This document shows, piece by piece, positions 1 to 54,664 of a stretch of DNA of 54,664 nucleotides. Made by a program: the position numbers and the translations under genes. Source of the stretch: Nitrospirota bacterium (GTDB lineage: Bacteria > Nitrospirota > Thermodesulfovibrionia > Thermodesulfovibrionales > JdFR-86); assembly GCA_037386965.1 (NCBI GenBank), contig JARRLN010000011.1:1-54664 (forward strand), read 5' to 3'. A model generated the notes under the pieces. The model made no database searches. It had not been told where the DNA came from and saw only the letters and a list, made by a program, of their open reading frames with translations. How positions within the stretch are numbered: the first letter of the stretch is position 1; each line of letters begins with the position of its first letter.

Positions 1-255
1 GGGGAGAGAGTATCCGCCGGGGGAGCTCGTGTCCGTTCCCATTGTGATCACGAAACTGGTCTCCTCGCCTCCCTCATAGGCGCCTTTGAGCAGCGTTTCG
101 GCATTGGTGTTGGTAATGGCGGCCTGGGTCGTGGAGCCGGTGTAGGACAGCGACGGTGTGCCGCCGCCTCCGTCGCCCCCTCCGCAGGCCGCAAGGAACA
201 CGGCCGCCAGGATGCCCAGGACCAGAACCGATGAAGAAGTGACAAATTTTTTCAT
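1..255 (-). CDS. Lipoprotein of unknown function, truncated at the left window edge
   Basis: Manual translation MKKFVTSSSVLVLGILAAVFLAAC-GGGDGGGGTPSLSYTG; lipobox LAAC; SD GAGGAGG upstream; frame open to the edge. Not in the ORF track. Confidence 0.85.
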   Translation of the reverse strand, partial: MKKFVTSSSVLVLGILAAVFLAACGGGDGGGGTPSLSYTGSTTQAAITNTNAETLLKGAYEGGEETSFVITMGTDTSSPGGYSLP

Positions 256-301
256 TTCAGCCTCCTCTGAGTTATTACTCATCCCAACGGCGCTAAGAGG
301 A

Positions 302-317
302 AGCAACACTCGTGCCA
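302..317 (-). promoter_or_regulatory. Sigma-54 (-24/-12) promoter for the lipoprotein
   Basis: Minus strand TGGCAC-GAGTG-TTGCT matches the RpoN consensus TGGCAC-N5-TTGC(A/T); ~45 nt upstream of the ATG. Confidence 0.8.
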
Positions 318-401
318 CAAAATGGCGGCGCGTAAAGTTCCAGGGAACAAAAAGGGTTGCGCCCCTTTCGTGACCCGGCTCACAGGGGCGCGGACGGGAA
401 A

Positions 402-446
402 AATGACACCCTGATGCCACACCCCGTACTAAACAATGACACGCTG
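402..446. promoter_or_regulatory. Direct repeat pair, candidate enhancer-binding-protein sites
   Basis: AATGACAC(C/G)CTG at 402-413 and 435-446, 33 bp apart, ~85-130 bp upstream of the sigma-54 -24 box. Confidence 0.4.
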
Positions 447-582
447 CCTTTCTCCCGGCCCCGGCGGCCCGCTCCGGGGCCGCGCGTGTTGCAATAATCT
501 CTGCGCGTATGCTAGTTTCATAGGCTGGGTTTCATGCGAAGTCCCTGACTTCTGAAAATAATTTCCGGGAGGTCTGTGCTCG

Positions 583-1725
583 ATGCTCAAACGTTATCTC
601 CTTGCTCCGGGACCCACGCCCGTGCCCCCACGAGTGCTTCAGAGCATGGCCCTGCCCATCCTGCACCACAGGGCGCCGGATTTCGTCCCCATCCTGGATT
701 CCGCGAAAAAGGGACTGAAGCGGCTCTATCAGACCGAAAACGACGTCCTCATCCTCACCTCCACCGGCACCGGCGGGATGGTGGCCGCGGTGAACAACTT
801 CTTCAGCCCCGGCGAGAGGGTCCTGGTGGTAAACGGCGGAAAGTTCGGCGAGCGATGGACCAATATCGGCCGGGCCTACGGCCTGGAGGTCACGGAGATA
901 GAGGTGCCCTGGGGGCACGCCGTCAAGCCCGAGCAGGTCGAGCAGGAGCTGGCCAGGGACGGCTCCATAAAGGGCGTCCTCATCCAGGGCTCGGAGACCT
1001 CCACGGGGGTCTTCCACGACATCCGCGCCGTGGGCGAGGTGCTTAAAAGGCATCCCGAGGTCCTGTACGTGGTGGACGCCATCAGCGCCCTGGTGGCCCA
1101 CGACATAAAGACCGACGGGTGGGGCATCGACGTCATGGTGGCGGGCTCGCAGAAGGGGCTCATGCTGCCGCCGGGTCTGGCCTTCATAAGCGTGAGCGAG
1201 CGGGCCTGGAAGAAGGCCGAGACGGCGGAGGCGCCGCACTTCTATTTCAATCTCAAGAAGGAGCGGGCGGCCCTGGCGAAAAACCAGACGAATTTCACCT
1301 CCTCGGTGACCCTGGTCGTGGCCCTGAACGAGGCCCTGAAGCTCCTGGAGGCAGAAGGCTACGGCAATGTCTTCGCCCGCCACGCCCGCCTGGCCGAGGC
1401 CACCCGGGCCGCCGCGAAGGCCCTGGGCCTTTCCCTCTTCGCCAAGGAGTCCCCGAGCAACGCCCTGACGGCCGTGGAGACCCCGGCGGGCATCGACGGG
1501 CAGGAGGTCTACAAACGGATGCGCGAGGACTACGGCATCACCGGCGCGGGCGGACAGGACCAGGCCAGGGGAAAGATATTCCGCATCGCCCACCTGGGCT
1601 ATGCCGACACCTTCGACGTCATCACAGCCGTCGCGGGCCTGGAGATGGTCCTGAGGGGGCTGGGCCACGACCTCGCCCTGGGCAGCGGAGTGGCTGCGGC
1701 CCAGGAAATACTCATGGTGAAGTAG
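583..1725 (+). CDS. Class V PLP aminotransferase (alanine-glyoxylate/serine-pyruvate family, probable phosphoserine aminotransferase role)
   Basis: LLAPGPTPVP N-terminus, VVDAISA, GSQKGLMLPPGL PLP-lysine motif; abuts serA. Confidence 0.9.
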   Translation: MLKRYLLAPGPTPVPPRVLQSMALPILHHRAPDFVPILDSAKKGLKRLYQTENDVLILTSTGTGGMVAAVNNFFSPGERVLVVNGGKFGERWTNIGRAYGLEVTEIEVPWGHAVKPEQVEQELARDGSIKGVLIQGSETSTGVFHDIRAVGEVLKRHPEVLYVVDAISALVAHDIKTDGWGIDVMVAGSQKGLMLPPGLAFISVSERAWKKAETAEAPHFYFNLKKERAALAKNQTNFTSSVTLVVALNEALKLLEAEGYGNVFARHARLAEATRAAAKALGLSLFAKESPSNALTAVETPAGIDGQEVYKRMREDYGITGAGGQDQARGKIFRIAHLGYADTFDVITAVAGLEMVLRGLGHDLALGSGVAAAQEILMVK

Positions 1726-3309
1726 ATGAAGGTCCTCGTAAGCGACAACCTCTCGGAAACCGGCATCTCCATACTGAGGAAAGCGGGCCTCACGGTGGAC
1801 GTCAAGGTGGGCATGAGCCCCGAGGAGCTCACCTCCGTCATCGGCGAGTACCACGGCATCGTCATCCGCAGCGCCACCAAGCTCACGGCCGACGTCATCG
1901 AGGCGGCCCGCAACCTCAAGGTCATCGGGCGGGCCGGCTCCGGACTGGACAACGTGGACAAGGCCGCCGCCACCAAGAAGGGCATCGTGGTGATGAACAC
2001 CCCCGGGGGCAACACCATCACCACGGCGGAGCACACCATCGCCCTGATGTTCTCGCTGGCCCGGAAGGTGCCCCAGGCCACGGCCTCCATGAAGGCCGGC
2101 CTGTGGGAGAAGAAGAAGTTCAAGGGCGTGGAGCTCTTCAACAAGACCCTGGGCGTGGTGGGCCTGGGCCAGATAGGCTCCCAGGTGGCCAAGCGCGCCC
2201 GGTGCCTGGAGATGAACGTCATCGCCTACGACCCCTTCCTGAGCGAGGACACGGCCGAGGCCATGGGCATCCGGAAGGTCCCGCTTGAGGAGATATTCAG
2301 GACCGCCGACTTCATTACCGTGCACAGCCCCCTGACGGGCGAGACCCGGAACCTCATCAACAAAGTGACCATAAAGCTCATGAAGACAACGGTGCGCATC
2401 ATCAACTGCGCCCGCGGCGGCATCGTCAACGAGGGCGACCTGGCCGAGGCCCTGGAGTCAGGCCGGGTGGCCGGGGCCGCCCTGGACGTCTTCGAAGAGG
2501 AGCCCGCGCCGGAGGACAGCCCCCTGCTCAGGCTCGAAGACAACGTGGTTCTCACCCCCCACCTGGGGGCTTCCACGGACGAGGCCCAGGAGAACGTGGC
2601 CGTGGCGGTGGCCGAGCAGATAGTGGACTATCTCCAGGCGGGGACCATCAGAAACGCCGTGAACTTCCCCTCCGTGCCGGCCGACCAGGTGCCCCACCTG
2701 CGGCCCTACCTCAAGCTCGCCGAGGGGCTGGGGAGCTTCGCCGCCCAGCTCATCGAGGGCGGCATCACCGAGGTGACCCTGGAGTACAGGGGCGAGGCGG
2801 CCGAGCTCACCACCGAGCCGGTGACCATGGCGGCGGTGAAAGGGCTTCTGACCCCCATCCTGGAGTCCACGGTCAACTTCGTCAACGCCCCCATCATCGC
2901 CCGGGAAAGGGGCATCGAGGTCAAGGAGACCAAGAGCGCCGATGCGGGGGACTACCAGAGCGTGCTCACCCTGCGGGTGCGCGTCAAGAAGGAGGAGCAC
3001 TCCTTCTCCGGCACGCTCTTCAGCCGCAGGGACCCCAGGATCATCATGGTGGACAACTTCCCCGTGGAGATAATCCCGGAGGGGACCATCCTGGTCATTC
3101 ACAACCAGGACAAGCCCGGAGTCATCGGCGGAACGGGCTCGGTCCTGGCCTCCCACGGCGTCAACATAGCCTGGATGCACTTCGGGCGGGAGTCGGCCGG
3201 CGGGCTCGCCATGAGCGTGGTCTGCGTGGACACCGCAGTGGGGGACAAGGAGCTCAAGGAGATACGGAACCTCCCGAACATCCTCTCCGTCAAGCAGATA
3301 TACCTGTAG
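1726..3309 (+). CDS. serA: D-3-phosphoglycerate dehydrogenase with ASB and ACT domains
   Basis: GRAGSGLDNVD, GVVGLGQIG, INCARGGIV, TPHLGAST; C-terminal NQDKPGVIG ACT motif. Confidence 0.97.
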   Translation: MKVLVSDNLSETGISILRKAGLTVDVKVGMSPEELTSVIGEYHGIVIRSATKLTADVIEAARNLKVIGRAGSGLDNVDKAAATKKGIVVMNTPGGNTITTAEHTIALMFSLARKVPQATASMKAGLWEKKKFKGVELFNKTLGVVGLGQIGSQVAKRARCLEMNVIAYDPFLSEDTAEAMGIRKVPLEEIFRTADFITVHSPLTGETRNLINKVTIKLMKTTVRIINCARGGIVNEGDLAEALESGRVAGAALDVFEEEPAPEDSPLLRLEDNVVLTPHLGASTDEAQENVAVAVAEQIVDYLQAGTIRNAVNFPSVPADQVPHLRPYLKLAEGLGSFAAQLIEGGITEVTLEYRGEAAELTTEPVTMAAVKGLLTPILESTVNFVNAPIIARERGIEVKETKSADAGDYQSVLTLRVRVKKEEHSFSGTLFSRRDPRIIMVDNFPVEIIPEGTILVIHNQDKPGVIGGTGSVLASHGVNIAWMHFGRESAGGLAMSVVCVDTAVGDKELKEIRNLPNILSVKQIYL

Positions 3310-3373
3310 GGCCGCCGGGGGGTGGCGGGGCATCCATCCGGGTCCCTGGAAATAAGGCAAAGGAAAGGGCAGA

Positions 3374-4660
3374 ATGCCAGCCGTCGTCATTGTGGGCGCC
3401 CAGTGGGGCGATGAGGGAAAAGGGAAAATCGTGGACGTCCTCACCGAAGAGGCCCACGTGGTGGCCCGGTACCAGGGCGGCCACAACGCGGGCCACACGG
3501 TGGTCATCGGCGGGAAGACCTTCATCCTGCACCTCATCCCCTCGGGCATCCTGCACGCGGGGAAGGCCGCGGTCATCGGAAACGGCACCGTGGTGGAGCC
3601 CGGGGCCCTCATCGCGGAGATAGAGGGCCTGAGGCGCGAGGGCATAGACGTCGACAACAACCTCCTGCTGAGCCGGGGCGCCCATCTCATCATGCCCTAC
3701 CACACGGCGCTGGACGGGGCCAGCGAAAAGCACCGGGGCTCCTCCAAGATAGGCACCACGGGCAGGGGCATCGGCCCGGCCTACGTGGACAAGATGGCAC
3801 GGGTGGGCCTCATGGTGGGGGACCTCCTGCATCCCGATATCTTCAGGGAAAAGCTGGAGAAAGCCCTTCATTACGTGAACCAGGTCCTCACCAGGGTCTA
3901 CGGGCAGGAGGCCTTCACGGCCGGCGACATCCATGCGGCCTTCATGGGATACGCCGAGAAGCTCGCCCATTACGTCACGGACACCGACGTCTTCTTGAAC
4001 CGGGCCCTGGACGAGAGGAAAAACGTGCTGTTCGAGGGCGCGCAGGGCACCCTCCTGGACATCGACCACGGCACCTACCCCTATGTGACCTCCTCCAGCG
4101 CCTCCGCAGGCGGCGCGTGCATCGGCTCGGGCGTGGGGCCCACCCGCATCGGAAAGGTCCTGGGCGTGGTGAAGGCGTACACGACCCGCGTGGGCGAGGG
4201 ACCCTTTCCCACGGAGCTTCGTGACGGCCTGGGCGAGAGGCTTCAGAAGAAAGGTGGGGAGTTCGGGGCCACCACGGGCAGACCCCGCAGGTGCGGATGG
4301 CTCGACATGGTCGCCCTCAGGCATTCCCGAAGGGTAAACGGCCTGACCGGCGTGGTGATGACCAAGCTCGACATCCTCGACGGGCTGGAGGAAATAAAGA
4401 TATGCTCGGCATACCGGTGCGGAGGAGAGAGGCTTGAGCACTTCCCCCGGGAGGCAACGGTCCTGGCCCGGTGCGAGCCCGTCTACGAGAGCCTCCCCGG
4501 CTGGAAGGAGAGCACGAGCGGCCTGCGCAGCATGGAGGAGCTCCCCAAGGGCGCCCGGGACTACATCGGCCGCATCGAGGAGATGCTCGGCGTGCCGGTG
4601 GCCATGGTGTCCACCGGGGCCAGCAGGGAGGAGCTTATCCTGAGGGAAGGGGGGTTCTGA
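3374..4660 (+). CDS. purA: Adenylosuccinate synthetase
   Basis: GAQWGDEGKGK, QGGHNAGHT, GTTGRGIGPAY, EGAQGTLLDIDHGTYPYVTSS, TTGRPRRCGWLD. Confidence 0.99.
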   Translation: MPAVVIVGAQWGDEGKGKIVDVLTEEAHVVARYQGGHNAGHTVVIGGKTFILHLIPSGILHAGKAAVIGNGTVVEPGALIAEIEGLRREGIDVDNNLLLSRGAHLIMPYHTALDGASEKHRGSSKIGTTGRGIGPAYVDKMARVGLMVGDLLHPDIFREKLEKALHYVNQVLTRVYGQEAFTAGDIHAAFMGYAEKLAHYVTDTDVFLNRALDERKNVLFEGAQGTLLDIDHGTYPYVTSSSASAGGACIGSGVGPTRIGKVLGVVKAYTTRVGEGPFPTELRDGLGERLQKKGGEFGATTGRPRRCGWLDMVALRHSRRVNGLTGVVMTKLDILDGLEEIKICSAYRCGGERLEHFPREATVLARCEPVYESLPGWKESTSGLRSMEELPKGARDYIGRIEEMLGVPVAMVSTGASREELILREGGF

Positions 4661-5037
4661 TGGACAGGCGCAAGTTCAAGCGGTACCGGCTGAGCCTGGA
4701 CGCCGAATTCTATGCGGGGGACCGCATCCTCCGCGGGGTCTCGAGCAATCTCTCCCAGGGGGGGTTGCTCCTGAGGACACAGCACAGCCTGAGCACGGGA
4801 AGCCTGCTGCACATCACGCTGTTCCTCCCCGACGGCAAGACCGCCCGGGTCAAGGGCAAGGCCCTGAGGAACGCGGGACCCGGCTCGGGCCTGGTCAGAA
4901 ACGGCATCGGCGTCCGGCTCATCGAGCACGACCAAGCCTACAGCGACTACATCGAGGGCCTGAGGAAACAGGCCGCCGGGAGCGCCGGGGATTCGGGCGA
5001 GGCCGGTCTCCCGGGACCGGAGGAGAAGGGGGCCTGA
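4660..5037 (+). CDS. PilZ-domain protein
   Basis: ATG overlaps the purA TGA; RRKFKR (RxxxR) and NLSQGG (D/NxSxxG) c-di-GMP-binding motifs. Confidence 0.85.
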   Translation: MDRRKFKRYRLSLDAEFYAGDRILRGVSSNLSQGGLLLRTQHSLSTGSLLHITLFLPDGKTARVKGKALRNAGPGSGLVRNGIGVRLIEHDQAYSDYIEGLRKQAAGSAGDSGEAGLPGPEEKGA

Positions 5038-5858
5038 GAAAGGGGCTTCTTTGGGGCCCTCCGCGAGGACCGGACCCGCCGCAGGGGTCGGAACCTCCGC
5101 AAGAACCGGGCCCTCCGCGAGAATCGGGCCCTCCGCGAGGGTCCGGCCCGTTCGGAGGCTCGCTCGATGCCCTGGCAGGCCGCCTGCTCAACGTCCTTTA
5201 CCCTGCCCGGTGCCCTTCCTGCGCCTCACCCCCCGACCGGTACAGCCTTTCGCCCCTGTGCTCGGCCTGCTGGGCGGGCATACGCCGTGAGGACGGCGTC
5301 GCCTGCCGGGTCTGCTCATTGCCGCTCATATCGCCTTACGCCACGGTCTGCGGCCAGTGCATGAAGCACCCTCCCCCCTTTGCCCGCGCGCTTTGCTACG
5401 GGGCCTATGCCGGCACCCTGAAGGAAGCGGTCCACCTGCTGAAGTTCCAGGGCATCAAGCGGCTGGCCCGTCCCCTGGGAGGGCTTCTCCTTGCGCTCGA
5501 CCTGCCCGGGGCGGACTGCGTGGCGCCCGTGCCGCTTTCCCCGGGCGCATTGAGGAGGCGCGGCTTCAACCAATCCTATCTTCTGGCCCGGGCCCTGGCG
5601 GCGGGGCTCGGCCTGCCCCTGGCCGGGGACGTCCTTTACAAGAGAAAGGAGACCCCCTCCCAGGTCGGCCTGACGCGGGCTCAGCGCCTGGGCAACCTCA
5701 AGGGGGCCTTCGCCCTTCGCCGAAAGCCCGACGGAGAGCGGGTGCTTCTGGTGGACGACGTCATGACCACGGGGGCGACCATGGGCGCGTGCGCCCGGAC
5801 GCTCTTGCGGGGAGGGGCAAAGGAAGTGACCGCGGTCTCACTGGCGCGGTCCCCCTGA
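5034..5858 (+). CDS. comF: ComF family protein (double zinc ribbon + phosphoribosyltransferase); start uncertain, CTG at 5034 proposed
   Basis: Frame is open upstream of the annotated TTG at 5319 and encodes LLNVLYPARCPSC..LCSAC..CRVC..CGQC; RGFNQS and LLVDDVMTTGAT motifs; no ATG/GTG/TTG before 5319. Confidence 0.8.
   Translation: MRKGLLWGPPRGPDPPQGSEPPQEPGPPRESGPPRGSGPFGGSLDALAGRLLNVLYPARCPSCASPPDRYSLSPLCSACWAGIRREDGVACRVCSLPLISPYATVCGQCMKHPPPFARALCYGAYAGTLKEAVHLLKFQGIKRLARPLGGLLLALDLPGADCVAPVPLSPGALRRRGFNQSYLLARALAAGLGLPLAGDVLYKRKETPSQVGLTRAQRLGNLKGAFALRRKPDGERVLLVDDVMTTGATMGACARTLLRGGAKEVTAVSLARSP
5054..5143 (+). repeat. Five tandem 18-bp imperfect repeats
   Basis: gggccctccgcgaggacc / ggacccgccgcaggggtc / ggaacctccgcaagaacc / gggccctccgcgagaatc / gggccctccgcgagggtc; in the comF frame they encode GPPRGP DPPQGS EPPQEP GPPRES GPPRGS. 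Confidence 0.9.
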
Positions 5859-5867
5859 GTACCGCCC

Positions 5868-6176
5868 TTAGTATATGGAGCGGATGCGCCCGGTCTGCTT
5901 CTGCACGATGAGCCTGTCCACAACGTTGCCCCGGGCGTCCAGTATCTCGGCCTCGAAGTAAAGCTCCTTTTCCTCTATCTTGCCCACCCTGAGGTTCCTG
6001 CCCTTCAGATGCTCCTTGAGTATCTCGCGGGCCTCCTTCTTGGTCCTGACGGGCCGCTTTTCTCCATAGGAGGAGTTCTGGGCAAGCGTGGCCGAAGAAG
6101 CCCGGTGGGCGCTTTCCCCCGGGCCGGCCCACAGGAAGAGGGAGGCGCAGAGGATTATGAGAAGGACCGGCTTCAT
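5868..6176 (-). CDS. Exported PepSY-domain-like protein
   Basis: Signal peptide MKPVLLIILCASLFLW; C-terminal LYFEAEILDARGNVVDRLIVQKQTG resembles the PepSY fold. Confidence 0.7.
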   Translation of the reverse strand: MKPVLLIILCASLFLWAGPGESAHRASSATLAQNSSYGEKRPVRTKKEAREILKEHLKGRNLRVGKIEEKELYFEAEILDARGNVVDRLIVQKQTGRIRSIY

Positions 6177-6185
6177 CTTCGGCAC

Positions 6186-6214
6186 ATTATAGTGAGTGCT
6201 TCCTTCGGGGTCAA
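6186..6214 (-). promoter_or_regulatory. Sigma-70 promoter, near-leaderless PepSY-like gene
   Basis: TTGACC-N17-TATAAT ending 9 nt before ATG 6176; no SD. Confidence 0.7.
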
Positions 6215-6239
6215 TGTTTTCGTGTTTCCCGGCGCAAAG

Positions 6240-6273
6240 AAAAAAGGCGGCCCTTCTCTGGGCCGCCTTTTTT
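6240..6273. terminator. Intrinsic terminator after the cytochrome c gene
   Basis: aaaaaggcggccc-ttctct-gggccgcctttttt with T tracts on both strands. Confidence 0.85.
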
Positions 6274-6286
6274 CGGGAAAGCATGG

Positions 6287-6595
6287 TTATTTCTTATGGC
6301 ACTTGGTGCAGTTGCCCTCGAAGCTGAAAGCCTTGGAGCCGTCATGGCAGGTAAAGCACGCCACACCGGCCTTGTGCGGAGCGGTGATCTCGACGCCGCC
6401 CTTCTTCATGGGGAAAATCTTGGTGTGGCAGTCGTTGCACTTCAGGCCGGCGTCGGCATGGACCTGGCCGCTGAAGGTCACCGGGCCCATGGGGCCGTCC
6501 TCGAACGTCAGGGTCTTGCCAGGGGGCACTGCCATGGCCAGTCCGGCAAAGACGAGTGTAAGGGCAATGATACCGACAAGAACGACTTTCTTCAT
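6287..6595 (-). CDS. Periplasmic triheme cytochrome c7-type protein
   Basis: Signal peptide; three CxxCH motifs (CNDCH, CFTCH, CTKCH); VTFSGQVH distal His; SD GGAGGAGG. Confidence 0.9.
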   Translation of the reverse strand: MKKVVLVGIIALTLVFAGLAMAVPPGKTLTFEDGPMGPVTFSGQVHADAGLKCNDCHTKIFPMKKGGVEITAPHKAGVACFTCHDGSKAFSFEGNCTKCHKK

Positions 6596-6698
6596 CTGAC
6601 TTCCTCCTCCGTGGTTTCGTAGTTCACCGTTCATACGCTTTACCCCCATACCCTTGCAGACTATTCCTGCCCTCCTTTCCGGGTGGTGACTGGCGTAT

Positions 6699-6759
6699 AT
6701 ATTACCAGAGTATGAAAACAATATGAACAGGCTGCGAACAGATTGTGAAAAAATATGAA
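6699..6759 (-). promoter_or_regulatory. Phased OmpR/PhoB-type direct-repeat operator plus extended -10 of the cytochrome c gene
   Basis: Plus-strand hexamers TATGAA 6711, TATGAA 6722, TGCGAA 6733, TGTGAA 6744, TATGAA 6754 (spacing 11,11,11,10); minus strand TGG-TAATAT at 6707-6699. Confidence 0.7.
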
Positions 6760-6767
6760 GAAGGGCC

Positions 6768-8120
6768 TTAAAGTGGCAAAAAAACGCTGAAAACCGAGCC
6801 CTTCCCGGGTCTGCTCGTTACCTCGACCCTGCCGCCGTGGGCCTGCACCAGCTCCTTGACTATGGTAAGCCCTATTCCCAGGCTCCCCCGGCCGGGATGC
6901 CCCGGGCGGTAGAAGCGCTCGAATATGAACGGCAGGTCCTTCTCCTCAATGCCCCGGCCGGTGTCGGAGACCTCGATGAGGGCCTCCTTCCCTCTCCGCG
7001 ACGCCCGTACCGCAACCTTTCCGCCGGGGGCCGTGGCCTTGAGGGCGTTGCTCAGAAGGTTTATGACCACCTGGCTGAGCTTGTCCGGGTCGGCGGCCAC
7101 CACGGTCTCCTCCGGGGCCTCGAGTGAAAGGGCTATGCCCTTGTCCTCGAAGACGCCCTGGTAGCGGTCCACGATGTTCCGGAGGAAGTGCGAAAGCGTG
7201 AGGTCCTCCTTCCTCAGGGCGAGGCTGCTGGCCTCGGCCTGGGAGAGGTCCTCTATGCCCTCCAGGATGCTCCGCAGGCGCCCTATCTCGGCATGAAGGG
7301 ACTCCAGGGTCTTCCTGTCGGTGGGGATGAGGCCGTCTATCATGCCTTCCAGCTCCCCGCGCACCGCGCTCAGGGGGGTTCTCAACTCGTGGGCGATGTC
7401 GGCCGTGAGCCGCCGCTTCAGGCGCTCCTGGGTCAGGAGGTTCTGGGCCATGGCGTTGAAGGTCTCAGAAAGGGTGCCGAGCTCGTCGCTCCGGGGGATG
7501 TGCACGCGGCTCTCCAGGTCCCCCTCAGAGATGCGGGAGGCCGCGGCCGTCAGCTCCTTGATGGGGCGGGTAAGCATCCGGGAAAAGACGATGCTCAGCA
7601 CGACGGCCACGCCACCCAGGGCCACCACCGAGACCAGGAGGAATTTGTTGGACCTCCGGACGAAAAGGGCTTCCCTCCGGGGGGCGGCCACCCAGGCCTC
7701 CAGGCGGCCTATCTGCTTGCCGCCCAGGAAAAGGGGAGCGGGCACGTACTCCCTCTGGGCCCGCCCCCCGCCGGCCGCAACGGCCCGCATGCGCTTCTTC
7801 ACCAGGGGCGGGAGGCTCTCCAGGGCCTCCCCGGTGTCCATGAGGAGCGCGCCCCGCTCGTCATAGACCTTGAGGTCCATCCCCATCATGGCGGCCCAGA
7901 CGGTGCCCCGCACCAGGTCCTCCCTCCGCCAGAGGCCGGCCCTGGCACGGGAGCTCTCCAGGGAGGCCACGACCCAGGAGACCCGGTCCAGCATTTCCCC
8001 TTCGAGGTATCCCCTGAAATCCTGGACCATGAGCTCCCGGAGAAGGAAGGTGCCGGAGAGGCCCACGGCCACCACAGAGACCAGAAGGAGGAGGAACTTC
8101 GCAGAGAGGCTCCTAATCAT
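6768..8120 (-). CDS. Membrane sensor histidine kinase (HAMP-HisKA-HATPase, BaeS-like)
   Basis: Two TM segments, HAMP, DIAHELRTPL H-box, NLLSNALK, DTGRGI, GLGLTIV-like G2 box. Confidence 0.95.
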   Translation of the reverse strand: MIRSLSAKFLLLLVSVVAVGLSGTFLLRELMVQDFRGYLEGEMLDRVSWVVASLESSRARAGLWRREDLVRGTVWAAMMGMDLKVYDERGALLMDTGEALESLPPLVKKRMRAVAAGGGRAQREYVPAPLFLGGKQIGRLEAWVAAPRREALFVRRSNKFLLVSVVALGGVAVVLSIVFSRMLTRPIKELTAAASRISEGDLESRVHIPRSDELGTLSETFNAMAQNLLTQERLKRRLTADIAHELRTPLSAVRGELEGMIDGLIPTDRKTLESLHAEIGRLRSILEGIEDLSQAEASSLALRKEDLTLSHFLRNIVDRYQGVFEDKGIALSLEAPEETVVAADPDKLSQVVINLLSNALKATAPGGKVAVRASRRGKEALIEVSDTGRGIEEKDLPFIFERFYRPGHPGRGSLGIGLTIVKELVQAHGGRVEVTSRPGKGSVFSVFLPL

Positions 8121-8808
8121 CGCGGCGCCCGGAGAAGCGATAGCCCGCCCCGTAGACGGTGTGTATGAAGGTGGGGTGCCTGGGGTCGGGCTCCACCTTG
8201 TGCCTGATGTTCTTTATATGGGCGTCCACGCTGCGGTCGTACCCCTCGAACTGATACCCCAGGGCCCCCATGACCAGCTCCTCGCGGGTGAAGACCTTCC
8301 CGGGATGGGAGGCCAGGGTGGAGAGTATCTTTATCTCGGTGCTGGTGAGGTTCAGCGGCCGGCCGTCGCGGGTGACCTGGTAGCGCTGCTCGTCGATGAC
8401 CAGGGAGCCGGCGTTGAAGCTCATGGGCTCCGCCGCACCCCCCTTGTCCGTCCGCCTGAGGACGGCCCGCACGCGGTACATGAGCTCCCGCGGGCTGAAG
8501 GGCTTGACCACGTAATCGTCGGCCCCCAGGGCGAAGCCCGCCACGCGCTCCTCCTCGGTGTGCTTGGAGGTGAGCATGATGATGGGGAAGTCCCCCAGCT
8601 CCTTCAGGCCCTGGCAGACCTCCTCGCCGCTCAGGTCCGGGAGCTTGAGGTCCAGGATGACGGCCAGGGGCGGCTCCTTCTCGGCGGCCTTGAGGGCGTC
8701 GCGCCCGCGCTCGACATGAAGCACCTGATAGCCCGCCTCCCGAAGGTAGACCTTCACCACGTTGGCTATCTTGGTGTCGTCCTCAACGATGAGTATGGGG
8801 CGGACCAT
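8113..8808 (-). CDS. OmpR-family response regulator
   Basis: LIVEDD, ILDLKLP, GADDYVVKPF, RSVDAHIKNIRHK, TVYGAGYRF; overlaps the kinase start. Confidence 0.96.
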   Translation of the reverse strand: MVRPILIVEDDTKIANVVKVYLREAGYQVLHVERGRDALKAAEKEPPLAVILDLKLPDLSGEEVCQGLKELGDFPIIMLTSKHTEEERVAGFALGADDYVVKPFSPRELMYRVRAVLRRTDKGGAAEPMSFNAGSLVIDEQRYQVTRDGRPLNLTSTEIKILSTLASHPGKVFTREELVMGALGYQFEGYDRSVDAHIKNIRHKVEPDPRHPTFIHTVYGAGYRFSGRRDD

Positions 8809-8929
8809 GGTTTGCCCTCCCTTCCTTTCATCCCTCTGGAAAACCCGTACAAAAAATTATACTTCATGAGAGGCGGGGCACGCCCCCGGAGGGCAGGAGG
8901 GTGAGGGGCGGGAGGACCTTGGAAAACCC

Positions 8930-8957
8930 CCCCGCGGGGCCGCGCGGCCCCGCGGGG
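8930..8957. terminator. Perfect 28-bp GC palindrome, probable fprA terminator
   Basis: ccccgcggggcc-gcgc-ggccccgcgggg, 17 nt after the fprA stop; short T tract on the minus strand. Confidence 0.7.
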
Positions 8958-8973
8958 CGTGACGTTCACGCAC

Positions 8974-10191
8974 TCAGAACTGCTTATGGTACTCGCGGGT
9001 CTTCTGCGCGAACCGGCGGCCGAAATCGTAGCAGGCCTTCACTTCGTCGGCCGAGGCCTTGTATTTCACCTCGAACCCGGGCTCCACGGTCTCGAGCTTC
9101 ATGTCCTTGAAGGCACCCAGCATCTCCTTGACCGCGCCGCCGCCCCAGCCGTAGCTGCCGAAAGCGCTGACGATGCGGTGCTTGGGCCGGAGGCCTTTCA
9201 GGTAGACGAGAAACTCTCCCACGTAGGGAAAGACGGTGTTGTTCAGGGTGGGCGAGCCCACCAGGGCGCCCCGGGCCCGCCAGAACTCCTTGACGGCCAC
9301 GCTGGTGGGCGAGGCCCTCAGCTTGAACACCCTGCAGTCCATGCCCTCGTCCCGGATGCCTTCCATCATGGGCTGGGCCATCTTCTCGGTGCTGTGCCAC
9401 ATGGTGTCGTAGACGATGACCACGCGCTCCTCGCTCTTGCCCCTGGCCATGTCCAGGTACATCTGGACGACCTTGCCGGGGTCCCGCCTCCAGATGATGC
9501 CGTGGTCGGGGGCTATCATGTCTATCTGAAGCCCCAGCTTCTCCAGCTCCGCCACCTTCCGCTCGATGAGGGAGCCGAAGGGCATGAGGATGTTGGCGTA
9601 GTAGTCCCAGACCGAGTCCTCCAGGGCGCCCATGGAGGAGCACTCCACGAACTCGTCGTCGAAGCGCTGCGAGGAGGCCAGGTGCTGCCCGAAGGCGTCC
9701 TGGCTGATGAGGAGCTTGTCCTCGCGCACGTAGGTCATCATGGAGTCGGGCCAGTGGAGCATGGGGGTCTCGATGAAAAGCAGGGTCTTCGCACCCGTCT
9801 TCAGCTCGTCCCCCGTTTTGACGATGTTGATGTTCCAGTGGGAGATGTCGAACATCTTCTCCAGGGCCTCCCGGGCCTTCTTGGTGCAGTATATCTGCGC
9901 CTCCGGGGCCAGCTCCACCACCTCCCAGAGGCCGCCCGCGTGGTCGGGCTCTATGTGGTTGACCACGATGTTTTTTATCCGGGACGGGTCGGTAATGGCC
10001 TGGATGTTCTGGATGGCGACGTCCACCATCTCGTGCCTGACGGCGTCCACCAGGGTGACGTCGCCGTCCATGATGAGGAAATTGTTGTAGGTGGACCCCC
10101 TGGGGGTCACGTAGCCGTGGAAGTCCCGTAAGGCCCAGTCGATGGCCCCCACCCAGTAGATGCCGGGCTTGATCTCGATGGTCTCGCTCAT
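8974..10191 (-). CDS. fprA: Flavodiiron protein (metallo-beta-lactamase + flavodoxin; O2/NO reductase family)
   Basis: GSTYNNF, NHIEPDHAG, PMLHWPDSM, SQDAFGQH, APDHG, YDTMWHST, FGSYGWGG. Confidence 0.95.
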   Translation of the reverse strand: MSETIEIKPGIYWVGAIDWALRDFHGYVTPRGSTYNNFLIMDGDVTLVDAVRHEMVDVAIQNIQAITDPSRIKNIVVNHIEPDHAGGLWEVVELAPEAQIYCTKKAREALEKMFDISHWNINIVKTGDELKTGAKTLLFIETPMLHWPDSMMTYVREDKLLISQDAFGQHLASSQRFDDEFVECSSMGALEDSVWDYYANILMPFGSLIERKVAELEKLGLQIDMIAPDHGIIWRRDPGKVVQMYLDMARGKSEERVVIVYDTMWHSTEKMAQPMMEGIRDEGMDCRVFKLRASPTSVAVKEFWRARGALVGSPTLNNTVFPYVGEFLVYLKGLRPKHRIVSAFGSYGWGGGAVKEMLGAFKDMKLETVEPGFEVKYKASADEVKACYDFGRRFAQKTREYHKQF

Positions 10192-10224
10192 GTATGCCCT
10201 CCGGTCGGGATGAAAAGGGGATTT

Positions 10225-10260
10225 GCGAACCAGTTCGCTTTATACCAGTTCGTCTTATAC
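10225..10260. promoter_or_regulatory. Candidate operator upstream of fprA
   Basis: Palindrome GCGAAC-CA-GTTCGC (10225-10238) overlapping a 15-bp tandem accagttcgctttat/accagttcgtcttat. Confidence 0.4.
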
Positions 10261-10422
10261 ATGACATTGAAGCCTGAAACGACGCTTACGCCAAGGCCGG
10301 TTGCGGCACTGCCATGTCGGCTGTTTCATGCGTGGAGCAATAGTACGACTATAATACATGGGCGCCGCCGATGCAAGGCAGGGGGGCCTGCACGCCGGCG
10401 AGGGAAAACGCTGCACCGGCCT

Positions 10423-10872
10423 CTACCAGCAGTTCCTCCGGTTTGCCCCCCAGCCCCGCTGCTCGCTGCTCCGGACGTCCACCAGGGTGCCTCCCCTGAA
10501 GGTCAGTATCTTGAGGAAATGCGTCTCTCCACAGTTATACACCCACTGGACCACCGGCTCCTTGCTCTTTTGGAAGGTCCCTCTTCCCTTGCCCTCCGGC
10601 GGAAGCGGGATGCCTCCCCGGGACTCCTCCCCGACGACCTCCTGGTAATCCGGCGGGCCGCAGACGAGATAGACCATGGACTTGGGGTCTCCCTCGGAGA
10701 ATATCTGGCCCTTGCAGATGAAAGCCGCATGGGCCGGGCCGGTAAGCGCAAGCCAGAGAAGAACGCCCGCAAGGAGAGCAAGACCCCGGGGAGCCGCTTT
10801 CGGCCGTCTCCCCTTGTCCTCCGCCGCCCGGCCCCCGCGTGGGGGCAGGGCATTCCGCAAGCGCATGGTCAT
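10423..10872 (-). CDS. DUF2845-like exported protein
   Basis: Hydrophobic signal ending AHA; EGDPKSMVYLVCGPP, QWVYNCG and LTFRGGTLVDV resemble DUF2845; start placed 6 nt after a TGT-TATCCT -10 box. Confidence 0.65.
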   Translation of the reverse strand: MTMRLRNALPPRGGRAAEDKGRRPKAAPRGLALLAGVLLWLALTGPAHAAFICKGQIFSEGDPKSMVYLVCGPPDYQEVVGEESRGGIPLPPEGKGRGTFQKSKEPVVQWVYNCGETHFLKILTFRGGTLVDVRSSEQRGWGANRRNCW

Positions 10873-10951
10873 GCGCACAGGATAACACGGCCGGGAAGCG
10901 AAGCAAAGGCAAAACCGCAGGGGACGCCACCTATCCGGCGCTTCCGGGGCG

Positions 10952-11884
10952 CTATGGGACTGCTCCGGCCTGCGTTGCGGGCCCTTCCGGGGGCCCCAGG
11001 GGAAGCTCGCTCAGGGCCACGGGGTTGGTGTTGACCGCGTTGACCTTGACCCCGTAGTGCAGATGGGGCCCCGTGGACCGGCCTGTGGAGCCCACCAGCC
11101 CGATGACCTGGCCCTTCCGTACGACGCTCCCCTTGGCGACCTTGAACGCCGAGAGATGCATGTAAATGGTGTATATGCCCTGCCCGTGGTCCAGCACCAC
11201 GGTGTTTCCGCCGAAGAAGAGCTCCCGGGCCAGCACCACGCGCCCGGCATTGGCCGCCAGCACGGGCTCTCCCCGGTGGCCCCGGATGTCCAGCCCCGTG
11301 TGGCGGCCTTTTTTGGTCCCGTTCATGAGACGCCGGGTGCCGAAAGCCGTGGAAAAGCTGTTATCAAGGGGCATGAGAAACCGTCCCTCCCAGAGCTTCC
11401 CGGAGACCCGCTGCCAGAGGGCCCGCAGAAGGGTCGCCTCCCGCTCCGCACGGGCCTCGTCCTTGGGGCTCAGGGTCACCTCTCCCCTCGGGAGCGTGAG
11501 TTTCTGAAGGGGAAAAGCTGCCTCCTCCACCACAAGGGGAAGCCTGAGGACCTCCCCGGCGGCCCGAACCTCGATGCTGACCGTTCCGGGAGGCGTCTGC
11601 AGGTCCACGGCCCCCACCGCCTCGAAGCAGCCGGGACCGCAGGGAGCAAAGGCCAGGTCTTCCTCTCCCACCCGTGCCTCGGGCGCATCGGGGTTTGTAT
11701 AGACCCTGAGGACGAAGGGGTCGCCGGGCTTGACCGAGGGCGGCAGGACCACCGCCTGCAGGGCAAGGGCTTGAGCGGGGAGCAAAAAGCCGAAAATAAT
11801 AACAAAAACAAAGGCCGCGTTCTTCACGGTGCTCAAGTATATCGCATCCCGCCCGGTGAGGGCAAACCGCGGCGGCAGGCCCAT
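10952..11884 (-). CDS. M23 family metallopeptidase
   Basis: HTGLD (HxxxD), LDHG, YMHLS, GSTGRSTGPHLHY; N-terminal TM/signal segment; start approximate. Confidence 0.9.
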   Translation of the reverse strand: MGLPPRFALTGRDAIYLSTVKNAAFVFVIIFGFLLPAQALALQAVVLPPSVKPGDPFVLRVYTNPDAPEARVGEEDLAFAPCGPGCFEAVGAVDLQTPPGTVSIEVRAAGEVLRLPLVVEEAAFPLQKLTLPRGEVTLSPKDEARAEREATLLRALWQRVSGKLWEGRFLMPLDNSFSTAFGTRRLMNGTKKGRHTGLDIRGHRGEPVLAANAGRVVLARELFFGGNTVVLDHGQGIYTIYMHLSAFKVAKGSVVRKGQVIGLVGSTGRSTGPHLHYGVKVNAVNTNPVALSELPLGPPEGPATQAGAVP

Positions 11885-11984
11885 AGCCCCCTTGGCGGGG
11901 CCGCCGGGGGCGGAGAAAGACCCCGTCAAAGAGGGGGTTTAGCCAGCCTAAATTTAGGACTAATAAATAATTTGAAAATTTCTC

Positions 11985-12014
11985 TTGACATCTGCCCCCC
12001 GACAGTGTTAGAAA
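11985..12014 (+). promoter_or_regulatory. Sigma-70 promoter with no downstream plus-strand CDS
   Basis: TTGACA (11985-11990), N18, TGt-TAGAAA; AT-rich upstream tract and palindrome CCTAAATTTAGG at 11947-11958. Confidence 0.55.
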
Positions 12015-12019
12015 AGATT

Positions 12020-12085
12020 AGCGCCTCGTTACCTCCCCTTGCTGCTGTCCACCACCCACGGGCAGCAGCAACCCCTTTCTAATCC
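12020..12085 (+). ncRNA. Candidate small RNA with C-rich anti-SD seed and 12-bp hairpin
   Basis: Follows the promoter; single-stranded ACCTCCCCT, then stem ttgctgctgtcc/gggcagcagcaa (one G:U) at 12039-12071, then a short T run. Confidence 0.45.
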
Positions 12086-12092
12086 ATACATA

Positions 12093-13259
12093 TTAGGCGG
12101 GGCGCCCGCCTTCTCCCTGGGAGGAAAGCTCCACGAGCTCGTAGCGGCGGCTTCCCAGGCCCAGCCTCTGGGCCTCCCGTACCTGAAGCTCATAGGGCTT
12201 CAGGTGCAGTCCCTCAAGCACGTCGGCCCCGGCGCGAAGGCCCCTGTCCTCGGCGGCCGACTGGGGCAGGGGCGCGGCTTTCCCCATGAGGTCCATGCTG
12301 GCCTGCTCCACCGCGACCAGGTCCTCGCCCATGAGGATTCCCTGCTCCTGCATGACCGGCACGTCGGCCCCCGGCATGCAGTCGCACTCCGGCTGTATCT
12401 CCGTGAGGAAGTTCAGGTAGAGGACCTTGCCGGGCGCGAAGGTGCTCAAGACCGCCCCGGCGGCCTCGGCCAGCGAGCGCATGAAGGTGCCCTCATCCGC
12501 CCCCTCCAGCACAACCGCCTCCCCGGGGCAGACCCGCGTGCACCGTCCGCACCGCCAGCAGCGCTCGTCCTCGTAGCGGAAGACCTTCCCATCTTGGGCG
12601 AACTCGATGCACTCCATGGGACAGACCTCCTCGCACTGGTAGCAGAGCTCGCATTTCCCCTGATCCCAGGTGAGCTTGCCGGCCCCTATGGCGTGCATGG
12701 AGCCCCTGCCGCACTTCCACCCGCAGGTGCGGTGGGCGGAGCTGACCCCGCCCATGGCCAGGTTCTTGATGGCCCCTGCGTACCCGGCGTTGATGTGCCC
12801 CTTTATGTGGGAGACCACCACCATGGCCGGCACGTCGTGGATGACGGAGGCCACGGCTATCTCGCCCAGTATCTCCCCGGCCTTGATGATGATGTTATCG
12901 CTGCCGTACAGGCCGTCGGCCAGGATGACGGGGGCGCCCACGGAGAGGTGGTTTATCCCGTTTTGGTTTGCGACCTCGAGGTAATCGAGCCCCTTGATGC
13001 GCACCGTGTCGGTCACGAAGGGCCTCGCACCGGCGCCCTTCAGGGCCTCCACCACCTTGCGCAGAAAGACCGGGCGCACCACCCGGTGAGCCCCGTGGGA
13101 GCCGAAGTGGGTCTTCACGGCAACCCATTCATCCGGCGCGAAGCGCCCGGCGAGGCCCGCTTCGCCCAGGAGCCTCTCGAGCTTCCCCGGCAGGCTATCC
13201 CCGTGGGTCCATTTGTACAGGCGGGCCGAAGCGAAGTAGACGCGGGAGACAGCGCTCAT
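12093..13259 (-). CDS. DUF362-family iron-sulfur protein with 2x[4Fe-4S] ferredoxin insert
   Basis: VAVKTHFG, SHIKGH, GAIKNLAMG, CELCYQCEEVCP, CWRCGRCTRVCP, PECDC. Confidence 0.85.
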   Translation of the reverse strand: MSAVSRVYFASARLYKWTHGDSLPGKLERLLGEAGLAGRFAPDEWVAVKTHFGSHGAHRVVRPVFLRKVVEALKGAGARPFVTDTVRIKGLDYLEVANQNGINHLSVGAPVILADGLYGSDNIIIKAGEILGEIAVASVIHDVPAMVVVSHIKGHINAGYAGAIKNLAMGGVSSAHRTCGWKCGRGSMHAIGAGKLTWDQGKCELCYQCEEVCPMECIEFAQDGKVFRYEDERCWRCGRCTRVCPGEAVVLEGADEGTFMRSLAEAAGAVLSTFAPGKVLYLNFLTEIQPECDCMPGADVPVMQEQGILMGEDLVAVEQASMDLMGKAAPLPQSAAEDRGLRAGADVLEGLHLKPYELQVREAQRLGLGSRRYELVELSSQGEGGRPA

Positions 13260-13510
13260 CTGGCCCCCGCCAGCCTGTTATAAATCCAGGCCAGCACGGC
13301 CCCGCCGGCCAGCCCGTCCACAAACCCGTACAGCAGCCCCAGAAGGCTGCCCGCGGGAGATATGGCGTACCCGGGGTAGATGGACCCGGCCATCACCGCG
13401 AGGAACTCCCGGGCGTAGCCCGTCCTGGCCGAAACAAGGGTGGTGACCAGGAGAGAGACGCCCCACACCAGCCCGAGGGCCACTCCCAGAGCCAGCGGCC
13501 TTATTTTCAT
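13256..13510 (-). CDS. Small membrane protein (family often labelled bacteriophage holin-like)
   Basis: 84 aa, hydrophobic, IYPGYAIS..GLLYGFVDG..LAWIYN pattern; SD GGAGG. Confidence 0.7.
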   Translation of the reverse strand: MKIRPLALGVALGLVWGVSLLVTTLVSARTGYAREFLAVMAGSIYPGYAISPAGSLLGLLYGFVDGLAGGAVLAWIYNRLAGAR

Positions 13511-13848
13511 CGCCTTTTCCTCCGTGCAATAATGTAGAGGGCAGCCAGCAGGGCTCCCCCGACGTTTGCCATCTCGTCCTCCCATGAGAAGGTGCGCGTC
13601 CGCGTGAACGACTGGGCCACCTCCATGAGCAAACCATACACCGAGGCGGAAACGACCGCCAGAGAGAGGGCATGCCGCCTGAGGGCCTCGCGCGAGAGCC
13701 CCCCGAGGACGCTGAAGAGCAGAAGACAGGTGATGCCGTACAGGACGGCATGGAGCAGGAGGTCGGAGTGGGGAACAAGCCCCCGCTGGCTGAAGGGATA
13801 GAGCGAGAAGAAAAGGAGCACGGCAAGCCAGAGGAGAAGTGTCCTCAT
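13507..13848 (-). CDS. VanZ-like membrane protein
   Basis: DLLLHAVLYG, YGLLMEVAQSF..RTFSWEDEMAN. Confidence 0.85.
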   Translation of the reverse strand: MRTLLLWLAVLLFFSLYPFSQRGLVPHSDLLLHAVLYGITCLLLFSVLGGLSREALRRHALSLAVVSASVYGLLMEVAQSFTRTRTFSWEDEMANVGGALLAALYIIARRKRR

Positions 13849-14687
13849 GTCTCCGGGCTCCCCAGGCTCCTCTGGTACAGCTCCCGCCGGCTCAGGCCGT
13901 ATTGCCCCGCCACGGTCCGGACCGCCTCCTTCCTGCCCATGCCGCGCTTCATCAAGGCCGCCACCTCCTCCAGGGCCTCCCCGAGCGTGCGCCCCGCCTC
14001 CGGGGGCTTGCCCTCCAGGACGATGACATACTCCCCCGCTATCACGGAACCTTCCCTCTGCATCATGTCCAGGACCCCGGAGAGCGTGCCCCGGAGCGCC
14101 TCCTCGTGCACCTTCGTCAGCTCGCGGATGACCGCCGCCCTGCGCCCGCCCCCCAGAATCTCCTCCATGTCAACGAGGGTGTCCACCACCCGGTGGGGAG
14201 ACTCGTAAAAGACCATGGTCCTGGGCTCGAGGGCCCGCTCCCTCAGAAACCTCTGCCTCTCACCCTTCTTGGAGGGAGAGAACCCGAAGAACGTAAACTC
14301 CTCGGTGGGAAGCCCCGAGATGCCCAGGGCGGCCACCAGGGCGGAGGGACCGGGGATGGCGACCACGCTTACTCCTTCCTCCAGGGCCCGCCTGATGAGC
14401 ACCGCCCCCGGGTCGGAGATGCCCGGGGTGCCCGCATCGGAGACCAGCGCCACGGATTCGCCCCGAAGAAGGCGGGCCATGACGGCCTCCGCCTTTACCT
14501 TCTCCTTCTCTCCCCAGTAACTTACCATGGGCCGGGATATGCCGAAATGACTGAGGAGCTTGGCCGTGTGCCGGGTGTCCTCGGCGGCCACGAGGTCCAC
14601 CTCCTTGAGGACCCTCAGCGCCCTCAGGGTGATGTCCTCGAGGTTGCCGATGGGCGTGGCGACGATGAAGAGGGCGCCCTTTCTCAG
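13845..14687 (-). CDS. rsmI: 16S rRNA C1402 2'-O-methyltransferase; CTG start proposed at 14687
   Basis: Conserved N-terminus GALFIVATPIGNLEDITLRA lies upstream of the annotated GTG at 14600; AEDTRH, LVSDAGTPGISDPG, IPGPSA, YESPHR, RELTKVHEE. Confidence 0.93.
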   Translation of the reverse strand: MRKGALFIVATPIGNLEDITLRALRVLKEVDLVAAEDTRHTAKLLSHFGISRPMVSYWGEKEKVKAEAVMARLLRGESVALVSDAGTPGISDPGAVLIRRALEEGVSVVAIPGPSALVAALGISGLPTEEFTFFGFSPSKKGERQRFLRERALEPRTMVFYESPHRVVDTLVDMEEILGGGRRAAVIRELTKVHEEALRGTLSGVLDMMQREGSVIAGEYVIVLEGKPPEAGRTLGEALEEVAALMKRGMGRKEAVRTVAGQYGLSRRELYQRSLGSPET

Positions 14688-15151
14688 AGGGATTCCTTGA
14701 ACTCCTTGAGCCAGACGATGTGGCTCATCTCTTCCTCGATGATGTCCTCCACCACGTCCTTCTCCCTGACCCCCTGCCTGAGGCCCACGAAGAAAAGCAG
14801 GGTCTCCTTCTCGAAGCCCAGGGCGAAGTCGGCCGCCTCGGCCACCGTGCCCACCCGGTCCATGGAGGGCAGGGCCTTCTTGTCGCCCAGGAAAAACTCG
14901 CTCTCCACCATGGCCCTGAAGTAGGGCTGCGCCTCCTCCCAGCCCTCCAGGGCCGGGGCATCTTTTATCTTGCCCAGGAGGTCCGTGAAGACCTGCTCGT
15001 GGTGGTGCTCCTTTTTGGCCAGGGTCGTAAACAGGTCCTTGAGGCCCTTGTGGTCGGGAAACCTTCCCGCCATCTCCTCATAGAACGCGTACCCGAGCCT
15101 CTCGGTCTGGATGGCCATCTCAACTACCTCGCGTACGGAGAAAGAAGCCAT
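14684..15151 (-). CDS. Ferritin/rubrerythrin-like diiron protein
   Basis: E..E..Y, LAKKEHHHE, GFEKETLLFF, IIEEEMSH: two ExxH motifs. Confidence 0.85.
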   Translation of the reverse strand: MASFSVREVVEMAIQTERLGYAFYEEMAGRFPDHKGLKDLFTTLAKKEHHHEQVFTDLLGKIKDAPALEGWEEAQPYFRAMVESEFFLGDKKALPSMDRVGTVAEAADFALGFEKETLLFFVGLRQGVREKDVVEDIIEEEMSHIVWLKEFKESL

Positions 15152-15178
15152 GTGGGAAACCTCCTCATGAATGATTGT

Positions 15179-15445
15179 CTATTTCTCTTCGGAGCCCTGG
15201 AGCACCTTTCGCAGCTCCTTGTCCACACGGAGAATCTCCCCGGGGTCGTCCCCCTTGAGCTCCCACGTGTAGTCCCCGCTTCCCAGGCGCTTGAGCTTTA
15301 TCTTCACGGGCTTCTTCGGGCGAACCTGCTTGACCTCCGGGTCCGTCCGGAAACGAAATCCGCCGTCATCCTGGGCAAAAGAGGGGGAAACAGCCGCAGC
15401 CAGGACAAAAACCAGAAGTGCGATGCTCCTTGCGAACGTCCCCAT
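15179..15445 (-). CDS. Hypothetical exported protein
   Basis: Signal peptide ending SFA; KIKLKR..YTWELKGDD..ILRVDKELR. Confidence 0.7.
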   Translation of the reverse strand: MGTFARSIALLVFVLAAAVSPSFAQDDGGFRFRTDPEVKQVRPKKPVKIKLKRLGSGDYTWELKGDDPGEILRVDKELRKVLQGSEEK

Positions 15446-15593
15446 CAGCGTGCCGGTAGTATATCAAGAACCAGTCCCCCGGGACTAGGGGCACCAGTGC
15501 CCTTTCTCACCCATCAAACCCAGCCGTCCCTTGAGTAAGTCGCTCCAGGGTCTTATCGGACAGGCCGCGGCCTGCTCATGGACCTGGGAGGCC

Positions 15594-15995
15594 TCACAGG
15601 TTAAGCCGGGACAGGGCCCGGGCCGGTGAGAGCACCTCCACGCCCTGGACTCTTTCCATCGCCCCGAGGTGCTCGTCGCTGGTGACGATGCAGACGGCCT
15701 CGAGGGCCAGGGCGCAGGCTACGAACTTGTCGTCCTCGGGGTCCTCGGGCACCCAGTGCCCCTCGGGGGGATGCACCGCGCAGAGGGTGTGCGGGCTTGT
15801 CTCGAGGGCCTCCCTCAGGCGACGAAGCTCTCCCTCGCGAAAGGCGAAGCGGCGCAGGATGGCCTCGTATTCGCCCAGGATGGGGCGGGACACACAGAGT
15901 GTCAGGCGTCCCGAGGCCCATGCCTCTATGAGCCGCTTCGAGGCGCCGGGGAAGAGGGAGGCCACCATGATGTTGGTATCGATGACTACCCGCAC
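15594..15995 (-). CDS. PIN-domain protein (PIN_3-like putative toxin)
   Basis: VVIDTNIMVA, EY, DPEDDKFVACA, IVTSDEHL. Confidence 0.85.
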   Translation of the reverse strand: MRVVIDTNIMVASLFPGASKRLIEAWASGRLTLCVSRPILGEYEAILRRFAFREGELRRLREALETSPHTLCAVHPPEGHWVPEDPEDDKFVACALALEAVCIVTSDEHLGAMERVQGVEVLSPARALSRLNL

Positions 15996-16093
15996 GGACC
16001 GCAAGGGAAGGCAGGGCAACGGCACTCTGGCCCGGGACGGACTGGCAGGGGGTTGCCGGGGCTTTTCGGGGGAGCCCGCATCGCCACGGGGCC

Positions 16094-17818
16094 TCAGTAG
16101 CTCTTGTACTTGTTGGTGATGGGGACCCGCCAGTCCTTACCGAAGGCCCGGGGGGTGATTTTGATGCCCGGGGGTGACTGCCGGCGCTTGTACTCGCTGC
16201 GGTCCACCATGGTTATGACCTTCTTGACGCACTCCGGCTCACAGGAGCCGAATGTCACTATTTCCTCCACGCTCCGTTCCTCCTCCACGTAAGCCTGGAG
16301 GATGGGGTCCAGGACGTCGTAGGCCGGAAGGACGTCGGTGTCCCTCTGGTCGGGCTTCAGCTCCGCGCTGGGCGGCCTCTCAAGGATGCGCCTGGGGATG
16401 ACCTCGCCCATGCGGTTTCTCCAGTGCGCCAGGTCGTACACCAGGGTCTTGGGGACGTCCTTGACGACGGCGAACCCGCCCGCCATGTCCCCGTAGAGCG
16501 TGGCGTAGCCCACACTCATCTCCGACTTGTTCCCCGTGGTGAGGACTATCCAGCCCGTCTTGTTCGAGAAGGCCATGAGGAGGTTGCCCCGGATGCGGGC
16601 CTGGATGTTCTCCTCGGTGGTGTTGCCCGGATATCCGCGGAAGGGCTCCTCCAGCTCCTTGAGATAGGCCGAGAAGATGGCGTCTATGGGTATCTCCGTC
16701 AGGGCCACGCCCAGGTTGGCGACCAGGGCGTATGCGTCCTCCCTGCTCTCGGTCGAGGTGTAGCGGGAGGGCATGAAGAGGCAGTGGACGTTCTCCCTGC
16801 CCAGGGCGTCTGCCGCAAGGGCGGCCACCAGGGCGGAGTCCACCCCGCCGCTCAGGCCGATGATGCCCCCCTCGAAGCCGTTCTTATGGACGTAGTCCCT
16901 GAGGCCCGTGATGAGGGCGCTGTGGACCTCCTCCAGGGGCTCCATGAGGGGGGCCACCGTCTGAAGGATTTCCTTCCGCCCGCCGCCTACGCCTTCGGGC
17001 GCCTTTATCCGTATCCTGTCTTCCGGGCGAAGCCCCCGCACCTGCTGGCGCCTGCGGGGGTCGTGCAGCCTGTGCATGAAGACCGCCTCGATGTCCAGGT
17101 CGGCCACCACCAGGTCCTCTTCGAACTGCCGCCCCCGGGCGATGACGTCGCCCCGCTCGTTCATGATGCAGCTTCCCCCATCAAAAACGATCTCGTCCTG
17201 CCCGCCCACCATGTTGACGTAGGCCACGATGGCCGCGCTGTCGGTGGCCCTGGTGGCCAGCATCTTGTCCCTGAACTCCATCTTCCTGGTGGTGTAGGGG
17301 GAGGAATTGATGTTGATGACGACCTCCGCCCCCGCCAGGGCCTGAAGCCGCGCGGGGCCCTCGGGGTACCAGATGTCCTCGCAGATGTTCACCCCGATGA
17401 GCACGCCGCCCACCTCGTAGACGGGGCTCCGGGTGCCGGCCTGGAAGTAGCGCATCTCGTCGAACACGCCGTAGTTGGGAAGGTAGATTTTGTGATAGAC
17501 GTCCAGCACCCGCCCCCCCGAGATGATGGCGGCGGCATTATAAATGTCCTCCCGGCGGTCCACGAACCCCACCACGGCGGCAATACCCTGCACCGAGCCG
17601 CTGAGCTCGCCGAGGACCTGCACGTTGCGCTCGATGAAAAGGGGCTTGAGCAGAAGGTCCTCGGGGGGATAACCCGTGAGGGCCATCTCGGGGAACGCCA
17701 CCAGGTCGGCCCCCAGGTCCCTGGCGCGGGCGGCGTAGGAGAGTATCTTCTGCGCGTTTCCCTCCAGGTCGCCCACCACCGCGTTTATCTGCGCAAGGGC
17801 CAGCCTCAGGGTTTTCAT
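16094..17818 (-). CDS. nadE: Glutamine-dependent NAD+ synthetase
   Basis: Nitrilase domain (FPEM, KIYLPNYGVFDE, ICEDIW); GLSGGVDS, ENIQARIRG, TGNKSEMSVGYATLYGD, PSAELKPDQ. Confidence 0.97.
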   Translation of the reverse strand: MKTLRLALAQINAVVGDLEGNAQKILSYAARARDLGADLVAFPEMALTGYPPEDLLLKPLFIERNVQVLGELSGSVQGIAAVVGFVDRREDIYNAAAIISGGRVLDVYHKIYLPNYGVFDEMRYFQAGTRSPVYEVGGVLIGVNICEDIWYPEGPARLQALAGAEVVININSSPYTTRKMEFRDKMLATRATDSAAIVAYVNMVGGQDEIVFDGGSCIMNERGDVIARGRQFEEDLVVADLDIEAVFMHRLHDPRRRQQVRGLRPEDRIRIKAPEGVGGGRKEILQTVAPLMEPLEEVHSALITGLRDYVHKNGFEGGIIGLSGGVDSALVAALAADALGRENVHCLFMPSRYTSTESREDAYALVANLGVALTEIPIDAIFSAYLKELEEPFRGYPGNTTEENIQARIRGNLLMAFSNKTGWIVLTTGNKSEMSVGYATLYGDMAGGFAVVKDVPKTLVYDLAHWRNRMGEVIPRRILERPPSAELKPDQRDTDVLPAYDVLDPILQAYVEEERSVEEIVTFGSCEPECVKKVITMVDRSEYKRRQSPPGIKITPRAFGKDWRVPITNKYKSY

Positions 17819-17864
17819 GGCTCATATAATAAAGCACCCCCTGGGGGAAGTAAAGCGCAGAGGG

Positions 17865-19043
17865 TCAGGCCTTCTCGGCCTCTTTCTCCTCGAGCGAGGC
17901 CATGATGCCGCGCCCCAGGGGCCTGAATAGGCTGGGGTAGAGGATGCCCGAGACCAGGGCAGCGAGGATGAGCTCCCCCTTCATGGAAGCGCTCAGAAGC
18001 CCCATCCTCTCTCCCAGGGTGCCGGAGACCACCAGGAGCGAGAGGGGGGCCGAAAGAAGAAGGGTCATCCCCAGGGCCTCCCGCAACCTGAGCTTCATGA
18101 AAGGGGCAAAGAGAAGGGGGAAGACGTTGCTTGCAAGAACCATGGCCGAAAGGAAAATGCCCATCAGAAAGGACCGGGCGGAGCCCAGGAGCCCCAGGTT
18201 GAACTCCGCGCCGACGCCGATGAAGAAAAGCGGGACGAAGAACCCGAAGCCCACGGCGTTTATCTTTTCCTCGAAGTGTCCCTTGCTTCTGAAAACGTAG
18301 CCGAAAATGAGTCCCGCCATGAAAGAGCCCAGGATGGGCTCCACCCCCGAGCCCAGGGCGATGAGGGCGCCCGCAAAGGCGATGGAAAGGACGACCCGTA
18401 TGCCCTCCTCCACGGGGTCCTCGCTCTCCATGACCTTCTGCACCCGCGCGGGATTCCACCAGGCGACAATGTACAGGAGTCGCAGAAAAAGCGCCGATGC
18501 CCCGAGAAGAAGAAGGAGCTTCAGGGCCTGGGCGAAGGCCGAGAGAGTCAGGCCGTGGGTGTGGTAGATGTCGATGCCCGTCAGCATGGTGATGGAAAGG
18601 AGCTCCCCCGTCAGCCCCACGCCGATGATGTCCCTGCCCAGGCCCGTCTGCGTCATGCCCAGCTCCCTGAGCACGGGGATGATGATGCCCGCCGATATCA
18701 TCGAGACCGCCACGCCCAGGTAAAAGGAATACCCCAGCCAGACGAAGACGACGGGCGTTGCGGCGAAGGACAGCAGCGAGACCGCGACGTACCAGCAGAA
18801 CCGGTTCGTCCGGATGAACCGTCTCAGGTCAAGCTCCATGCCCGCGATGAACATCAGGTAGATGAGGCCCAGCTCCTTGAAGAAGGCAAACCACTCGGGC
18901 TGCGCTCTAAGCACTGTGTTGAAAAGGACGATGCCGTAGATTATCTCCAGGGCCGCAGAGGGCAGGCGGAGCCTCCGGGCCAGGAAGGGGACGGCGGCCG
19001 CCCCTCCCATTATGAGAAACAATATGAGGAGCTGCTCCTGCAT
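17865..19043 (-). CDS. CPA2-family cation:proton antiporter
   Basis: About 12 TM segments; LMFIAGMELD, ISAGIIIPVLRE, ILGSFMAGL, GFFVPLFFIGVG. Confidence 0.88.
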   Translation of the reverse strand: MQEQLLILFLIMGGAAAVPFLARRLRLPSAALEIIYGIVLFNTVLRAQPEWFAFFKELGLIYLMFIAGMELDLRRFIRTNRFCWYVAVSLLSFAATPVVFVWLGYSFYLGVAVSMISAGIIIPVLRELGMTQTGLGRDIIGVGLTGELLSITMLTGIDIYHTHGLTLSAFAQALKLLLLLGASALFLRLLYIVAWWNPARVQKVMESEDPVEEGIRVVLSIAFAGALIALGSGVEPILGSFMAGLIFGYVFRSKGHFEEKINAVGFGFFVPLFFIGVGAEFNLGLLGSARSFLMGIFLSAMVLASNVFPLLFAPFMKLRLREALGMTLLLSAPLSLLVVSGTLGERMGLLSASMKGELILAALVSGILYPSLFRPLGRGIMASLEEKEAEKA

Positions 19044-19046
19044 GCG

Positions 19047-20528
19047 CTACAGGGATTCTTCCAGAGGAGGCACCAGGAAGCTGGTAAGGGGCGAGCGCTT
19101 CATCACCTGCCAGAGGACGTCGGGGTCCAGGAGGTCTCTGAGCCATCCCTGGCGCTTCCATCCGCCGGCGTCAACGAGAAGGCAGTTATAGTCCTTTACG
19201 GCCCCGGCCATGGCCTCCACGGGATTGCCACTGAGAATGCGGGAGTTGACGCTTCGCTTGTACGTAAGGCTCATGTCGGAGACGGCCTTCTTCATCCCCT
19301 CGAACTCCTGCACGTCCTCCTCCGAGGAGATGTACTCCGACGGGTTCACCAGAAGGGCCTCCGTCTCGCTCTCCAGGGACAGGGATATCTCAATGGCCGT
19401 CCCGAAGATATGGTGCAACTCGAGCCCGCCGACCAGGGGGAGGGCGACCTTCTCGTAGGGGAAAGTCCCCCCGAGGAGAACAACGGGACAGGGGGCCATG
19501 TCGGCCAGGGTAAGGAAAAACCCCTTCCTCCCCCGTCGGGCCCGGAAGGCCCCCAGGCGCCCGAACATGGAGAGCCGGGAGAAGACAATCAGGCCCAGCT
19601 CCCACTTGCGCTCCTTGAAGAGGTCCTTCAAAGCACTCAGGGGGGAGAGGGCCCACGCCCTTTGCTCTACGCTCCTGAAATTCTCTTTCGTGATGAAGCG
19701 CTCGAACTTCTCCCGGACGAGCTGCGCGTCGGCCGAATGGATGAAGACGGCGCGCTTCATGGGGAACACCCGGAAGATGTAGGCCAGCTCCTCGAAGAAC
19801 GCCTCGTCCTCCGCGCCCCCGAGGTAGACGGCGGCCACGGGGCCGTACTCCAGGGGAAACCGGGTAAAGCTGAAGGTGAATATCTCCGAGACCATGGCCA
19901 GGGTCTGCGGGTCTCCGAGGAGGACCACCCGGTCGCCGGCTTTCAGGACGGCGTCCTTCCGGGGCATCACTATCTGCTTGTCGCGGTAGATGAGGCCCAC
20001 CCGCCAGTTTATGGGCGCTATGGAGCCCAGGGCCTTGCCGGCGAGCTTGGAGTGGGGGTGGACCTCCACCTCCACGATCTCGTTCTCCCCGAGGCCGATG
20101 CCCTGCACTGTGCGGACGGTCTGCTCCATGGCGTTTCTGAGCTCGGTCACGCCGGACCTGATGATGTCCACCACCTCCACCCCCATCTCCTCGAACGCCT
20201 TGACGCCCTCGCGGGTGATGCCGATGGAGACGATGCGCCGCGGCTCGAACTGCTCCCTCAGCACGCGGGCGACCTCCAGGTTGACCTCCTCCGTGGTCGT
20301 GGTGACGATGACGCCGTCGGCCTCGTTGACGCCCGCTTTCTCCAGGACGAGCCTGCTCGTGGCGTCCCCGGCAATGAACTGCACCGCACCCACCCTTATC
20401 GTCTGTGCCACCTGCTCAAGCCCCGGGTCCACCTCCACAACGGTCAGTTCCACCTCGGCGGCCAGGCGCTTCAGGAGCTCCTGCCCCAGGTGGCCCAAGC
20501 CGATAAGGACGAAGCGGTTTTTCTTCAT
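19047..20528 (-). CDS. TrkA/RCK-domain regulatory protein with long USP-like C-terminus
   Basis: GLGHLG Rossmann motif, GDATSRLVLEKAG, RCK-C (LAGKAL..LIYRD..LKAGDRV); C-terminal PCPVVLL and VMKRSPLTSFLVP USP-like ends. Confidence 0.8.
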   Translation of the reverse strand: MKKNRFVLIGLGHLGQELLKRLAAEVELTVVEVDPGLEQVAQTIRVGAVQFIAGDATSRLVLEKAGVNEADGVIVTTTTEEVNLEVARVLREQFEPRRIVSIGITREGVKAFEEMGVEVVDIIRSGVTELRNAMEQTVRTVQGIGLGENEIVEVEVHPHSKLAGKALGSIAPINWRVGLIYRDKQIVMPRKDAVLKAGDRVVLLGDPQTLAMVSEIFTFSFTRFPLEYGPVAAVYLGGAEDEAFFEELAYIFRVFPMKRAVFIHSADAQLVREKFERFITKENFRSVEQRAWALSPLSALKDLFKERKWELGLIVFSRLSMFGRLGAFRARRGRKGFFLTLADMAPCPVVLLGGTFPYEKVALPLVGGLELHHIFGTAIEISLSLESETEALLVNPSEYISSEEDVQEFEGMKKAVSDMSLTYKRSVNSRILSGNPVEAMAGAVKDYNCLLVDAGGWKRQGWLRDLLDPDVLWQVMKRSPLTSFLVPPLEESL

Positions 20529-20609
20529 ACCCGGATGATACAGCATCGACCGGGCCGGGAAAAGGCCCCGCCGAGGGCAAACGACCCTGCCCCCTGCTAT
20601 AATGACGGG

Positions 20610-21503
20610 ATGGATTTCCTCAATGTTGTCTTTCCCGTCTCGGGTGTGAGCACGAACATCTTCGTGCCGCCCCTGGTGGCCCTGGTGGTGTCGTTCTTCA
20701 CCTCCATGGGAGGACTCTCGGGGGCGTTCCTCATCCTCCCCTTTCAGGTGAGCGTGCTGGGCTACGTGAGCCCCTCCGTGACGGCGACCAATTTCGTTTA
20801 CAACATCGTGGGCATCCCCAGCGGCGTGTTGAGCTACATCCGCGAGGGGAAGATGAACTGGCCCCTGGCCCTGGCGATCACGGCGGGCACCCTTCCCGGA
20901 GTTTTTCTGGGGTACTACCTCCGCGTTCTTTTCCTCCCGGACCCCGCCCGGTTCAAGGTCTTCGTGGGCGTCGTCCTTCTGTACGTCGGCGGGAGGCTCT
21001 TAAAGGACATGCTTCGTCCCGTGCGGGCCAGGGGCGGCGGGCAGGACGGGGCAAGACCCTCCGTGGCAGCCGGGCGGATAAGCCTGGGGCGCATATGGTT
21101 CGGGTACGCGGGCACCGAGTACGAGGTGCGGACCCTGCCGCTTTTTCTCCTGGCCCTGGGCGTGGGCGTGGTGGGCGGGGCGTACGGGATAGGCGGGGGG
21201 GCGATAATCGCGCCTTTCTGCATAAGCGTGCTGGGGCTTCCCGTCTATGCCGTGGCCGGCGCGGCCCTTCTGGGCACCTTCGTAACCTCGGCCGCGGGGG
21301 TGACGTTTTACAGCCTCCTGCCCTCCGGGCTTCACACCGGCCCCGACTGGCTCCTGGGCCTTCTCTTCGGCCTGGGCGGCGTCGTGGGCATGTACATGGG
21401 GGCCAGGGCCCAGAAGCATGTCCCCGCGCGGGCCATAAAGGGCATGCTCTCGCTGGTCATCCTCGCCCTGGCCCTGAAATACGTCCTCGGGGCGCTGGCC
21501 TGA
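20610..21503 (+). CDS. TauE/SafE (TSUP) family sulfite-exporter-like membrane protein
   Basis: SFFTSMGGLSGAFLILP, GGAYGIGGGAIIAP, GMYMGARAQK; start 6 nt after TGcTATAAT. Confidence 0.88.
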   Translation: MDFLNVVFPVSGVSTNIFVPPLVALVVSFFTSMGGLSGAFLILPFQVSVLGYVSPSVTATNFVYNIVGIPSGVLSYIREGKMNWPLALAITAGTLPGVFLGYYLRVLFLPDPARFKVFVGVVLLYVGGRLLKDMLRPVRARGGGQDGARPSVAAGRISLGRIWFGYAGTEYEVRTLPLFLLALGVGVVGGAYGIGGGAIIAPFCISVLGLPVYAVAGAALLGTFVTSAAGVTFYSLLPSGLHTGPDWLLGLLFGLGGVVGMYMGARAQKHVPARAIKGMLSLVILALALKYVLGALA

Positions 21504-21603
21504 GGGTTGGGCCCGCCGCATCCGGTGGTTGCCCCGTTTGTGATTTAGAGCACGTGAATCCCCGGAGCCGTTCGTGGTAACATCACTCTGAGGAGGGAAC
21601 CGT

Positions 21604-22305
21604 TTGGGGGACATTTTCTCCGCCTTCGGCAGTGCCTTGAGGCTCATCGCACACCCCAGCGCGGAGCTCGTCGACATAGTGCTCCGGACCTTTGCCATCT
21701 CGGGGTCGGCCCTTCTTCTGGCCGCCCTGGCGGGCATTCCCCTGGGGGCCGCGGTGGGGTTGAGGAGGTTTCCCCTCCGGGGGCTGATCGTCTCGGTCCT
21801 GAACGCCTTCATGGGCCTTCCCCCCGTGGTGGTGGGCCTTTTCATCTACATCCTGCTTTCCCGGAGCGGGCCCCTGGGCTTCATGGGCCTTCTTTACTCC
21901 CCGGGGGCGATGGTGATAGCCCAGTTCGTCCTGGCTCTGCCCATCGTGGCTGCTTTGACCCATTCGGCCATGGTGGGGGTGAAGCCCCAGGTGGCCCAAA
22001 CGGCCCGGACCCTCGGGGCCACGTCCCGCCAGGTGACCAGGGCCGTCGTCCGCGAGGCCCGCTACGGCATCATGTCGGCCTCCGTCGCCGGCCTGGGGCG
22101 CGTGCTGGCGGAGGTGGGCTCCATCCTCATCGTGGGAGGCAACATCGCCGGGCTGACCCGCGTGATGACCACCACCATAGCGCTGGAGACCGACAAGGGG
22201 GAGTTCACCCTGGCCCTGGCCCTGGGCATCATCCTCCTCAGCATGTCCCTCGGCATCAACATGGCCCTGCACCTCCTTCAGAGGAGAACCCAGTATGAAC
22301 GTTAG
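21604..22305 (+). CDS. tupB: Tungstate/molybdate ABC transporter permease
   Basis: MGLPPVVVGL..LSRSGPLG, AMVIAQ, EVGSILIVGGNIAGLTRVMTTTIALET. Confidence 0.9.
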   Translation: MGDIFSAFGSALRLIAHPSAELVDIVLRTFAISGSALLLAALAGIPLGAAVGLRRFPLRGLIVSVLNAFMGLPPVVVGLFIYILLSRSGPLGFMGLLYSPGAMVIAQFVLALPIVAALTHSAMVGVKPQVAQTARTLGATSRQVTRAVVREARYGIMSASVAGLGRVLAEVGSILIVGGNIAGLTRVMTTTIALETDKGEFTLALALGIILLSMSLGINMALHLLQRRTQYER

Positions 22306-22963
22306 GCTCGGCGTATCCAACATAGAGAAGAGCTACGGGAAGAAGAAGGTCCTGGCCGGGGCGACCTACGGGTTTGCCTCGGGGGTGACGGCCGTGATGG
22401 GCCCCAACGGCTGCGGGAAGTCCACCCTTCTGCGCATATGCGCGCTCCTTGAGCCTCCCACGGCGGGGGAAGTGCGATACTCCTATACGGGAAAGGGCAA
22501 CGTCCCCCACGACGTGGCCTTACGGCGCAAGATTACCTACGTGCTGCCCGAGGCGGCCCTCTTCAACACCACCGTGTGGAAGAACGCCGCCTATGGCCTC
22601 ATGGTGCGCGGGGTGGGCCGCAGGGAGCGCAAAAAGCGCACCGCGGAGATGCTCCAGGCCGTGGGCCTTTACGACAAGAGGAAGGAAAACGCCCTGTCCC
22701 TCTCAAGTGGGGAGGCCCAGCGCCTCGCCCTGGTGCGGGCCATGGTGCTGGAGCCCGAGGTGCTCTTCCTCGATGAGCCCACCGCGAGCCTCGACGAGGA
22801 AAACGCGGCCGTCGTGGAAAAGATTCTCCTGGGGATGAAGAGACAGACCGACGCGCCCACCATCATCCTGGCCACCCACGACCGCGCGATGGCCGAGCGC
22901 CTGGCCGACGTCATCATCACCATCCGCCACGGCAAGATCCCCCACGGCGTGGTGTTGCGTTGA
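22295..22963 (+). CDS. tupC: Tungstate ABC transporter ATP-binding protein
   Basis: GPNGCGKS Walker A, LSSGEAQR, LFLDEPTASLD; overlaps the tupB stop. Confidence 0.8.
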   Translation: MNVRLGVSNIEKSYGKKKVLAGATYGFASGVTAVMGPNGCGKSTLLRICALLEPPTAGEVRYSYTGKGNVPHDVALRRKITYVLPEAALFNTTVWKNAAYGLMVRGVGRRERKKRTAEMLQAVGLYDKRKENALSLSSGEAQRLALVRAMVLEPEVLFLDEPTASLDEENAAVVEKILLGMKRQTDAPTIILATHDRAMAERLADVIITIRHGKIPHGVVLR

Positions 22964-23034
22964 AAGCCGGTAAATGGGCGCTCTCTCCACTCTCCTCCTC
23001 AAAAACCCATTAGATAAATGGTTCGTCACCATAG

Positions 23035-23561
23035 TCATTCGAACCACCTGTATGGAACGGGTTTGATATAGCACTTTTTCTCCCGCCCATCAACATCAAT
23101 TATCCATTGCAGTCTAGATATTTCTTGTAAAACTGACAATCTCACTTTCAGGAAGAATGCAAATCAAGAAGCGACCCACTTGCGATGATTCGGAAAACCG
23201 GCGCCCGTACAATTAGAATGATCATTAACAGAATCATGCCGTTCCTTGCCCACATTCTTTTCTTCAGAACGAAGAAGCCCACCAAGATGGCGACACTGAA
23301 TATAATGACATTTGAGATCAGCGTATATAGGATGACGTCACTACCAACATTCAATCTGACAGATGCTTCTTTAGCATATACCTGAAACGATTGTTCCATA
23401 TCCGTTAACAGGGAAGAGTCTCTAGTATGCGCTATTCGAGCTATCACATATGGCGGCCCGAGGGTAGCAATCAACATGCTTATAGCAAGCAACCACACGT
23501 AAATGATGGAGAAATATATTTATATCCTCGGTTTTTTTATTCCATCACAGGAGTGCGCCAT
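23035..23561 (-). pseudogene. Probable decayed membrane-protein gene
   Basis: ORF 23148-23498 is hydrophobic; in-frame ATG at 23561 is cut by TAA 23522-23520; a shifted frame continues AFFLKVRL..YRWFE to stop 23035. Confidence 0.35.
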
Positions 23562-23717
23562 AAGTAACGATTCTCGATTGTATTGTGAACAATTATATGA
23601 GGTTTCAAAGGTGTCGGTACAGGAAGTACATGTGACTACGCCCTCCACAAGCGAAGATGCAACTGCAAGGTCGAGAGGGATTATAAATTACTGATAGAAG
23701 AGCGCAGTTATTGGATA

Positions 23718-24719
23718 TCATTGCATCCTCTTTCCATAATATTCTATATCGCTTTGTATTTCCTCGATCCATTCCTTAGCACCTTCTTTTTCATCTTTGT
23801 TCTTAGTCTTTTTATAGTTTTCTTTAACCCATTCAAGCTGCTCTTTCAAAACTTCTATAAGGTACCTCCTTTGGTAGTTCTCCTGAGGCCCTTTAAGGGA
23901 TATCATTGATAGTATTAGAAGCCTCTCCGGATATCCCGGATTATTCTCATAGAGGGCTTTCATATTTGTGTAGGCCTCGTCAATATCATCAACTTTTGTG
24001 ATTGTACTCACAATATCTCTGATTGGGAATTCCTTCCCTGTAGACCGTTTCAAGGCGATATGGAAAGAATCGAATTTATCATCATTACAAAATTCAAAAT
24101 TGCTGGATGTGCCATCAGCACTTTCTCTAAGGAACCCCGCTATGTGTGGAGTCTTAACATCATACATCTTGCCTGTTGTTGCCGTTAATTTTACAAACAA
24201 ATAGGGGAAAGACCTTAGATTCTGAATTGGGTTCCACCAACTTAAGTCGCTGAGTCTACTATAATGCGTCTCAGTAAGGAATTTCTTGCAAGAACGATCA
24301 GACCCATAAATAATTCCTTCCCGGAATCTATCGTACAGTGATTCATTCTCACGATAAGTCACCCAAGGACTTTCACTGAAACTGATAATAGCTGAGAGAC
24401 CGTCATTTTCGTAAAATAATAAATCTATGGATGACAAACTTCGCTCATATATATGAGGACTTATCTTTATATTCCTTTCTTCTTTTAGAAAGGGCATCTT
24501 AACTGCGTAACTGAACAAAGTAATTTGCTCGCCGTCGATATTCGTTTCAGGAAGGATAACTTTCTCTGGAATCTGGTTTAAGTTCACGACAAAATCTTCG
24601 ATTACTAAACCATGATACAGAAAATATTCAAGTGCGGCGTTACCCCAGAACCAGGCGTTGACAAAGAGGAGTGCCAAGATAAGCAGAATCTTCCTTATTT
24701 TCTTTTTGGCAGGTCTCAT
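23718..24719 (-). CDS. Hypothetical protein with N-terminal membrane anchor
   Basis: 333-aa ORF in AT-rich DNA; basic then hydrophobic N-terminus; TATAAT upstream; family not recognised. Confidence 0.8.
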   Translation of the reverse strand: MRPAKKKIRKILLILALLFVNAWFWGNAALEYFLYHGLVIEDFVVNLNQIPEKVILPETNIDGEQITLFSYAVKMPFLKEERNIKISPHIYERSLSSIDLLFYENDGLSAIISFSESPWVTYRENESLYDRFREGIIYGSDRSCKKFLTETHYSRLSDLSWWNPIQNLRSFPYLFVKLTATTGKMYDVKTPHIAGFLRESADGTSSNFEFCNDDKFDSFHIALKRSTGKEFPIRDIVSTITKVDDIDEAYTNMKALYENNPGYPERLLILSMISLKGPQENYQRRYLIEVLKEQLEWVKENYKKTKNKDEKEGAKEWIEEIQSDIEYYGKRMQ

Positions 24720-25117
24720 TAGATGAAAGATGTTACATTATACTCTTCATGATTCTATGAATCATCAAGAATCACTCTTTGAGCGAATACATCTGGCTGC
24801 AATGATGACCATAAAACTGAAGACCATGATGAGAAGGACCTTTCATGTTTTATTAGCATAATATGTTCTATTACGCAACTGTAAATATGTAATTCGAGTC
24901 ACAGGAGAGCGGAAGAATCGATTGTAAAAGTCAAGAACCGTCAAATAAGAAGCAAGAGGATTCGGCCCAGAAAAGCGGCGTTTGGATTTTTGAGAGAGTT
25001 ATTCAGACCACTTCATTGTGTATTTCAATTTCTATTCTGTACAGTTATGCCGTAGCGGCGGTTGCCTCGCGCCGGGTGCTCCGCCGCAGTCCTCAAATCG
25101 CTCTTCCCTTCTGTGGA

Positions 25118-25213
25118 GCGCTGAAAAGAAAAGGCGGTTTGGCGCAGCCTCCGATGTTCCAAACCGGACGTCCGGCCGCTTAGAGCTTGACCTTGGCGGC
25201 CCGGGCCAGGGTC
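25118..25213. repeat. Direct repeat copy 1: displaced aroF 3' end plus downstream sequence
   Basis: 25164-25213 matches 28046-28099 (one substitution, one 4-nt indel) and reads LARAAKVKL* on the minus strand; 25118-25149 matches 27984-28016 at 27/33. Confidence 0.92.
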
Positions 25214-25240
25214 CCGAGACATCCGTATCCACACACCTTC

Positions 25241-27694
25241 TCACCGCGCTTTCACTTTCATTTGCACCTTGTGGGTAAGCATCTTTACCCCGTTCAGGAT
25301 GAAAAGCCATACAAGGGCATACGCCCATACGATGCCCGCGTTACGCCAGCCGACGGGGGTAACGAGAAAGCCGTACACCGCTATCAAGGTACCGGCTATC
25401 TGCGTGAGTTCCAGAGGTATGAGCAGGCCAAGGCTCGGCAGCGGCCTCTCCCACAAGGCGGCACGGGTGCGCGTGAGGAATATGGTCATGTGGCCGGCGA
25501 CAAGCAGCTTCAGGAACACCATCGTCTGGATTACCTCGGGGGGAAAATCCGTGTACGTCCGCAGGTAGTAAAAGAAAAGGAAAGAAGAGACTACGCCGGC
25601 CAGGCCCAGCATGCTTGCCATCGAAAGGACCCTGGGCATGTCCCAGCGCACCGGGCGGGGCGGCGTCCGCACGTTGTCCCATGCAATGGCGATTATCGGC
25701 AAATCGTTCAATATCGCAAGGAGTATGATCATTATCGCGCTGACCGGATAAAAATTGAATACCAGAACCGAAATGGCGATGAACAGCAGCAGGCGGATGG
25801 TCTCGGTAATGCGGTACGTGGCGTAGCTCATCATCCGCTCGAAGATGCGGCGGGCTTCCTCGACCGCCCTGATAATCACCCCCAATCCGGGCGCCGTCAG
25901 AACGAGCGCGGCAGCCGCACGCGCCGCGTCGGCGGCTTCCGGCACCGCGATGCCCACGTCGGCCTGCTTCAGGGCGGGGGCATCGTTTACCCCGTCGCCG
26001 GTCATCCCTATGATGGTATCCCCGGACTGGAAGGCCTTGATGATATTGAACTTGTGCTCCGGGGTTACTTCGGCAAAGCCGTCGCTCTCGGTCACCCGCC
26101 GGGCCATCTGCGATTCGTCCTCCTTGCCCTTGCCGAAGACGTCGGCGGCAACCTTTATGTCCCGGCCCAAATCAACCTGTTTGGCCACCTGTCTGGCTAT
26201 GGCCAGATGGTCCCCGGTTACCATCCGTATATCTATTCCATGCTCCTTTGCCGCTTTCACAACCTCCGCCGAGTCCTCGCGCGGAGGGTCCAGGAGGGGC
26301 AGGAGCCCCAGGTACTGCCACTCGCCGCCTTCGTCTTTCCTGGCTACGCCCAAAGCGCGGAAACCCTCGCGCCCGAGCTCGTCAACCCTGGCCTCGACGT
26401 CTCCAGCTCCTTTCCCCTCGGGGCCGACGAGTTCTGATATGGCCTGCGGAGCCCCCTTGGCAACGGTGAATTTCTTGCCCTCGTATTGGATGTCCGCGTC
26501 GGCCATTTTCCTTGTGGGGTCGAACGGGCGAAATTCGTCGACTTTGTACGCATCGAGTTCCTTCGTATCACCAAGTCCCTTCAGCACGGCCGCGTCGATG
26601 GGGTCTTCCCCGTCTTCCTCGCGCCGGGCCGTGAGGGCCGCCGCCAGTATGAGGTCGTGCTTGTCCTTTGCGGCCAGGAGAACGGGGTCCTGCAGCTCCA
26701 GCTTGTTCTTGGTAAGGGTGCCCGTCTTATCGGCACAGAGCACCTTCAAGCCCGCCATCTCTTCCATGGCGGGCAGTTTCGAGACGATAGCCTTCCACTG
26801 CGCCAGCCGCCCGGCGCCTATGGACATGGTGACGGAAAGCACCGCCGGCAGGGCAACCGGAATTCCCGCCAGAGTCAGGCCCAGCGCAAAGATGATCACC
26901 TTGATTGCCATGTCGCCTCTGTACAGTATGCTGACCAAAACGATGGTAACGACCAGCGCCCCGGCCGACCCCATAAGAAAGTAGCCTATCCGAAGCACGG
27001 CACGCTGGAAGTGTGACACCCCCTGGGCCCCCGCCACAAGCTCCACCGTGCGGGCGAAGCGGGTATTGCCTCCCGTGGCAACCACCACGGCCCGGGCCTC
27101 GCCCTGTTTGACCGTCGTGCCCGAGTACACGCCGTCGGATTCCTGCTTGTCCACGGGAAGGGACTCCCCGGTGAGGGTCGATTCGTCGGCGCTGAGATGC
27201 TCTTTTTCCAGCAGCTTCGCGTCGGCGGGGACGACATCTCCCATGCGCAGAACGACGATGTCTCCCGGCACGAGCCTCCTGGCCGGGATGGTTTTCCGCC
27301 CCCCGTCCCTGATAACCCGGGCATTCAAGGCCATCTGTTTCTTGAGTGCTTCGATGGCCTGGCTTGCCTTGCTTTCGTGCCAGTAACTGACCCCGCCATT
27401 GACCAGCAGCAACAGCAGAATAACCCCGCATTCCTCCCACTTCCGCACCGAACCGGCCAGAAGGAGGGCTATCTCGATCATCCAGGGTATCGGTCCCCAG
27501 AAGTGGGAGAAAAAATCCAGAATCGGGCTTTTCTTTTCTTCCTCGACGGCGTTCTCGCCGTATCTTTCGATTCTCTTTGCGGCCTCCGATTCGGCAAGGC
27601 CGCTTTCGCGGTCGGTCGACAGCTCCTCGATGACGTCCCGAACCGGTTTGCCCTCCAGCTCCTCGCGCTCGTATTCCTTCTTCTCCTCGGCCAT
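25241..27694 (-). CDS. P-type IIIA plasma-membrane H+-ATPase
   Basis: DESTLTGES, GIPVALPAVLSVTM (M4), CADKTGTLTKN, MVTGD, TGDGVNDAPALKQAD, ETIRL (M5 Arg), AILND (M6 Asp). Confidence 0.93.
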   Translation of the reverse strand: MAEEKKEYEREELEGKPVRDVIEELSTDRESGLAESEAAKRIERYGENAVEEEKKSPILDFFSHFWGPIPWMIEIALLLAGSVRKWEECGVILLLLLVNGGVSYWHESKASQAIEALKKQMALNARVIRDGGRKTIPARRLVPGDIVVLRMGDVVPADAKLLEKEHLSADESTLTGESLPVDKQESDGVYSGTTVKQGEARAVVVATGGNTRFARTVELVAGAQGVSHFQRAVLRIGYFLMGSAGALVVTIVLVSILYRGDMAIKVIIFALGLTLAGIPVALPAVLSVTMSIGAGRLAQWKAIVSKLPAMEEMAGLKVLCADKTGTLTKNKLELQDPVLLAAKDKHDLILAAALTARREEDGEDPIDAAVLKGLGDTKELDAYKVDEFRPFDPTRKMADADIQYEGKKFTVAKGAPQAISELVGPEGKGAGDVEARVDELGREGFRALGVARKDEGGEWQYLGLLPLLDPPREDSAEVVKAAKEHGIDIRMVTGDHLAIARQVAKQVDLGRDIKVAADVFGKGKEDESQMARRVTESDGFAEVTPEHKFNIIKAFQSGDTIIGMTGDGVNDAPALKQADVGIAVPEAADAARAAAALVLTAPGLGVIIRAVEEARRIFERMMSYATYRITETIRLLLFIAISVLVFNFYPVSAIMIILLAILNDLPIIAIAWDNVRTPPRPVRWDMPRVLSMASMLGLAGVVSSFLFFYYLRTYTDFPPEVIQTMVFLKLLVAGHMTIFLTRTRAALWERPLPSLGLLIPLELTQIAGTLIAVYGFLVTPVGWRNAGIVWAYALVWLFILNGVKMLTHKVQMKVKAR

Positions 27695-27983
27695 CCGCAT
27701 TCCCTTCCGGTCAATCACCAAAGCCTTCGGGACCGCAACTAAAAATTGTAGAGAAGTTCGACGGTCACTTCATGGCGCCCGTGCCCGGTACGTACAGCCC
27801 CGGCTAACACCCGTGGCCCATTGCAGGCCGCCATCCGGGGGGCCCGGAGCCGGGATTTGTTCGGAGCGGCCTCCTCTTTCGTTCTCCCTTTTCCTGTCCC
27901 GGGAATCCCGCTTGCTCTCCAAGATTAGATTGATTATATCAGCATTTCATGCAGGGGGCACCGGGGAGGCGGGGTGCATGCCC

Positions 27984-28099
27984 GCACTGGAGAGAAACGG
28001 CGGTTTCGGCGCGGCCTTGACCCGCAGGGGGAACGGCGAGCCCGTCCGGACGTCCGGCCCGGAGCTTAGAGCTTGACCTTGGCGGCCCGGGACAGGGTC
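27984..28099. repeat. Direct repeat copy 2: functional aroF 3' end plus downstream sequence
   Basis: Partner of 25118-25213; reads LSRAAKVKL* on the minus strand. Confidence 0.92.
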
Positions 28100-29082
28100 T
28101 TGAGTTTTTCCATCACCTGCCCGAACTCCTCGATGTCCAGCGACTGCGGCCCGTCGCAGAGGGCCCGGGCGGGGTCGGGATGGACCTCCAGCATGACGCC
28201 GTCGGCCCCGGCGGCCAGGGCGGCGAAGCACAGGGGCGGGATGTACTGCCTGACGCCCGTGGCGTGGGAGGGGTCGATGATGATGGGCAGGTGGGAGCGC
28301 TCCTGGATGACGGGGACAGCGGAGATGTCCAGGGTGTTGCGCGTGGCGTTCTCGAAGGTGCGGATGCCCCGCTCGCAAAGCACCAGGGCCGTGCAGCCCT
28401 CCGAGAGCACGTACTCGGCAGACATGAGGAACTCCTGGATGGTGGTGGACATGCCCCGCTTGAGGAGGATGGGCTTGCCCAGCCTCCCCACGGTGCGCAG
28501 CAGGGAGAAGTTCTGCACGTTTCTGGCCCCTATCTGGAGCATGTCGGCGTACTCGGCGGCCAGCTCGGCGCTCCGGGTGTTGATGACCTCCGTGACGAAG
28601 GGCAGCCCCGTCTCCGTGCGCGCCTTGGCCAGGAGCTTGAGGCCCTCCTCCTCCATCCCCTGGAAAGAATAGGGCGAGGTGCGGGGCTTGAAGGCCCCGC
28701 CCCGGAGCATACGGGCCCCGGCCTTCTTGACGCCCTCGGCGGCCTTTATTATCTGCTTTTCGCTTTCCACCGAGCAGGGCCCGGCGATGATGCCGAAGTG
28801 GCCCGCGCCGAAGACCGCCCTGCCCACGGTGACCACGGTGCGGTCGCGCTTGAACTCCCGGCTGGCCAGCTTGTAGGGCTGAAGGATGGGGACCATCTTC
28901 TCCACGCAGGGCAGGGCCTCGAGGTTCTGAAGCTGCACCTTGCCCCGCTCGTCGCCGATGGCGCCGATGACCGTGCGCTCCACGCCCACGCTGACGTGAG
29001 GGGTGAGCCCCACGGCCTCTATCTTTTTCACGATGCCTTCAATCTGTTTTTTGCTGCACCCTTTCCTCAAAACGATGATCAT
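28066..29082 (-). CDS. aroF: DAHP synthase (type I-beta, N-terminal regulatory domain)
   Basis: IAGPCSVES, RGGAFKPRTSPYSFQG, QIGARNVQN, LKRG, CERGIRT, DPSHATG, EVHPDP..DGPQSL; SD GAGGAGG. Confidence 0.96.
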   Translation of the reverse strand: MIIVLRKGCSKKQIEGIVKKIEAVGLTPHVSVGVERTVIGAIGDERGKVQLQNLEALPCVEKMVPILQPYKLASREFKRDRTVVTVGRAVFGAGHFGIIAGPCSVESEKQIIKAAEGVKKAGARMLRGGAFKPRTSPYSFQGMEEEGLKLLAKARTETGLPFVTEVINTRSAELAAEYADMLQIGARNVQNFSLLRTVGRLGKPILLKRGMSTTIQEFLMSAEYVLSEGCTALVLCERGIRTFENATRNTLDISAVPVIQERSHLPIIIDPSHATGVRQYIPPLCFAALAAGADGVMLEVHPDPARALCDGPQSLDIEEFGQVMEKLKTLSRAAKVKL

Positions 29083-29255
29083 CTGAGAGCCTCCTCTTGG
29101 ACGCACCCTCCGCCCCGGCGCACGGCCGGCGGTCGTCGCGGGCCGCCGGATGCCCCGCCTCAGACGCAAAGGCGAGGGGGAGAAGCACGGAATGACTGAT
29201 AAATTAATACAGGGGAGCCCCGCAAGTCAACGAAAACGGGCGGCCCAGGCCGCTC

Positions 29256-30116
29256 TCAGTAGTCTATCAGGACGTAGTCCGCGTTCTCGTGGGTGAGCTC
29301 GCCGGGGTCCATGCCGGGCATGAGGGGCTGGATGACGACGTAGGGATAGCCCCCCTCCATGCGGTCCATCTGCGTGGGGATGCCCTGCTTGAGGGCGTGG
29401 GTATAGCCGGCCAGCACCAGCACGGAGCTTCGGGGGTTGTTCTTGAGGTACTGGATGACGTGCCACGCCATGGCCTTGTCCCAGAGGAGCTGAGCCTCGC
29501 AGAAGTGGACGAACGTCTTGTCCCCGGGCCCGTGCATGCGGTACATCATGCGGATGTAATCCATGTACTCCCTGTCCACGTTACAGGTGAGCACCGGGGG
29601 GATGCCCTTCAGGTCCTCCTCGGTGAGGGAATCGAAGCCGTCGCGGGCGACCTTCTCGGTAATCTCCTTCGGAACGTTGAGCCCTATCAGGTGGACCTTC
29701 TCCCGGCGCGCATAGAGAAATATCTGCCGGTAGAAGCGCCACGGATAGCCCCAGTTGGCCAGGTAGATGGCGCTGAAACGCTCCTCGGAAAGCTCCCCCG
29801 CCACCCATTCGTTCAGGGCTTTCTGGTCCCTGGACCTGAACATCTCGAGGCCCGCGGCCAGGGCGTCTTTCCGGGACCCGTGCAGCGCCTTCAGGACCTC
29901 GAGCTCCGCCCTGTGGTGGGGCGCGTACGTGTGAGCCTCGCCCATGAAGACGAGGCGCACGTCCCGGATTTCTTTGTACATCTGCTCGCGGCTGATGGTC
30001 TCGCCATCGCTGGTCCTCAGGACGCGCTCGTGGGCCAGCCCCCTGCCCGGCGAAAGCACAAAGGCCAGAAGGACCAGAACGGGGAGGACGGATTTCCTGA
30101 AAAAGCCTCCTGCCAT
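29256..30116 (-). CDS. ChaN/Tiki-superfamily exported protein
   Basis: Signal peptide; VFMGEAHT, GLEMF, AQLLWDKAMA, VLAGYTH. Confidence 0.8.
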   Translation of the reverse strand: MAGGFFRKSVLPVLVLLAFVLSPGRGLAHERVLRTSDGETISREQMYKEIRDVRLVFMGEAHTYAPHHRAELEVLKALHGSRKDALAAGLEMFRSRDQKALNEWVAGELSEERFSAIYLANWGYPWRFYRQIFLYARREKVHLIGLNVPKEITEKVARDGFDSLTEEDLKGIPPVLTCNVDREYMDYIRMMYRMHGPGDKTFVHFCEAQLLWDKAMAWHVIQYLKNNPRSSVLVLAGYTHALKQGIPTQMDRMEGGYPYVVIQPLMPGMDPGELTHENADYVLIDY

Positions 30117-30331
30117 GGCCCCATTGTATCGCGAAACGGGGAGCGCTTCAACACATCTTATGAGCCTCACACATTTTCCAGACAGCTCCCGCGCCGGAGG
30201 AAAAACGTGTGCCTCTTCATGGTTTTGGCGGGAAGGGGACACAGGTGGTCCACTGCACGTCAACGCCGAAAACGTATCGCGGCTTCTTCGCTGTGGTAAA
30301 ATGCGGGAAGTCCGCGAATGGCGCATTTTTC

Positions 30332-31090
30332 GTGAAAATAGCCCTTCTTCAGATGGACGGGGCATGGGAGAACCCGGCCCGCAACCACGAGCGTGCCCGG
30401 GCCCTCGCTGCGGAGGCCGGGGCCGGAGGAGCCCGCCTGTGCGTTCTTCCGGAGATGTTCTCCACGGGATTTACCATGAACGTGGACGCCCTGCGCGAGG
30501 ACTCCGGCACGGAGCGCTTTCTCGCCGACCTGGCCCGCGAGTGCAGGGTCGCCGTGGTGGCGGGCTATGCCGAGCGGGCCCGGGGCGGGAGGGCCAGGAA
30601 CCTGGCCGGCGTCTGGGATGCCGAGGGAGGCCTCCTTGCCCGGTACGCCAAGATGCATCCCTTCTCCCCCGCGGGGGAGGAACGTTGCTTCGAGGCCGGC
30701 GAGGGGCCGGTGCTCTTCGGCATCGAGGGCATGGAGGCAAGCGTTTTCATCTGCTACGACCTCCGGTTCCCCGAGGTTTTCAGGGAGGTGGCCCCCCGGG
30801 CCGCCGCCCTGTTCGTCCTGGCCAACTGGCCCCGCAGCCGGAGGGAGCACTGGCTGGTGCTCCTCAGGGCCAGGGCAATCGAGAACCAGTGTTTCGTGGT
30901 GGGGGTAAACCGCGTGGGGACGGACGGAAACGGCATCGCCTACTGCGGGGACTCGGCGGTCTTCGGCCCCGAAGGGGAGACCCTGCTTGTGGCGGGGGAC
31001 GGGGAGGGCGTGTTTCCGGCGGAGCTGGACCCGGCGCTGGTGCAGGAGGCCCGGCGGCGTTTGCCCGCCCTGAGGGACAGGAGAAGGTGA
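30332..31090 (+). CDS. Carbon-nitrogen hydrolase (nitrilase family)
   Basis: E-K-C triad: LPEMFSTG, YAKMHPF, ICYDLRFPE; RAIENQCFVVGVNRVG. Confidence 0.92.
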   Translation: MKIALLQMDGAWENPARNHERARALAAEAGAGGARLCVLPEMFSTGFTMNVDALREDSGTERFLADLARECRVAVVAGYAERARGGRARNLAGVWDAEGGLLARYAKMHPFSPAGEERCFEAGEGPVLFGIEGMEASVFICYDLRFPEVFREVAPRAAALFVLANWPRSRREHWLVLLRARAIENQCFVVGVNRVGTDGNGIAYCGDSAVFGPEGETLLVAGDGEGVFPAELDPALVQEARRRLPALRDRRR

Positions 31091-31106
31091 GCTCTGGGAG
31101 CACAAA

Positions 31107-31141
31107 AAAGGCCCGCCCCCGGGATCGGCGGGCGGGCCTTT
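31107..31141. terminator. Hairpin terminator between convergent hydrolase and rpsU
   Basis: aaaggcccgccc-N11-gggcgggccttt with A/T tracts on both sides. Confidence 0.8.
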
Positions 31142-31157
31142 AAAAAAACCACATCCC

Positions 31158-31346
31158 TCAGCGGCGCTTTCTCTGGCTCTTGAGCTGGCGCTTGCGGGAC
31201 TCCCTCTGCTTGCGGCGCAGCTTCTCGGAGGGCTTCTCGTAGTAGCGGCGCTTCTTCAGCTCCCCGAGGAGGCCGTTCTTCTGGACCTCCCTCTTGAGGA
31301 CTTTCAGGGCTTTTTCGACATCATTGTCGTTGACCCGTATTTCCAA
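31158..31346 (-). CDS. rpsU: 30S ribosomal protein S21
   Basis: VEKALKVLKR, KKRRYYEKPSEKLRRK; TTG start with SD AAGGAAGG. Confidence 0.95.
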   Translation of the reverse strand: MEIRVNDNDVEKALKVLKREVQKNGLLGELKKRRYYEKPSEKLRRKQRESRKRQLKSQRKRR

Positions 31347-31590
31347 TTATATCAACCTTCCTTCTTTTCTTCGTGGTTCCGCACCCCTTTCGGCGGAAGC
31401 AGCACGGCGTCCCTGCGGTTCGGACATGCCCCGCCCCTCGGGCAATGGGATATCTCCCTCCGGCGGCCCTGTCCGGCCCACAGGCCGGCAGCTTTGAACT
31501 TCGGGTGTCTCACCACCTTCCTCTTCGCCGCGGCTCGAACCCCCCGCCGTCTGACCGCCGCTTGAGGCGGAGCAGAGGCCGCACGATGAG

Positions 31591-31629
31591 AAATAAAAAA
31601 GGCCGCATTCCATCTGCTCTTCAGCGGCC
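31591..31629 (-). terminator. Terminator-like hairpin upstream of rpsU
   Basis: ggccgc-N17-gcggcc followed by TTTTTTATTT on the minus strand. Confidence 0.55.
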
Positions 31630-31662
31630 CGGTACGTACATCTTAAAAAAACCGTGCTATAA

Positions 31663-31692
31663 AATATGTCACATGAAAGCGATTCTTGTCAA
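31663..31692 (-). promoter_or_regulatory. Sigma-70 promoter between atpC and rpsU
   Basis: TTGACA-N18-CATATT with TG extension. Confidence 0.55.
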
Positions 31693-31865
31693 CCCTCCGC
31701 GCAGGCCCAGCGCCCCATAAAACCGCCCGGGGATGTCCTCACCCGTCCCGGGCTCCCTCATCCGCGCCCGGCGCCGATGCCCCCAGCGCCCATATCGGCC
31801 CCCCTTTACCACCTGGCGTGACCCTGCCGGGCACCAGGACACGGCGCCCCCCCTCTGGGGAGGCT

Positions 31866-32276
31866 TTACCGCCCGACGACTCTCTCGACTATGTGAATCC
31901 GCGTCAGGGCCCTCTCCAGGGCCGCCTCCGCCCGGGTGAAGTCCACGTCTTCCTGCTCCTTGAGACGGTCTTCGGCCCTCCGCTTGGCCTCCATGGCCCT
32001 CTCGACGTCGATGTCCTCGGCGCGCTCCGCACTGTCGGCCAGGACGGCCGTCTTCTCGGGCCCCACCTCCGCATAGCCCCAGCCCACGAAGAAGTACAGG
32101 GGCTGCCCGTCCTTGCGCGCCTGAAACAGGCCCGCCCTGAGGGTCGTGACGAAGGGAGCGTGCTCCGGCAGCACCCCGAACTCGCCCTCGCTTCCGGTGG
32201 CCGTCACCTCGTCCACCTCGTCGCTGAAGACGGCCCCGTAGGGGGTGACGATGTCGAGCCTGAGCTTCTCGGCCAT
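31866..32276 (-). CDS. atpC: F1 ATP synthase epsilon
   Basis: LDIVTPYG, GEFGVLPEHAP, GYAEVG, DIDVERA. Confidence 0.97.
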   Translation of the reverse strand: MAEKLRLDIVTPYGAVFSDEVDEVTATGSEGEFGVLPEHAPFVTTLRAGLFQARKDGQPLYFFVGWGYAEVGPEKTAVLADSAERAEDIDVERAMEAKRRAEDRLKEQEDVDFTRAEAALERALTRIHIVERVVGR

Positions 32277-32279
32277 CCC

Positions 32280-33725
<1,446 letters not shown>

Positions 33726-33743
33726 CTATCCCCAGGGCGGGGG

Positions 33744-34649
33744 CTACGAGGCCTTCAGGGCCTCCACCCCGCCCACGATGTCCATGAGCTCCGCCGTGAT
33801 GGTCGCCTGGCGCGCCTTGTTGTACTGCAAGGTGAGCTTCTCTATCATTTCGTTGGCGCTCTTGGTGGCGTTTTCCATGGCAGACATCCGCGCGGCCTCC
33901 TCCGAGGCCTGCGACTCCAGGAGCGCCCGGTACACCTGGACCTCCACGTTCTTGGGCAGCAGGGCGTCCAGGAGCAGCTCCTCGGAAGGCTCGTAGATGT
34001 ACCCCGCCGCGGGGCCCGCCTCGGCCCCCCCGGCCGCCTCCTCCCCCGCCGCCATGGGCAGGAGTTTTACGGCCCGCACCTGCTGCCGGATGACGTTGAC
34101 GAACTCGTTATAGACCATGTAGACCTCGTCCAGGTCGCCCTCGATGAAGCGGGAAGTCATGCCGGCGGCTATCTGCTGGGCCTCACGGAAGGATATCTTC
34201 CCCGAGAGGCCGACCCAGGTGTTGCTGACCTCGATTCTTCTGCGCCTGTAATAATCCCGCGCCTTCTTGCCCACGACGCTAACACCCGCATCCACCGGCC
34301 CGCCGGAAACGGAGTTCACCTCTTCCTTGCCCAGCTCGGCCATCAGCGCGGAGGCCGAGCGGAGGATGTTGGTGTTGAAGGCCCCGCAGAGCCCCCTGTC
34401 CGAGGTGATGACCAGAACCTCGACGTTGTGCCGGGGCCGCACGGCCAGAAGGGGATGGGCCTCCTCCTTCGTGCGCGCCGCCAGGCCCTCTATGACGGAC
34501 TGCATCTTGTCGGCGTAGGGCCTCAGCTCCAGCATCCGGCCCTGGGCCCGGCGGAGCTTGGCCGCCGAGACCATCTTCATGGCCCGGGTAATCTGCCGGG
34601 TGCTCTTGACGGCCCGGATGCGCCGCTGTATGTCTCTCAGCGTTGCCAT
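33744..34649 (-). CDS. atpG: F1 ATP synthase gamma
   Basis: QITRAMKMVSAAK, SDRGLCGAFN, RMSAMENAT, YNKARQATIT. Confidence 0.99.
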   Translation of the reverse strand: MATLRDIQRRIRAVKSTRQITRAMKMVSAAKLRRAQGRMLELRPYADKMQSVIEGLAARTKEEAHPLLAVRPRHNVEVLVITSDRGLCGAFNTNILRSASALMAELGKEEVNSVSGGPVDAGVSVVGKKARDYYRRRRIEVSNTWVGLSGKISFREAQQIAAGMTSRFIEGDLDEVYMVYNEFVNVIRQQVRAVKLLPMAAGEEAAGGAEAGPAAGYIYEPSEELLLDALLPKNVEVQVYRALLESQASEEAARMSAMENATKSANEMIEKLTLQYNKARQATITAELMDIVGGVEALKAS

Positions 34650-34658
34650 GGTCCCCTG

Positions 34659-36167
<1,509 letters not shown>

Positions 36168-36171
36168 TGTC

Positions 36172-36708
36172 TCACCCCTTTATCAGCTCATCTTTGAGGA
36201 GCCGCAGCTGTCCTCTGATGCTCCCGTCGAACATGGTGCTGCCCATCTTTACAAGCACGCCCCCCAGAAGGGAAGGGTCGGTCTGAAACTCCACGGTCAC
36301 TTCCCTGGCGGAGACCCTCTTCAGGGCCTCCTTGAGCCTGGCCGCGTAAGAGCCGTTCAGGGGCATGGGCGTAACCACCGTGGCCTTGGCCAGGCCGCGC
36401 CTCTCGGCATAGAGGGCCACGGCGTGCCTCAGTATCTCCGGAATGGCCCCCGCCGCAGCCTCCTCGGAGAGAAACGTCAGAAACTTCACCGTCGTCGGAG
36501 ACAGGGCCGCCCGGGAGCCCACCGCCTCCAGGCCCTTCTGGTGCTCCTCGTCGGTGAACACGGGGTTCAGGAGGAAGTTCTTGAAGTCCTCGCTCCGCCC
36601 CAGGAGGGCGTCCACCAGGGCCAGCTCCTCCAGGGCTCCGGGGGCGTCCTCTCCCACGGCCCCGAGGAACATCCGCGCGTAGCGTTTTGCGTTCCGGTTG
36701 TTCTTCAT
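36172..36708 (-). CDS. atpH: ATP synthase delta
   Basis: [33 protein letters not shown]; ATG overlaps the atpF TGA. Confidence 0.95.
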
Positions 36709-37304
36709 TCCTTCTCTATCTTCCCGAGGGCCTCTTCCAGGAGGCGCTCCTGCTCGTCCTTGGTTATCTTGCCTTCCAGCCTCTTTTCGGCCAGCTCCAT
36801 GGCCAGCTCCACGGCCTCGGCCTTGATGGCCGCGCGGGCCTGGTTCAGCTCGAAGTCTATGTTCACCCTGGCCTGCTCCAGAATCTTCTGGCTGAGGCGC
36901 TCGCCCTCCTCGTGAAGGCGGTCGCGCTCCCGTCCGCCTCTCTCCGTGGAGAGCCGCATCATTTCCTCGGCCTCCTTGTCCTTCTCCCTCAGGCGCTGCT
37001 CCACCTCGTCGAGGGCCTTCTGGGCCAGCTCCTTGGCCTCCCGTGCCTCGTCGAGGCTCTTCTTGATGGTTTCGCTCCGGGTGCGGAAAAAGTCTCTGAC
37101 GGGCTTTCTTCCGAAATAGATGAGGGCGGCCGCCAGGATGGCGAAATTTATCAGCTGCCACAGGAAGCCCAGAAGGACGGAGCCGTGCTCCTCCCCGCCC
37201 CCCTCGGGGGCCCCGAAAACGGGCCCGGCCAGCAGGGCGCAAAGGAAAAGAGCGCCCGGGACCAGGGGCAGGTATCTCTTTGCCAGCTCCTTCATGCTCG
37301 TCAT
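36705..37304 (-). CDS. atpF: ATP synthase subunit b
   Basis: WQLINFAILAAALIYFG..F..R..TI followed by coiled coil. Confidence 0.9.
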   Translation of the reverse strand: MTSMKELAKRYLPLVPGALFLCALLAGPVFGAPEGGGEEHGSVLLGFLWQLINFAILAAALIYFGRKPVRDFFRTRSETIKKSLDEAREAKELAQKALDEVEQRLREKDKEAEEMMRLSTERGGRERDRLHEEGERLSQKILEQARVNIDFELNQARAAIKAEAVELAMELAEKRLEGKITKDEQERLLEEALGKIEKE

Positions 37305-37720
37305 ACCCCTATAAGCTTGCTTACGATGTCCTCGGAGAAGGTCTCCACGTCCTTCCTGAGGGACTGGCGGGCCCGGTCGGACTCGGCCCTGATTTCCTCC
37401 CGCGCCTTCTCCACCAGGGCGGAAGCCTCATCCCCCGTCTTCTTCAGAAGCTCCCTCTGCCTCTCCAGCCCCTCCTGCTTCAGGGCATCGAAGGCATCCC
37501 GCGCCCGCGCCGAGGCGGCGGCCATCTCGCGCTTGAGCTCCTCCAGCCTGGCCTCCCGGTCCTCGGTCATGCCCCGCGCCGCCATGAGCCTGCCGGATAT
37601 GGCCTCCTCCCTTTCCCGAAACAGCTTGAGCAGAGGAGCGAAAAGTATGCGGTTCAGGATGTACGTCAGGACGAGGAAGTTCGCCACGAGGACAAAAAAC
37701 CAATAGTTCAGTTCCAGCAC
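37301..37720 (-). CDS. ATP synthase subunit b'
   Basis: ANFLVLTYILNRILFAPLLK..RE..I; second b-type subunit. Confidence 0.9.
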   Translation of the reverse strand: MLELNYWFFVLVANFLVLTYILNRILFAPLLKLFREREEAISGRLMAARGMTEDREARLEELKREMAAASARARDAFDALKQEGLERQRELLKKTGDEASALVEKAREEIRAESDRARQSLRKDVETFSEDIVSKLIGV

Positions 37721-37780
37721 TTGCGCATTCCCCTTAATTGAAAGTGAAAAGCCTGCGAATGGAAATGAAAACTTTGTGAG

Positions 37781-37808
37781 ATTATCATATGGTGCGAATC
37801 GGAGTCAA
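37781..37808 (-). promoter_or_regulatory. Sigma-70 promoter of the atp operon
   Basis: TTGACT-N16-GATAAT, ~60 nt upstream of the b' start. Confidence 0.55.
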
Positions 37809-37859
37809 GAACCTTGGGCCGCATTTATAAGCTGATAAGAATTAATGATAAAATAGTCC

Positions 37860-39008
37860 GTGTTCCAGGAACGGCTCATCAGGCTCAAGGCGGCGGGGCT
37901 TCTGCGGGAAAGGAACGACCGCGAAGGCCCCCAGGCGCGCCACCTGCGGATGGAAGGCAGGGAGCTTCTGAACTTCGCCTCCAACGACTACCTGGGCCTG
38001 GCCGCGGACCCCCGCCTGAAGGAGGCGGCGCGCCGTGCCCTCCAAAGGGAGGGCACCGGGGGCGGGGCGGCCCGGCTTCTGGGCGGGGGCAGCACCCTTC
38101 AAAGAGAGCTGGAGACGGCCGCCGCCGCCCTGAAGGGCGCCCCGGACGCCCTCCTTCTGGGCTCGGGCTTCCAGGCAAACACGGGCATCCTGCCGGCCCT
38201 GGCCGGCCGGGGAGACGTCATTCTCTCCGACGAGCTCAACCACGCCAGCATCGTCGACGGCACCCGCCTGGCCCGGGCCATGACCTACCGCTACCGACAC
38301 CGGAGCATGGAGCACCTGGAAAAGCTCCTGGGAAAGGTCGCCGTCTCGGGAAAGCGGATAGTGGCCACCGACACGGTCTTCAGCATGGACGGCACGGTCG
38401 CCCCCCTCCGGGACATCCTGTCGCTTTGCGAGCGCTACGACGCCCTCCTTTACCTCGACGACGCCCACGGCACCGGGGTGCTGGGCGGCGGCAGGGGGGC
38501 GCTCAGCCACGCGGGCCTTGCCCCCGGGGGACGCGTCATTCAGATGGGGACCTTCTCCAAGGCCCTGGGCTCCTACGGCGCCTTCGCTGCGGCGGAGGGG
38601 GCCGCCATAGAGTGGCTCGTGCAGGCGGCGCGAAGCTTCGTCTACTCCACGGCCCTTCCCCCCGCGGTGGTCGCGGCCTCGCTGGAGGCCGTGCGCATCG
38701 TCTCCCGCGAGCCCGTGCCGGAGGTCGAGAGGCTCTGGAGAAACAGGGAGCTCCTGCACCGGGGGCTCGGCGAGCTGGGCCTCGACACAGGCCGCTCCGA
38801 AACGCCCATTCTCCCGGTTTTCCCCGGAGACGTGGAGCGCACGCTCCGCGTGGCCCGGGGCCTTCGCGAGCGGGGCATCTACGCACCGGCCATCCGCCCG
38901 CCCACCGTACCCACGCCCCGGATACGCCTGAGCGTGACCGCCGCCCACGGCGAAGAGGACGTGGACAGGCTCCTCCGGGCGCTCAAGGACGTGCTGGCCT
39001 CCCTATGA
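37860..39008 (+). CDS. bioF: 8-amino-7-oxononanoate synthase (alpha-oxoamine synthase family)
   Basis: NFASNDYLGLA, SDELNHASIVDG, VFSMDG, DDAHGTG, GTFSKALG, PAIRPPTVP. Confidence 0.8.
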   Translation: MFQERLIRLKAAGLLRERNDREGPQARHLRMEGRELLNFASNDYLGLAADPRLKEAARRALQREGTGGGAARLLGGGSTLQRELETAAAALKGAPDALLLGSGFQANTGILPALAGRGDVILSDELNHASIVDGTRLARAMTYRYRHRSMEHLEKLLGKVAVSGKRIVATDTVFSMDGTVAPLRDILSLCERYDALLYLDDAHGTGVLGGGRGALSHAGLAPGGRVIQMGTFSKALGSYGAFAAAEGAAIEWLVQAARSFVYSTALPPAVVAASLEAVRIVSREPVPEVERLWRNRELLHRGLGELGLDTGRSETPILPVFPGDVERTLRVARGLRERGIYAPAIRPPTVPTPRIRLSVTAAHGEEDVDRLLRALKDVLASL

Positions 39009-40646
39009 GGAGGCCGGTGAGGCCTTCTCCCGGAAGGTTATCCTGAAGGACGTCCCCCCGTCGCTTTGCACCTCAAGCCTCCCGCCGAGCTGCTCCGCCA
39101 GGGAGCAGACGAGCTGCATCCCCAGGGTCTCGGTGCGGCGGACGTCAAGGCCCGCGGGAAGGCCCGCCCCGGTGTCCCGGACGAGAAGCTCGTAGCTGTT
39201 TTCGTCCTCCTGCCGGAGACTGATGCGCACCTCCCCGGTCCTGCCTTCGGGAAAGGCGTGCTTCAGGGCGTTGCTGATGAGCTCGTTCAGGATAAGGCCG
39301 CAGGGGATGATGGTGTCGACGTCCAGGGAGACGGGAGGCACGTCGATGACGAGGTTGACGTTGGAGGCGTCGGTGCTGTAGGAGCGGAAGAGGTAGACGG
39401 CCAGGTTGCGGATGTAGTCCCTGAGGTCGATGCTGGCCATGTCCGCGGACTGATAAAGCTTCTCATGGATGAGGCTCATGGAGCGCACCCTGTCGCGGCT
39501 CTCCCTGAAGAGGTCCCGGGCCTCCCGGTCCTTCAGCTGCGCGGACTGGAGCCTCAGGAGGCTGGATATCATCAGCAGGTTGTTCTTGACCCGGTGGTAG
39601 ACCTCCTTGAGAAGGATTTCCTTTTCTCTGACCGATTCGCGCAGGCGTGCCTCCACCTGCTCCCGTCCGCTCATCTCGGCCCGGAGCCTCTTGTTCGCCT
39701 CGCTCAGCTCCCGGGTGCGTTCGCCCACGATACGCTCCAGCTCGTCCCGGGCCCGGGCCTGCTCTTCCTCCTTGAGCTTGCGCGCGGTGACGTCCTGAAG
39801 CTGCATCAGATACCCATAGTCCCGCAGGTCCGGCCCCAGCGGGGCAATGTGCATCTCCACGTAAAGGACCCCGGACTTCCGGCTCCGGACCTGGCGCTCC
39901 TTCTTCTCCCTTTCCAGGTCGAAGGGGACGGTGAAGGAGACCTTCTTGCCCTCCAGGAGCTTGCCCTTTGCCTTTGCCGGGATGTGCGGGTCGTCGAAGA
40001 GCTTGACCCGCCTCATCTCGAAGGGCTCCCGGACGCCGAAGATGTCCAGGCTCGCCCTGTTGGCATAGAGAAGCCAGCCCTCCCGGTCATACAGCTCCAC
40101 CCCCAGGGGCGACTGGTCATAGATGCTCCGGAACCTCTCCTCGCTTTCCCGGAGGGCCTCCTCGGCCGTGACCCGCTCGGTTATGTCGGAGAAGCTCGCC
40201 ACCAGGGAGCCCTGGCGCAAGCGGCGGGCGGAGACGGAGAGCCACCCCCGGAAGCTCTCGCAGTAGAGTTCCACCTGCAGGGGCTCCGCCGAGCGGGACG
40301 CATCGGCCAGGAAGTTCCTCCAGCCCCCCTCCAGGCCCCGCACCGGGGGCAGCATCTCCGGAGCGCTCCTGCCCCGCACCCTGTCGGGGGAAAGGCCCGT
40401 TAGGCTCTCGAAGGCGGGGTTTACGTCCAGAAAGACAAAGTCCCGGGGGCGGCCCCTCTCGTCTTCGAGGACCTGAAACGTGGCGATGCCGTTGATGGCA
40501 TGCTCAAAAAGGGGACCGGCTGCGGCGGACGGGGCGCGGGTCTCCGGTCCGCCGGGGGGTGGCCCCGCACCGAGGGCCCTCTCCTCCAGGTCCCGCACCC
40601 GCCGCCTGAGACGGATGAGCTGTGTCAGGAACTGTTCATTGGTCAT
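39003..40646 (-). CDS. Cytoplasmic PAS-PAS histidine kinase (HisKA_2)
   Basis: Two PAS domains; KEVYHRVKNNL H-box; ELISNALKH, VRDTGAG, GMQLV. Confidence 0.9.
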   Translation of the reverse strand: MTNEQFLTQLIRLRRRVRDLEERALGAGPPPGGPETRAPSAAAGPLFEHAINGIATFQVLEDERGRPRDFVFLDVNPAFESLTGLSPDRVRGRSAPEMLPPVRGLEGGWRNFLADASRSAEPLQVELYCESFRGWLSVSARRLRQGSLVASFSDITERVTAEEALRESEERFRSIYDQSPLGVELYDREGWLLYANRASLDIFGVREPFEMRRVKLFDDPHIPAKAKGKLLEGKKVSFTVPFDLEREKKERQVRSRKSGVLYVEMHIAPLGPDLRDYGYLMQLQDVTARKLKEEEQARARDELERIVGERTRELSEANKRLRAEMSGREQVEARLRESVREKEILLKEVYHRVKNNLLMISSLLRLQSAQLKDREARDLFRESRDRVRSMSLIHEKLYQSADMASIDLRDYIRNLAVYLFRSYSTDASNVNLVIDVPPVSLDVDTIIPCGLILNELISNALKHAFPEGRTGEVRISLRQEDENSYELLVRDTGAGLPAGLDVRRTETLGMQLVCSLAEQLGGRLEVQSDGGTSFRITFREKASPASS

Positions 40647-40851
40647 GGGCGCTTGAGCTCCTTCGATGAGGAAAACCGCCGTACGAACGCGAAAACCCAA
40701 CCCCCGGGCCGCCTCCCGCGCGCACGATGCCACGGGAAGCGGACATGCGCATATTATAGTTCATTTCCCCGGCACGAAAAAGCCCGAGGAGAAGGCAGGT
40801 CTTTTCCCCCCGGGATGCGCCGGAGGGCGAAGACAAGGAAGAGAAGGCCCC

Positions 40852-42267
40852 TTACCGGTCCGGCCGCCCCTCGGCGAAGGTTATCCTCACTTCCGTGCCC
40901 TGGCCGGAGCGGATGTCCATGGCGCCGTCCAACTGCTCAAGCAGCGAGGAGACGAGCTCCATCCCCAGGGTGCCGGTCTCCCCGGGGGCGAAGCCCTGGG
41001 GCATCCCCACGCCGTCGTCCCGGACGGAAAGCGTGAGCCGCCCCCCCTCCACACGGGCAAACCCCACCGAGACGCGCCCCCGGCGCCCACCGGGGAAAGC
41101 GTGCTTGAGGGCGTTGCCCAGAAGCTCGTTGAGGATGAGGCCGCAGGGAATCATGGTGTCGATGTCGAGGAAGACGTCCTCCGGCACGTTTATCTCCAGG
41201 GCGACCTCCGAGGTGCGGTACGACTCGAAGAGCTCCCGGGCCAGGCTGCCGATGTAGTCCCGCACGTCCACCCGCACCGGGTCCTCCGAGCGGTAGAGCT
41301 TCTCGTGTATGAGGGACATGGAAAGGACGCGGTTTCTGCTCTCCTCAAAAAGGTCCCGGGTCTCGCGGTCCTTGCTCCGGCCGGACTGAAGCCTCAGGAG
41401 GCTCGAGACCACCGAGAGGTTGTTCTTCACCCGGTGGTGTATCTCCTTGATAAGGGTCTCCTTCTCCCTGATGCTCTGGCGAAGCTGCTCCTCCATCCGC
41501 CGCCTTTCGGTGACGTCCCGGATGACCCCCACCATGGCCATGGGCTCCCCCAGGACGTCGGCGACAATTGAGGTGCTGAGCCAGATGGGAAAATCCCGTC
41601 CCCGGCAGTGCCGCACCATCACCTCCCCCTCCCAGCGCCCCTTCTCGAGCAGCGCGGGCAGGATGACCCGCTCGGCAAAGGAGGGGTCGGCGTTCATCCG
41701 GCCCACCGGCATTCCCACGAGCTCCTCCGGGGGAAAGCCGTAGATGTCCTGGACCGCCTTGTTCGAGTAGAGAATGCGCCCGTCCAGGTCCACGAGCTGG
41801 ATGCCGTCGGGGGCCTCCTCCACCGCGGCGGAGAAGAGCTTGAGGGCTTCCTCCGCGCGCTTGCGCTCCGTTATGTCCTCGAGCAGGCCCACGGCGAAAA
41901 GGGGCTTCCCCGCCTCTCCGGTGATGAGACAGACCGAGAGGTTGCCCCAGAGCAGGGAGCCGTCTTTCCTGACGCACCGCTTCTCCCTGCGGTAGCTCGA
42001 AAGTTTGCCGGCGGCCAGGTCCTGGAAGAAAGCCATGTCCTTCTCCCTGTCCTCCGGATGCGTGAAGGCCAGGAAGCTCATGCCCTCCAGTTCCGACGCA
42101 CTATAGCCCAGGATGCCCTCAAGAGCGGGGTTGCATTGGATGAGCTTCCCCGTGAGGTCCACGATGCCCATTCCGGCGGGCAGGTTCTCGAAAACCGCTC
42201 TGAAGTGCGCCTCGCCTTGCGGAAAAGGCGCTTCCGGGCCCTTTTCATCCCCCGGTGCCCCTGAAAT
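40852..42267 (-). CDS. Cytoplasmic PAS-PAS histidine kinase (HisKA_2); start uncertain (ATG 42171 or ATT 42267)
   Basis: KEIHHRVKNNL, ELLGNALKH, VRDDGVG; PAS N-cap FRAVFENLPAG is encoded in frame upstream of ATG 42171. Confidence 0.85.
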   Translation of the reverse strand: MSGAPGDEKGPEAPFPQGEAHFRAVFENLPAGMGIVDLTGKLIQCNPALEGILGYSASELEGMSFLAFTHPEDREKDMAFFQDLAAGKLSSYRREKRCVRKDGSLLWGNLSVCLITGEAGKPLFAVGLLEDITERKRAEEALKLFSAAVEEAPDGIQLVDLDGRILYSNKAVQDIYGFPPEELVGMPVGRMNADPSFAERVILPALLEKGRWEGEVMVRHCRGRDFPIWLSTSIVADVLGEPMAMVGVIRDVTERRRMEEQLRQSIREKETLIKEIHHRVKNNLSVVSSLLRLQSGRSKDRETRDLFEESRNRVLSMSLIHEKLYRSEDPVRVDVRDYIGSLARELFESYRTSEVALEINVPEDVFLDIDTMIPCGLILNELLGNALKHAFPGGRRGRVSVGFARVEGGRLTLSVRDDGVGMPQGFAPGETGTLGMELVSSLLEQLDGAMDIRSGQGTEVRITFAEGRPDR

Positions 42268-42359
42268 CTTCCTCCCCCCCTTCGTCTCTCCCCGGTATCG
42301 ACTTTCGGGAGATATTATAAATTAATATTTTCAATTTTGGAAATACAATAAAATGCGGC

Positions 42360-42677
42360 TCACGGCCGGGTCACCTCCTTCATCCACTTGAGATATTCCC
42401 GCAAGCCCAGCCGTATGGGCAGGGCGATGACCTCGGGGACCGCGTAGCTGTGAAGCTCCCGCACCCTGTCTGCCAGCGCCTCGAAGAGGTGCTCGCCGGT
42501 CTTGACCACCATGAGCGCTTCCGCCTCGCTCTGCACCTCGCCCTCCCAGGTGAATATCGAGCGGACATTGCCCAGGATGTTCACGCAGGCGGCCAGCTTC
42601 TCCTCTACCAGGGCCCGGCCGATGCGGGCTGCTTCCTCCTCGCTCGCAGTGGTGACCAGGACCACAAGGGATTGCAT
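42360..42677 (-). CDS. cutA: Divalent-cation tolerance protein CutA
   Basis: LVEEKLAACVN, SIFTWEG, HSYAVPEVIALP. Confidence 0.93.
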   Translation of the reverse strand: MQSLVVLVTTASEEEAARIGRALVEEKLAACVNILGNVRSIFTWEGEVQSEAEALMVVKTGEHLFEALADRVRELHSYAVPEVIALPIRLGLREYLKWMKEVTRP

Positions 42678-42725
42678 GACGACCTCCTTTCCTTGCCCGT
42701 TTCTACAGAGGCCTCGACCGATGCC

Positions 42726-43859
42726 CTAAAGGGCGAGGGTGCCTTCCCGGAGAAGGCTTCGCCGCTCCCCCGTCCCGAGGGTCAGGACCACCGTGGGGCC
42801 GAAGAAGACGAAGTCCTGGTGAAAGGGCGTTTTCACCCTGCCGCCGAAGGCGCTGTTGTCCCCGAGGGCCACGTGCACGGTGCCCAGTATCTTCTCCGAC
42901 TCCAGAATGTTGTCCGCCCGGGAGGCCCTGTCGTTGGTGCCCACGCCGAACTCGGCGACGTTGGCGTTCTCCTCTCTCTCCGAGAGCCGCCCAGCCAGGG
43001 TGGAGGCGAACTCCTCCCGGCCCTCTATGTGCCTCACCCGTCCGCCCTCCACCTGGAGGGTGACCGGGGAGGCAAGTTTCCGCGTGGGCGCCCAGAGGAG
43101 GACGAGCCTGCCCCGGGCCGTTCCTTCCAGGGGAGCGAGGTAGGCCTCCCCGGCCGGAAGGTTTCCGAAGGAGCCGGGCTCCGAGAGAAGCCCCGTATCG
43201 GCCTCGCCCTCACGGCCGCCGGTGGAGAAGGTCAGCGAGGTGCCTTCCGGCGTCGTTACCTGCACCTGGCGGGCCGCCCCCAGGAGGGCCGCCACCGCAC
43301 GGGTCCTTCGGGCCATGGCCTGCCAGTCCACCAGCATGGGGCCCGAAAGCATTTCTTCGTCGAAAAGCGGCATGCTCGCAAACCGGGCCCCTGCAAGGCG
43401 GGTGAGAAAGCGCCGGAAGGCCGTGTGGCTGGTGGAGTAGTGCGAAAGGGCGGCCACGGCCTGGACGGCCTCCCCCCGGGCGGAAAGCAATATCTCCTCC
43501 GCCCGGGCCAGGCCCTCCTCCGGGAGGGTCTTGGCGATGAGCGGAGCCAGAAGGCCGGCGTCCCGGAGCGCATCCACCGCCCTGTCGCCGAAGGCGGCCC
43601 GCCAGAGCTCCGAGGGGGGCTCGGCCCCGTGGCTTCCGGTGGCCCCGAACTCGACGTACCGCACCTGGGCCCCGAAGTCCTCCCTGCCCACCCGGGCAAG
43701 GCGCCGGGCCAGGGCCGGAAGGCGCCGCCTTTGCTCCCGCTCCTTTTCCTCGAGGTTTTCCTCCGGGGAGGGAAGGTCCGTGAAGACCAGGACGCGCTCC
43801 GCCCGCCTGAGAGCGAGGTTTACGCCGAATATTGCGTGCAAGGCATCGTCCCGAGGCAC
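42726..43859 (-). CDS. M29/aminopeptidase-T-like metallopeptidase family protein
   Basis: GNLPAGEAY, VAEFGVGTN, ESEKILGTVHVALGDN, HQDFV; GTG start after SD GGAGGAGG. Confidence 0.8.
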   Translation of the reverse strand: MPRDDALHAIFGVNLALRRAERVLVFTDLPSPEENLEEKEREQRRRLPALARRLARVGREDFGAQVRYVEFGATGSHGAEPPSELWRAAFGDRAVDALRDAGLLAPLIAKTLPEEGLARAEEILLSARGEAVQAVAALSHYSTSHTAFRRFLTRLAGARFASMPLFDEEMLSGPMLVDWQAMARRTRAVAALLGAARQVQVTTPEGTSLTFSTGGREGEADTGLLSEPGSFGNLPAGEAYLAPLEGTARGRLVLLWAPTRKLASPVTLQVEGGRVRHIEGREEFASTLAGRLSEREENANVAEFGVGTNDRASRADNILESEKILGTVHVALGDNSAFGGRVKTPFHQDFVFFGPTVVLTLGTGERRSLLREGTLAL

Positions 43860-43897
43860 CGCCTCCTCCCCGTGAAGGCTTTCCGGATACGGGTAGT

Positions 43898-44722
43898 TTA
43901 CCCCATTTCGGGAGGGGAAGGGGTCGGCGGCCGGCGGCGCACTATCTCCCTGTACAGAAGGGGCCGCCGGTTGGGGTAAATCGTCTCCTCCCGCCTCCAC
44001 CGGGTGACCTCCTCCAGGTCGAGCCTCACGCGAAGGACGGTCTCCTCCATGCCCGCGCTGGCCAAAAGGTCCCCCCGGGGGCCGAAGACCGCGCTGTGGC
44101 CGGAGAAGAAGTCTCCCGCCCGGTTTGCATACAGGACGAAGACCTCGTTGAAGATGGCCGCCCCCCGAAGACGCCTCCACATGTACCGGACCGGAAAGGT
44201 GGCGGGCACGGCCGATATGTTGGCGATGACAGGAACGCCGGTGAGGGCGAGGGCGCGCCAGACCTCCGAGAAGGCGCCGTCGAAGCAGATGTTGACTCCC
44301 ACCTTGCCGAAGGGTGTCTGAAAGCTCTTCAGGCGCCTGCCGGGCACGAACTGCTCGGTCCAGTGCACGTGTGTCTTCGCATACCGGTCCACGCCGTGGC
44401 GGTCCACATAGGTGGCCACGTTATAGAAGCGCTCGCCCCTGCGCCGGACCTCCCCGATGATGACGCGGGCGTCCACGTCTTTGACAAAGCCGTAAAACTC
44501 CTCCGAGACGGAGCTGTGCCAGGCCTTCATCCGCCTGTAGAGAAACCCCGCGGGCCTCTCATCGGAGGGGTGCCCGTGCAGGATGAGCTCGGGAAAGACA
44601 ATCAGGTCGCACTCGCGGTTCTCCCTGACCACGTCCTTGAGGCGGGCCACGTGGCCGGCCAGATCCGCGGAGTTGTAGCTCGTCTGCACCAGGGCGACCG
44701 TGAGCTTCACGGGCCGCCTCAT
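43898..44722 (-). CDS. Carbon-nitrogen hydrolase (nitrilase family)
   Basis: FPEL, YAKTHVHWTE, ICFDGAFSE triad; TGATG coupling with asnB. Confidence 0.88.
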   Translation of the reverse strand: MRRPVKLTVALVQTSYNSADLAGHVARLKDVVRENRECDLIVFPELILHGHPSDERPAGFLYRRMKAWHSSVSEEFYGFVKDVDARVIIGEVRRRGERFYNVATYVDRHGVDRYAKTHVHWTEQFVPGRRLKSFQTPFGKVGVNICFDGAFSEVWRALALTGVPVIANISAVPATFPVRYMWRRLRGAAIFNEVFVLYANRAGDFFSGHSAVFGPRGDLLASAGMEETVLRVRLDLEEVTRWRREETIYPNRRPLLYREIVRRRPPTPSPPEMG

Positions 44723-46347
44723 CAGGCCACCAGGAAAGGCTGCACGTACCGCTCCCTGATGTCTTCCTCTATCTGCTGCAGGTACGAGCGGGTGAGGGCT
44801 TCGCCGTACATCTCCTCTTCGTACCGGTAGAGGCTGCCCTTGTCCCGCTTGAGGTTCTTCTCCACCAGGGTCTTGTCTATCTGGCCGGCCTTGCCCTTGG
44901 CGATGTTCTCGATGATGCCGTGGATGCCGGAGCCGGACTGGGCCGGGTCCTTGGCCCGGAAGGCCAGGTAGGGGGGCACGCCCAGCTCCACGGCGGCCTG
45001 GCGGTGGACCCTCTTTCTGAGGTTGTCCTCCCACCCCTCCAGCTTGAGCCGCGGCGAGATGCGCATGGCCGTGCGGATGACGTCCCTGTCCAGGTAGGGG
45101 GCCCGAAGCTCGATGGAATGGGCCATGGTCAGCTTGTCCTCGCGCTCCAGGGTGTCGGTGTACAGGTAGTTCAGGTCTTCCCAGAGCTTCTCGTGCAGCC
45201 GGAGATAGCCGTACTTCCTCAGCACCTCGTTGTACCAGGGATAGCCGGCAAACAGCTCGTCGGCCGCCTGTCCGGTGTACATGACCCTGATGCCGTCCTC
45301 CGCGGCCATCCGGGCCGCCAGGTACATGGGGATGGCCACTTCCACCTGAAGGAGGCCTCCCTCCTCGACGTTGCGTATGATCTCGGGCACCAGGGCCTCC
45401 ACCATCGCCTCGTCGATGATGGTGGTCTTCAGGGGCAGCCCCAGGTCCCCGGCCACCGCACGGGCGGCCACGATGTCGCCGGAGTCCTCGGTCCCGGTGC
45501 AGTAGCAGATGACGTTCTTGCCCTCCCGCTGAAGGAGCTTGGCCACCAGGACGGAGTCTATGCCCCCGGAGAAAATCACCCCCAGATGGCTCTCCATCAA
45601 CCCCTCGAGGCGCTTCGCCACGGCCCTGAGCAGCATGACCTTGTACCGCTCCACGGCCTCCCGGAACTCCACGACGTCTATCTGGGGAAACTGAAGGGGG
45701 AAGCCCTCGTGCACCTCCGCCCCCTCTTCGGTAATGGAGAGCAGCCCCCCGGGGTGAAGCCTCCGGGGCTCGGTCATCCGGTTCCAGAGGGCCTTCTTCT
45801 CCGAGGCGAAGTAGGTGACGGACTTGTTGGTCAGGTAGTACAGGGGCTTCTTGCCTATGCTGTCGCGGGCGGCCACGATGTCCTTGCCGTCGGTGACGGC
45901 CAGGGAGTACATGCCGTCCAGGAGCCCCACCACCTTGCTCACGGCGTCCAGAAGGTCCCCCCGGTAGGTTTCCTCCAGCAGGTGGACGAAGACCTCGCTG
46001 TCGCTCGTGGTGCGAAACTCGTGGTGGCGAAGGAGAAGGGACTTGAGCTTCCGGTAATTGTATATCTCCCCATTATGGATGAGGGCCAGGCGCCCGTCGC
46101 AGGAGAGGAAGGGCTGGGTGGTCTTCTCTTGCCCCACGATCTTCAGGCGGGAATGTCCCAGGGCGATGCGGCTTTCCCGCTTGAGCGCCCCCTTCAGGTC
46201 GTCCACGGCTTCCCCCCTGGTCACCTCTTCGTCGAGGTAGACGCCGTGGGTGTCGGGCCCCCGGTGCTCCATCTTCTTCAGCATATCGAAGACGTCGGTG
46301 GAGGCTATGGCCTCCCCATGGGCAAAGTGTCCGCAAATGGTACACAT
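44722..46347 (-). CDS. asnB: AsnB-like glutamine-hydrolysing amidotransferase
   Basis: Cys2 (MCTICG), HRGPD, HNGEIYNY, ARDSIGKKPLYY, FSGGIDS, GQAADELFAGY, ELRAPYLD. Confidence 0.8.
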   Translation of the reverse strand: MCTICGHFAHGEAIASTDVFDMLKKMEHRGPDTHGVYLDEEVTRGEAVDDLKGALKRESRIALGHSRLKIVGQEKTTQPFLSCDGRLALIHNGEIYNYRKLKSLLLRHHEFRTTSDSEVFVHLLEETYRGDLLDAVSKVVGLLDGMYSLAVTDGKDIVAARDSIGKKPLYYLTNKSVTYFASEKKALWNRMTEPRRLHPGGLLSITEEGAEVHEGFPLQFPQIDVVEFREAVERYKVMLLRAVAKRLEGLMESHLGVIFSGGIDSVLVAKLLQREGKNVICYCTGTEDSGDIVAARAVAGDLGLPLKTTIIDEAMVEALVPEIIRNVEEGGLLQVEVAIPMYLAARMAAEDGIRVMYTGQAADELFAGYPWYNEVLRKYGYLRLHEKLWEDLNYLYTDTLEREDKLTMAHSIELRAPYLDRDVIRTAMRISPRLKLEGWEDNLRKRVHRQAAVELGVPPYLAFRAKDPAQSGSGIHGIIENIAKGKAGQIDKTLVEKNLKRDKGSLYRYEEEMYGEALTRSYLQQIEEDIRERYVQPFLVA

Positions 46348-46500
46348 GAAAAAAACGACCTCCTTTTCTTTTTTCGAAAGGGAAAGACGCAGGCCTTGTC
46401 GCGGAGAGTGTCACGGGGGAGTGCGCCTCCCTGTGGCAAAAAATTTAAGTATTATACCATCTTTGGGGCGACTTTGTCACACCCCAGGACGGGGGCGCTG

Positions 46501-47790
46501 CTAAGGAGCTTTCGCGGAGTCCTCCGGGGCGAGGACACTGGGGGTAATGAAGACCAGGAGCTCCCTGGCCTCCTCGTCCCTGCTCTGCCTCTTGAAGAGC
46601 CATCCGAGCAAGGGGATGCGGGAAAGGAAGGGGACTCTGCTCTCCCTCTGGGACGTGTTTTGTACCTTGATGCCGCCGATGACCACCGTGGTCCCCTCAT
46701 CCACCAGAAGCTCGGTCCGCACCGTGCGGGAGAGCTTCGGCGGGAAACCCTCCACCTCGCGGGAGAAGTCGAACTCCTCGCGTTTGGCCTCTATCGTAAG
46801 GGCCACCACGTCGCCCCCCACCAGGCGGGGCGTGACCGAAAGCTCCAGGTTGGCCGCGAAGGTCTCGGCCCGGCTCTTCGGGGGGGCCTGCCCGGTCTGG
46901 ATGAGGGTCTGGGTCTCCAGGGTGGGTATGAGCAGTTCGGTCCCCGTGGTGATGCGGGCCTCCCGGTTGTTGAGCACCATCACCCGGGGGCTTGACAGTA
47001 TCCTGGCCGAGCCCTCCTCTTGCAAGGCCGCCAGCGTGAGGTTCACCGAGACCGTATCGGTGAGGAGGCCGAAGCCCAGCGTGAGGCCCTCCTCGGTGCC
47101 GGGCGGCAGGTTGACGGCCGCCGAGCCCTCCACCGAGCCCAGAGAGCCGAAAACGTCACCGGACTCTTCGCTGACGGTGCCGTTCCACTCTATGCCCAGG
47201 TCCCGGGACCGGGAGCTCTCGATTTCCACGATCTTGGCCTCTATGACGACCTGTTCCGGCCGCCTGTCCAGGCTCTCCAGGTACTCCGCCACCCGGGCGG
47301 TCGCCAGGGGGATGTCCTTGACCAGAAGGCAGTTGTTGGCCCGCACGGCGGAGACACTGCCCCGCCTGCTCAGGAGCCCCCGCACCGAAGCCACCACGTC
47401 CTCGGTCAAGGTGACATAGCGGAGGTGGAACTCGCGGACCTCCGTCTCCTGCTCCTCCCCCTGGAGCTTGCCCATGGGCTCGATAAGCAGGAGACTGCCT
47501 CCCTTTGAGAGGCGGTACGTGTAGTGCCGGGCCGAAAGGAGAGCGCCCAGGAGGTCCCAGAGGGGCACGTCATGGACGTCCACCGTGACCCTTCCCTCGA
47601 GCCCCTCGTCCATGACCATGCTGAGCCCGTGCGCCTCGCCCAGGCGTGTGAGCAGCTCCCGGATGTCCATGTTGGTGCCCTTGACCGTGACCAGGGGGCC
47701 CCGGTCCTGGGCAAGGGCCGGGCCGCCTCCGGGGCCCTGCGCCAGAAGAAATAAAAGCAGACCAAGCCCCCAGAGGACCGTTCCCCTCAC
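46501..47790 (-). CDS. Outer-membrane secretin (PilQ/GspD family, STN + secretin-N + secretin)
   Basis: LDRRPEQVVIEAKIVE, ILSSPRVMVLNNREA, TVVIGGI, RVPFLSRIPLLGWLFK, ELLVFITP. Confidence 0.93.
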   Translation of the reverse strand: MRGTVLWGLGLLLFLLAQGPGGGPALAQDRGPLVTVKGTNMDIRELLTRLGEAHGLSMVMDEGLEGRVTVDVHDVPLWDLLGALLSARHYTYRLSKGGSLLLIEPMGKLQGEEQETEVREFHLRYVTLTEDVVASVRGLLSRRGSVSAVRANNCLLVKDIPLATARVAEYLESLDRRPEQVVIEAKIVEIESSRSRDLGIEWNGTVSEESGDVFGSLGSVEGSAAVNLPPGTEEGLTLGFGLLTDTVSVNLTLAALQEEGSARILSSPRVMVLNNREARITTGTELLIPTLETQTLIQTGQAPPKSRAETFAANLELSVTPRLVGGDVVALTIEAKREEFDFSREVEGFPPKLSRTVRTELLVDEGTTVVIGGIKVQNTSQRESRVPFLSRIPLLGWLFKRQSRDEEARELLVFITPSVLAPEDSAKAP

Positions 47791-47849
47791 TCCGTTTCCC
47801 CCCGATGCCAGAGACGAGCCCTTGAGGCGGTTCCTATAAAAAATCTTTC

Positions 47850-47864
47850 CTGAAACCGTTTCAG
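47850..47864. promoter_or_regulatory. Perfect 7-1-7 palindrome upstream of the secretin
   Basis: CTGAAAC-C-GTTTCAG, 60 nt upstream of the GTG. Confidence 0.45.
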
Positions 47865-47991
47865 ACGCCGTATTTTACACAACGCACGGAAAAAAATCGA
47901 CCCCTCGACCGGGGCGCCTCACAAAATATAACCGCTTTTCCGGCCTTTCGCATCTGGATGCGCACCTGGCTGACACAATGCGGAGACCCCG

Positions 47992-48102
47992 ATGCCCGGG
48001 GTGCCCACCGGGCTCAGGGGCTACGGCAAGGCTTCCGGAGGGATGGCGGACATGCGCACCTCCGCCGTGCCCCTCGGCCAGAAGGGACCCCGTGACCTGT
48101 AA
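47992..48102 (+). CDS. Candidate 36-aa small protein
   Basis: MPGVPTGLRGYGKASGGMADMRTSAVPLGQKGPRDL; SD GGAG 6 nt upstream; G/C at 31 of 35 third positions after the ATG. Confidence 0.35.
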   Translation: MPGVPTGLRGYGKASGGMADMRTSAVPLGQKGPRDL

Positions 48103-48221
48103 GACATGCCCCCGGGGAGGTTGAGAAAGCTCAGGGACAAGATCGGGGAGGGGGCGGGGATGTGAAAAAAGCCGGAGCCTCCTCGGGGAAGGCGGGCTCT
48201 TTCAGATAAGACACCTTTTCC

Positions 48222-48878
48222 TTATTTTTTCCATGAAGCACCGGCCCCTCGGCAGCCCATCCGCCGTGCAGCCCCCAGGGCGGCCTCGGAGACCGAGACG
48301 GGGCGAAGGCCGTCTCCGTCAAAGAAAAGGAAAGTCTCCTCATCTCCGGCCTTCGCCAGGACCTGAAGGCAGTGCTCCCTGCCCAGCGGGGCCAGGGCCA
48401 TGAGGGCCGCGCCCCTCACGGAGGGGTCGGGGTCCTCCAGGTGGACCTCGGCCACGGGCGCGAAGGCCGCCGTGAGGTCGGGCCGGACCTCCCCCACGCG
48501 GGCCATGGCCCGGAGGGCCCCGGCGCGGAGGAACTCCTCCTCGTGGAAGGAGATGACCACGGGCAGCACGTCGGCGAAGGGGTCGGGGTTGGCCCTGAGG
48601 ACCTCGCCCAGGATGTCCGGGCCGCTCCGGGGGTTGGTGCCCGATTCCTCCCGCATCATCCAGAGAACACGCTGGATGAGGCCCCGGGCCCGGTCCTGGG
48701 GCATCCGCCCGGCGATGAGCCCGATGGCCCTGATGGCCCGCCAGGAGGAGGCCTCCTCCATGTCGTACGAACGGGATATGAGGAGCCGCACCGTCCGGGG
48801 CTCCTCGCGGGCCAGGGCGAGGAGACCTTCGGTCTCCCCGCTTGAAAGGAGGCGGGAAATGCGCTTTCTGAGGTCCAT
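48222..48878 (-). CDS. HEAT-repeat protein, DVU0298-like
   Basis: RVLWMMREESG..PDILGEV resembles the LxWxLNDESG..GE motif recalled for this family; LEDPDPSVRGAA HEAT repeat; 11 nt after dsrN. Confidence 0.65.
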   Translation of the reverse strand: MDLRKRISRLLSSGETEGLLALAREEPRTVRLLISRSYDMEEASSWRAIRAIGLIAGRMPQDRARGLIQRVLWMMREESGTNPRSGPDILGEVLRANPDPFADVLPVVISFHEEEFLRAGALRAMARVGEVRPDLTAAFAPVAEVHLEDPDPSVRGAALMALAPLGREHCLQVLAKAGDEETFLFFDGDGLRPVSVSEAALGAARRMGCRGAGASWKK

Positions 48879-48889
48879 GGACAACCGGG

Positions 48890-50305
48890 TCAGGGCCGCT
48901 TCCGGGCCCGCCTGTGCTGGCCCGCCGCCCGCATCATGCCCTCGGCCCACTCCGGGGAGCCCAGGGCGTGCAGGTGGGTATAGGTGCCGAAGGCCCTCTT
49001 TCGGAAAAGGCCGTCCCGTCCACGGGCAATGCCCGTGCCTCGCTCCATCCTGAAGGCCAGGGCTGCCTCCCCCGGAAGGGCCTCCGGGTCGGCCACCTCC
49101 GAGTAGTGAAACTCATGCCCCCGGAGCACCGTGCCCCGCCTGAAGAAGGGGTTGGCCCGGACCACCCTTGCCACGGTGTAGCCGTGGGCCCGGGGCCTCT
49201 CGTGCATGAGGAAGCTCACCGGAAAGACCCCGGCCATGGGGTGGCGCTTTCCCTTCAGGCGTAGGCTCTCCCCCAGGTACATGAGTCCGCCGCATTCCGC
49301 ATAGACGGGAAGCCCCTCCTCCACGGCGTGCCGGAGGCTCCGGCGGAAGCGACCGTTTCCCGCCAGGGCCAGGGCGTGCGTCTCGGGGAAGCCGCCCCCG
49401 ATGTACAGGGCGTCCAGGCCGGGGGGAAGGCGGTGGGCCCCGAGGGCGCTCACCTCCACGACCTCCGCCCCCCGGCGCCGGAGCTCCTCGAAGTTCTCCG
49501 GGTAGTAGAACTGAAAGGCCCGGTCCCGGACGACCCCCACGCGCGGGGGGCCGGGCGCCCCTTCGGCCGGCGGACGCTCCGCTTCCCTCACGGGGGTGAG
49601 GGGCGGAGCGCTCCGGGCCACGGCAAAGGCCCTCTCCAGGTCGACGTAGCGGGTGACCAGCTCGCCGGTGGCCTCCACGGCGCTTTCCACCTCCGGGTGC
49701 TCCTGCCAGGGCACAAGGCCCATGTGCCGCTCGGGGAACTCGGCCCCGCCCAGGCGGGGGATGGCCCCGAGGACCGGGACCCCGGCCAGCCGCTCCACGG
49801 CCTCCCGGGTGACCGCCTCATGCCGGGCTCCCGCTATGTTGTTGAGGACCACGCCCGCAACCGTCACCCCCCTTTCGAACCGCCTGGCCCCGTAGACCAG
49901 GGCGGCCACCGTGCGGGTGGCCTTGGTGCAGTCCACGATGAGGATGACGGGGCTTTTGAGGATGCGCGCCACTCTGGCGGTGCTCTGGCTGCCCTCGGCG
50001 TCCATGCCGTCGAACAGGCCGCGGTTTCCCTCTATGACCGCGCAGTCCGCTCCCCCGGCATGGGCAAGAAACGAGGAGAGCACCCGCTTTTCGCCGATGA
50101 GGAAGGGGTCGAGGTTGTAGCAGGGGCTCCGGGCGGCCTGGGCCAGCCAGCCCGCGTCTATGTAATCCGGCCCTTTCTTGAAAGAGACGGCCTGAAGCCC
50201 CCGTTTCCTCCAGGCACGGACCAGCCCAACAGAAAGGGTAGTCTTGCCCGCCCCTCCCCTGAGGCCGGCAATGACTACCCTCGGAATGCTTGCTTTATCG
50301 GGCAA
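48890..50305 (-). CDS. dsrN: Cobyrinate a,c-diamide synthase homologue (siroheme amidase)
   Basis: GGAGKTT, KKGPDYID, IEGNRGLFD, FQFYYPEN, GGGFPE, AECGG, GHEFHYS; directly after dsrD. Confidence 0.88.
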   Translation of the reverse strand: MPDKASIPRVVIAGLRGGAGKTTLSVGLVRAWRKRGLQAVSFKKGPDYIDAGWLAQAARSPCYNLDPFLIGEKRVLSSFLAHAGGADCAVIEGNRGLFDGMDAEGSQSTARVARILKSPVILIVDCTKATRTVAALVYGARRFERGVTVAGVVLNNIAGARHEAVTREAVERLAGVPVLGAIPRLGGAEFPERHMGLVPWQEHPEVESAVEATGELVTRYVDLERAFAVARSAPPLTPVREAERPPAEGAPGPPRVGVVRDRAFQFYYPENFEELRRRGAEVVEVSALGAHRLPPGLDALYIGGGFPETHALALAGNGRFRRSLRHAVEEGLPVYAECGGLMYLGESLRLKGKRHPMAGVFPVSFLMHERPRAHGYTVARVVRANPFFRRGTVLRGHEFHYSEVADPEALPGEAALAFRMERGTGIARGRDGLFRKRAFGTYTHLHALGSPEWAEGMMRAAGQHRRARKRP

Positions 50306-50309
50306 GGCG

Positions 50310-50558
50310 CTACTTTATCATGCCCTTTTCCCGGAGATACTCCTCACTGGGTATTTCCACGGAGCTGGCGCCTCCGCCGTAGGAGTACATCAGGCGGCCC
50401 ACGTCAATCATCTCGCGCAGGGCTTTCTTCACCTCGTCCTTCTCCACGCCGGCATCGGCCGAGACACCCTTGATGATGTCCTTTTCCTTGAGCTTCTTCT
50501 TGCCCTTGGCCTTTTCGACGAAGGCGAAGATCGTATTTTTCAGTTCCTCCTTCTCCAT
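50310..50558 (-). CDS. dsrD: Dissimilatory sulfite reductase D protein
   Basis: 82 aa, Lys-rich winged-helix pattern KKKLKEKD..VKKALREMIDVGRLMYSYGGG; follows dsrB. Confidence 0.88.
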   Translation of the reverse strand: MEKEELKNTIFAFVEKAKGKKKLKEKDIIKGVSADAGVEKDEVKKALREMIDVGRLMYSYGGGASSVEIPSEEYLREKGMIK

Positions 50559-50613
50559 ACCCGTGCCTCCTTCTTGCGGGGGGGACGGTGCCCCGCCGCC
50601 CCCCCACATGGGT

Positions 50614-51711
50614 TTAATATTTGAACGCAGCCGACGTCCTCAGTGTATCACGCATGAAGGTGAAGTCGTCAATGTGCTGGAACGTGAACGGGATGCCGGT
50701 CAGCGAGAAAAACCTCTCCCAGCCGATGCGCTCTATCCACTCGCCCACCCTCTCGTGCTTCCGGGCGTGGCTTGCGTAGGTCTCCAGGATGGTCTTGAGG
50801 TGCTTGATGACCGTGGGCCAGCGGGGCGGCTCGTTGGGGATGTAGGGCACGGCAAGTTTCGAGAACATGGGGCCCTTCCTCAGGCTGCCCACCTTGCCCC
50901 CGACCATGATGGCCACGCCGTCGTTCTCGGGGTTGTGGATGTCGACGGGCGGGCAGACGGTGAAGCAGTTGCCGCAGTACATGCACTTATCGGCGTTGAT
51001 CTTTATGCTCTTCTTCCCCGGGTCGGGACTGATGGCCCTGGTGGGGCAGGAGGCAACGGTGGTGGGAATCTCGCACATGTTCTTCACCAGTTCGTGGTCG
51101 ATGTGCGGCACCTTCCTGTGCACGGCCACCACGGCGATGTCGGAGCAGTGCACCGCCCCGCACATGTTCACACAGCAGGCCACGGCCAGCCGGACCTTGT
51201 TGGGCAGGGACTTCTCCACGAAGTAGTCGTGGAACTCGTCCATCATGGCCTTGACCAGCCCGGAGGCGTCGGTGCAGGCGCTGTGGCAGTGGACCCAGCC
51301 CTGGGTGTGCACGACGTTGCTGACCCGCGGGCCGATGCCCCCGACGGAGTAGCCCCGCTTCTGCAGCTCGGCCTTCAGGGACTTGACGGTCTCCTCCTTG
51401 TCGGTGAGGAACTCCACGTTGTTGCGGGTGGTCCAGCGGATGTAGCCGCCGCAGAACTTGTCGGCCACCTCCAGCATGTCGCGGATGGTGTCGGTGGAGA
51501 GAATCCGCGGGGAGCCGATCCGCACGGTGAACACCTTATCCCCCGAGTTGGCCACGTGCACGCTCACCCCGGGCTCCAGGAGCTCGTGGTACTTCCAGTC
51601 GCCGTAGTTCTTCTTTATGACCGGCGGAAGGAACTTCTCGTAATGCGGCGGTCCGATGTCCGTCTGCCTCTTTTCCTTGGCTTCAGTTTCGGTAAGCCAC
51701 TGTGCTGACAT
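50614..51711 (-). CDS. dsrB: Dissimilatory sulfite reductase beta
   Basis: TDIGPPHY, RWTTRNNVEF, HTQGWVHCHS, ACCVNMCGAVHCSD, CMYCGNCFTVC, HERVGEWIERIGWE. Confidence 0.99.
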   Translation of the reverse strand: MSAQWLTETEAKEKRQTDIGPPHYEKFLPPVIKKNYGDWKYHELLEPGVSVHVANSGDKVFTVRIGSPRILSTDTIRDMLEVADKFCGGYIRWTTRNNVEFLTDKEETVKSLKAELQKRGYSVGGIGPRVSNVVHTQGWVHCHSACTDASGLVKAMMDEFHDYFVEKSLPNKVRLAVACCVNMCGAVHCSDIAVVAVHRKVPHIDHELVKNMCEIPTTVASCPTRAISPDPGKKSIKINADKCMYCGNCFTVCPPVDIHNPENDGVAIMVGGKVGSLRKGPMFSKLAVPYIPNEPPRWPTVIKHLKTILETYASHARKHERVGEWIERIGWERFFSLTGIPFTFQHIDDFTFMRDTLRTSAAFKY

Positions 51712-51749
51712 GATGGCAAGCCTCCTTTATGAAATCTTTCTTTCCGGTT

Positions 51750-52925
51750 TTAGCCGAGGTCCTCATCCTTCCAGAAGAAGAAGGGGTCCTTCCGCGGCTC
51801 GTAGACCTGCTGGGGCTGCGCCTCCACGCCGATGGCCTCCAGGAAGGGTCTCATGCCCTTGGCCTCGATGAGCTCGCCGATTCTCTCGCGGGGCTTGGCG
51901 TTGTCGTCCCACCACTCGATCATCTTGTCGGCGAGGTCCTTGAACTCCTCGTAGGGGGGCTCCATCTTCATGAAGGGCACCACCACCCAGGACAGGAGCG
52001 AGCCCACCACGATGGGGGCCTTGGAGCCGATAAGTATGGACGCGCCCTTCTCGGGGCCGGGGCCGAGGGCCTTGGTCATCTTGGCGATGCAGTGCATGCA
52101 GCGGGAGCACTCGGCGTTGTTGATTTCGAGCTTGCTCTCGTAGCTCATGCAGCCCGTGGGGCACATGTCCACGATCTCGGCCTTGATGTCCATGCCCTGC
52201 TTGGCGTAGTTCTCCACCTCGCCCTGGTCAATCTGGATGTCCCCCCTCCAGGTGCCGATGATGGAGCAGTCGGCCCGGGCGATGGAGGCCACGCAGTCCA
52301 CGGCGCACCCGGCGATCTTGAACTTAAACTTGTAGGGCCACATGGGCCTGTGCAGCTCGTCCTGGTAGGCCTGGGTGAGGGTGTTGGCCAGGTTCATGGT
52401 GTCGATGTTGGACCATTCGCACTTGGAGGCCCCCATGCAGCAGCTGGGGGTTCTCAGGGCCGAACCCGAACCGCCCAGGTCCCAGCCCCGGGAGGAAATC
52501 TCGGCGAAGAAGGGCTCCAGGGCCTCGGTCTTGCATCCCAGCATGACCATGTCCCCGGTGGAGCCGTGCATGTTGGTCAGGCCGCTTCCGTACTTGTCCC
52601 AGAGGTCCAGGATCTCGCGGAGAGAGTCCGACTTGTAGTAGAACCCGCTGGGCTGGTTGATACGCACGGTGTGGAAATGGGCCACCCCGGGGAACTCGTC
52701 CGGCAGGTTGGAGTACCGGCCGATGACTCCCCCGCCGTAGCCCAGGACGCCCACGATGCCGCCGTGCTTCCAGTAGCCGCGCTTCGTCTTGTAGGACTTC
52801 TCGAGCTGACCGAGCTCATCCGCGGCCGCTTCGTGCTTCTGGGCCGCCTTCTTGATCTCGGTGACGAAACTGGGCCACGGACCTTTCTCTAGCTCGTCCA
52901 GAAGTGGCGTGTCGTACTTCTTCAT
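51750..52925 (-). CDS. dsrA: Dissimilatory sulfite reductase alpha
   Basis: TPLLDELEKGPWPSFV, WKHGGIVGVLGYGGGVIGRY, NMHGSTGD, CX5C (CMGASKC) and CX3C (CAVDC), CSRCMHC, RERIGE. Confidence 0.99.
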   Translation of the reverse strand: MKKYDTPLLDELEKGPWPSFVTEIKKAAQKHEAAADELGQLEKSYKTKRGYWKHGGIVGVLGYGGGVIGRYSNLPDEFPGVAHFHTVRINQPSGFYYKSDSLREILDLWDKYGSGLTNMHGSTGDMVMLGCKTEALEPFFAEISSRGWDLGGSGSALRTPSCCMGASKCEWSNIDTMNLANTLTQAYQDELHRPMWPYKFKFKIAGCAVDCVASIARADCSIIGTWRGDIQIDQGEVENYAKQGMDIKAEIVDMCPTGCMSYESKLEINNAECSRCMHCIAKMTKALGPGPEKGASILIGSKAPIVVGSLLSWVVVPFMKMEPPYEEFKDLADKMIEWWDDNAKPRERIGELIEAKGMRPFLEAIGVEAQPQQVYEPRKDPFFFWKDEDLG

Positions 52926-52983
52926 CTGACTCAGACCTCCTTCGTTGTTTTTCTGGTTCATGAAGACGAGGAAATGAGTACTA

Positions 52984-53013
52984 AGCCTAATATACCCCTC
53001 TGAAAAGGGTCAA
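52984..53013 (-). promoter_or_regulatory. Candidate sigma-70 promoter of the dsr operon
   Basis: TTGACC-N18-TAGGCT with an AT-rich upstream tract. Confidence 0.4.
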
Positions 53014-53143
53014 ATAAAAAAATTTAATCGGCGGATAAAATTCTGTGCGCAGCCCATGGCCGGTCGATTTACTCGCCTTTGCGGATTTGCTAAGATGAAG
53101 CCGGACAGGGCGCCTTCGGTACAAACAACGGCAACGTGGAGGG

Positions 53144-53740
53144 ATGCGCATGGCCTTTCAGGACCTCGTCACCGAGATGCATGACTTGATTGACTCCATG
53201 GTCGAGGGCATAGACGGCCTGTACACCGCCCTCATTTACAGCAACGTCAAGGTCATGGCCGACGTGGAGGCCTCCATCCAGCACGTCCGCGAGCGCATGC
53301 CCGCCCTTACCGAGAGCCTCATAGAGGGGGAGAAGGACACCGACCTGGCCATGAAGTACGCCGGCCTGCCCTCCCACATAGAGCGCATCGGCGAGAACCT
53401 GGGACGCATCGCCCAGGCCATCAAGGGAAAAATCGCCGAGAACATCCTCTTCAGCGACAAGGCAATCTCGGAGCTGGAGTACCTGTTCGGGCGCGTCCGG
53501 GACATGATGGCCAATACCAAGGACATGATATTGGCCAGGAACACCCTGGTGGCCAGGCACCTGGAAGAATCGGAAAAGGCCCTGGAAAGCACCGCAAACG
53601 TCTACGCCACCCTCCATGAGGAGAGGCTCATCGAGGGGCTCTGCATGCCCCGGGCCAGTTCGCTGTATCTGGAGATGATAGAGTCCTTCAAGGGCATCGC
53701 CTGGCACTGCAAGGAAATTGCACGCACCCTCGTCCGATAG
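53144..53740 (+). CDS. Stand-alone PhoU-like helical protein
   Basis: SHIERIGEN, FSDKAISEL, HEERL..G.C...SSLYLEMI..FKGIAWH resemble the cytoplasmic PhoU repeats of Na/Pi cotransporters; SD GGAGG. Confidence 0.75.
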   Translation: MRMAFQDLVTEMHDLIDSMVEGIDGLYTALIYSNVKVMADVEASIQHVRERMPALTESLIEGEKDTDLAMKYAGLPSHIERIGENLGRIAQAIKGKIAENILFSDKAISELEYLFGRVRDMMANTKDMILARNTLVARHLEESEKALESTANVYATLHEERLIEGLCMPRASSLYLEMIESFKGIAWHCKEIARTLVR

Positions 53741-54638
53741 GCTCGCCCCCCTCAGGGTCGCCCTGGGTGCCGGGGAGCTGGCCGCGCGGGCGGACGCCCT
53801 GACCGGGGCCCTCCGGAACTGCCGGCTCTGCCCGCGGGCCTGCGGGGTGGACAGGACCCGGGGGGAGCTGGGGTTCTGCGGCATCGGAGAGAAGCCCGTG
53901 GTCGCCAGCTGGGGGCCGCACTTCGGGGAGGAGCCCCCGCTGGTGGGGCGAGGCGGCTCGGGCACCATATTCTTTACGGGCTGCAACCTGGGCTGCGTGT
54001 ATTGCCAGAACTGGAGCATCAGCCACGGGCGCGAGGGCCGGGAAGTCTCCATCGAGAAGCTGGCCGACATCATGCTCACGCTCCAGGAGGACGGCTGCCA
54101 CAACATAAACGCGGTCACCCCCACCCACCAGGTCCCCATGCTCCTCAGGGCCCTGGACCTGGCCACCGGCAAGGGCCTGCGTCTCCCCCTGGTGTACAAC
54201 TCGGGAGGCTACGAAGCCCTGGGAACCCTCCGGGCCCTGGACGGGGTCGTGGACATCTACATGCCCGACATGAAGTACGCCGACCCCAAGGCGGCCCGGG
54301 TCCTCTCGGAAGCCGAGGACTACCCCCGGGTGGCCCGGGCCGCCCTCCTGGAAATGCACCGGCAGGTGGGAGACCTCGTCATGGACCAGAGGGGCGTGGC
54401 CCTGAGGGGCCTCCTCGTCCGGCACCTGGTGCTCCCCGCGGGGCTGGCGGGCACGGAGGAGGTCTTGAGGTTCGTCGCCGAGGAGATATCCCGGAACACC
54501 TATATGAATATCATGGACCAGTACCAGCCCTGCTTCCGGGCCTTCGCCCACCCGCCGCTGGACCGGCGCATTACGGCCGAGGAGTACCGGGAGGCCCTGA
54601 GGCTGGCCGAAAAGTACGGCCTGCACCGCCTGGCCTGA
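53718..54638 (+). CDS. Radical SAM protein, PflX/PFL-activase-like family
   Basis: CRLCPRACGVDR, HFGEEPPLVG..GSGTIFF, CNLGCVYCQN (CX3CX2C), DIYMPDMKY, LLVRHLVLP; start approximate. Confidence 0.9.
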   Translation: MHAPSSDRLAPLRVALGAGELAARADALTGALRNCRLCPRACGVDRTRGELGFCGIGEKPVVASWGPHFGEEPPLVGRGGSGTIFFTGCNLGCVYCQNWSISHGREGREVSIEKLADIMLTLQEDGCHNINAVTPTHQVPMLLRALDLATGKGLRLPLVYNSGGYEALGTLRALDGVVDIYMPDMKYADPKAARVLSEAEDYPRVARAALLEMHRQVGDLVMDQRGVALRGLLVRHLVLPAGLAGTEEVLRFVAEEISRNTYMNIMDQYQPCFRAFAHPPLDRRITAEEYREALRLAEKYGLHRLA

Positions 54639-54664
54639 GGCCGGCGGTTGCCTCAAGGGAACAA

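Follow-up and report, generated by a model that had tools for sequence, protein, structure and literature searches.

NCBI translation table 11 permits initiation at CUG, and NCBI annotates such starts from protein-family evidence. Another non-AUG start, the AUU of infC, serves autoregulation or low output. In the DNA stretch of an uncultured Nitrospirota bacterium analysed here (the window, 54,664 nucleotides of contig JARRLN010000011.1), the putative CTG start of rsmI resembles the rare CUG starts of other bacteria in that a near-cognate codon stands at the canonical start of the orthologues and follows a Shine-Dalgarno-like sequence. It differs from them in being kept through genus-level divergence (7 genera of one family) and in always adjoining the end of an upstream frame. 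With the AUU of infC it shares the conservation, across a lineage, of a weak start codon in a translation-related gene, but there is no evidence that IF3 or another factor senses the rsmI CUG.

For genes with NTGA overlaps (-4 nt), coupling of termination to reinitiation has been described by Huber et al. (2019, PMC6728339) and reviewed in PMC12548453. As in these systems, the two genes at the rsmI junction lie on one strand, stop and start overlap by 4 nt, and the Shine-Dalgarno sequence falls within the upstream gene. The described cases use ATG, GTG or TTG, and no CTG case was found in the literature examined. In the uPPE2-PPE2 pair of M. tuberculosis, dependence of the downstream gene on a uORF was demonstrated with reporters (PMC11260477). 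The short upstream frame of that pair, with a stop that overlaps or abuts the main start, resembles the 15-codon frames found before rsmI in two relatives of our organism (G001 and G003), but in rsmI it is retention of the remnant alone that points to dependence.

The CTG start of rsmI and other CTGA starts

The features of the rsmI junction are as follows.

13845 to 14687, minus strand: rsmI (16S rRNA C1402 2'-O-methyltransferase), 280 aa, predicted start CTG 14687-14685; Pfam TP_methylase and RsmI_C
14684 to 15151, minus strand: rubrerythrin-like (ferritin-fold) gene, 155 aa; Pfam PF02915 (E 1.7e-9) and ORF listing
14694 to 14698, minus strand: Shine-Dalgarno-like AAGGA, 6 nt before CTG 14687, within the ...EFKES codons of the upstream gene

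The TGA of the rubrerythrin-like gene (14686-14684) overlaps the rsmI CTG on the same strand, in a 4-nt overlap. The rsmI product carries PF00590 (E 1.5e-32), with TPIGN at the N-terminus, and PF23016 (E 3.7e-7), a C-terminal HTH, which identify it as RsmI. Its frame holds no ATG, GTG or TTG within 130 codons upstream of the CTG, and were translation to begin at GTG 14600, the first canonical codon, TPIGN would be lost, a motif (T-P-x-G-N) that is invariant. NCBI already begins its 280-aa RsmI at CTG 14687; a protein started there would yield the peptide GALFIVATPIGNLEDITLR. The junction has the same sequence in 8 independent contigs or metagenome assemblies, the same-species contigs having been found via protein clusters, and a true ATGA hidden by a sequencing error is thereby ruled out. 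Two haplotypes of this junction occur, with synonymous differences only (GGC/GGT, GTC/GTT). The species is present in JGI samples 3300056877 to 3300057040.

Comparison with relatives points the same way. CTG 14687 aligns exactly with the start codon of the orthologues in alignment A2 (30 orthologues/genomes), which elsewhere is ATG, GTG or TTG. The start is CTG in seven of the 11 genomes of the family (G000, G003, G010, G007, G005, G008 and G001); most of the remaining order has ATG or GTG, and the CTG starts cluster on the RsmI tree. All CTG orthologues have a purine-rich block at the position of AAGGA. The order rubrerythrin-like gene then rsmI is kept across much of the order; in outgroups rsmI is a separate gene, with ATG at the codon homologous to the CTG. 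Taken together, these comparisons argue that rsmI really does start at the rare CTG 14687, overlapping the upstream stop.

Translational coupling would be the most likely mechanism by which RsmI is made from this codon. Ribosomes finishing the upstream frame would already sit on the CUG, and this local supply, together with the weak Shine-Dalgarno sequence AAGGA, could offset an otherwise very poor start codon; the result would be a low output of RsmI, tied to upstream translation. Each of the seven CTG genomes has an upstream frame that ends no more than 5 nt from the CTG (+1 in six, -5 nt in one), and such a frame is found in only about 10 of the 23 non-CTG genomes, a hand count from the 30-genome table. 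The association has a hand-computed hypergeometric p of about 0.01, uncorrected for phylogeny, and the seven-of-seven agreement is inflated by shared ancestry. Overlaps of 4 nt are also common in compact operons regardless of start codon. In G003 and G001 the upstream gene is lost and a 15-codon frame remains before rsmI, with AGGAGG and ATG in G001 and without a good Shine-Dalgarno sequence in G003. Coupling of rsmI initiation to upstream termination is the most likely reading; dependence on it fits the comparison, by which it is suggested but not proven. One may speculate further that translation of rsmI in this family requires ribosomes fresh from termination on the overlapping UGA, the CUG being an obligate reinitiation codon and the roughly 15 codons in G001 and G003 being kept solely to deliver ribosomes, but we consider this stronger form doubtful.

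Two further CTGA starts were found in the genome, in pyrD and in the gene of a secreted protein on contig C90, downstream of a PII gene. The pyrD CTG lies at the position of the ATGA, GTGA or TTGA of relatives (alignment A4) and is present in 5 assemblies, one of which differs by 3 synonymous changes located before the first ATG; NCBI annotates PyrD from it. In the C90 protein a signal peptide follows directly after the CTG, with GGAGG 4 nt upstream; among possible orthologues for a comparison of starts, only matches in G003 and G006 were found, in different contexts. By crude gene calls, G000 has 108 ATGA, 70 GTGA and 12 TTGA overlaps, against only 3 credible CTGA starts.

The PilZ-comF locus

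The other CTG at issue lies where a PilZ-domain gene ends upstream of comF.

4660 to 5037, plus strand: PilZ-domain gene, 125 aa (Pfam PF07238; translation), its TGA 5035-5037 overlapping CTG 5034
5034 to 5036, plus strand: CTG in the comF frame, a candidate start overlapping the PilZ TGA, with GGAGGAG at 5019-5025
5054 to 5149, plus strand: 18-nt tandem repeat of about 5.3 copies, consensus GGGCCCTCCGCGAGNNNC (TRF)
5154 to 5174, plus strand: GGAGG 5154-5158 with ATG 5167 (8 nt on, PilZ frame) and CTG 5172 (13 nt on, comF frame), from direct reading and orthologue starts
5172 to 5858, plus strand: conserved comF/comFC, double zinc ribbon and phosphoribosyltransferase domain (Pfam DZR_2 and Pribosyltran; orthologue matches)

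The domains PF18912 and PF00156 identify the product as ComF/ComFC. In 28 relatives its matches are 39-54% identical, and G006 has a C-terminal fragment; the nearest relatives are 52-54% identical (GTDB species representatives, JGI metagenome scan). From 4644 up to TTG 5319, which lies past the first zinc ribbon, the comF frame offers no canonical start codon. The sequence-only reading was therefore correct that an ATG, GTG or TTG before the conserved N-terminal motifs is missing from both rsmI and comF, and the Shine-Dalgarno sequences it named, AAGGA before rsmI and GGAGG/GGAG 8-10 nt before CTG 5034, are in place. The junction and ATGCCCTGG are identical in 9 independent assemblies (JGI, Logan and a second NCBI MAG), so that here, as at rsmI, sequencing error is set aside; the same nine assemblies rule out a missing C in ATGCCCTGG, which would have given comF a canonical start with Shine-Dalgarno sequence and ATG.

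Judged by its relatives, CTG 5034 is not a conserved start. It has no counterpart at the start of any orthologue, and the alignment with orthologues, which had upheld the rsmI CTG as the homologue of ATG, GTG and TTG, goes against it. Orthologues align only from about residue 41-50 of the ComF model begun at 5034, that is from near CTG 5172, and the 46 codons that follow 5034 are unconserved and vary between strains. The comF gene of every relative can start in frame from an ATG or GTG that lies within the zinc-ribbon gene, 15-21 codons ahead of Y-P, which rules out for them a start at NTAG or NTGA over the upstream stop. The PilZ gene of the window is without a C-terminal zinc ribbon, whereas its orthologues in G005 and G003 consist of PilZ and a Trx2-like zinc ribbon, and the tandem repeat sits in place of the lost segment. 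The PilZ gene has most likely lost this zinc ribbon, and with it the segment that held the ancestral ATG or GTG of comF, and a stop-free 18-nt tandem repeat now occupies the gap. The repeat is open in all three forward frames and differs in copy number between strains, L290 and L296 each having one unit more. In the comF frame it scores -0.51 per codon in codon usage, the least coding-like of the three; a product from 5034 would include the stretch GPPRGPDPPQGSEPPQEPGPPR, and the repeat-stretch peptides are GLLWGPPR and GPDPPQGSEPPQEPGPPR. The unit GGGCCCTCCGCGAG is present at the comF locus only, and a dispersed element is ruled out. The PilZ frame runs at a fixed offset of one base ahead of the comF frame, and a TGA anywhere in it therefore produces an NTG in the frame of comF.

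In architecture CTG 5034 matches the three CTGA starts that are supported, with an overlapped TGA and GGAGGAG 8-10 nt upstream, and it is the only near-cognate codon upstream of a weakly conserved SLDALAGR segment. On these two grounds it may serve as the comF start, a possibility that we take seriously without favouring it; the sequence-only reading would then be right on both genes. If CTG 5034 is irrelevant, comF could start at CTG 5172 with GGAGG 5154-5158, which would give a protein of normal-length N-terminus (M-A-G-R-L-L-N-V-L-Y-P...). This codon lies 7 codons before V-L-Y-P, close to the 8-9 codons seen in relatives without the upstream zinc-ribbon gene, and orthologue alignments begin about there, but its spacing from the GGAGG is 13 nt, ATG 5167, which has the ideal 8-nt spacing but a different frame, should win, and an uncoupled CTG is a very poor start, so we think its use rather unlikely. 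It is also conceivable, though we would not bet on it, that comF has recently lost its start, and either is decaying or yields a truncated product from TTG 5319 or ATG 5361, where the two annotations begin (JGI, 179 aa, and NCBI, 165 aa, respectively). The apparent replacement of the ancestral start region by the repeat agrees with such a loss. So does the ATG 5167 that GGAGG precedes by 8 nt, since it opens a 65-codon ORF (5167-5364) ending in the ATGA 5361-5364, where its stop overlaps ATG 5361 and might couple it. However, the double zinc ribbon retains all four CxxC motifs, which match the family, the comF frame is free of stops and frameshifts, and the strains showed no differences over 5172-5330.

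The 11-mer shared by the two junctions

Two copies of the 11-mer CTGAGAAAGGG, and no more, lie in the window, at 5034-5044 (plus strand) and 14687-14677 (minus strand), and in both the CTG overlaps the TGA of a real upstream gene (PilZ and rubrerythrin-like, respectively). The identical context that had been noticed at rsmI and comF is therefore genuine. It had been taken for a recurring CTG reinitiation signal, and one may imagine a single dedicated signal at both genes, made of a CUG over the UGA and purine-rich bases at +4 to +11 (CTGAGAAAGGG), with comF starting from 5034. A Shine-Dalgarno-like sequence upstream of both junctions, the use of CTGA starts elsewhere in the genome and the absence of a canonical start in comF, confirmed in 9 assemblies, would all suit such a signal. 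The genome as a whole speaks against it. Its six remaining copies of the 11-mer lie at internal L-R-K-G codons or between genes, none at junctions, and among its 1984 predicted gene ends 97 pairs have an 11-base match by chance, the match comprising one base, the stop codon and seven further bases; 0.05 such pairs are expected per 45-gene window. The AGAAAGGG context is absent from the CTGA starts of pyrD and the C90 protein, which read CTGAACACGG and CTGAGGCTTT, and from the six other CTG orthologues of rsmI, and the codons after 5034 look least like coding sequence. At their starts rsmI orthologues read CTGAAAGGC, CTGAGGGGG, CTGAAGGGG and CTGAAGGGC, all encoding the conserved M-K/R-G; with contexts so varied, the extended CTGAGAAAGGG is not supported as a signal. 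A dedicated signal at both genes is, in our judgement, improbable. The shared 11-mer is within chance, and the identity of the two sites is best explained as a coincidence of chance and purine-rich K/R-G codons. What survives of the proposed signal is the CTG start of rsmI with the CTGA of pyrD and of the C90 protein, while the case of comF is weak. The three supported CTG starts do have CCTCTGA in common, and CCTC precedes TGA in only 19 of 941 TGA gene ends; this sharing could point to an effect of context that we have dismissed as chance.

The other possibility raised from the sequence was -1 slippage at the stops, which would fuse the rubrerythrin-like protein to RsmI and PilZ to ComF. The downstream gene of each pair is indeed in the -1 frame relative to the upstream one, and that frame is open across the junction, but neither site has an X XXY YYZ heptamer (they read TCCCTCTGAG and GGGGCCTGAG) and the RNA around them shows no more structure than shuffled controls do (z 0.94 and 0.51). 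Further, the free-standing rsmI of the outgroup has its own ATG at the homologous codon, the fusion partner in G001 and G003 would be a 15-aa remnant, and the signal peptide that begins the C90 CTGA protein must be N-terminal. Fusion by slippage is hence extremely improbable, and a CUG start for rsmI, coupled to the upstream stop, is the reading that we keep.

Start-codon choice in the lineage

We consider it fairly probable that the account holds as a whole, with a coupled CUG start in rsmI, an ancestral comF start lost to the repeat, and an 11-mer shared by chance. On this account a real, lineage-conserved CUG start is separated from a look-alike. For annotation, gene callers limited to ATG, GTG and TTG (JGI) truncate RsmI by 29 and PyrD by 16 residues, with loss of conserved motifs. 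The apparent loss of the comF start, when repeat replaced zinc ribbon, advises that this comF be handled cautiously in competence-gene inventories of the lineage. The rsmI gene itself, whose start is ATG, GTG, TTG, CTG or possibly ATA and which is preceded by either a complete upstream gene or a remnant of 15 codons, would offer a natural series for how far termination-reinitiation relaxes the choice of start codon.

The rsmI start codon

Within the window, which is contig C11 of a 137-contig assembly totalling 2.54 Mb with 63% G+C, there are exactly two copies of the 11-mer CTGAGAAAGGG, at 5034 (+) and 14687 (-). At both sites a CTG overlaps the TGA of a genuine upstream gene:

4660-5037, + strand: PilZ-domain gene, TGA overlapped by CTG 5034
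14684-15151, - strand: rubrerythrin-like gene, TGA overlapped by CTG 14687

The product of the frame at 5034 is ComF (double zinc ribbon and phosphoribosyltransferase), and that of the frame at 14687 is RsmI (TP_methylase and RsmI_C). The sequence-only reading had described the shared 11-mer and the two overlaps, Shine-Dalgarno-like sequences at both junctions, and the lack of an ATG, GTG or TTG ahead of the conserved N-terminal motif in both frames, and these observations all stand.

In an alignment of RsmI start regions covering orthologues in 30 genomes from this family and order, the window's CTG shared its column with the start codon of all other orthologues. In the 19 outgroup genomes this codon is mostly ATG (GTG in three, CTG in none) and the typical opening is ATG AAA GGC, or M-K-G. 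In the window's own family, CTG is found in seven of 11 genomes, spanning six genera, with TTG in two, GTG in one and probably ATA, in an ATAG overlap, in the eleventh; ATG is used by none of the 11. The CTG is followed by purine-rich codons for the conserved K/R-G, and these codons vary by genus (CTGAAAGGC, CTGAGGGGG, CTGAAGGGG, CTGAAGGGC). On the RsmI tree the CTG genomes cluster (6/9 in one well-supported clade, plus one genome, G001, outside it), and the RsmI proteins of the CTG relatives are 64-75% identical to that of the window; this clustering indicates that the CTG has been kept through deep divergence.

Starting RsmI at its first canonical codon would remove the invariant T-P-x-G-N segment. 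The junction is identical in eight independent same-species JGI metagenome contigs, and sequencing error at the CTG is thus excluded; these contigs represent two haplotypes whose differences in the rsmI frame are all synonymous. The NCBI annotation already contains a 280-residue RsmI beginning at CTG 14687; the JGI gene calls shorten it to 251 residues. The proposed CTG start of rsmI at the TGA overlap is, then, real, conserved and already annotated.

The comF start

At comF the proposal fares less well: the overlap, the Shine-Dalgarno-like sequence and the missing canonical start are all present, but orthologue alignments to the model beginning at 5034 set in only at about residue 41-50. Relatives have, upstream of comF, a gene encoding PilZ with a C-terminal Trx2-like zinc ribbon:

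1100-1522 of L039, a locus from relative G005: PilZ and Trx2-like zinc ribbon gene
989-1486 of L035, a locus from relative G003: PilZ and Trx2-like zinc ribbon gene

There comF starts at an ATG or GTG within the final 34-37 nt of this gene, an RTG that arises from the K/R and Cys codons of the second CxxC, leaving about 35 nt dual-coding. An NTAG or NTGA overlapping the upstream stop was rejected as the relatives' start, as canonical in-frame starts lie 15-21 codons before the Y-P motif. The window has instead the following feature in place of the zinc-ribbon segment:

5054-5149: 18-nt tandem repeat

The repeat has taken the place of the zinc-ribbon segment, and the ancestral comF start was lost in the exchange.

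Initiation at CTG 5034, coupled to PilZ termination, is possible, if somewhat doubtful. The open comF frame carries no weight here, because the repeat is free of stops in all three forward frames. As the PilZ frame always runs one base in front of that of comF, any TGA in it brings an in-frame comF NTG. Codon usage across 5034-5171 is worst of the three in the comF frame (-0.51 per codon). A start at CTG 5172 seems unlikely. About as likely as a start at CTG 5034 is that comF is decaying or makes a product shortened at its N-terminus, from TTG 5319 or ATG 5361; NCBI annotates 165 residues from ATG 5361, and JGI 179 or 165. The CTG 5034 site is probably a look-alike.

A perfect GGAGG precedes ATG 5167 by 8 nt, but this ATG lies one frame away from comF. 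With this ideal arrangement it opens, in the PilZ frame, a 65-codon ORF (5167-5364, +) that overlaps the part of comF encoding the zinc ribbon and whose stop forms an ATGA overlap with NCBI's comF start, ATG 5361. A C missing from the assembly in ATGCCCTGG was refuted by nine independent assemblies with the same bases, including Logan assemblies built from SRA runs and another NCBI MAG. Repeat number differs between strains, with one extra unit in two of the nine (same-species contigs L290 and L296).

CTGA overlaps and unusual starts in the genome

Using a crude genome-wide model of 2100 genes, we screened for coding potential upstream of the first canonical start. About a dozen genes emerged, including prfB, whose known frameshift makes it expected in such a screen, and two further CTG starts, both in CTGA overlaps:

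C27:1670, - strand: pyrD, CTG overlapping the pyrK TGA (GTC CTC TGA)
C90:5124, - strand: secreted, porin-like protein, CTG overlapping the TGA of a PII (glnB/K) gene

At the pyrD position relatives have ATG, GTG or TTG. The CTG is the same in five other assemblies; in one of them the 16 codons ahead of the first ATG differ at three synonymous sites and at no non-synonymous site. NCBI also begins PyrD at this CTG. On C90, GGAGG precedes the CTG by 4 nt and the signal peptide MRLSLLLLAALLLVP follows it immediately.

In the same crude model, 4-nt overlaps comprise 108 ATGA, 70 GTGA and 12 TTGA. CTGA overlaps number 51, nearly all of them CTGATG with the next codon as the start, and only three are credible CTGA starts. 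The 11-mer has eight copies in the genome, the six off-junction copies being internal L-R-K-G codons or intergenic. Identical 11-mers across the stop are shared by 97 pairs among 1984 predicted gene ends, or 0.05 expected pairs per 45-gene window. The idea of a recurring CTG reinitiation signal therefore survives in part: CTGA starts recur, at pyrD and on C90, but the AGAAAGGG context is absent from them, and the 11-mer common to both junctions is no signal. CCTCTGA is found at all three supported CTG starts, which may reflect some effect of context; CCTC precedes the TGA at only 19 of 941 TGA gene ends.

Other unusual starts and in-frame stops were seen outside the window. For rpoC (C30:6363-6381) the start codon reads TAG, here and in a second NCBI MAG (GCA_037386945.1); it is TTG in 16 of 17 aligned relatives and four same-species JGI strains, and ATG in relative G011. 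NCBI starts RpoC at an ATC four codons downstream of the TAG. For hflX (C16:~3273, +), with 36 codons lacking a canonical start, the start is apparently ATA, with GAAGGAGGA 6 nt upstream. A typA/bipA-like GTPase (C99:~759, +) has no in-frame ATG, GTG or TTG in the 71 codons before GTG 804, a start that falls just past HGKT and loses the conserved NVAIIAHVDHGKT segment; by eye, no near-cognate start was obvious just upstream of that segment. In-frame TGAs occur at C85:6861 (+), C85:1578 (-) and C71:10853 (+). One, in a rhodanese, falls at the catalytic-cysteine position (VVY-TGA-ASGSRS) and another lies within a thioredoxin-fold TGA-P-H-C motif; both are selenocysteine candidates. A multihaem cytochrome also has an internal TGA. 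At C20:15216 (+) a signal peptide (ATG AGA ACG ...) lies one frame off its mature protein, through either a mutation that shifted the frame or an error in the assembly; a GGG/GG run would join the two.

Probable coupling to upstream termination

The sequence-only reading had offered -1 slippage at the stops, giving ferritin-RsmI and PilZ-ComF fusions, as an alternative. Neither junction has a slippery heptamer or unusual RNA structure, outgroup rsmI genes are free-standing with ATG at the same codon, and the C90 example opens with a signal peptide; we reject the fusions.

In six of the seven CTG genomes the upstream frame ends at the overlapping TGA, and in G001 it ends 5 nt before the CTG. 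This frame is the rubrerythrin-like gene in five of the seven (the G010 copy is cut by a contig end). The gene has been lost in G003 and G001, each of which keeps a 15-codon frame resembling its C-terminus; that of G001 (M-R-N-K-W-L-H-E-F-K-G-N-I-G-D) has its own AGGAGG and ATG. By hand count, a frame ends equally close in about 10 of the 23 non-CTG genomes (hand-computed hypergeometric p ~0.01, ignoring shared ancestry).

Termination-reinitiation is known for NTGA overlaps (PMC6728339, PMC12548453). Adjacent upstream stops in all seven CTG genomes are the pattern expected if terminating ribosomes supply the CUG. Judged from these gene arrangements, the rsmI start is likely coupled to termination upstream: terminating ribosomes would be delivered to a weak CUG, making it usable as the rsmI start.

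Follow-up and report, generated by a model that had tools for sequence, protein, structure and literature searches.

Results

The locus raises the question of how a single P-type ATPase gene came to lie between two copies of the 3' end of aroF, and whether it can still move. The window is a stretch of 54,664 nucleotides from a Nitrospirota bacterium (contig JARRLN010000011.1), whose genome is a 137-contig MAG. An earlier note, made from the sequence of the window, had proposed that aroF serves as an attachment site for a small cassette.

Two copies of the aroF end

The aroF gene (28066..29082, minus strand) encodes a DAHP synthase with an N-terminal ferredoxin-like domain (PF00793, PF18152; NCBIfam NF006421, 495 bits). 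It is intact at 338 aa, a length equal to that of sister-genus orthologues. The repeat copy joined to it, R1 or copy B (27984..28105, minus strand), comprises the last 11-12 codons with the stop (28066-28099), a 12-nt palindrome CCGGACGTCCGG (28046-28057) and a second block (27984-28016). The displaced aroF 3' fragment, R2 or copy A (25118..25219, minus strand), holds 11 codons and the stop (25180-25213) as well as the palindrome (25164-25175), and it also has a hairpin (CGGTTTGG/CCAAACCG, 25135-25167) and a T-run (25123-25132). R2 is a dead 34-nt coding fragment plus terminator-like sequence, located 27 nt behind the ATPase stop codon.

The recurrence of the aroF 3' end downstream of the ATPase, described in the earlier note, was confirmed by a BLAST match of 25164-25213 to 28046-28099 (54 columns, 91%, one gap). 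Read directly, the coding parts with their stops are one base apart (33/34 identical; C at 25206 versus A at 28092, giving Ala or Ser), and the non-coding part is ~70% identical with indels. The second block also recurs as described, with 25118-25149 and 27984-28016 agreeing at 28 of 34 aligned positions with one gap; its score of 36 was reached by none of 3000 random genome windows, the best of which scored 28. Similarity extends ~85 nt past the stop codon, indels included. In V4, one of the structural variants described below, R1 and R2 match over 66 nt with one mismatch, and the distal copy of V1 keeps the terminator-like hairpin and T-run. R1 differed by at most one base in the 216 nt compared in all nine same-species contigs covering it. 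Predicted folds of both downstream regions scored no better than shuffles, and no Rfam family was found within 22800-29300. By sequence, the two copies resemble homologues of one aroF-end/terminator region with separate histories rather than a fresh identical duplication, in keeping with the earlier reading of their divergence as the mark of a foreign or old copy.

A genome-wide BLASTN search, as the earlier note had advised, showed that the 2.54-Mb genome holds no further copy, any remaining matches being 20 nt or shorter, so the repeat is not a dispersed one. Both junctions were reproduced in independent assemblies from at least 10 samples, and contigs of independent JGI, NCBI and Logan assemblies spanned aroF-ATPase-R2 and ATPase-R2-island. 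An assembly artefact or a dispersed repeat might be suspected from the 137 contigs of the MAG and from some Logan contigs that terminate exactly at the repeat, but such ends are to be expected of a 31-mer graph where two copies have a 30-mer in common. Misassembly, which would have undone the earlier reading, was ruled out by the recurrence of the junctions in independent metagenome assemblies and by the uniqueness of the repeat in the genome, and we give an artefact of this kind next to no weight.

A foreign ATPase between the copies

The DNA between the copies (2.8 kb) consists of one P-type ATPase gene (25241..27694, minus strand, 817 aa) and 289 nt of upstream DNA, as had been reported. 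The product is a P3A plasma-membrane-type proton-efflux ATPase by its equivalog-level match to TIGR01647, which scores 887 bits (cut-off 615.5) and covers all 755 profile positions, and it has the Pfam domains E1-E2_ATPase, Cation_ATPase_N and Hydrolase. The cassette-borne upstream region (27695..27983, minus strand) has an extended -10-like box TGATATAAT from 27932 to 27924 and a leader of ~220 nt, features of a putative promoter-like region of the ATPase; it is free of ORF remnants, Rfam matches and integrase remnants. The non-coding DNA flanking the ATPase inside the cassette amounts to 289 nt and 27 nt.

In three sister genera (L035, L036 and L037), aroF is directly convergent on the same ABC-transporter genes as lie here, for an ATPase and a permease, with spacers of ~90-900 nt (estimated from match coordinates) that contain no P-type ATPase. 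Relatives with an unoccupied site uphold the earlier claim that the ATPase was inserted at the aroF 3' end, and dispose of vertical inheritance of the ATPase at this position in all relatives, which had been named as an objection to it. The nearest ATPase homologues, at 75-77% amino acid identity, come from other phyla, and the ATPase tree placed the protein in a clade with 'delta proteobacterium' and Calditrichia MAGs (support 100/100). Homologues from the same family and order share at most 50% identity with it and occupy other loci. The GC3 of the ATPase gene is 0.77 versus 0.83-0.92 in neighbouring genes. Its GC content is 60.8% and that of aroF 65.9% (GC3 0.92); the figures given earlier (48-58% versus 77% in aroF) were wrong. 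Because sister-genus aroF faces the ABC genes directly and the closest homologues are in other phyla, the ATPase is foreign and horizontally acquired.

The 13 loci of the nearest ATPase homologues had no aroF, no integrase and no flanking homology outside the ORF; related ATPases adjoin housekeeping genes. The family also occurs on mobile replicons, namely plasmids of Burkholderia, Acidiphilium and Rhodococcus. These plasmid-borne ATPases were rejected as a near source, being only 47-56% identical to the cassette ATPase, whereas its closest kin are encoded on chromosomes, in MAGs from other phyla. An exact protein look-up found neither the ATPase nor the ABC ATPase of the window on record. The native P3A paralogue, on contig C29, carries a frameshift and has lost an internal segment. 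A foreign proton pump together with a broken native copy suggests that a xenologue replaced a housekeeping ion pump, and the acquired predicted pump probably substitutes for the broken native gene.

No aroF stood beside a member of the ATPase clade among the 13 ATPase loci and 88 aroF loci in the genomes and contigs examined, and none of 72 other aroF loci had a duplicated 3' end. A metagenome scan with aroF returned only relatives of at most 75% identity, none with a duplicated aroF end. A 497-nt mangrove contig carried an aroF sequence 99% identical to that of the window, followed by a different, compact terminator. Fragments of the aroF C-terminus were seen at G037:C137:7981-8154 and G008:C275:9892-10077. 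A literature search on aroF as attB gave nothing among the top matches.

Search for a recombinase and for mobility

The earlier statement that no recombinase is present held for the contig (C11), where PF00589 and PF00239 found no tyrosine or serine recombinase. The genome has three intact tyrosine recombinases (on C5, C14 and C27) and no serine recombinase. When its five tyrosine-recombinase ORFs were compared by tblastn with 22900-28200 and with the variant tails, only noise was obtained (E > 0.05); neither the recombinase of an integrase-borne element nor a remnant of one was found next to the putative att sites. The upstream non-coding DNA, just 289 nt long, leaves no room for a recombinase inside the cassette. 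No attP copy or second aroF-targeted cargo was found in the genome, and the repeat core was absent from viral contigs.

The cassette follows aroF in all seven same-species contigs long enough to tell. Eleven contigs whose aroF is the same or nearly so included no assembled empty site, and in assembled Logan contigs cassette depth equals flank depth. The cassette is fixed in the population, in every strain seen. These results speak against the earlier picture of a satellite-like cargo mobilised in trans, and the search for empty sites or other cargo at aroF that had been recommended turned up neither an empty site in the 11 contigs nor a duplication at the 72 other loci.

Apart from the palindrome, which matches itself, the cassette ends have no inverted repeat. 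A transposon or insertion sequence was rejected, there being no terminal inverted repeats and no gene other than the P-type ATPase by Pfam. An integron gene cassette was rejected as well, given the lack of a tyrosine recombinase on the contig, the cassette's own 289-nt upstream region with its extended -10-like box, and the lack of any Rfam or structured element.

Variable DNA beyond the distal copy

The ancestral convergent neighbour of aroF, the ABC-transporter ATPase gene (22295..22963, plus strand), was recognised by synteny in L035, L036 and L037. Between it and R2 lie an AT-rich island (22964..25055, 37-41% GC), outside the ATPase cassette, and the rest of the A-type downstream segment (25056..25117, minus strand), which is present in variant V3 (L050) and absent from V2 (L049); V2 has a 183-nt gap at 24995-25177. 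The island has two genes without assigned function (23718-24719 and 23148-23498, both minus strand). Island proteins (333 aa, 116/87 aa and a 205-aa zinc-ribbon protein) had no NCBIfam or PHROG match and a single marginal match in PADLOC (E = 0.001). The Logan contig depth of the AT-rich island was ~0.3-0.5 of that of the flanks in four runs. The island is polymorphic in the population; it is this island, overlooked in the earlier note, and not the ATPase that forms the polymorphic part. In one population, the stretch from R2 to the ABC gene exists in at least four structural variants, which begin at or just past R2, and no third repeat copy was found at the far end of the variant islands.

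The ABC ATPase of the window strain has lost its last 26 codons to a 198-nt deletion relative to the 248-aa version in L137/L155, and the 3' part of the gene occurs as two allele types 3% apart. V4 and V1 differ by ~9% over the last ~290 nt of the P-type ATPase gene, versus ~0.3% in the rest of the gene and 0.6-0.9% in aroF and the upstream flank. V1 and V4 do not differ in the 55 nt of R2 and its left flank, amid flanking DNA at least 9% diverged, with a chance probability of ~0.006 at 9%. Because the alignment of V1 and V4 continues through the palindrome, their apparent junction reflects divergence of orthologous sequences and not a precise recombination point. A donor lineage, ~9% diverged, already had the junction of ATPase and repeat, which makes the insertion old; by this comparison, the cassette predates a lineage split of ~9% nucleotide divergence. 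Homologous recombination anchored in the ATPase 3' end/R2 and in the ABC gene probably swaps the variable DNA beyond R2, including the AT-rich island.

Discussion

By all appearances the cassette is an old and ordinary genomic islet that lacks a recombinase and lies in a recombination hotspot. We tentatively favour, with a probability of roughly 0.45, the reading that a single integration event at the aroF 3' end/terminator left it behind as a relic whose recombinase is gone and whose closest likeness is to a cis-mobilizable element (CIME). A single foreign gene entered this site in an ancestor of the salt-marsh lineage, most likely by site-specific, Campbell-type integration of a small circular element whose attachment region was homologous to the aroF end. 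The insertion left two aroF-end copies in an attL/attR-like arrangement, R1 keeping aroF at full length. The recombinase may since have been lost or may never have been on the element, and in either case the cassette would be a relic closest to a CIME. The clean att-like duplication suggested by the V4 sequences (66 nt, one mismatch) argues for integration, and the hairpin and T-run of the V1 copy are in line with the expected native downstream arm. Against it stand the lack of a recombinase, of a detectable remnant and of room within 289 nt, the lack of an attP-bearing element or second core copy in the genome or viral contigs, the 0/72 aroF loci with the duplication, and the related ATPases lying among housekeeping genes with no integrase nearby. 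A one-gene cargo is also unusually small for an integrase-borne element.

CIMEs are elements that have lost integration and transfer genes and kept attL and attR; Streptococcus thermophilus/salivarius has examples at the fda 3' end (PMC5704250). The aroF cassette resembles them in having its cargo between direct repeats that hold the 3' end of a protein-coding housekeeping gene, an intact target gene, no integrase or transfer gene, and more variable DNA in tandem past the distal repeat. Structurally, then, putative attL and attR are kept and integration and transfer genes are absent, but descent from or accretion with a same-site ICE or IME finds no counterpart, the core being absent elsewhere in the genome and from viral contigs. 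Unlike CIMEs, the aroF site has no known related ICE/IME and no accretion partner with a third att copy; the cassette has a single-gene cargo without decay remnants, and the homology of its repeats, which are putative att sites, reaches well into the terminator. Tyrosine-recombinase genomic islands at the 3' ends of tRNA and protein genes share the duplicated target end (here with an intact target) and a foreign cargo absent from relatives, but carry an integrase or its recognisable remains beside one att site, of which none was detectable here. The locus is also like flexible genomic islands or replacement hotspots, which strains swap by homologous recombination within conserved flanking DNA: one population holds four or more alternative contents for the stretch from R2 to the ABC gene, and flank divergence is raised (3-9%), as is typical of imported segments. 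That likeness covers the variable DNA next to the cassette and leaves the aroF-end duplication unexplained.

Homology-driven capture, which the earlier note had also offered, is a close rival to the integrase relic, although we hold it to be somewhat unlikely. A relative's DNA, in which an aroF 3' end/terminator homologue was already joined to the ATPase, would have entered with no site-specific recombinase, either through a single RecA-dependent crossover or through illegitimate recombination that was facilitated by homology and anchored in aroF; copy B and dB would be donor sequence, and copy A and dA the recipient's own. The homology of ~85 nt past the stop codon, with indels, fits a homologous locus as well as an att site. 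The significant similarity through the terminator region, the contrast between 33/34 in the coding part and ~70% in the non-coding part, as expected of orthologues from two lineages, the mosaic blocks 3-9% diverged that attest to active homologous recombination at the locus, and the missing recombinase all agree with capture. However, aroF was never beside the ATPase clade in the 13 ATPase and 88 aroF loci, a single crossover requires a circular donor molecule, and illegitimate joining requires a chance placement of the distal end 34 nt into aroF. Duplication in situ is less probable still: a staggered break in the aroF end would have taken up an ATPase fragment through illegitimate recombination or template switching, with repair synthesis duplicating ~70-120 nt of the target and later gene conversion and imports giving the A and B types. 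The near-identical V4 copies and the lack of a recombinase and of terminal inverted repeats would suit it, but target duplications so long are not, to our knowledge, a regular product of any bacterial mechanism. The A-type, moreover, differs from B by several indels and by an intact hairpin missing in B, differences that an identical duplicate would not readily have acquired among strains 99% identical.

A live cassette, with R1 and R2 as functional att sites and a recombinase elsewhere moving the ATPase cassette and possibly neighbouring islands, appears quite improbable. The conserved 55 nt at R2, the four variants beginning at or just after R2 and one unassigned tyrosine recombinase on C14 could be taken as its traces. 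The cassette is nevertheless fixed, at flank depth and with no empty site in 11 contigs, V1 and V4 align through the palindrome, no variant island has a third repeat copy at its far end, and R2 conservation can arise by gene conversion from R1. The fuller proposal that a recombinase encoded elsewhere uses the aroF end and its displaced copy as live sites, shuffling recombinase-less modules (the pump cassette, the AT-rich island and the zinc-ribbon-gene island) at one chromosomal site, is a long shot; if true, a protein-coding attachment site would carry an integron-like array lacking a resident integrase.

The overall interest of the islet is modest, and the findings at the aroF locus leave current genomic-island models unchallenged. 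If the integration reading is true, aroF would join the protein-coding genes whose 3' end is an attachment site, and the locus would be a clean natural case of a one-gene cargo outliving its carrier element. Strains from one habitat also differ at the aroF site, a hotspot with four or more alternative contents. The biology is of more interest than the mechanism: an uncultured salt-marsh sulfate-reducer lineage with a foreign plasma-membrane-type proton pump, its native copy broken.

Results

The P-type ATPase gene (27694 to 25241, minus strand) lies between an intact aroF and a duplicate of the aroF end. A ChaN-like gene upstream is followed by aroF itself (29082 to 28066), a 371-nt non-coding spacer, the ATPase and, after a 27-nt gap, a displaced aroF fragment of 34 nt (25213 to 25180), 33 nt of which match the last 11 aroF codons and stop; all are on the minus strand. 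Next come a non-coding stretch of ~120 nt, an island of 2.1 kb with a GC content of 37-41% (22964-25055) and, on the plus strand, a convergent pair of genes for an ABC-transporter ATPase and a permease (22963 to 21604).

BLAST and a repeat finder aligned 25164-25213 with 28046-28099 at 91% identity over 54 columns. In both copies (B at aroF, 27984-28105; A, hereafter R2, 25118-25219) the palindrome CCGGACGTCCGG comes next after the aroF-end part, and a second block, preceded by spacers of different lengths, is identical at 28 of 34 positions, a score matched by none of 3000 random genome windows. The recurrence of the aroF 3' end beyond the ATPase, as described in the earlier note, was thereby confirmed, and with two copies in the whole 2.54-Mb genome it is not a dispersed repeat. 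The GC contents given in that note were wrong: the ATPase has 60.8% and aroF 65.9%, and the markedly AT-rich DNA is the adjoining island, outside the cassette.

The ATPase scored 887 bits on TIGR01647 (plasma-membrane proton-efflux, P3A type; cut-off 615). The best match in 40 genomes from the organism's family and order was 50% identical and at another locus. The closest relatives (75-77% amino acid identity) were from 'delta proteobacterium' and Calditrichia MAGs, the next-nearest from Dehalococcoidales, Desulfobacteraceae and Bacteroidales, and a maximum-likelihood tree placed the window ATPase with these foreign sequences in a clade of 100/100 support. Neighbours of the nearest homologues are housekeeping genes, e.g. 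PGK, GAPDH and trehalose phosphatase. Three genomes from sister genera within the family have aroF immediately ahead of convergent genes for the ABC ATPase and permease (56-71% identical to those of the window); the intervening spacers, ~90-900 nt as estimated from match coordinates, contain no P-type ATPase. Therefore ~5.1 kb was gained in the window lineage, and the ATPase is not a vertically inherited feature of this position in all relatives. The aroF end thus carries a single-gene insertion of foreign origin.

At least 10 independent marsh-metagenome assemblies (JGI, NCBI and Logan) yielded contigs of the same species in exact-protein look-ups, with 99.0-99.9% identity. Several contigs cross aroF-ATPase-R2 and others ATPase-R2-island, so that both junctions are spanned independently and are not an assembly artefact. 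Of 11 assembled contigs whose aroF is identical or almost identical to that of the window, none joined it to anything except copy B; three of these stop exactly at the repeat, as expected of a 31-mer graph if both copies contain a common 30-mer. Across four Logan marsh runs the cassette had the same contig depth as aroF and the ABC genes, and the depth of the island was only ~0.3-0.5 of the flanks. The cassette is fixed in the population.

What varies at the locus is the DNA past R2 and not the cassette. All strains have in common copy B and the left portion of R2, and four forms follow. V1 (window and five other contigs) has an A-type downstream segment with the intact hairpin CGGTTTGG/CCAAACCG and a T-run, then the island; V2 (contig L049) lacks 24995-25177; V3 (contig L050) has the A-type segment with SNPs and other DNA after 25056. 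In V4 (five samples), R2 aligns with copy B over 66 nt and differs at a single position, then come ~140 nt of unique sequence and a 205-aa zinc-ribbon gene that lies 21 nt downstream of an ABC ATPase gene of full length (248 aa). Other strains carry this zinc-ribbon gene or different sequence at the island position. The two island proteins of the window (333 and 116 aa) had no family matches. Two deletions set the window strain apart from the V1 contigs L137 and L155: one of 198 nt at 22955-22963, which took the last 26 ABC ATPase codons and the DNA downstream, and one of 118 nt inside the small island gene (23154-23160). An additional hotspot variant, L156:10850-11263 (GCA_037386885.1, JARRLO010000074.1), departs ~95 nt past the ABC stop into other sequence, which has 45% GC and contains part of an unknown gene.

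V4 (L158/L163) and V1 (the window) differ by ~9% over the final ~290 nt of the ATPase gene (25241-25530), by ~0.3% over the remainder of that gene and by 0.6-0.9% over aroF with its upstream flank. A stretch of 55 nt including the displaced fragment is identical, beyond which the sequence types differ, and the ABC 3' part exists as two allele types 3% apart. Variation beside the cassette is driven by recombination, and the mosaic is typical of segments imported by homologous recombination from a diverged lineage in which the ATPase-R2 junction was already present; the insertion therefore predates that split. Since V1 and V4 align on through the palindrome, the 'junction' after TAAGC reflects orthologue divergence and not a precise recombination point.

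The earlier statement that no recombinase is present also held. No tyrosine or serine recombinase is encoded on the contig; the genome has three intact tyrosine recombinases, all on other contigs, and no serine recombinase. When the genome's tyrosine-recombinase ORFs were compared by tblastn with the entire region and the tails of the variants, no match rose above noise. No inverted repeats were found at the cassette ends, no Rfam match or fold better than shuffles in the region, and no ORF remnant in the 289 nt between copy B and the ATPase. An extended -10-like box, TGATATAAT (27932 to 27924, minus strand), lies ~230 nt before the ATPase ATG (27694); it was missed by the promoter scan because it has no -35, and its position would imply a long ATPase leader. 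The repeat core was not found in viral contigs, and none of 72 other aroF loci had a duplicated 3' end.

A 497-nt contig from a mangrove metagenome run (X16) matches 28047-28377, its aroF 3' end being 99% identical (3 mismatches in 331 nt). After aroF it reads TAAGGG-CCGGACGTC-CGGTTTCG-CAAGGGC-CGAAACCG, in which CGGTTTCG/CGAAACCG form a compact hairpin whose stem carries compensatory changes compared with V1 copy A, and the copy B continuation is absent. It is the strongest candidate for an aroF end without the insertion. Two related genomes contain isolated C-terminal fragments of aroF (58-62 codons at 40-45% identity; G037:C137:7981-8154 and G008:C275:9892-10077), and these might be marks of other insertions at aroF-family 3' ends.

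Discussion

We favour, at a probability of about 45%, a route in which a small element entered by Campbell-type site-specific integration at the aroF end and its recombinase was since lost. The structure is exactly attL-cargo-attR at a gene 3' end, V4 is a clean 66-nt duplication and the V1 distal arm resembles a native terminator, although neither a related ICE or IME nor an accretion partner was found. Close behind, at a somewhat lower probability, is the capture of DNA from the aroF locus of a relative, driven by homology: the similarity of the repeats continues into and past the terminator, indels included, and the locus clearly undergoes homologous recombination, but none of the genomes examined places this ATPase beside aroF.

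A long target duplication formed in situ is unlikely. Still less probable is that the cassette is mobilised in trans, one of the options proposed in the earlier note. All that speaks for it is that R2 is perfectly conserved between diverged blocks (chance ~0.006) and that the variants cluster at it, and gene conversion by R1, the copy at aroF, accounts equally well for this conservation. Of that interpretation, the foreign insertion is supported and mobilisation in trans is not; the cassette is fixed without a recombinase.

A second P3A ATPase gene of this genome, on another contig (C29:36281-38522), falls outside the foreign clade in the maximum-likelihood tree, among family-level homologues, where the tree does not firmly join it to the G007 copy, and is 69% identical to this G007 orthologue. 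It is broken (~51 codons missing, frame shift near 37950), and the acquired copy beside aroF is intact; the foreign pump may thus have taken the place of the native one, a xenologous replacement that rests on a MAG assembly in which error is possible. The locus is of an ordinary kind, an old, fixed, recombinase-less islet at a gene 3' end within a flexible hotspot. What is new is the target gene, aroF, and the side story is the possible replacement of a pump.
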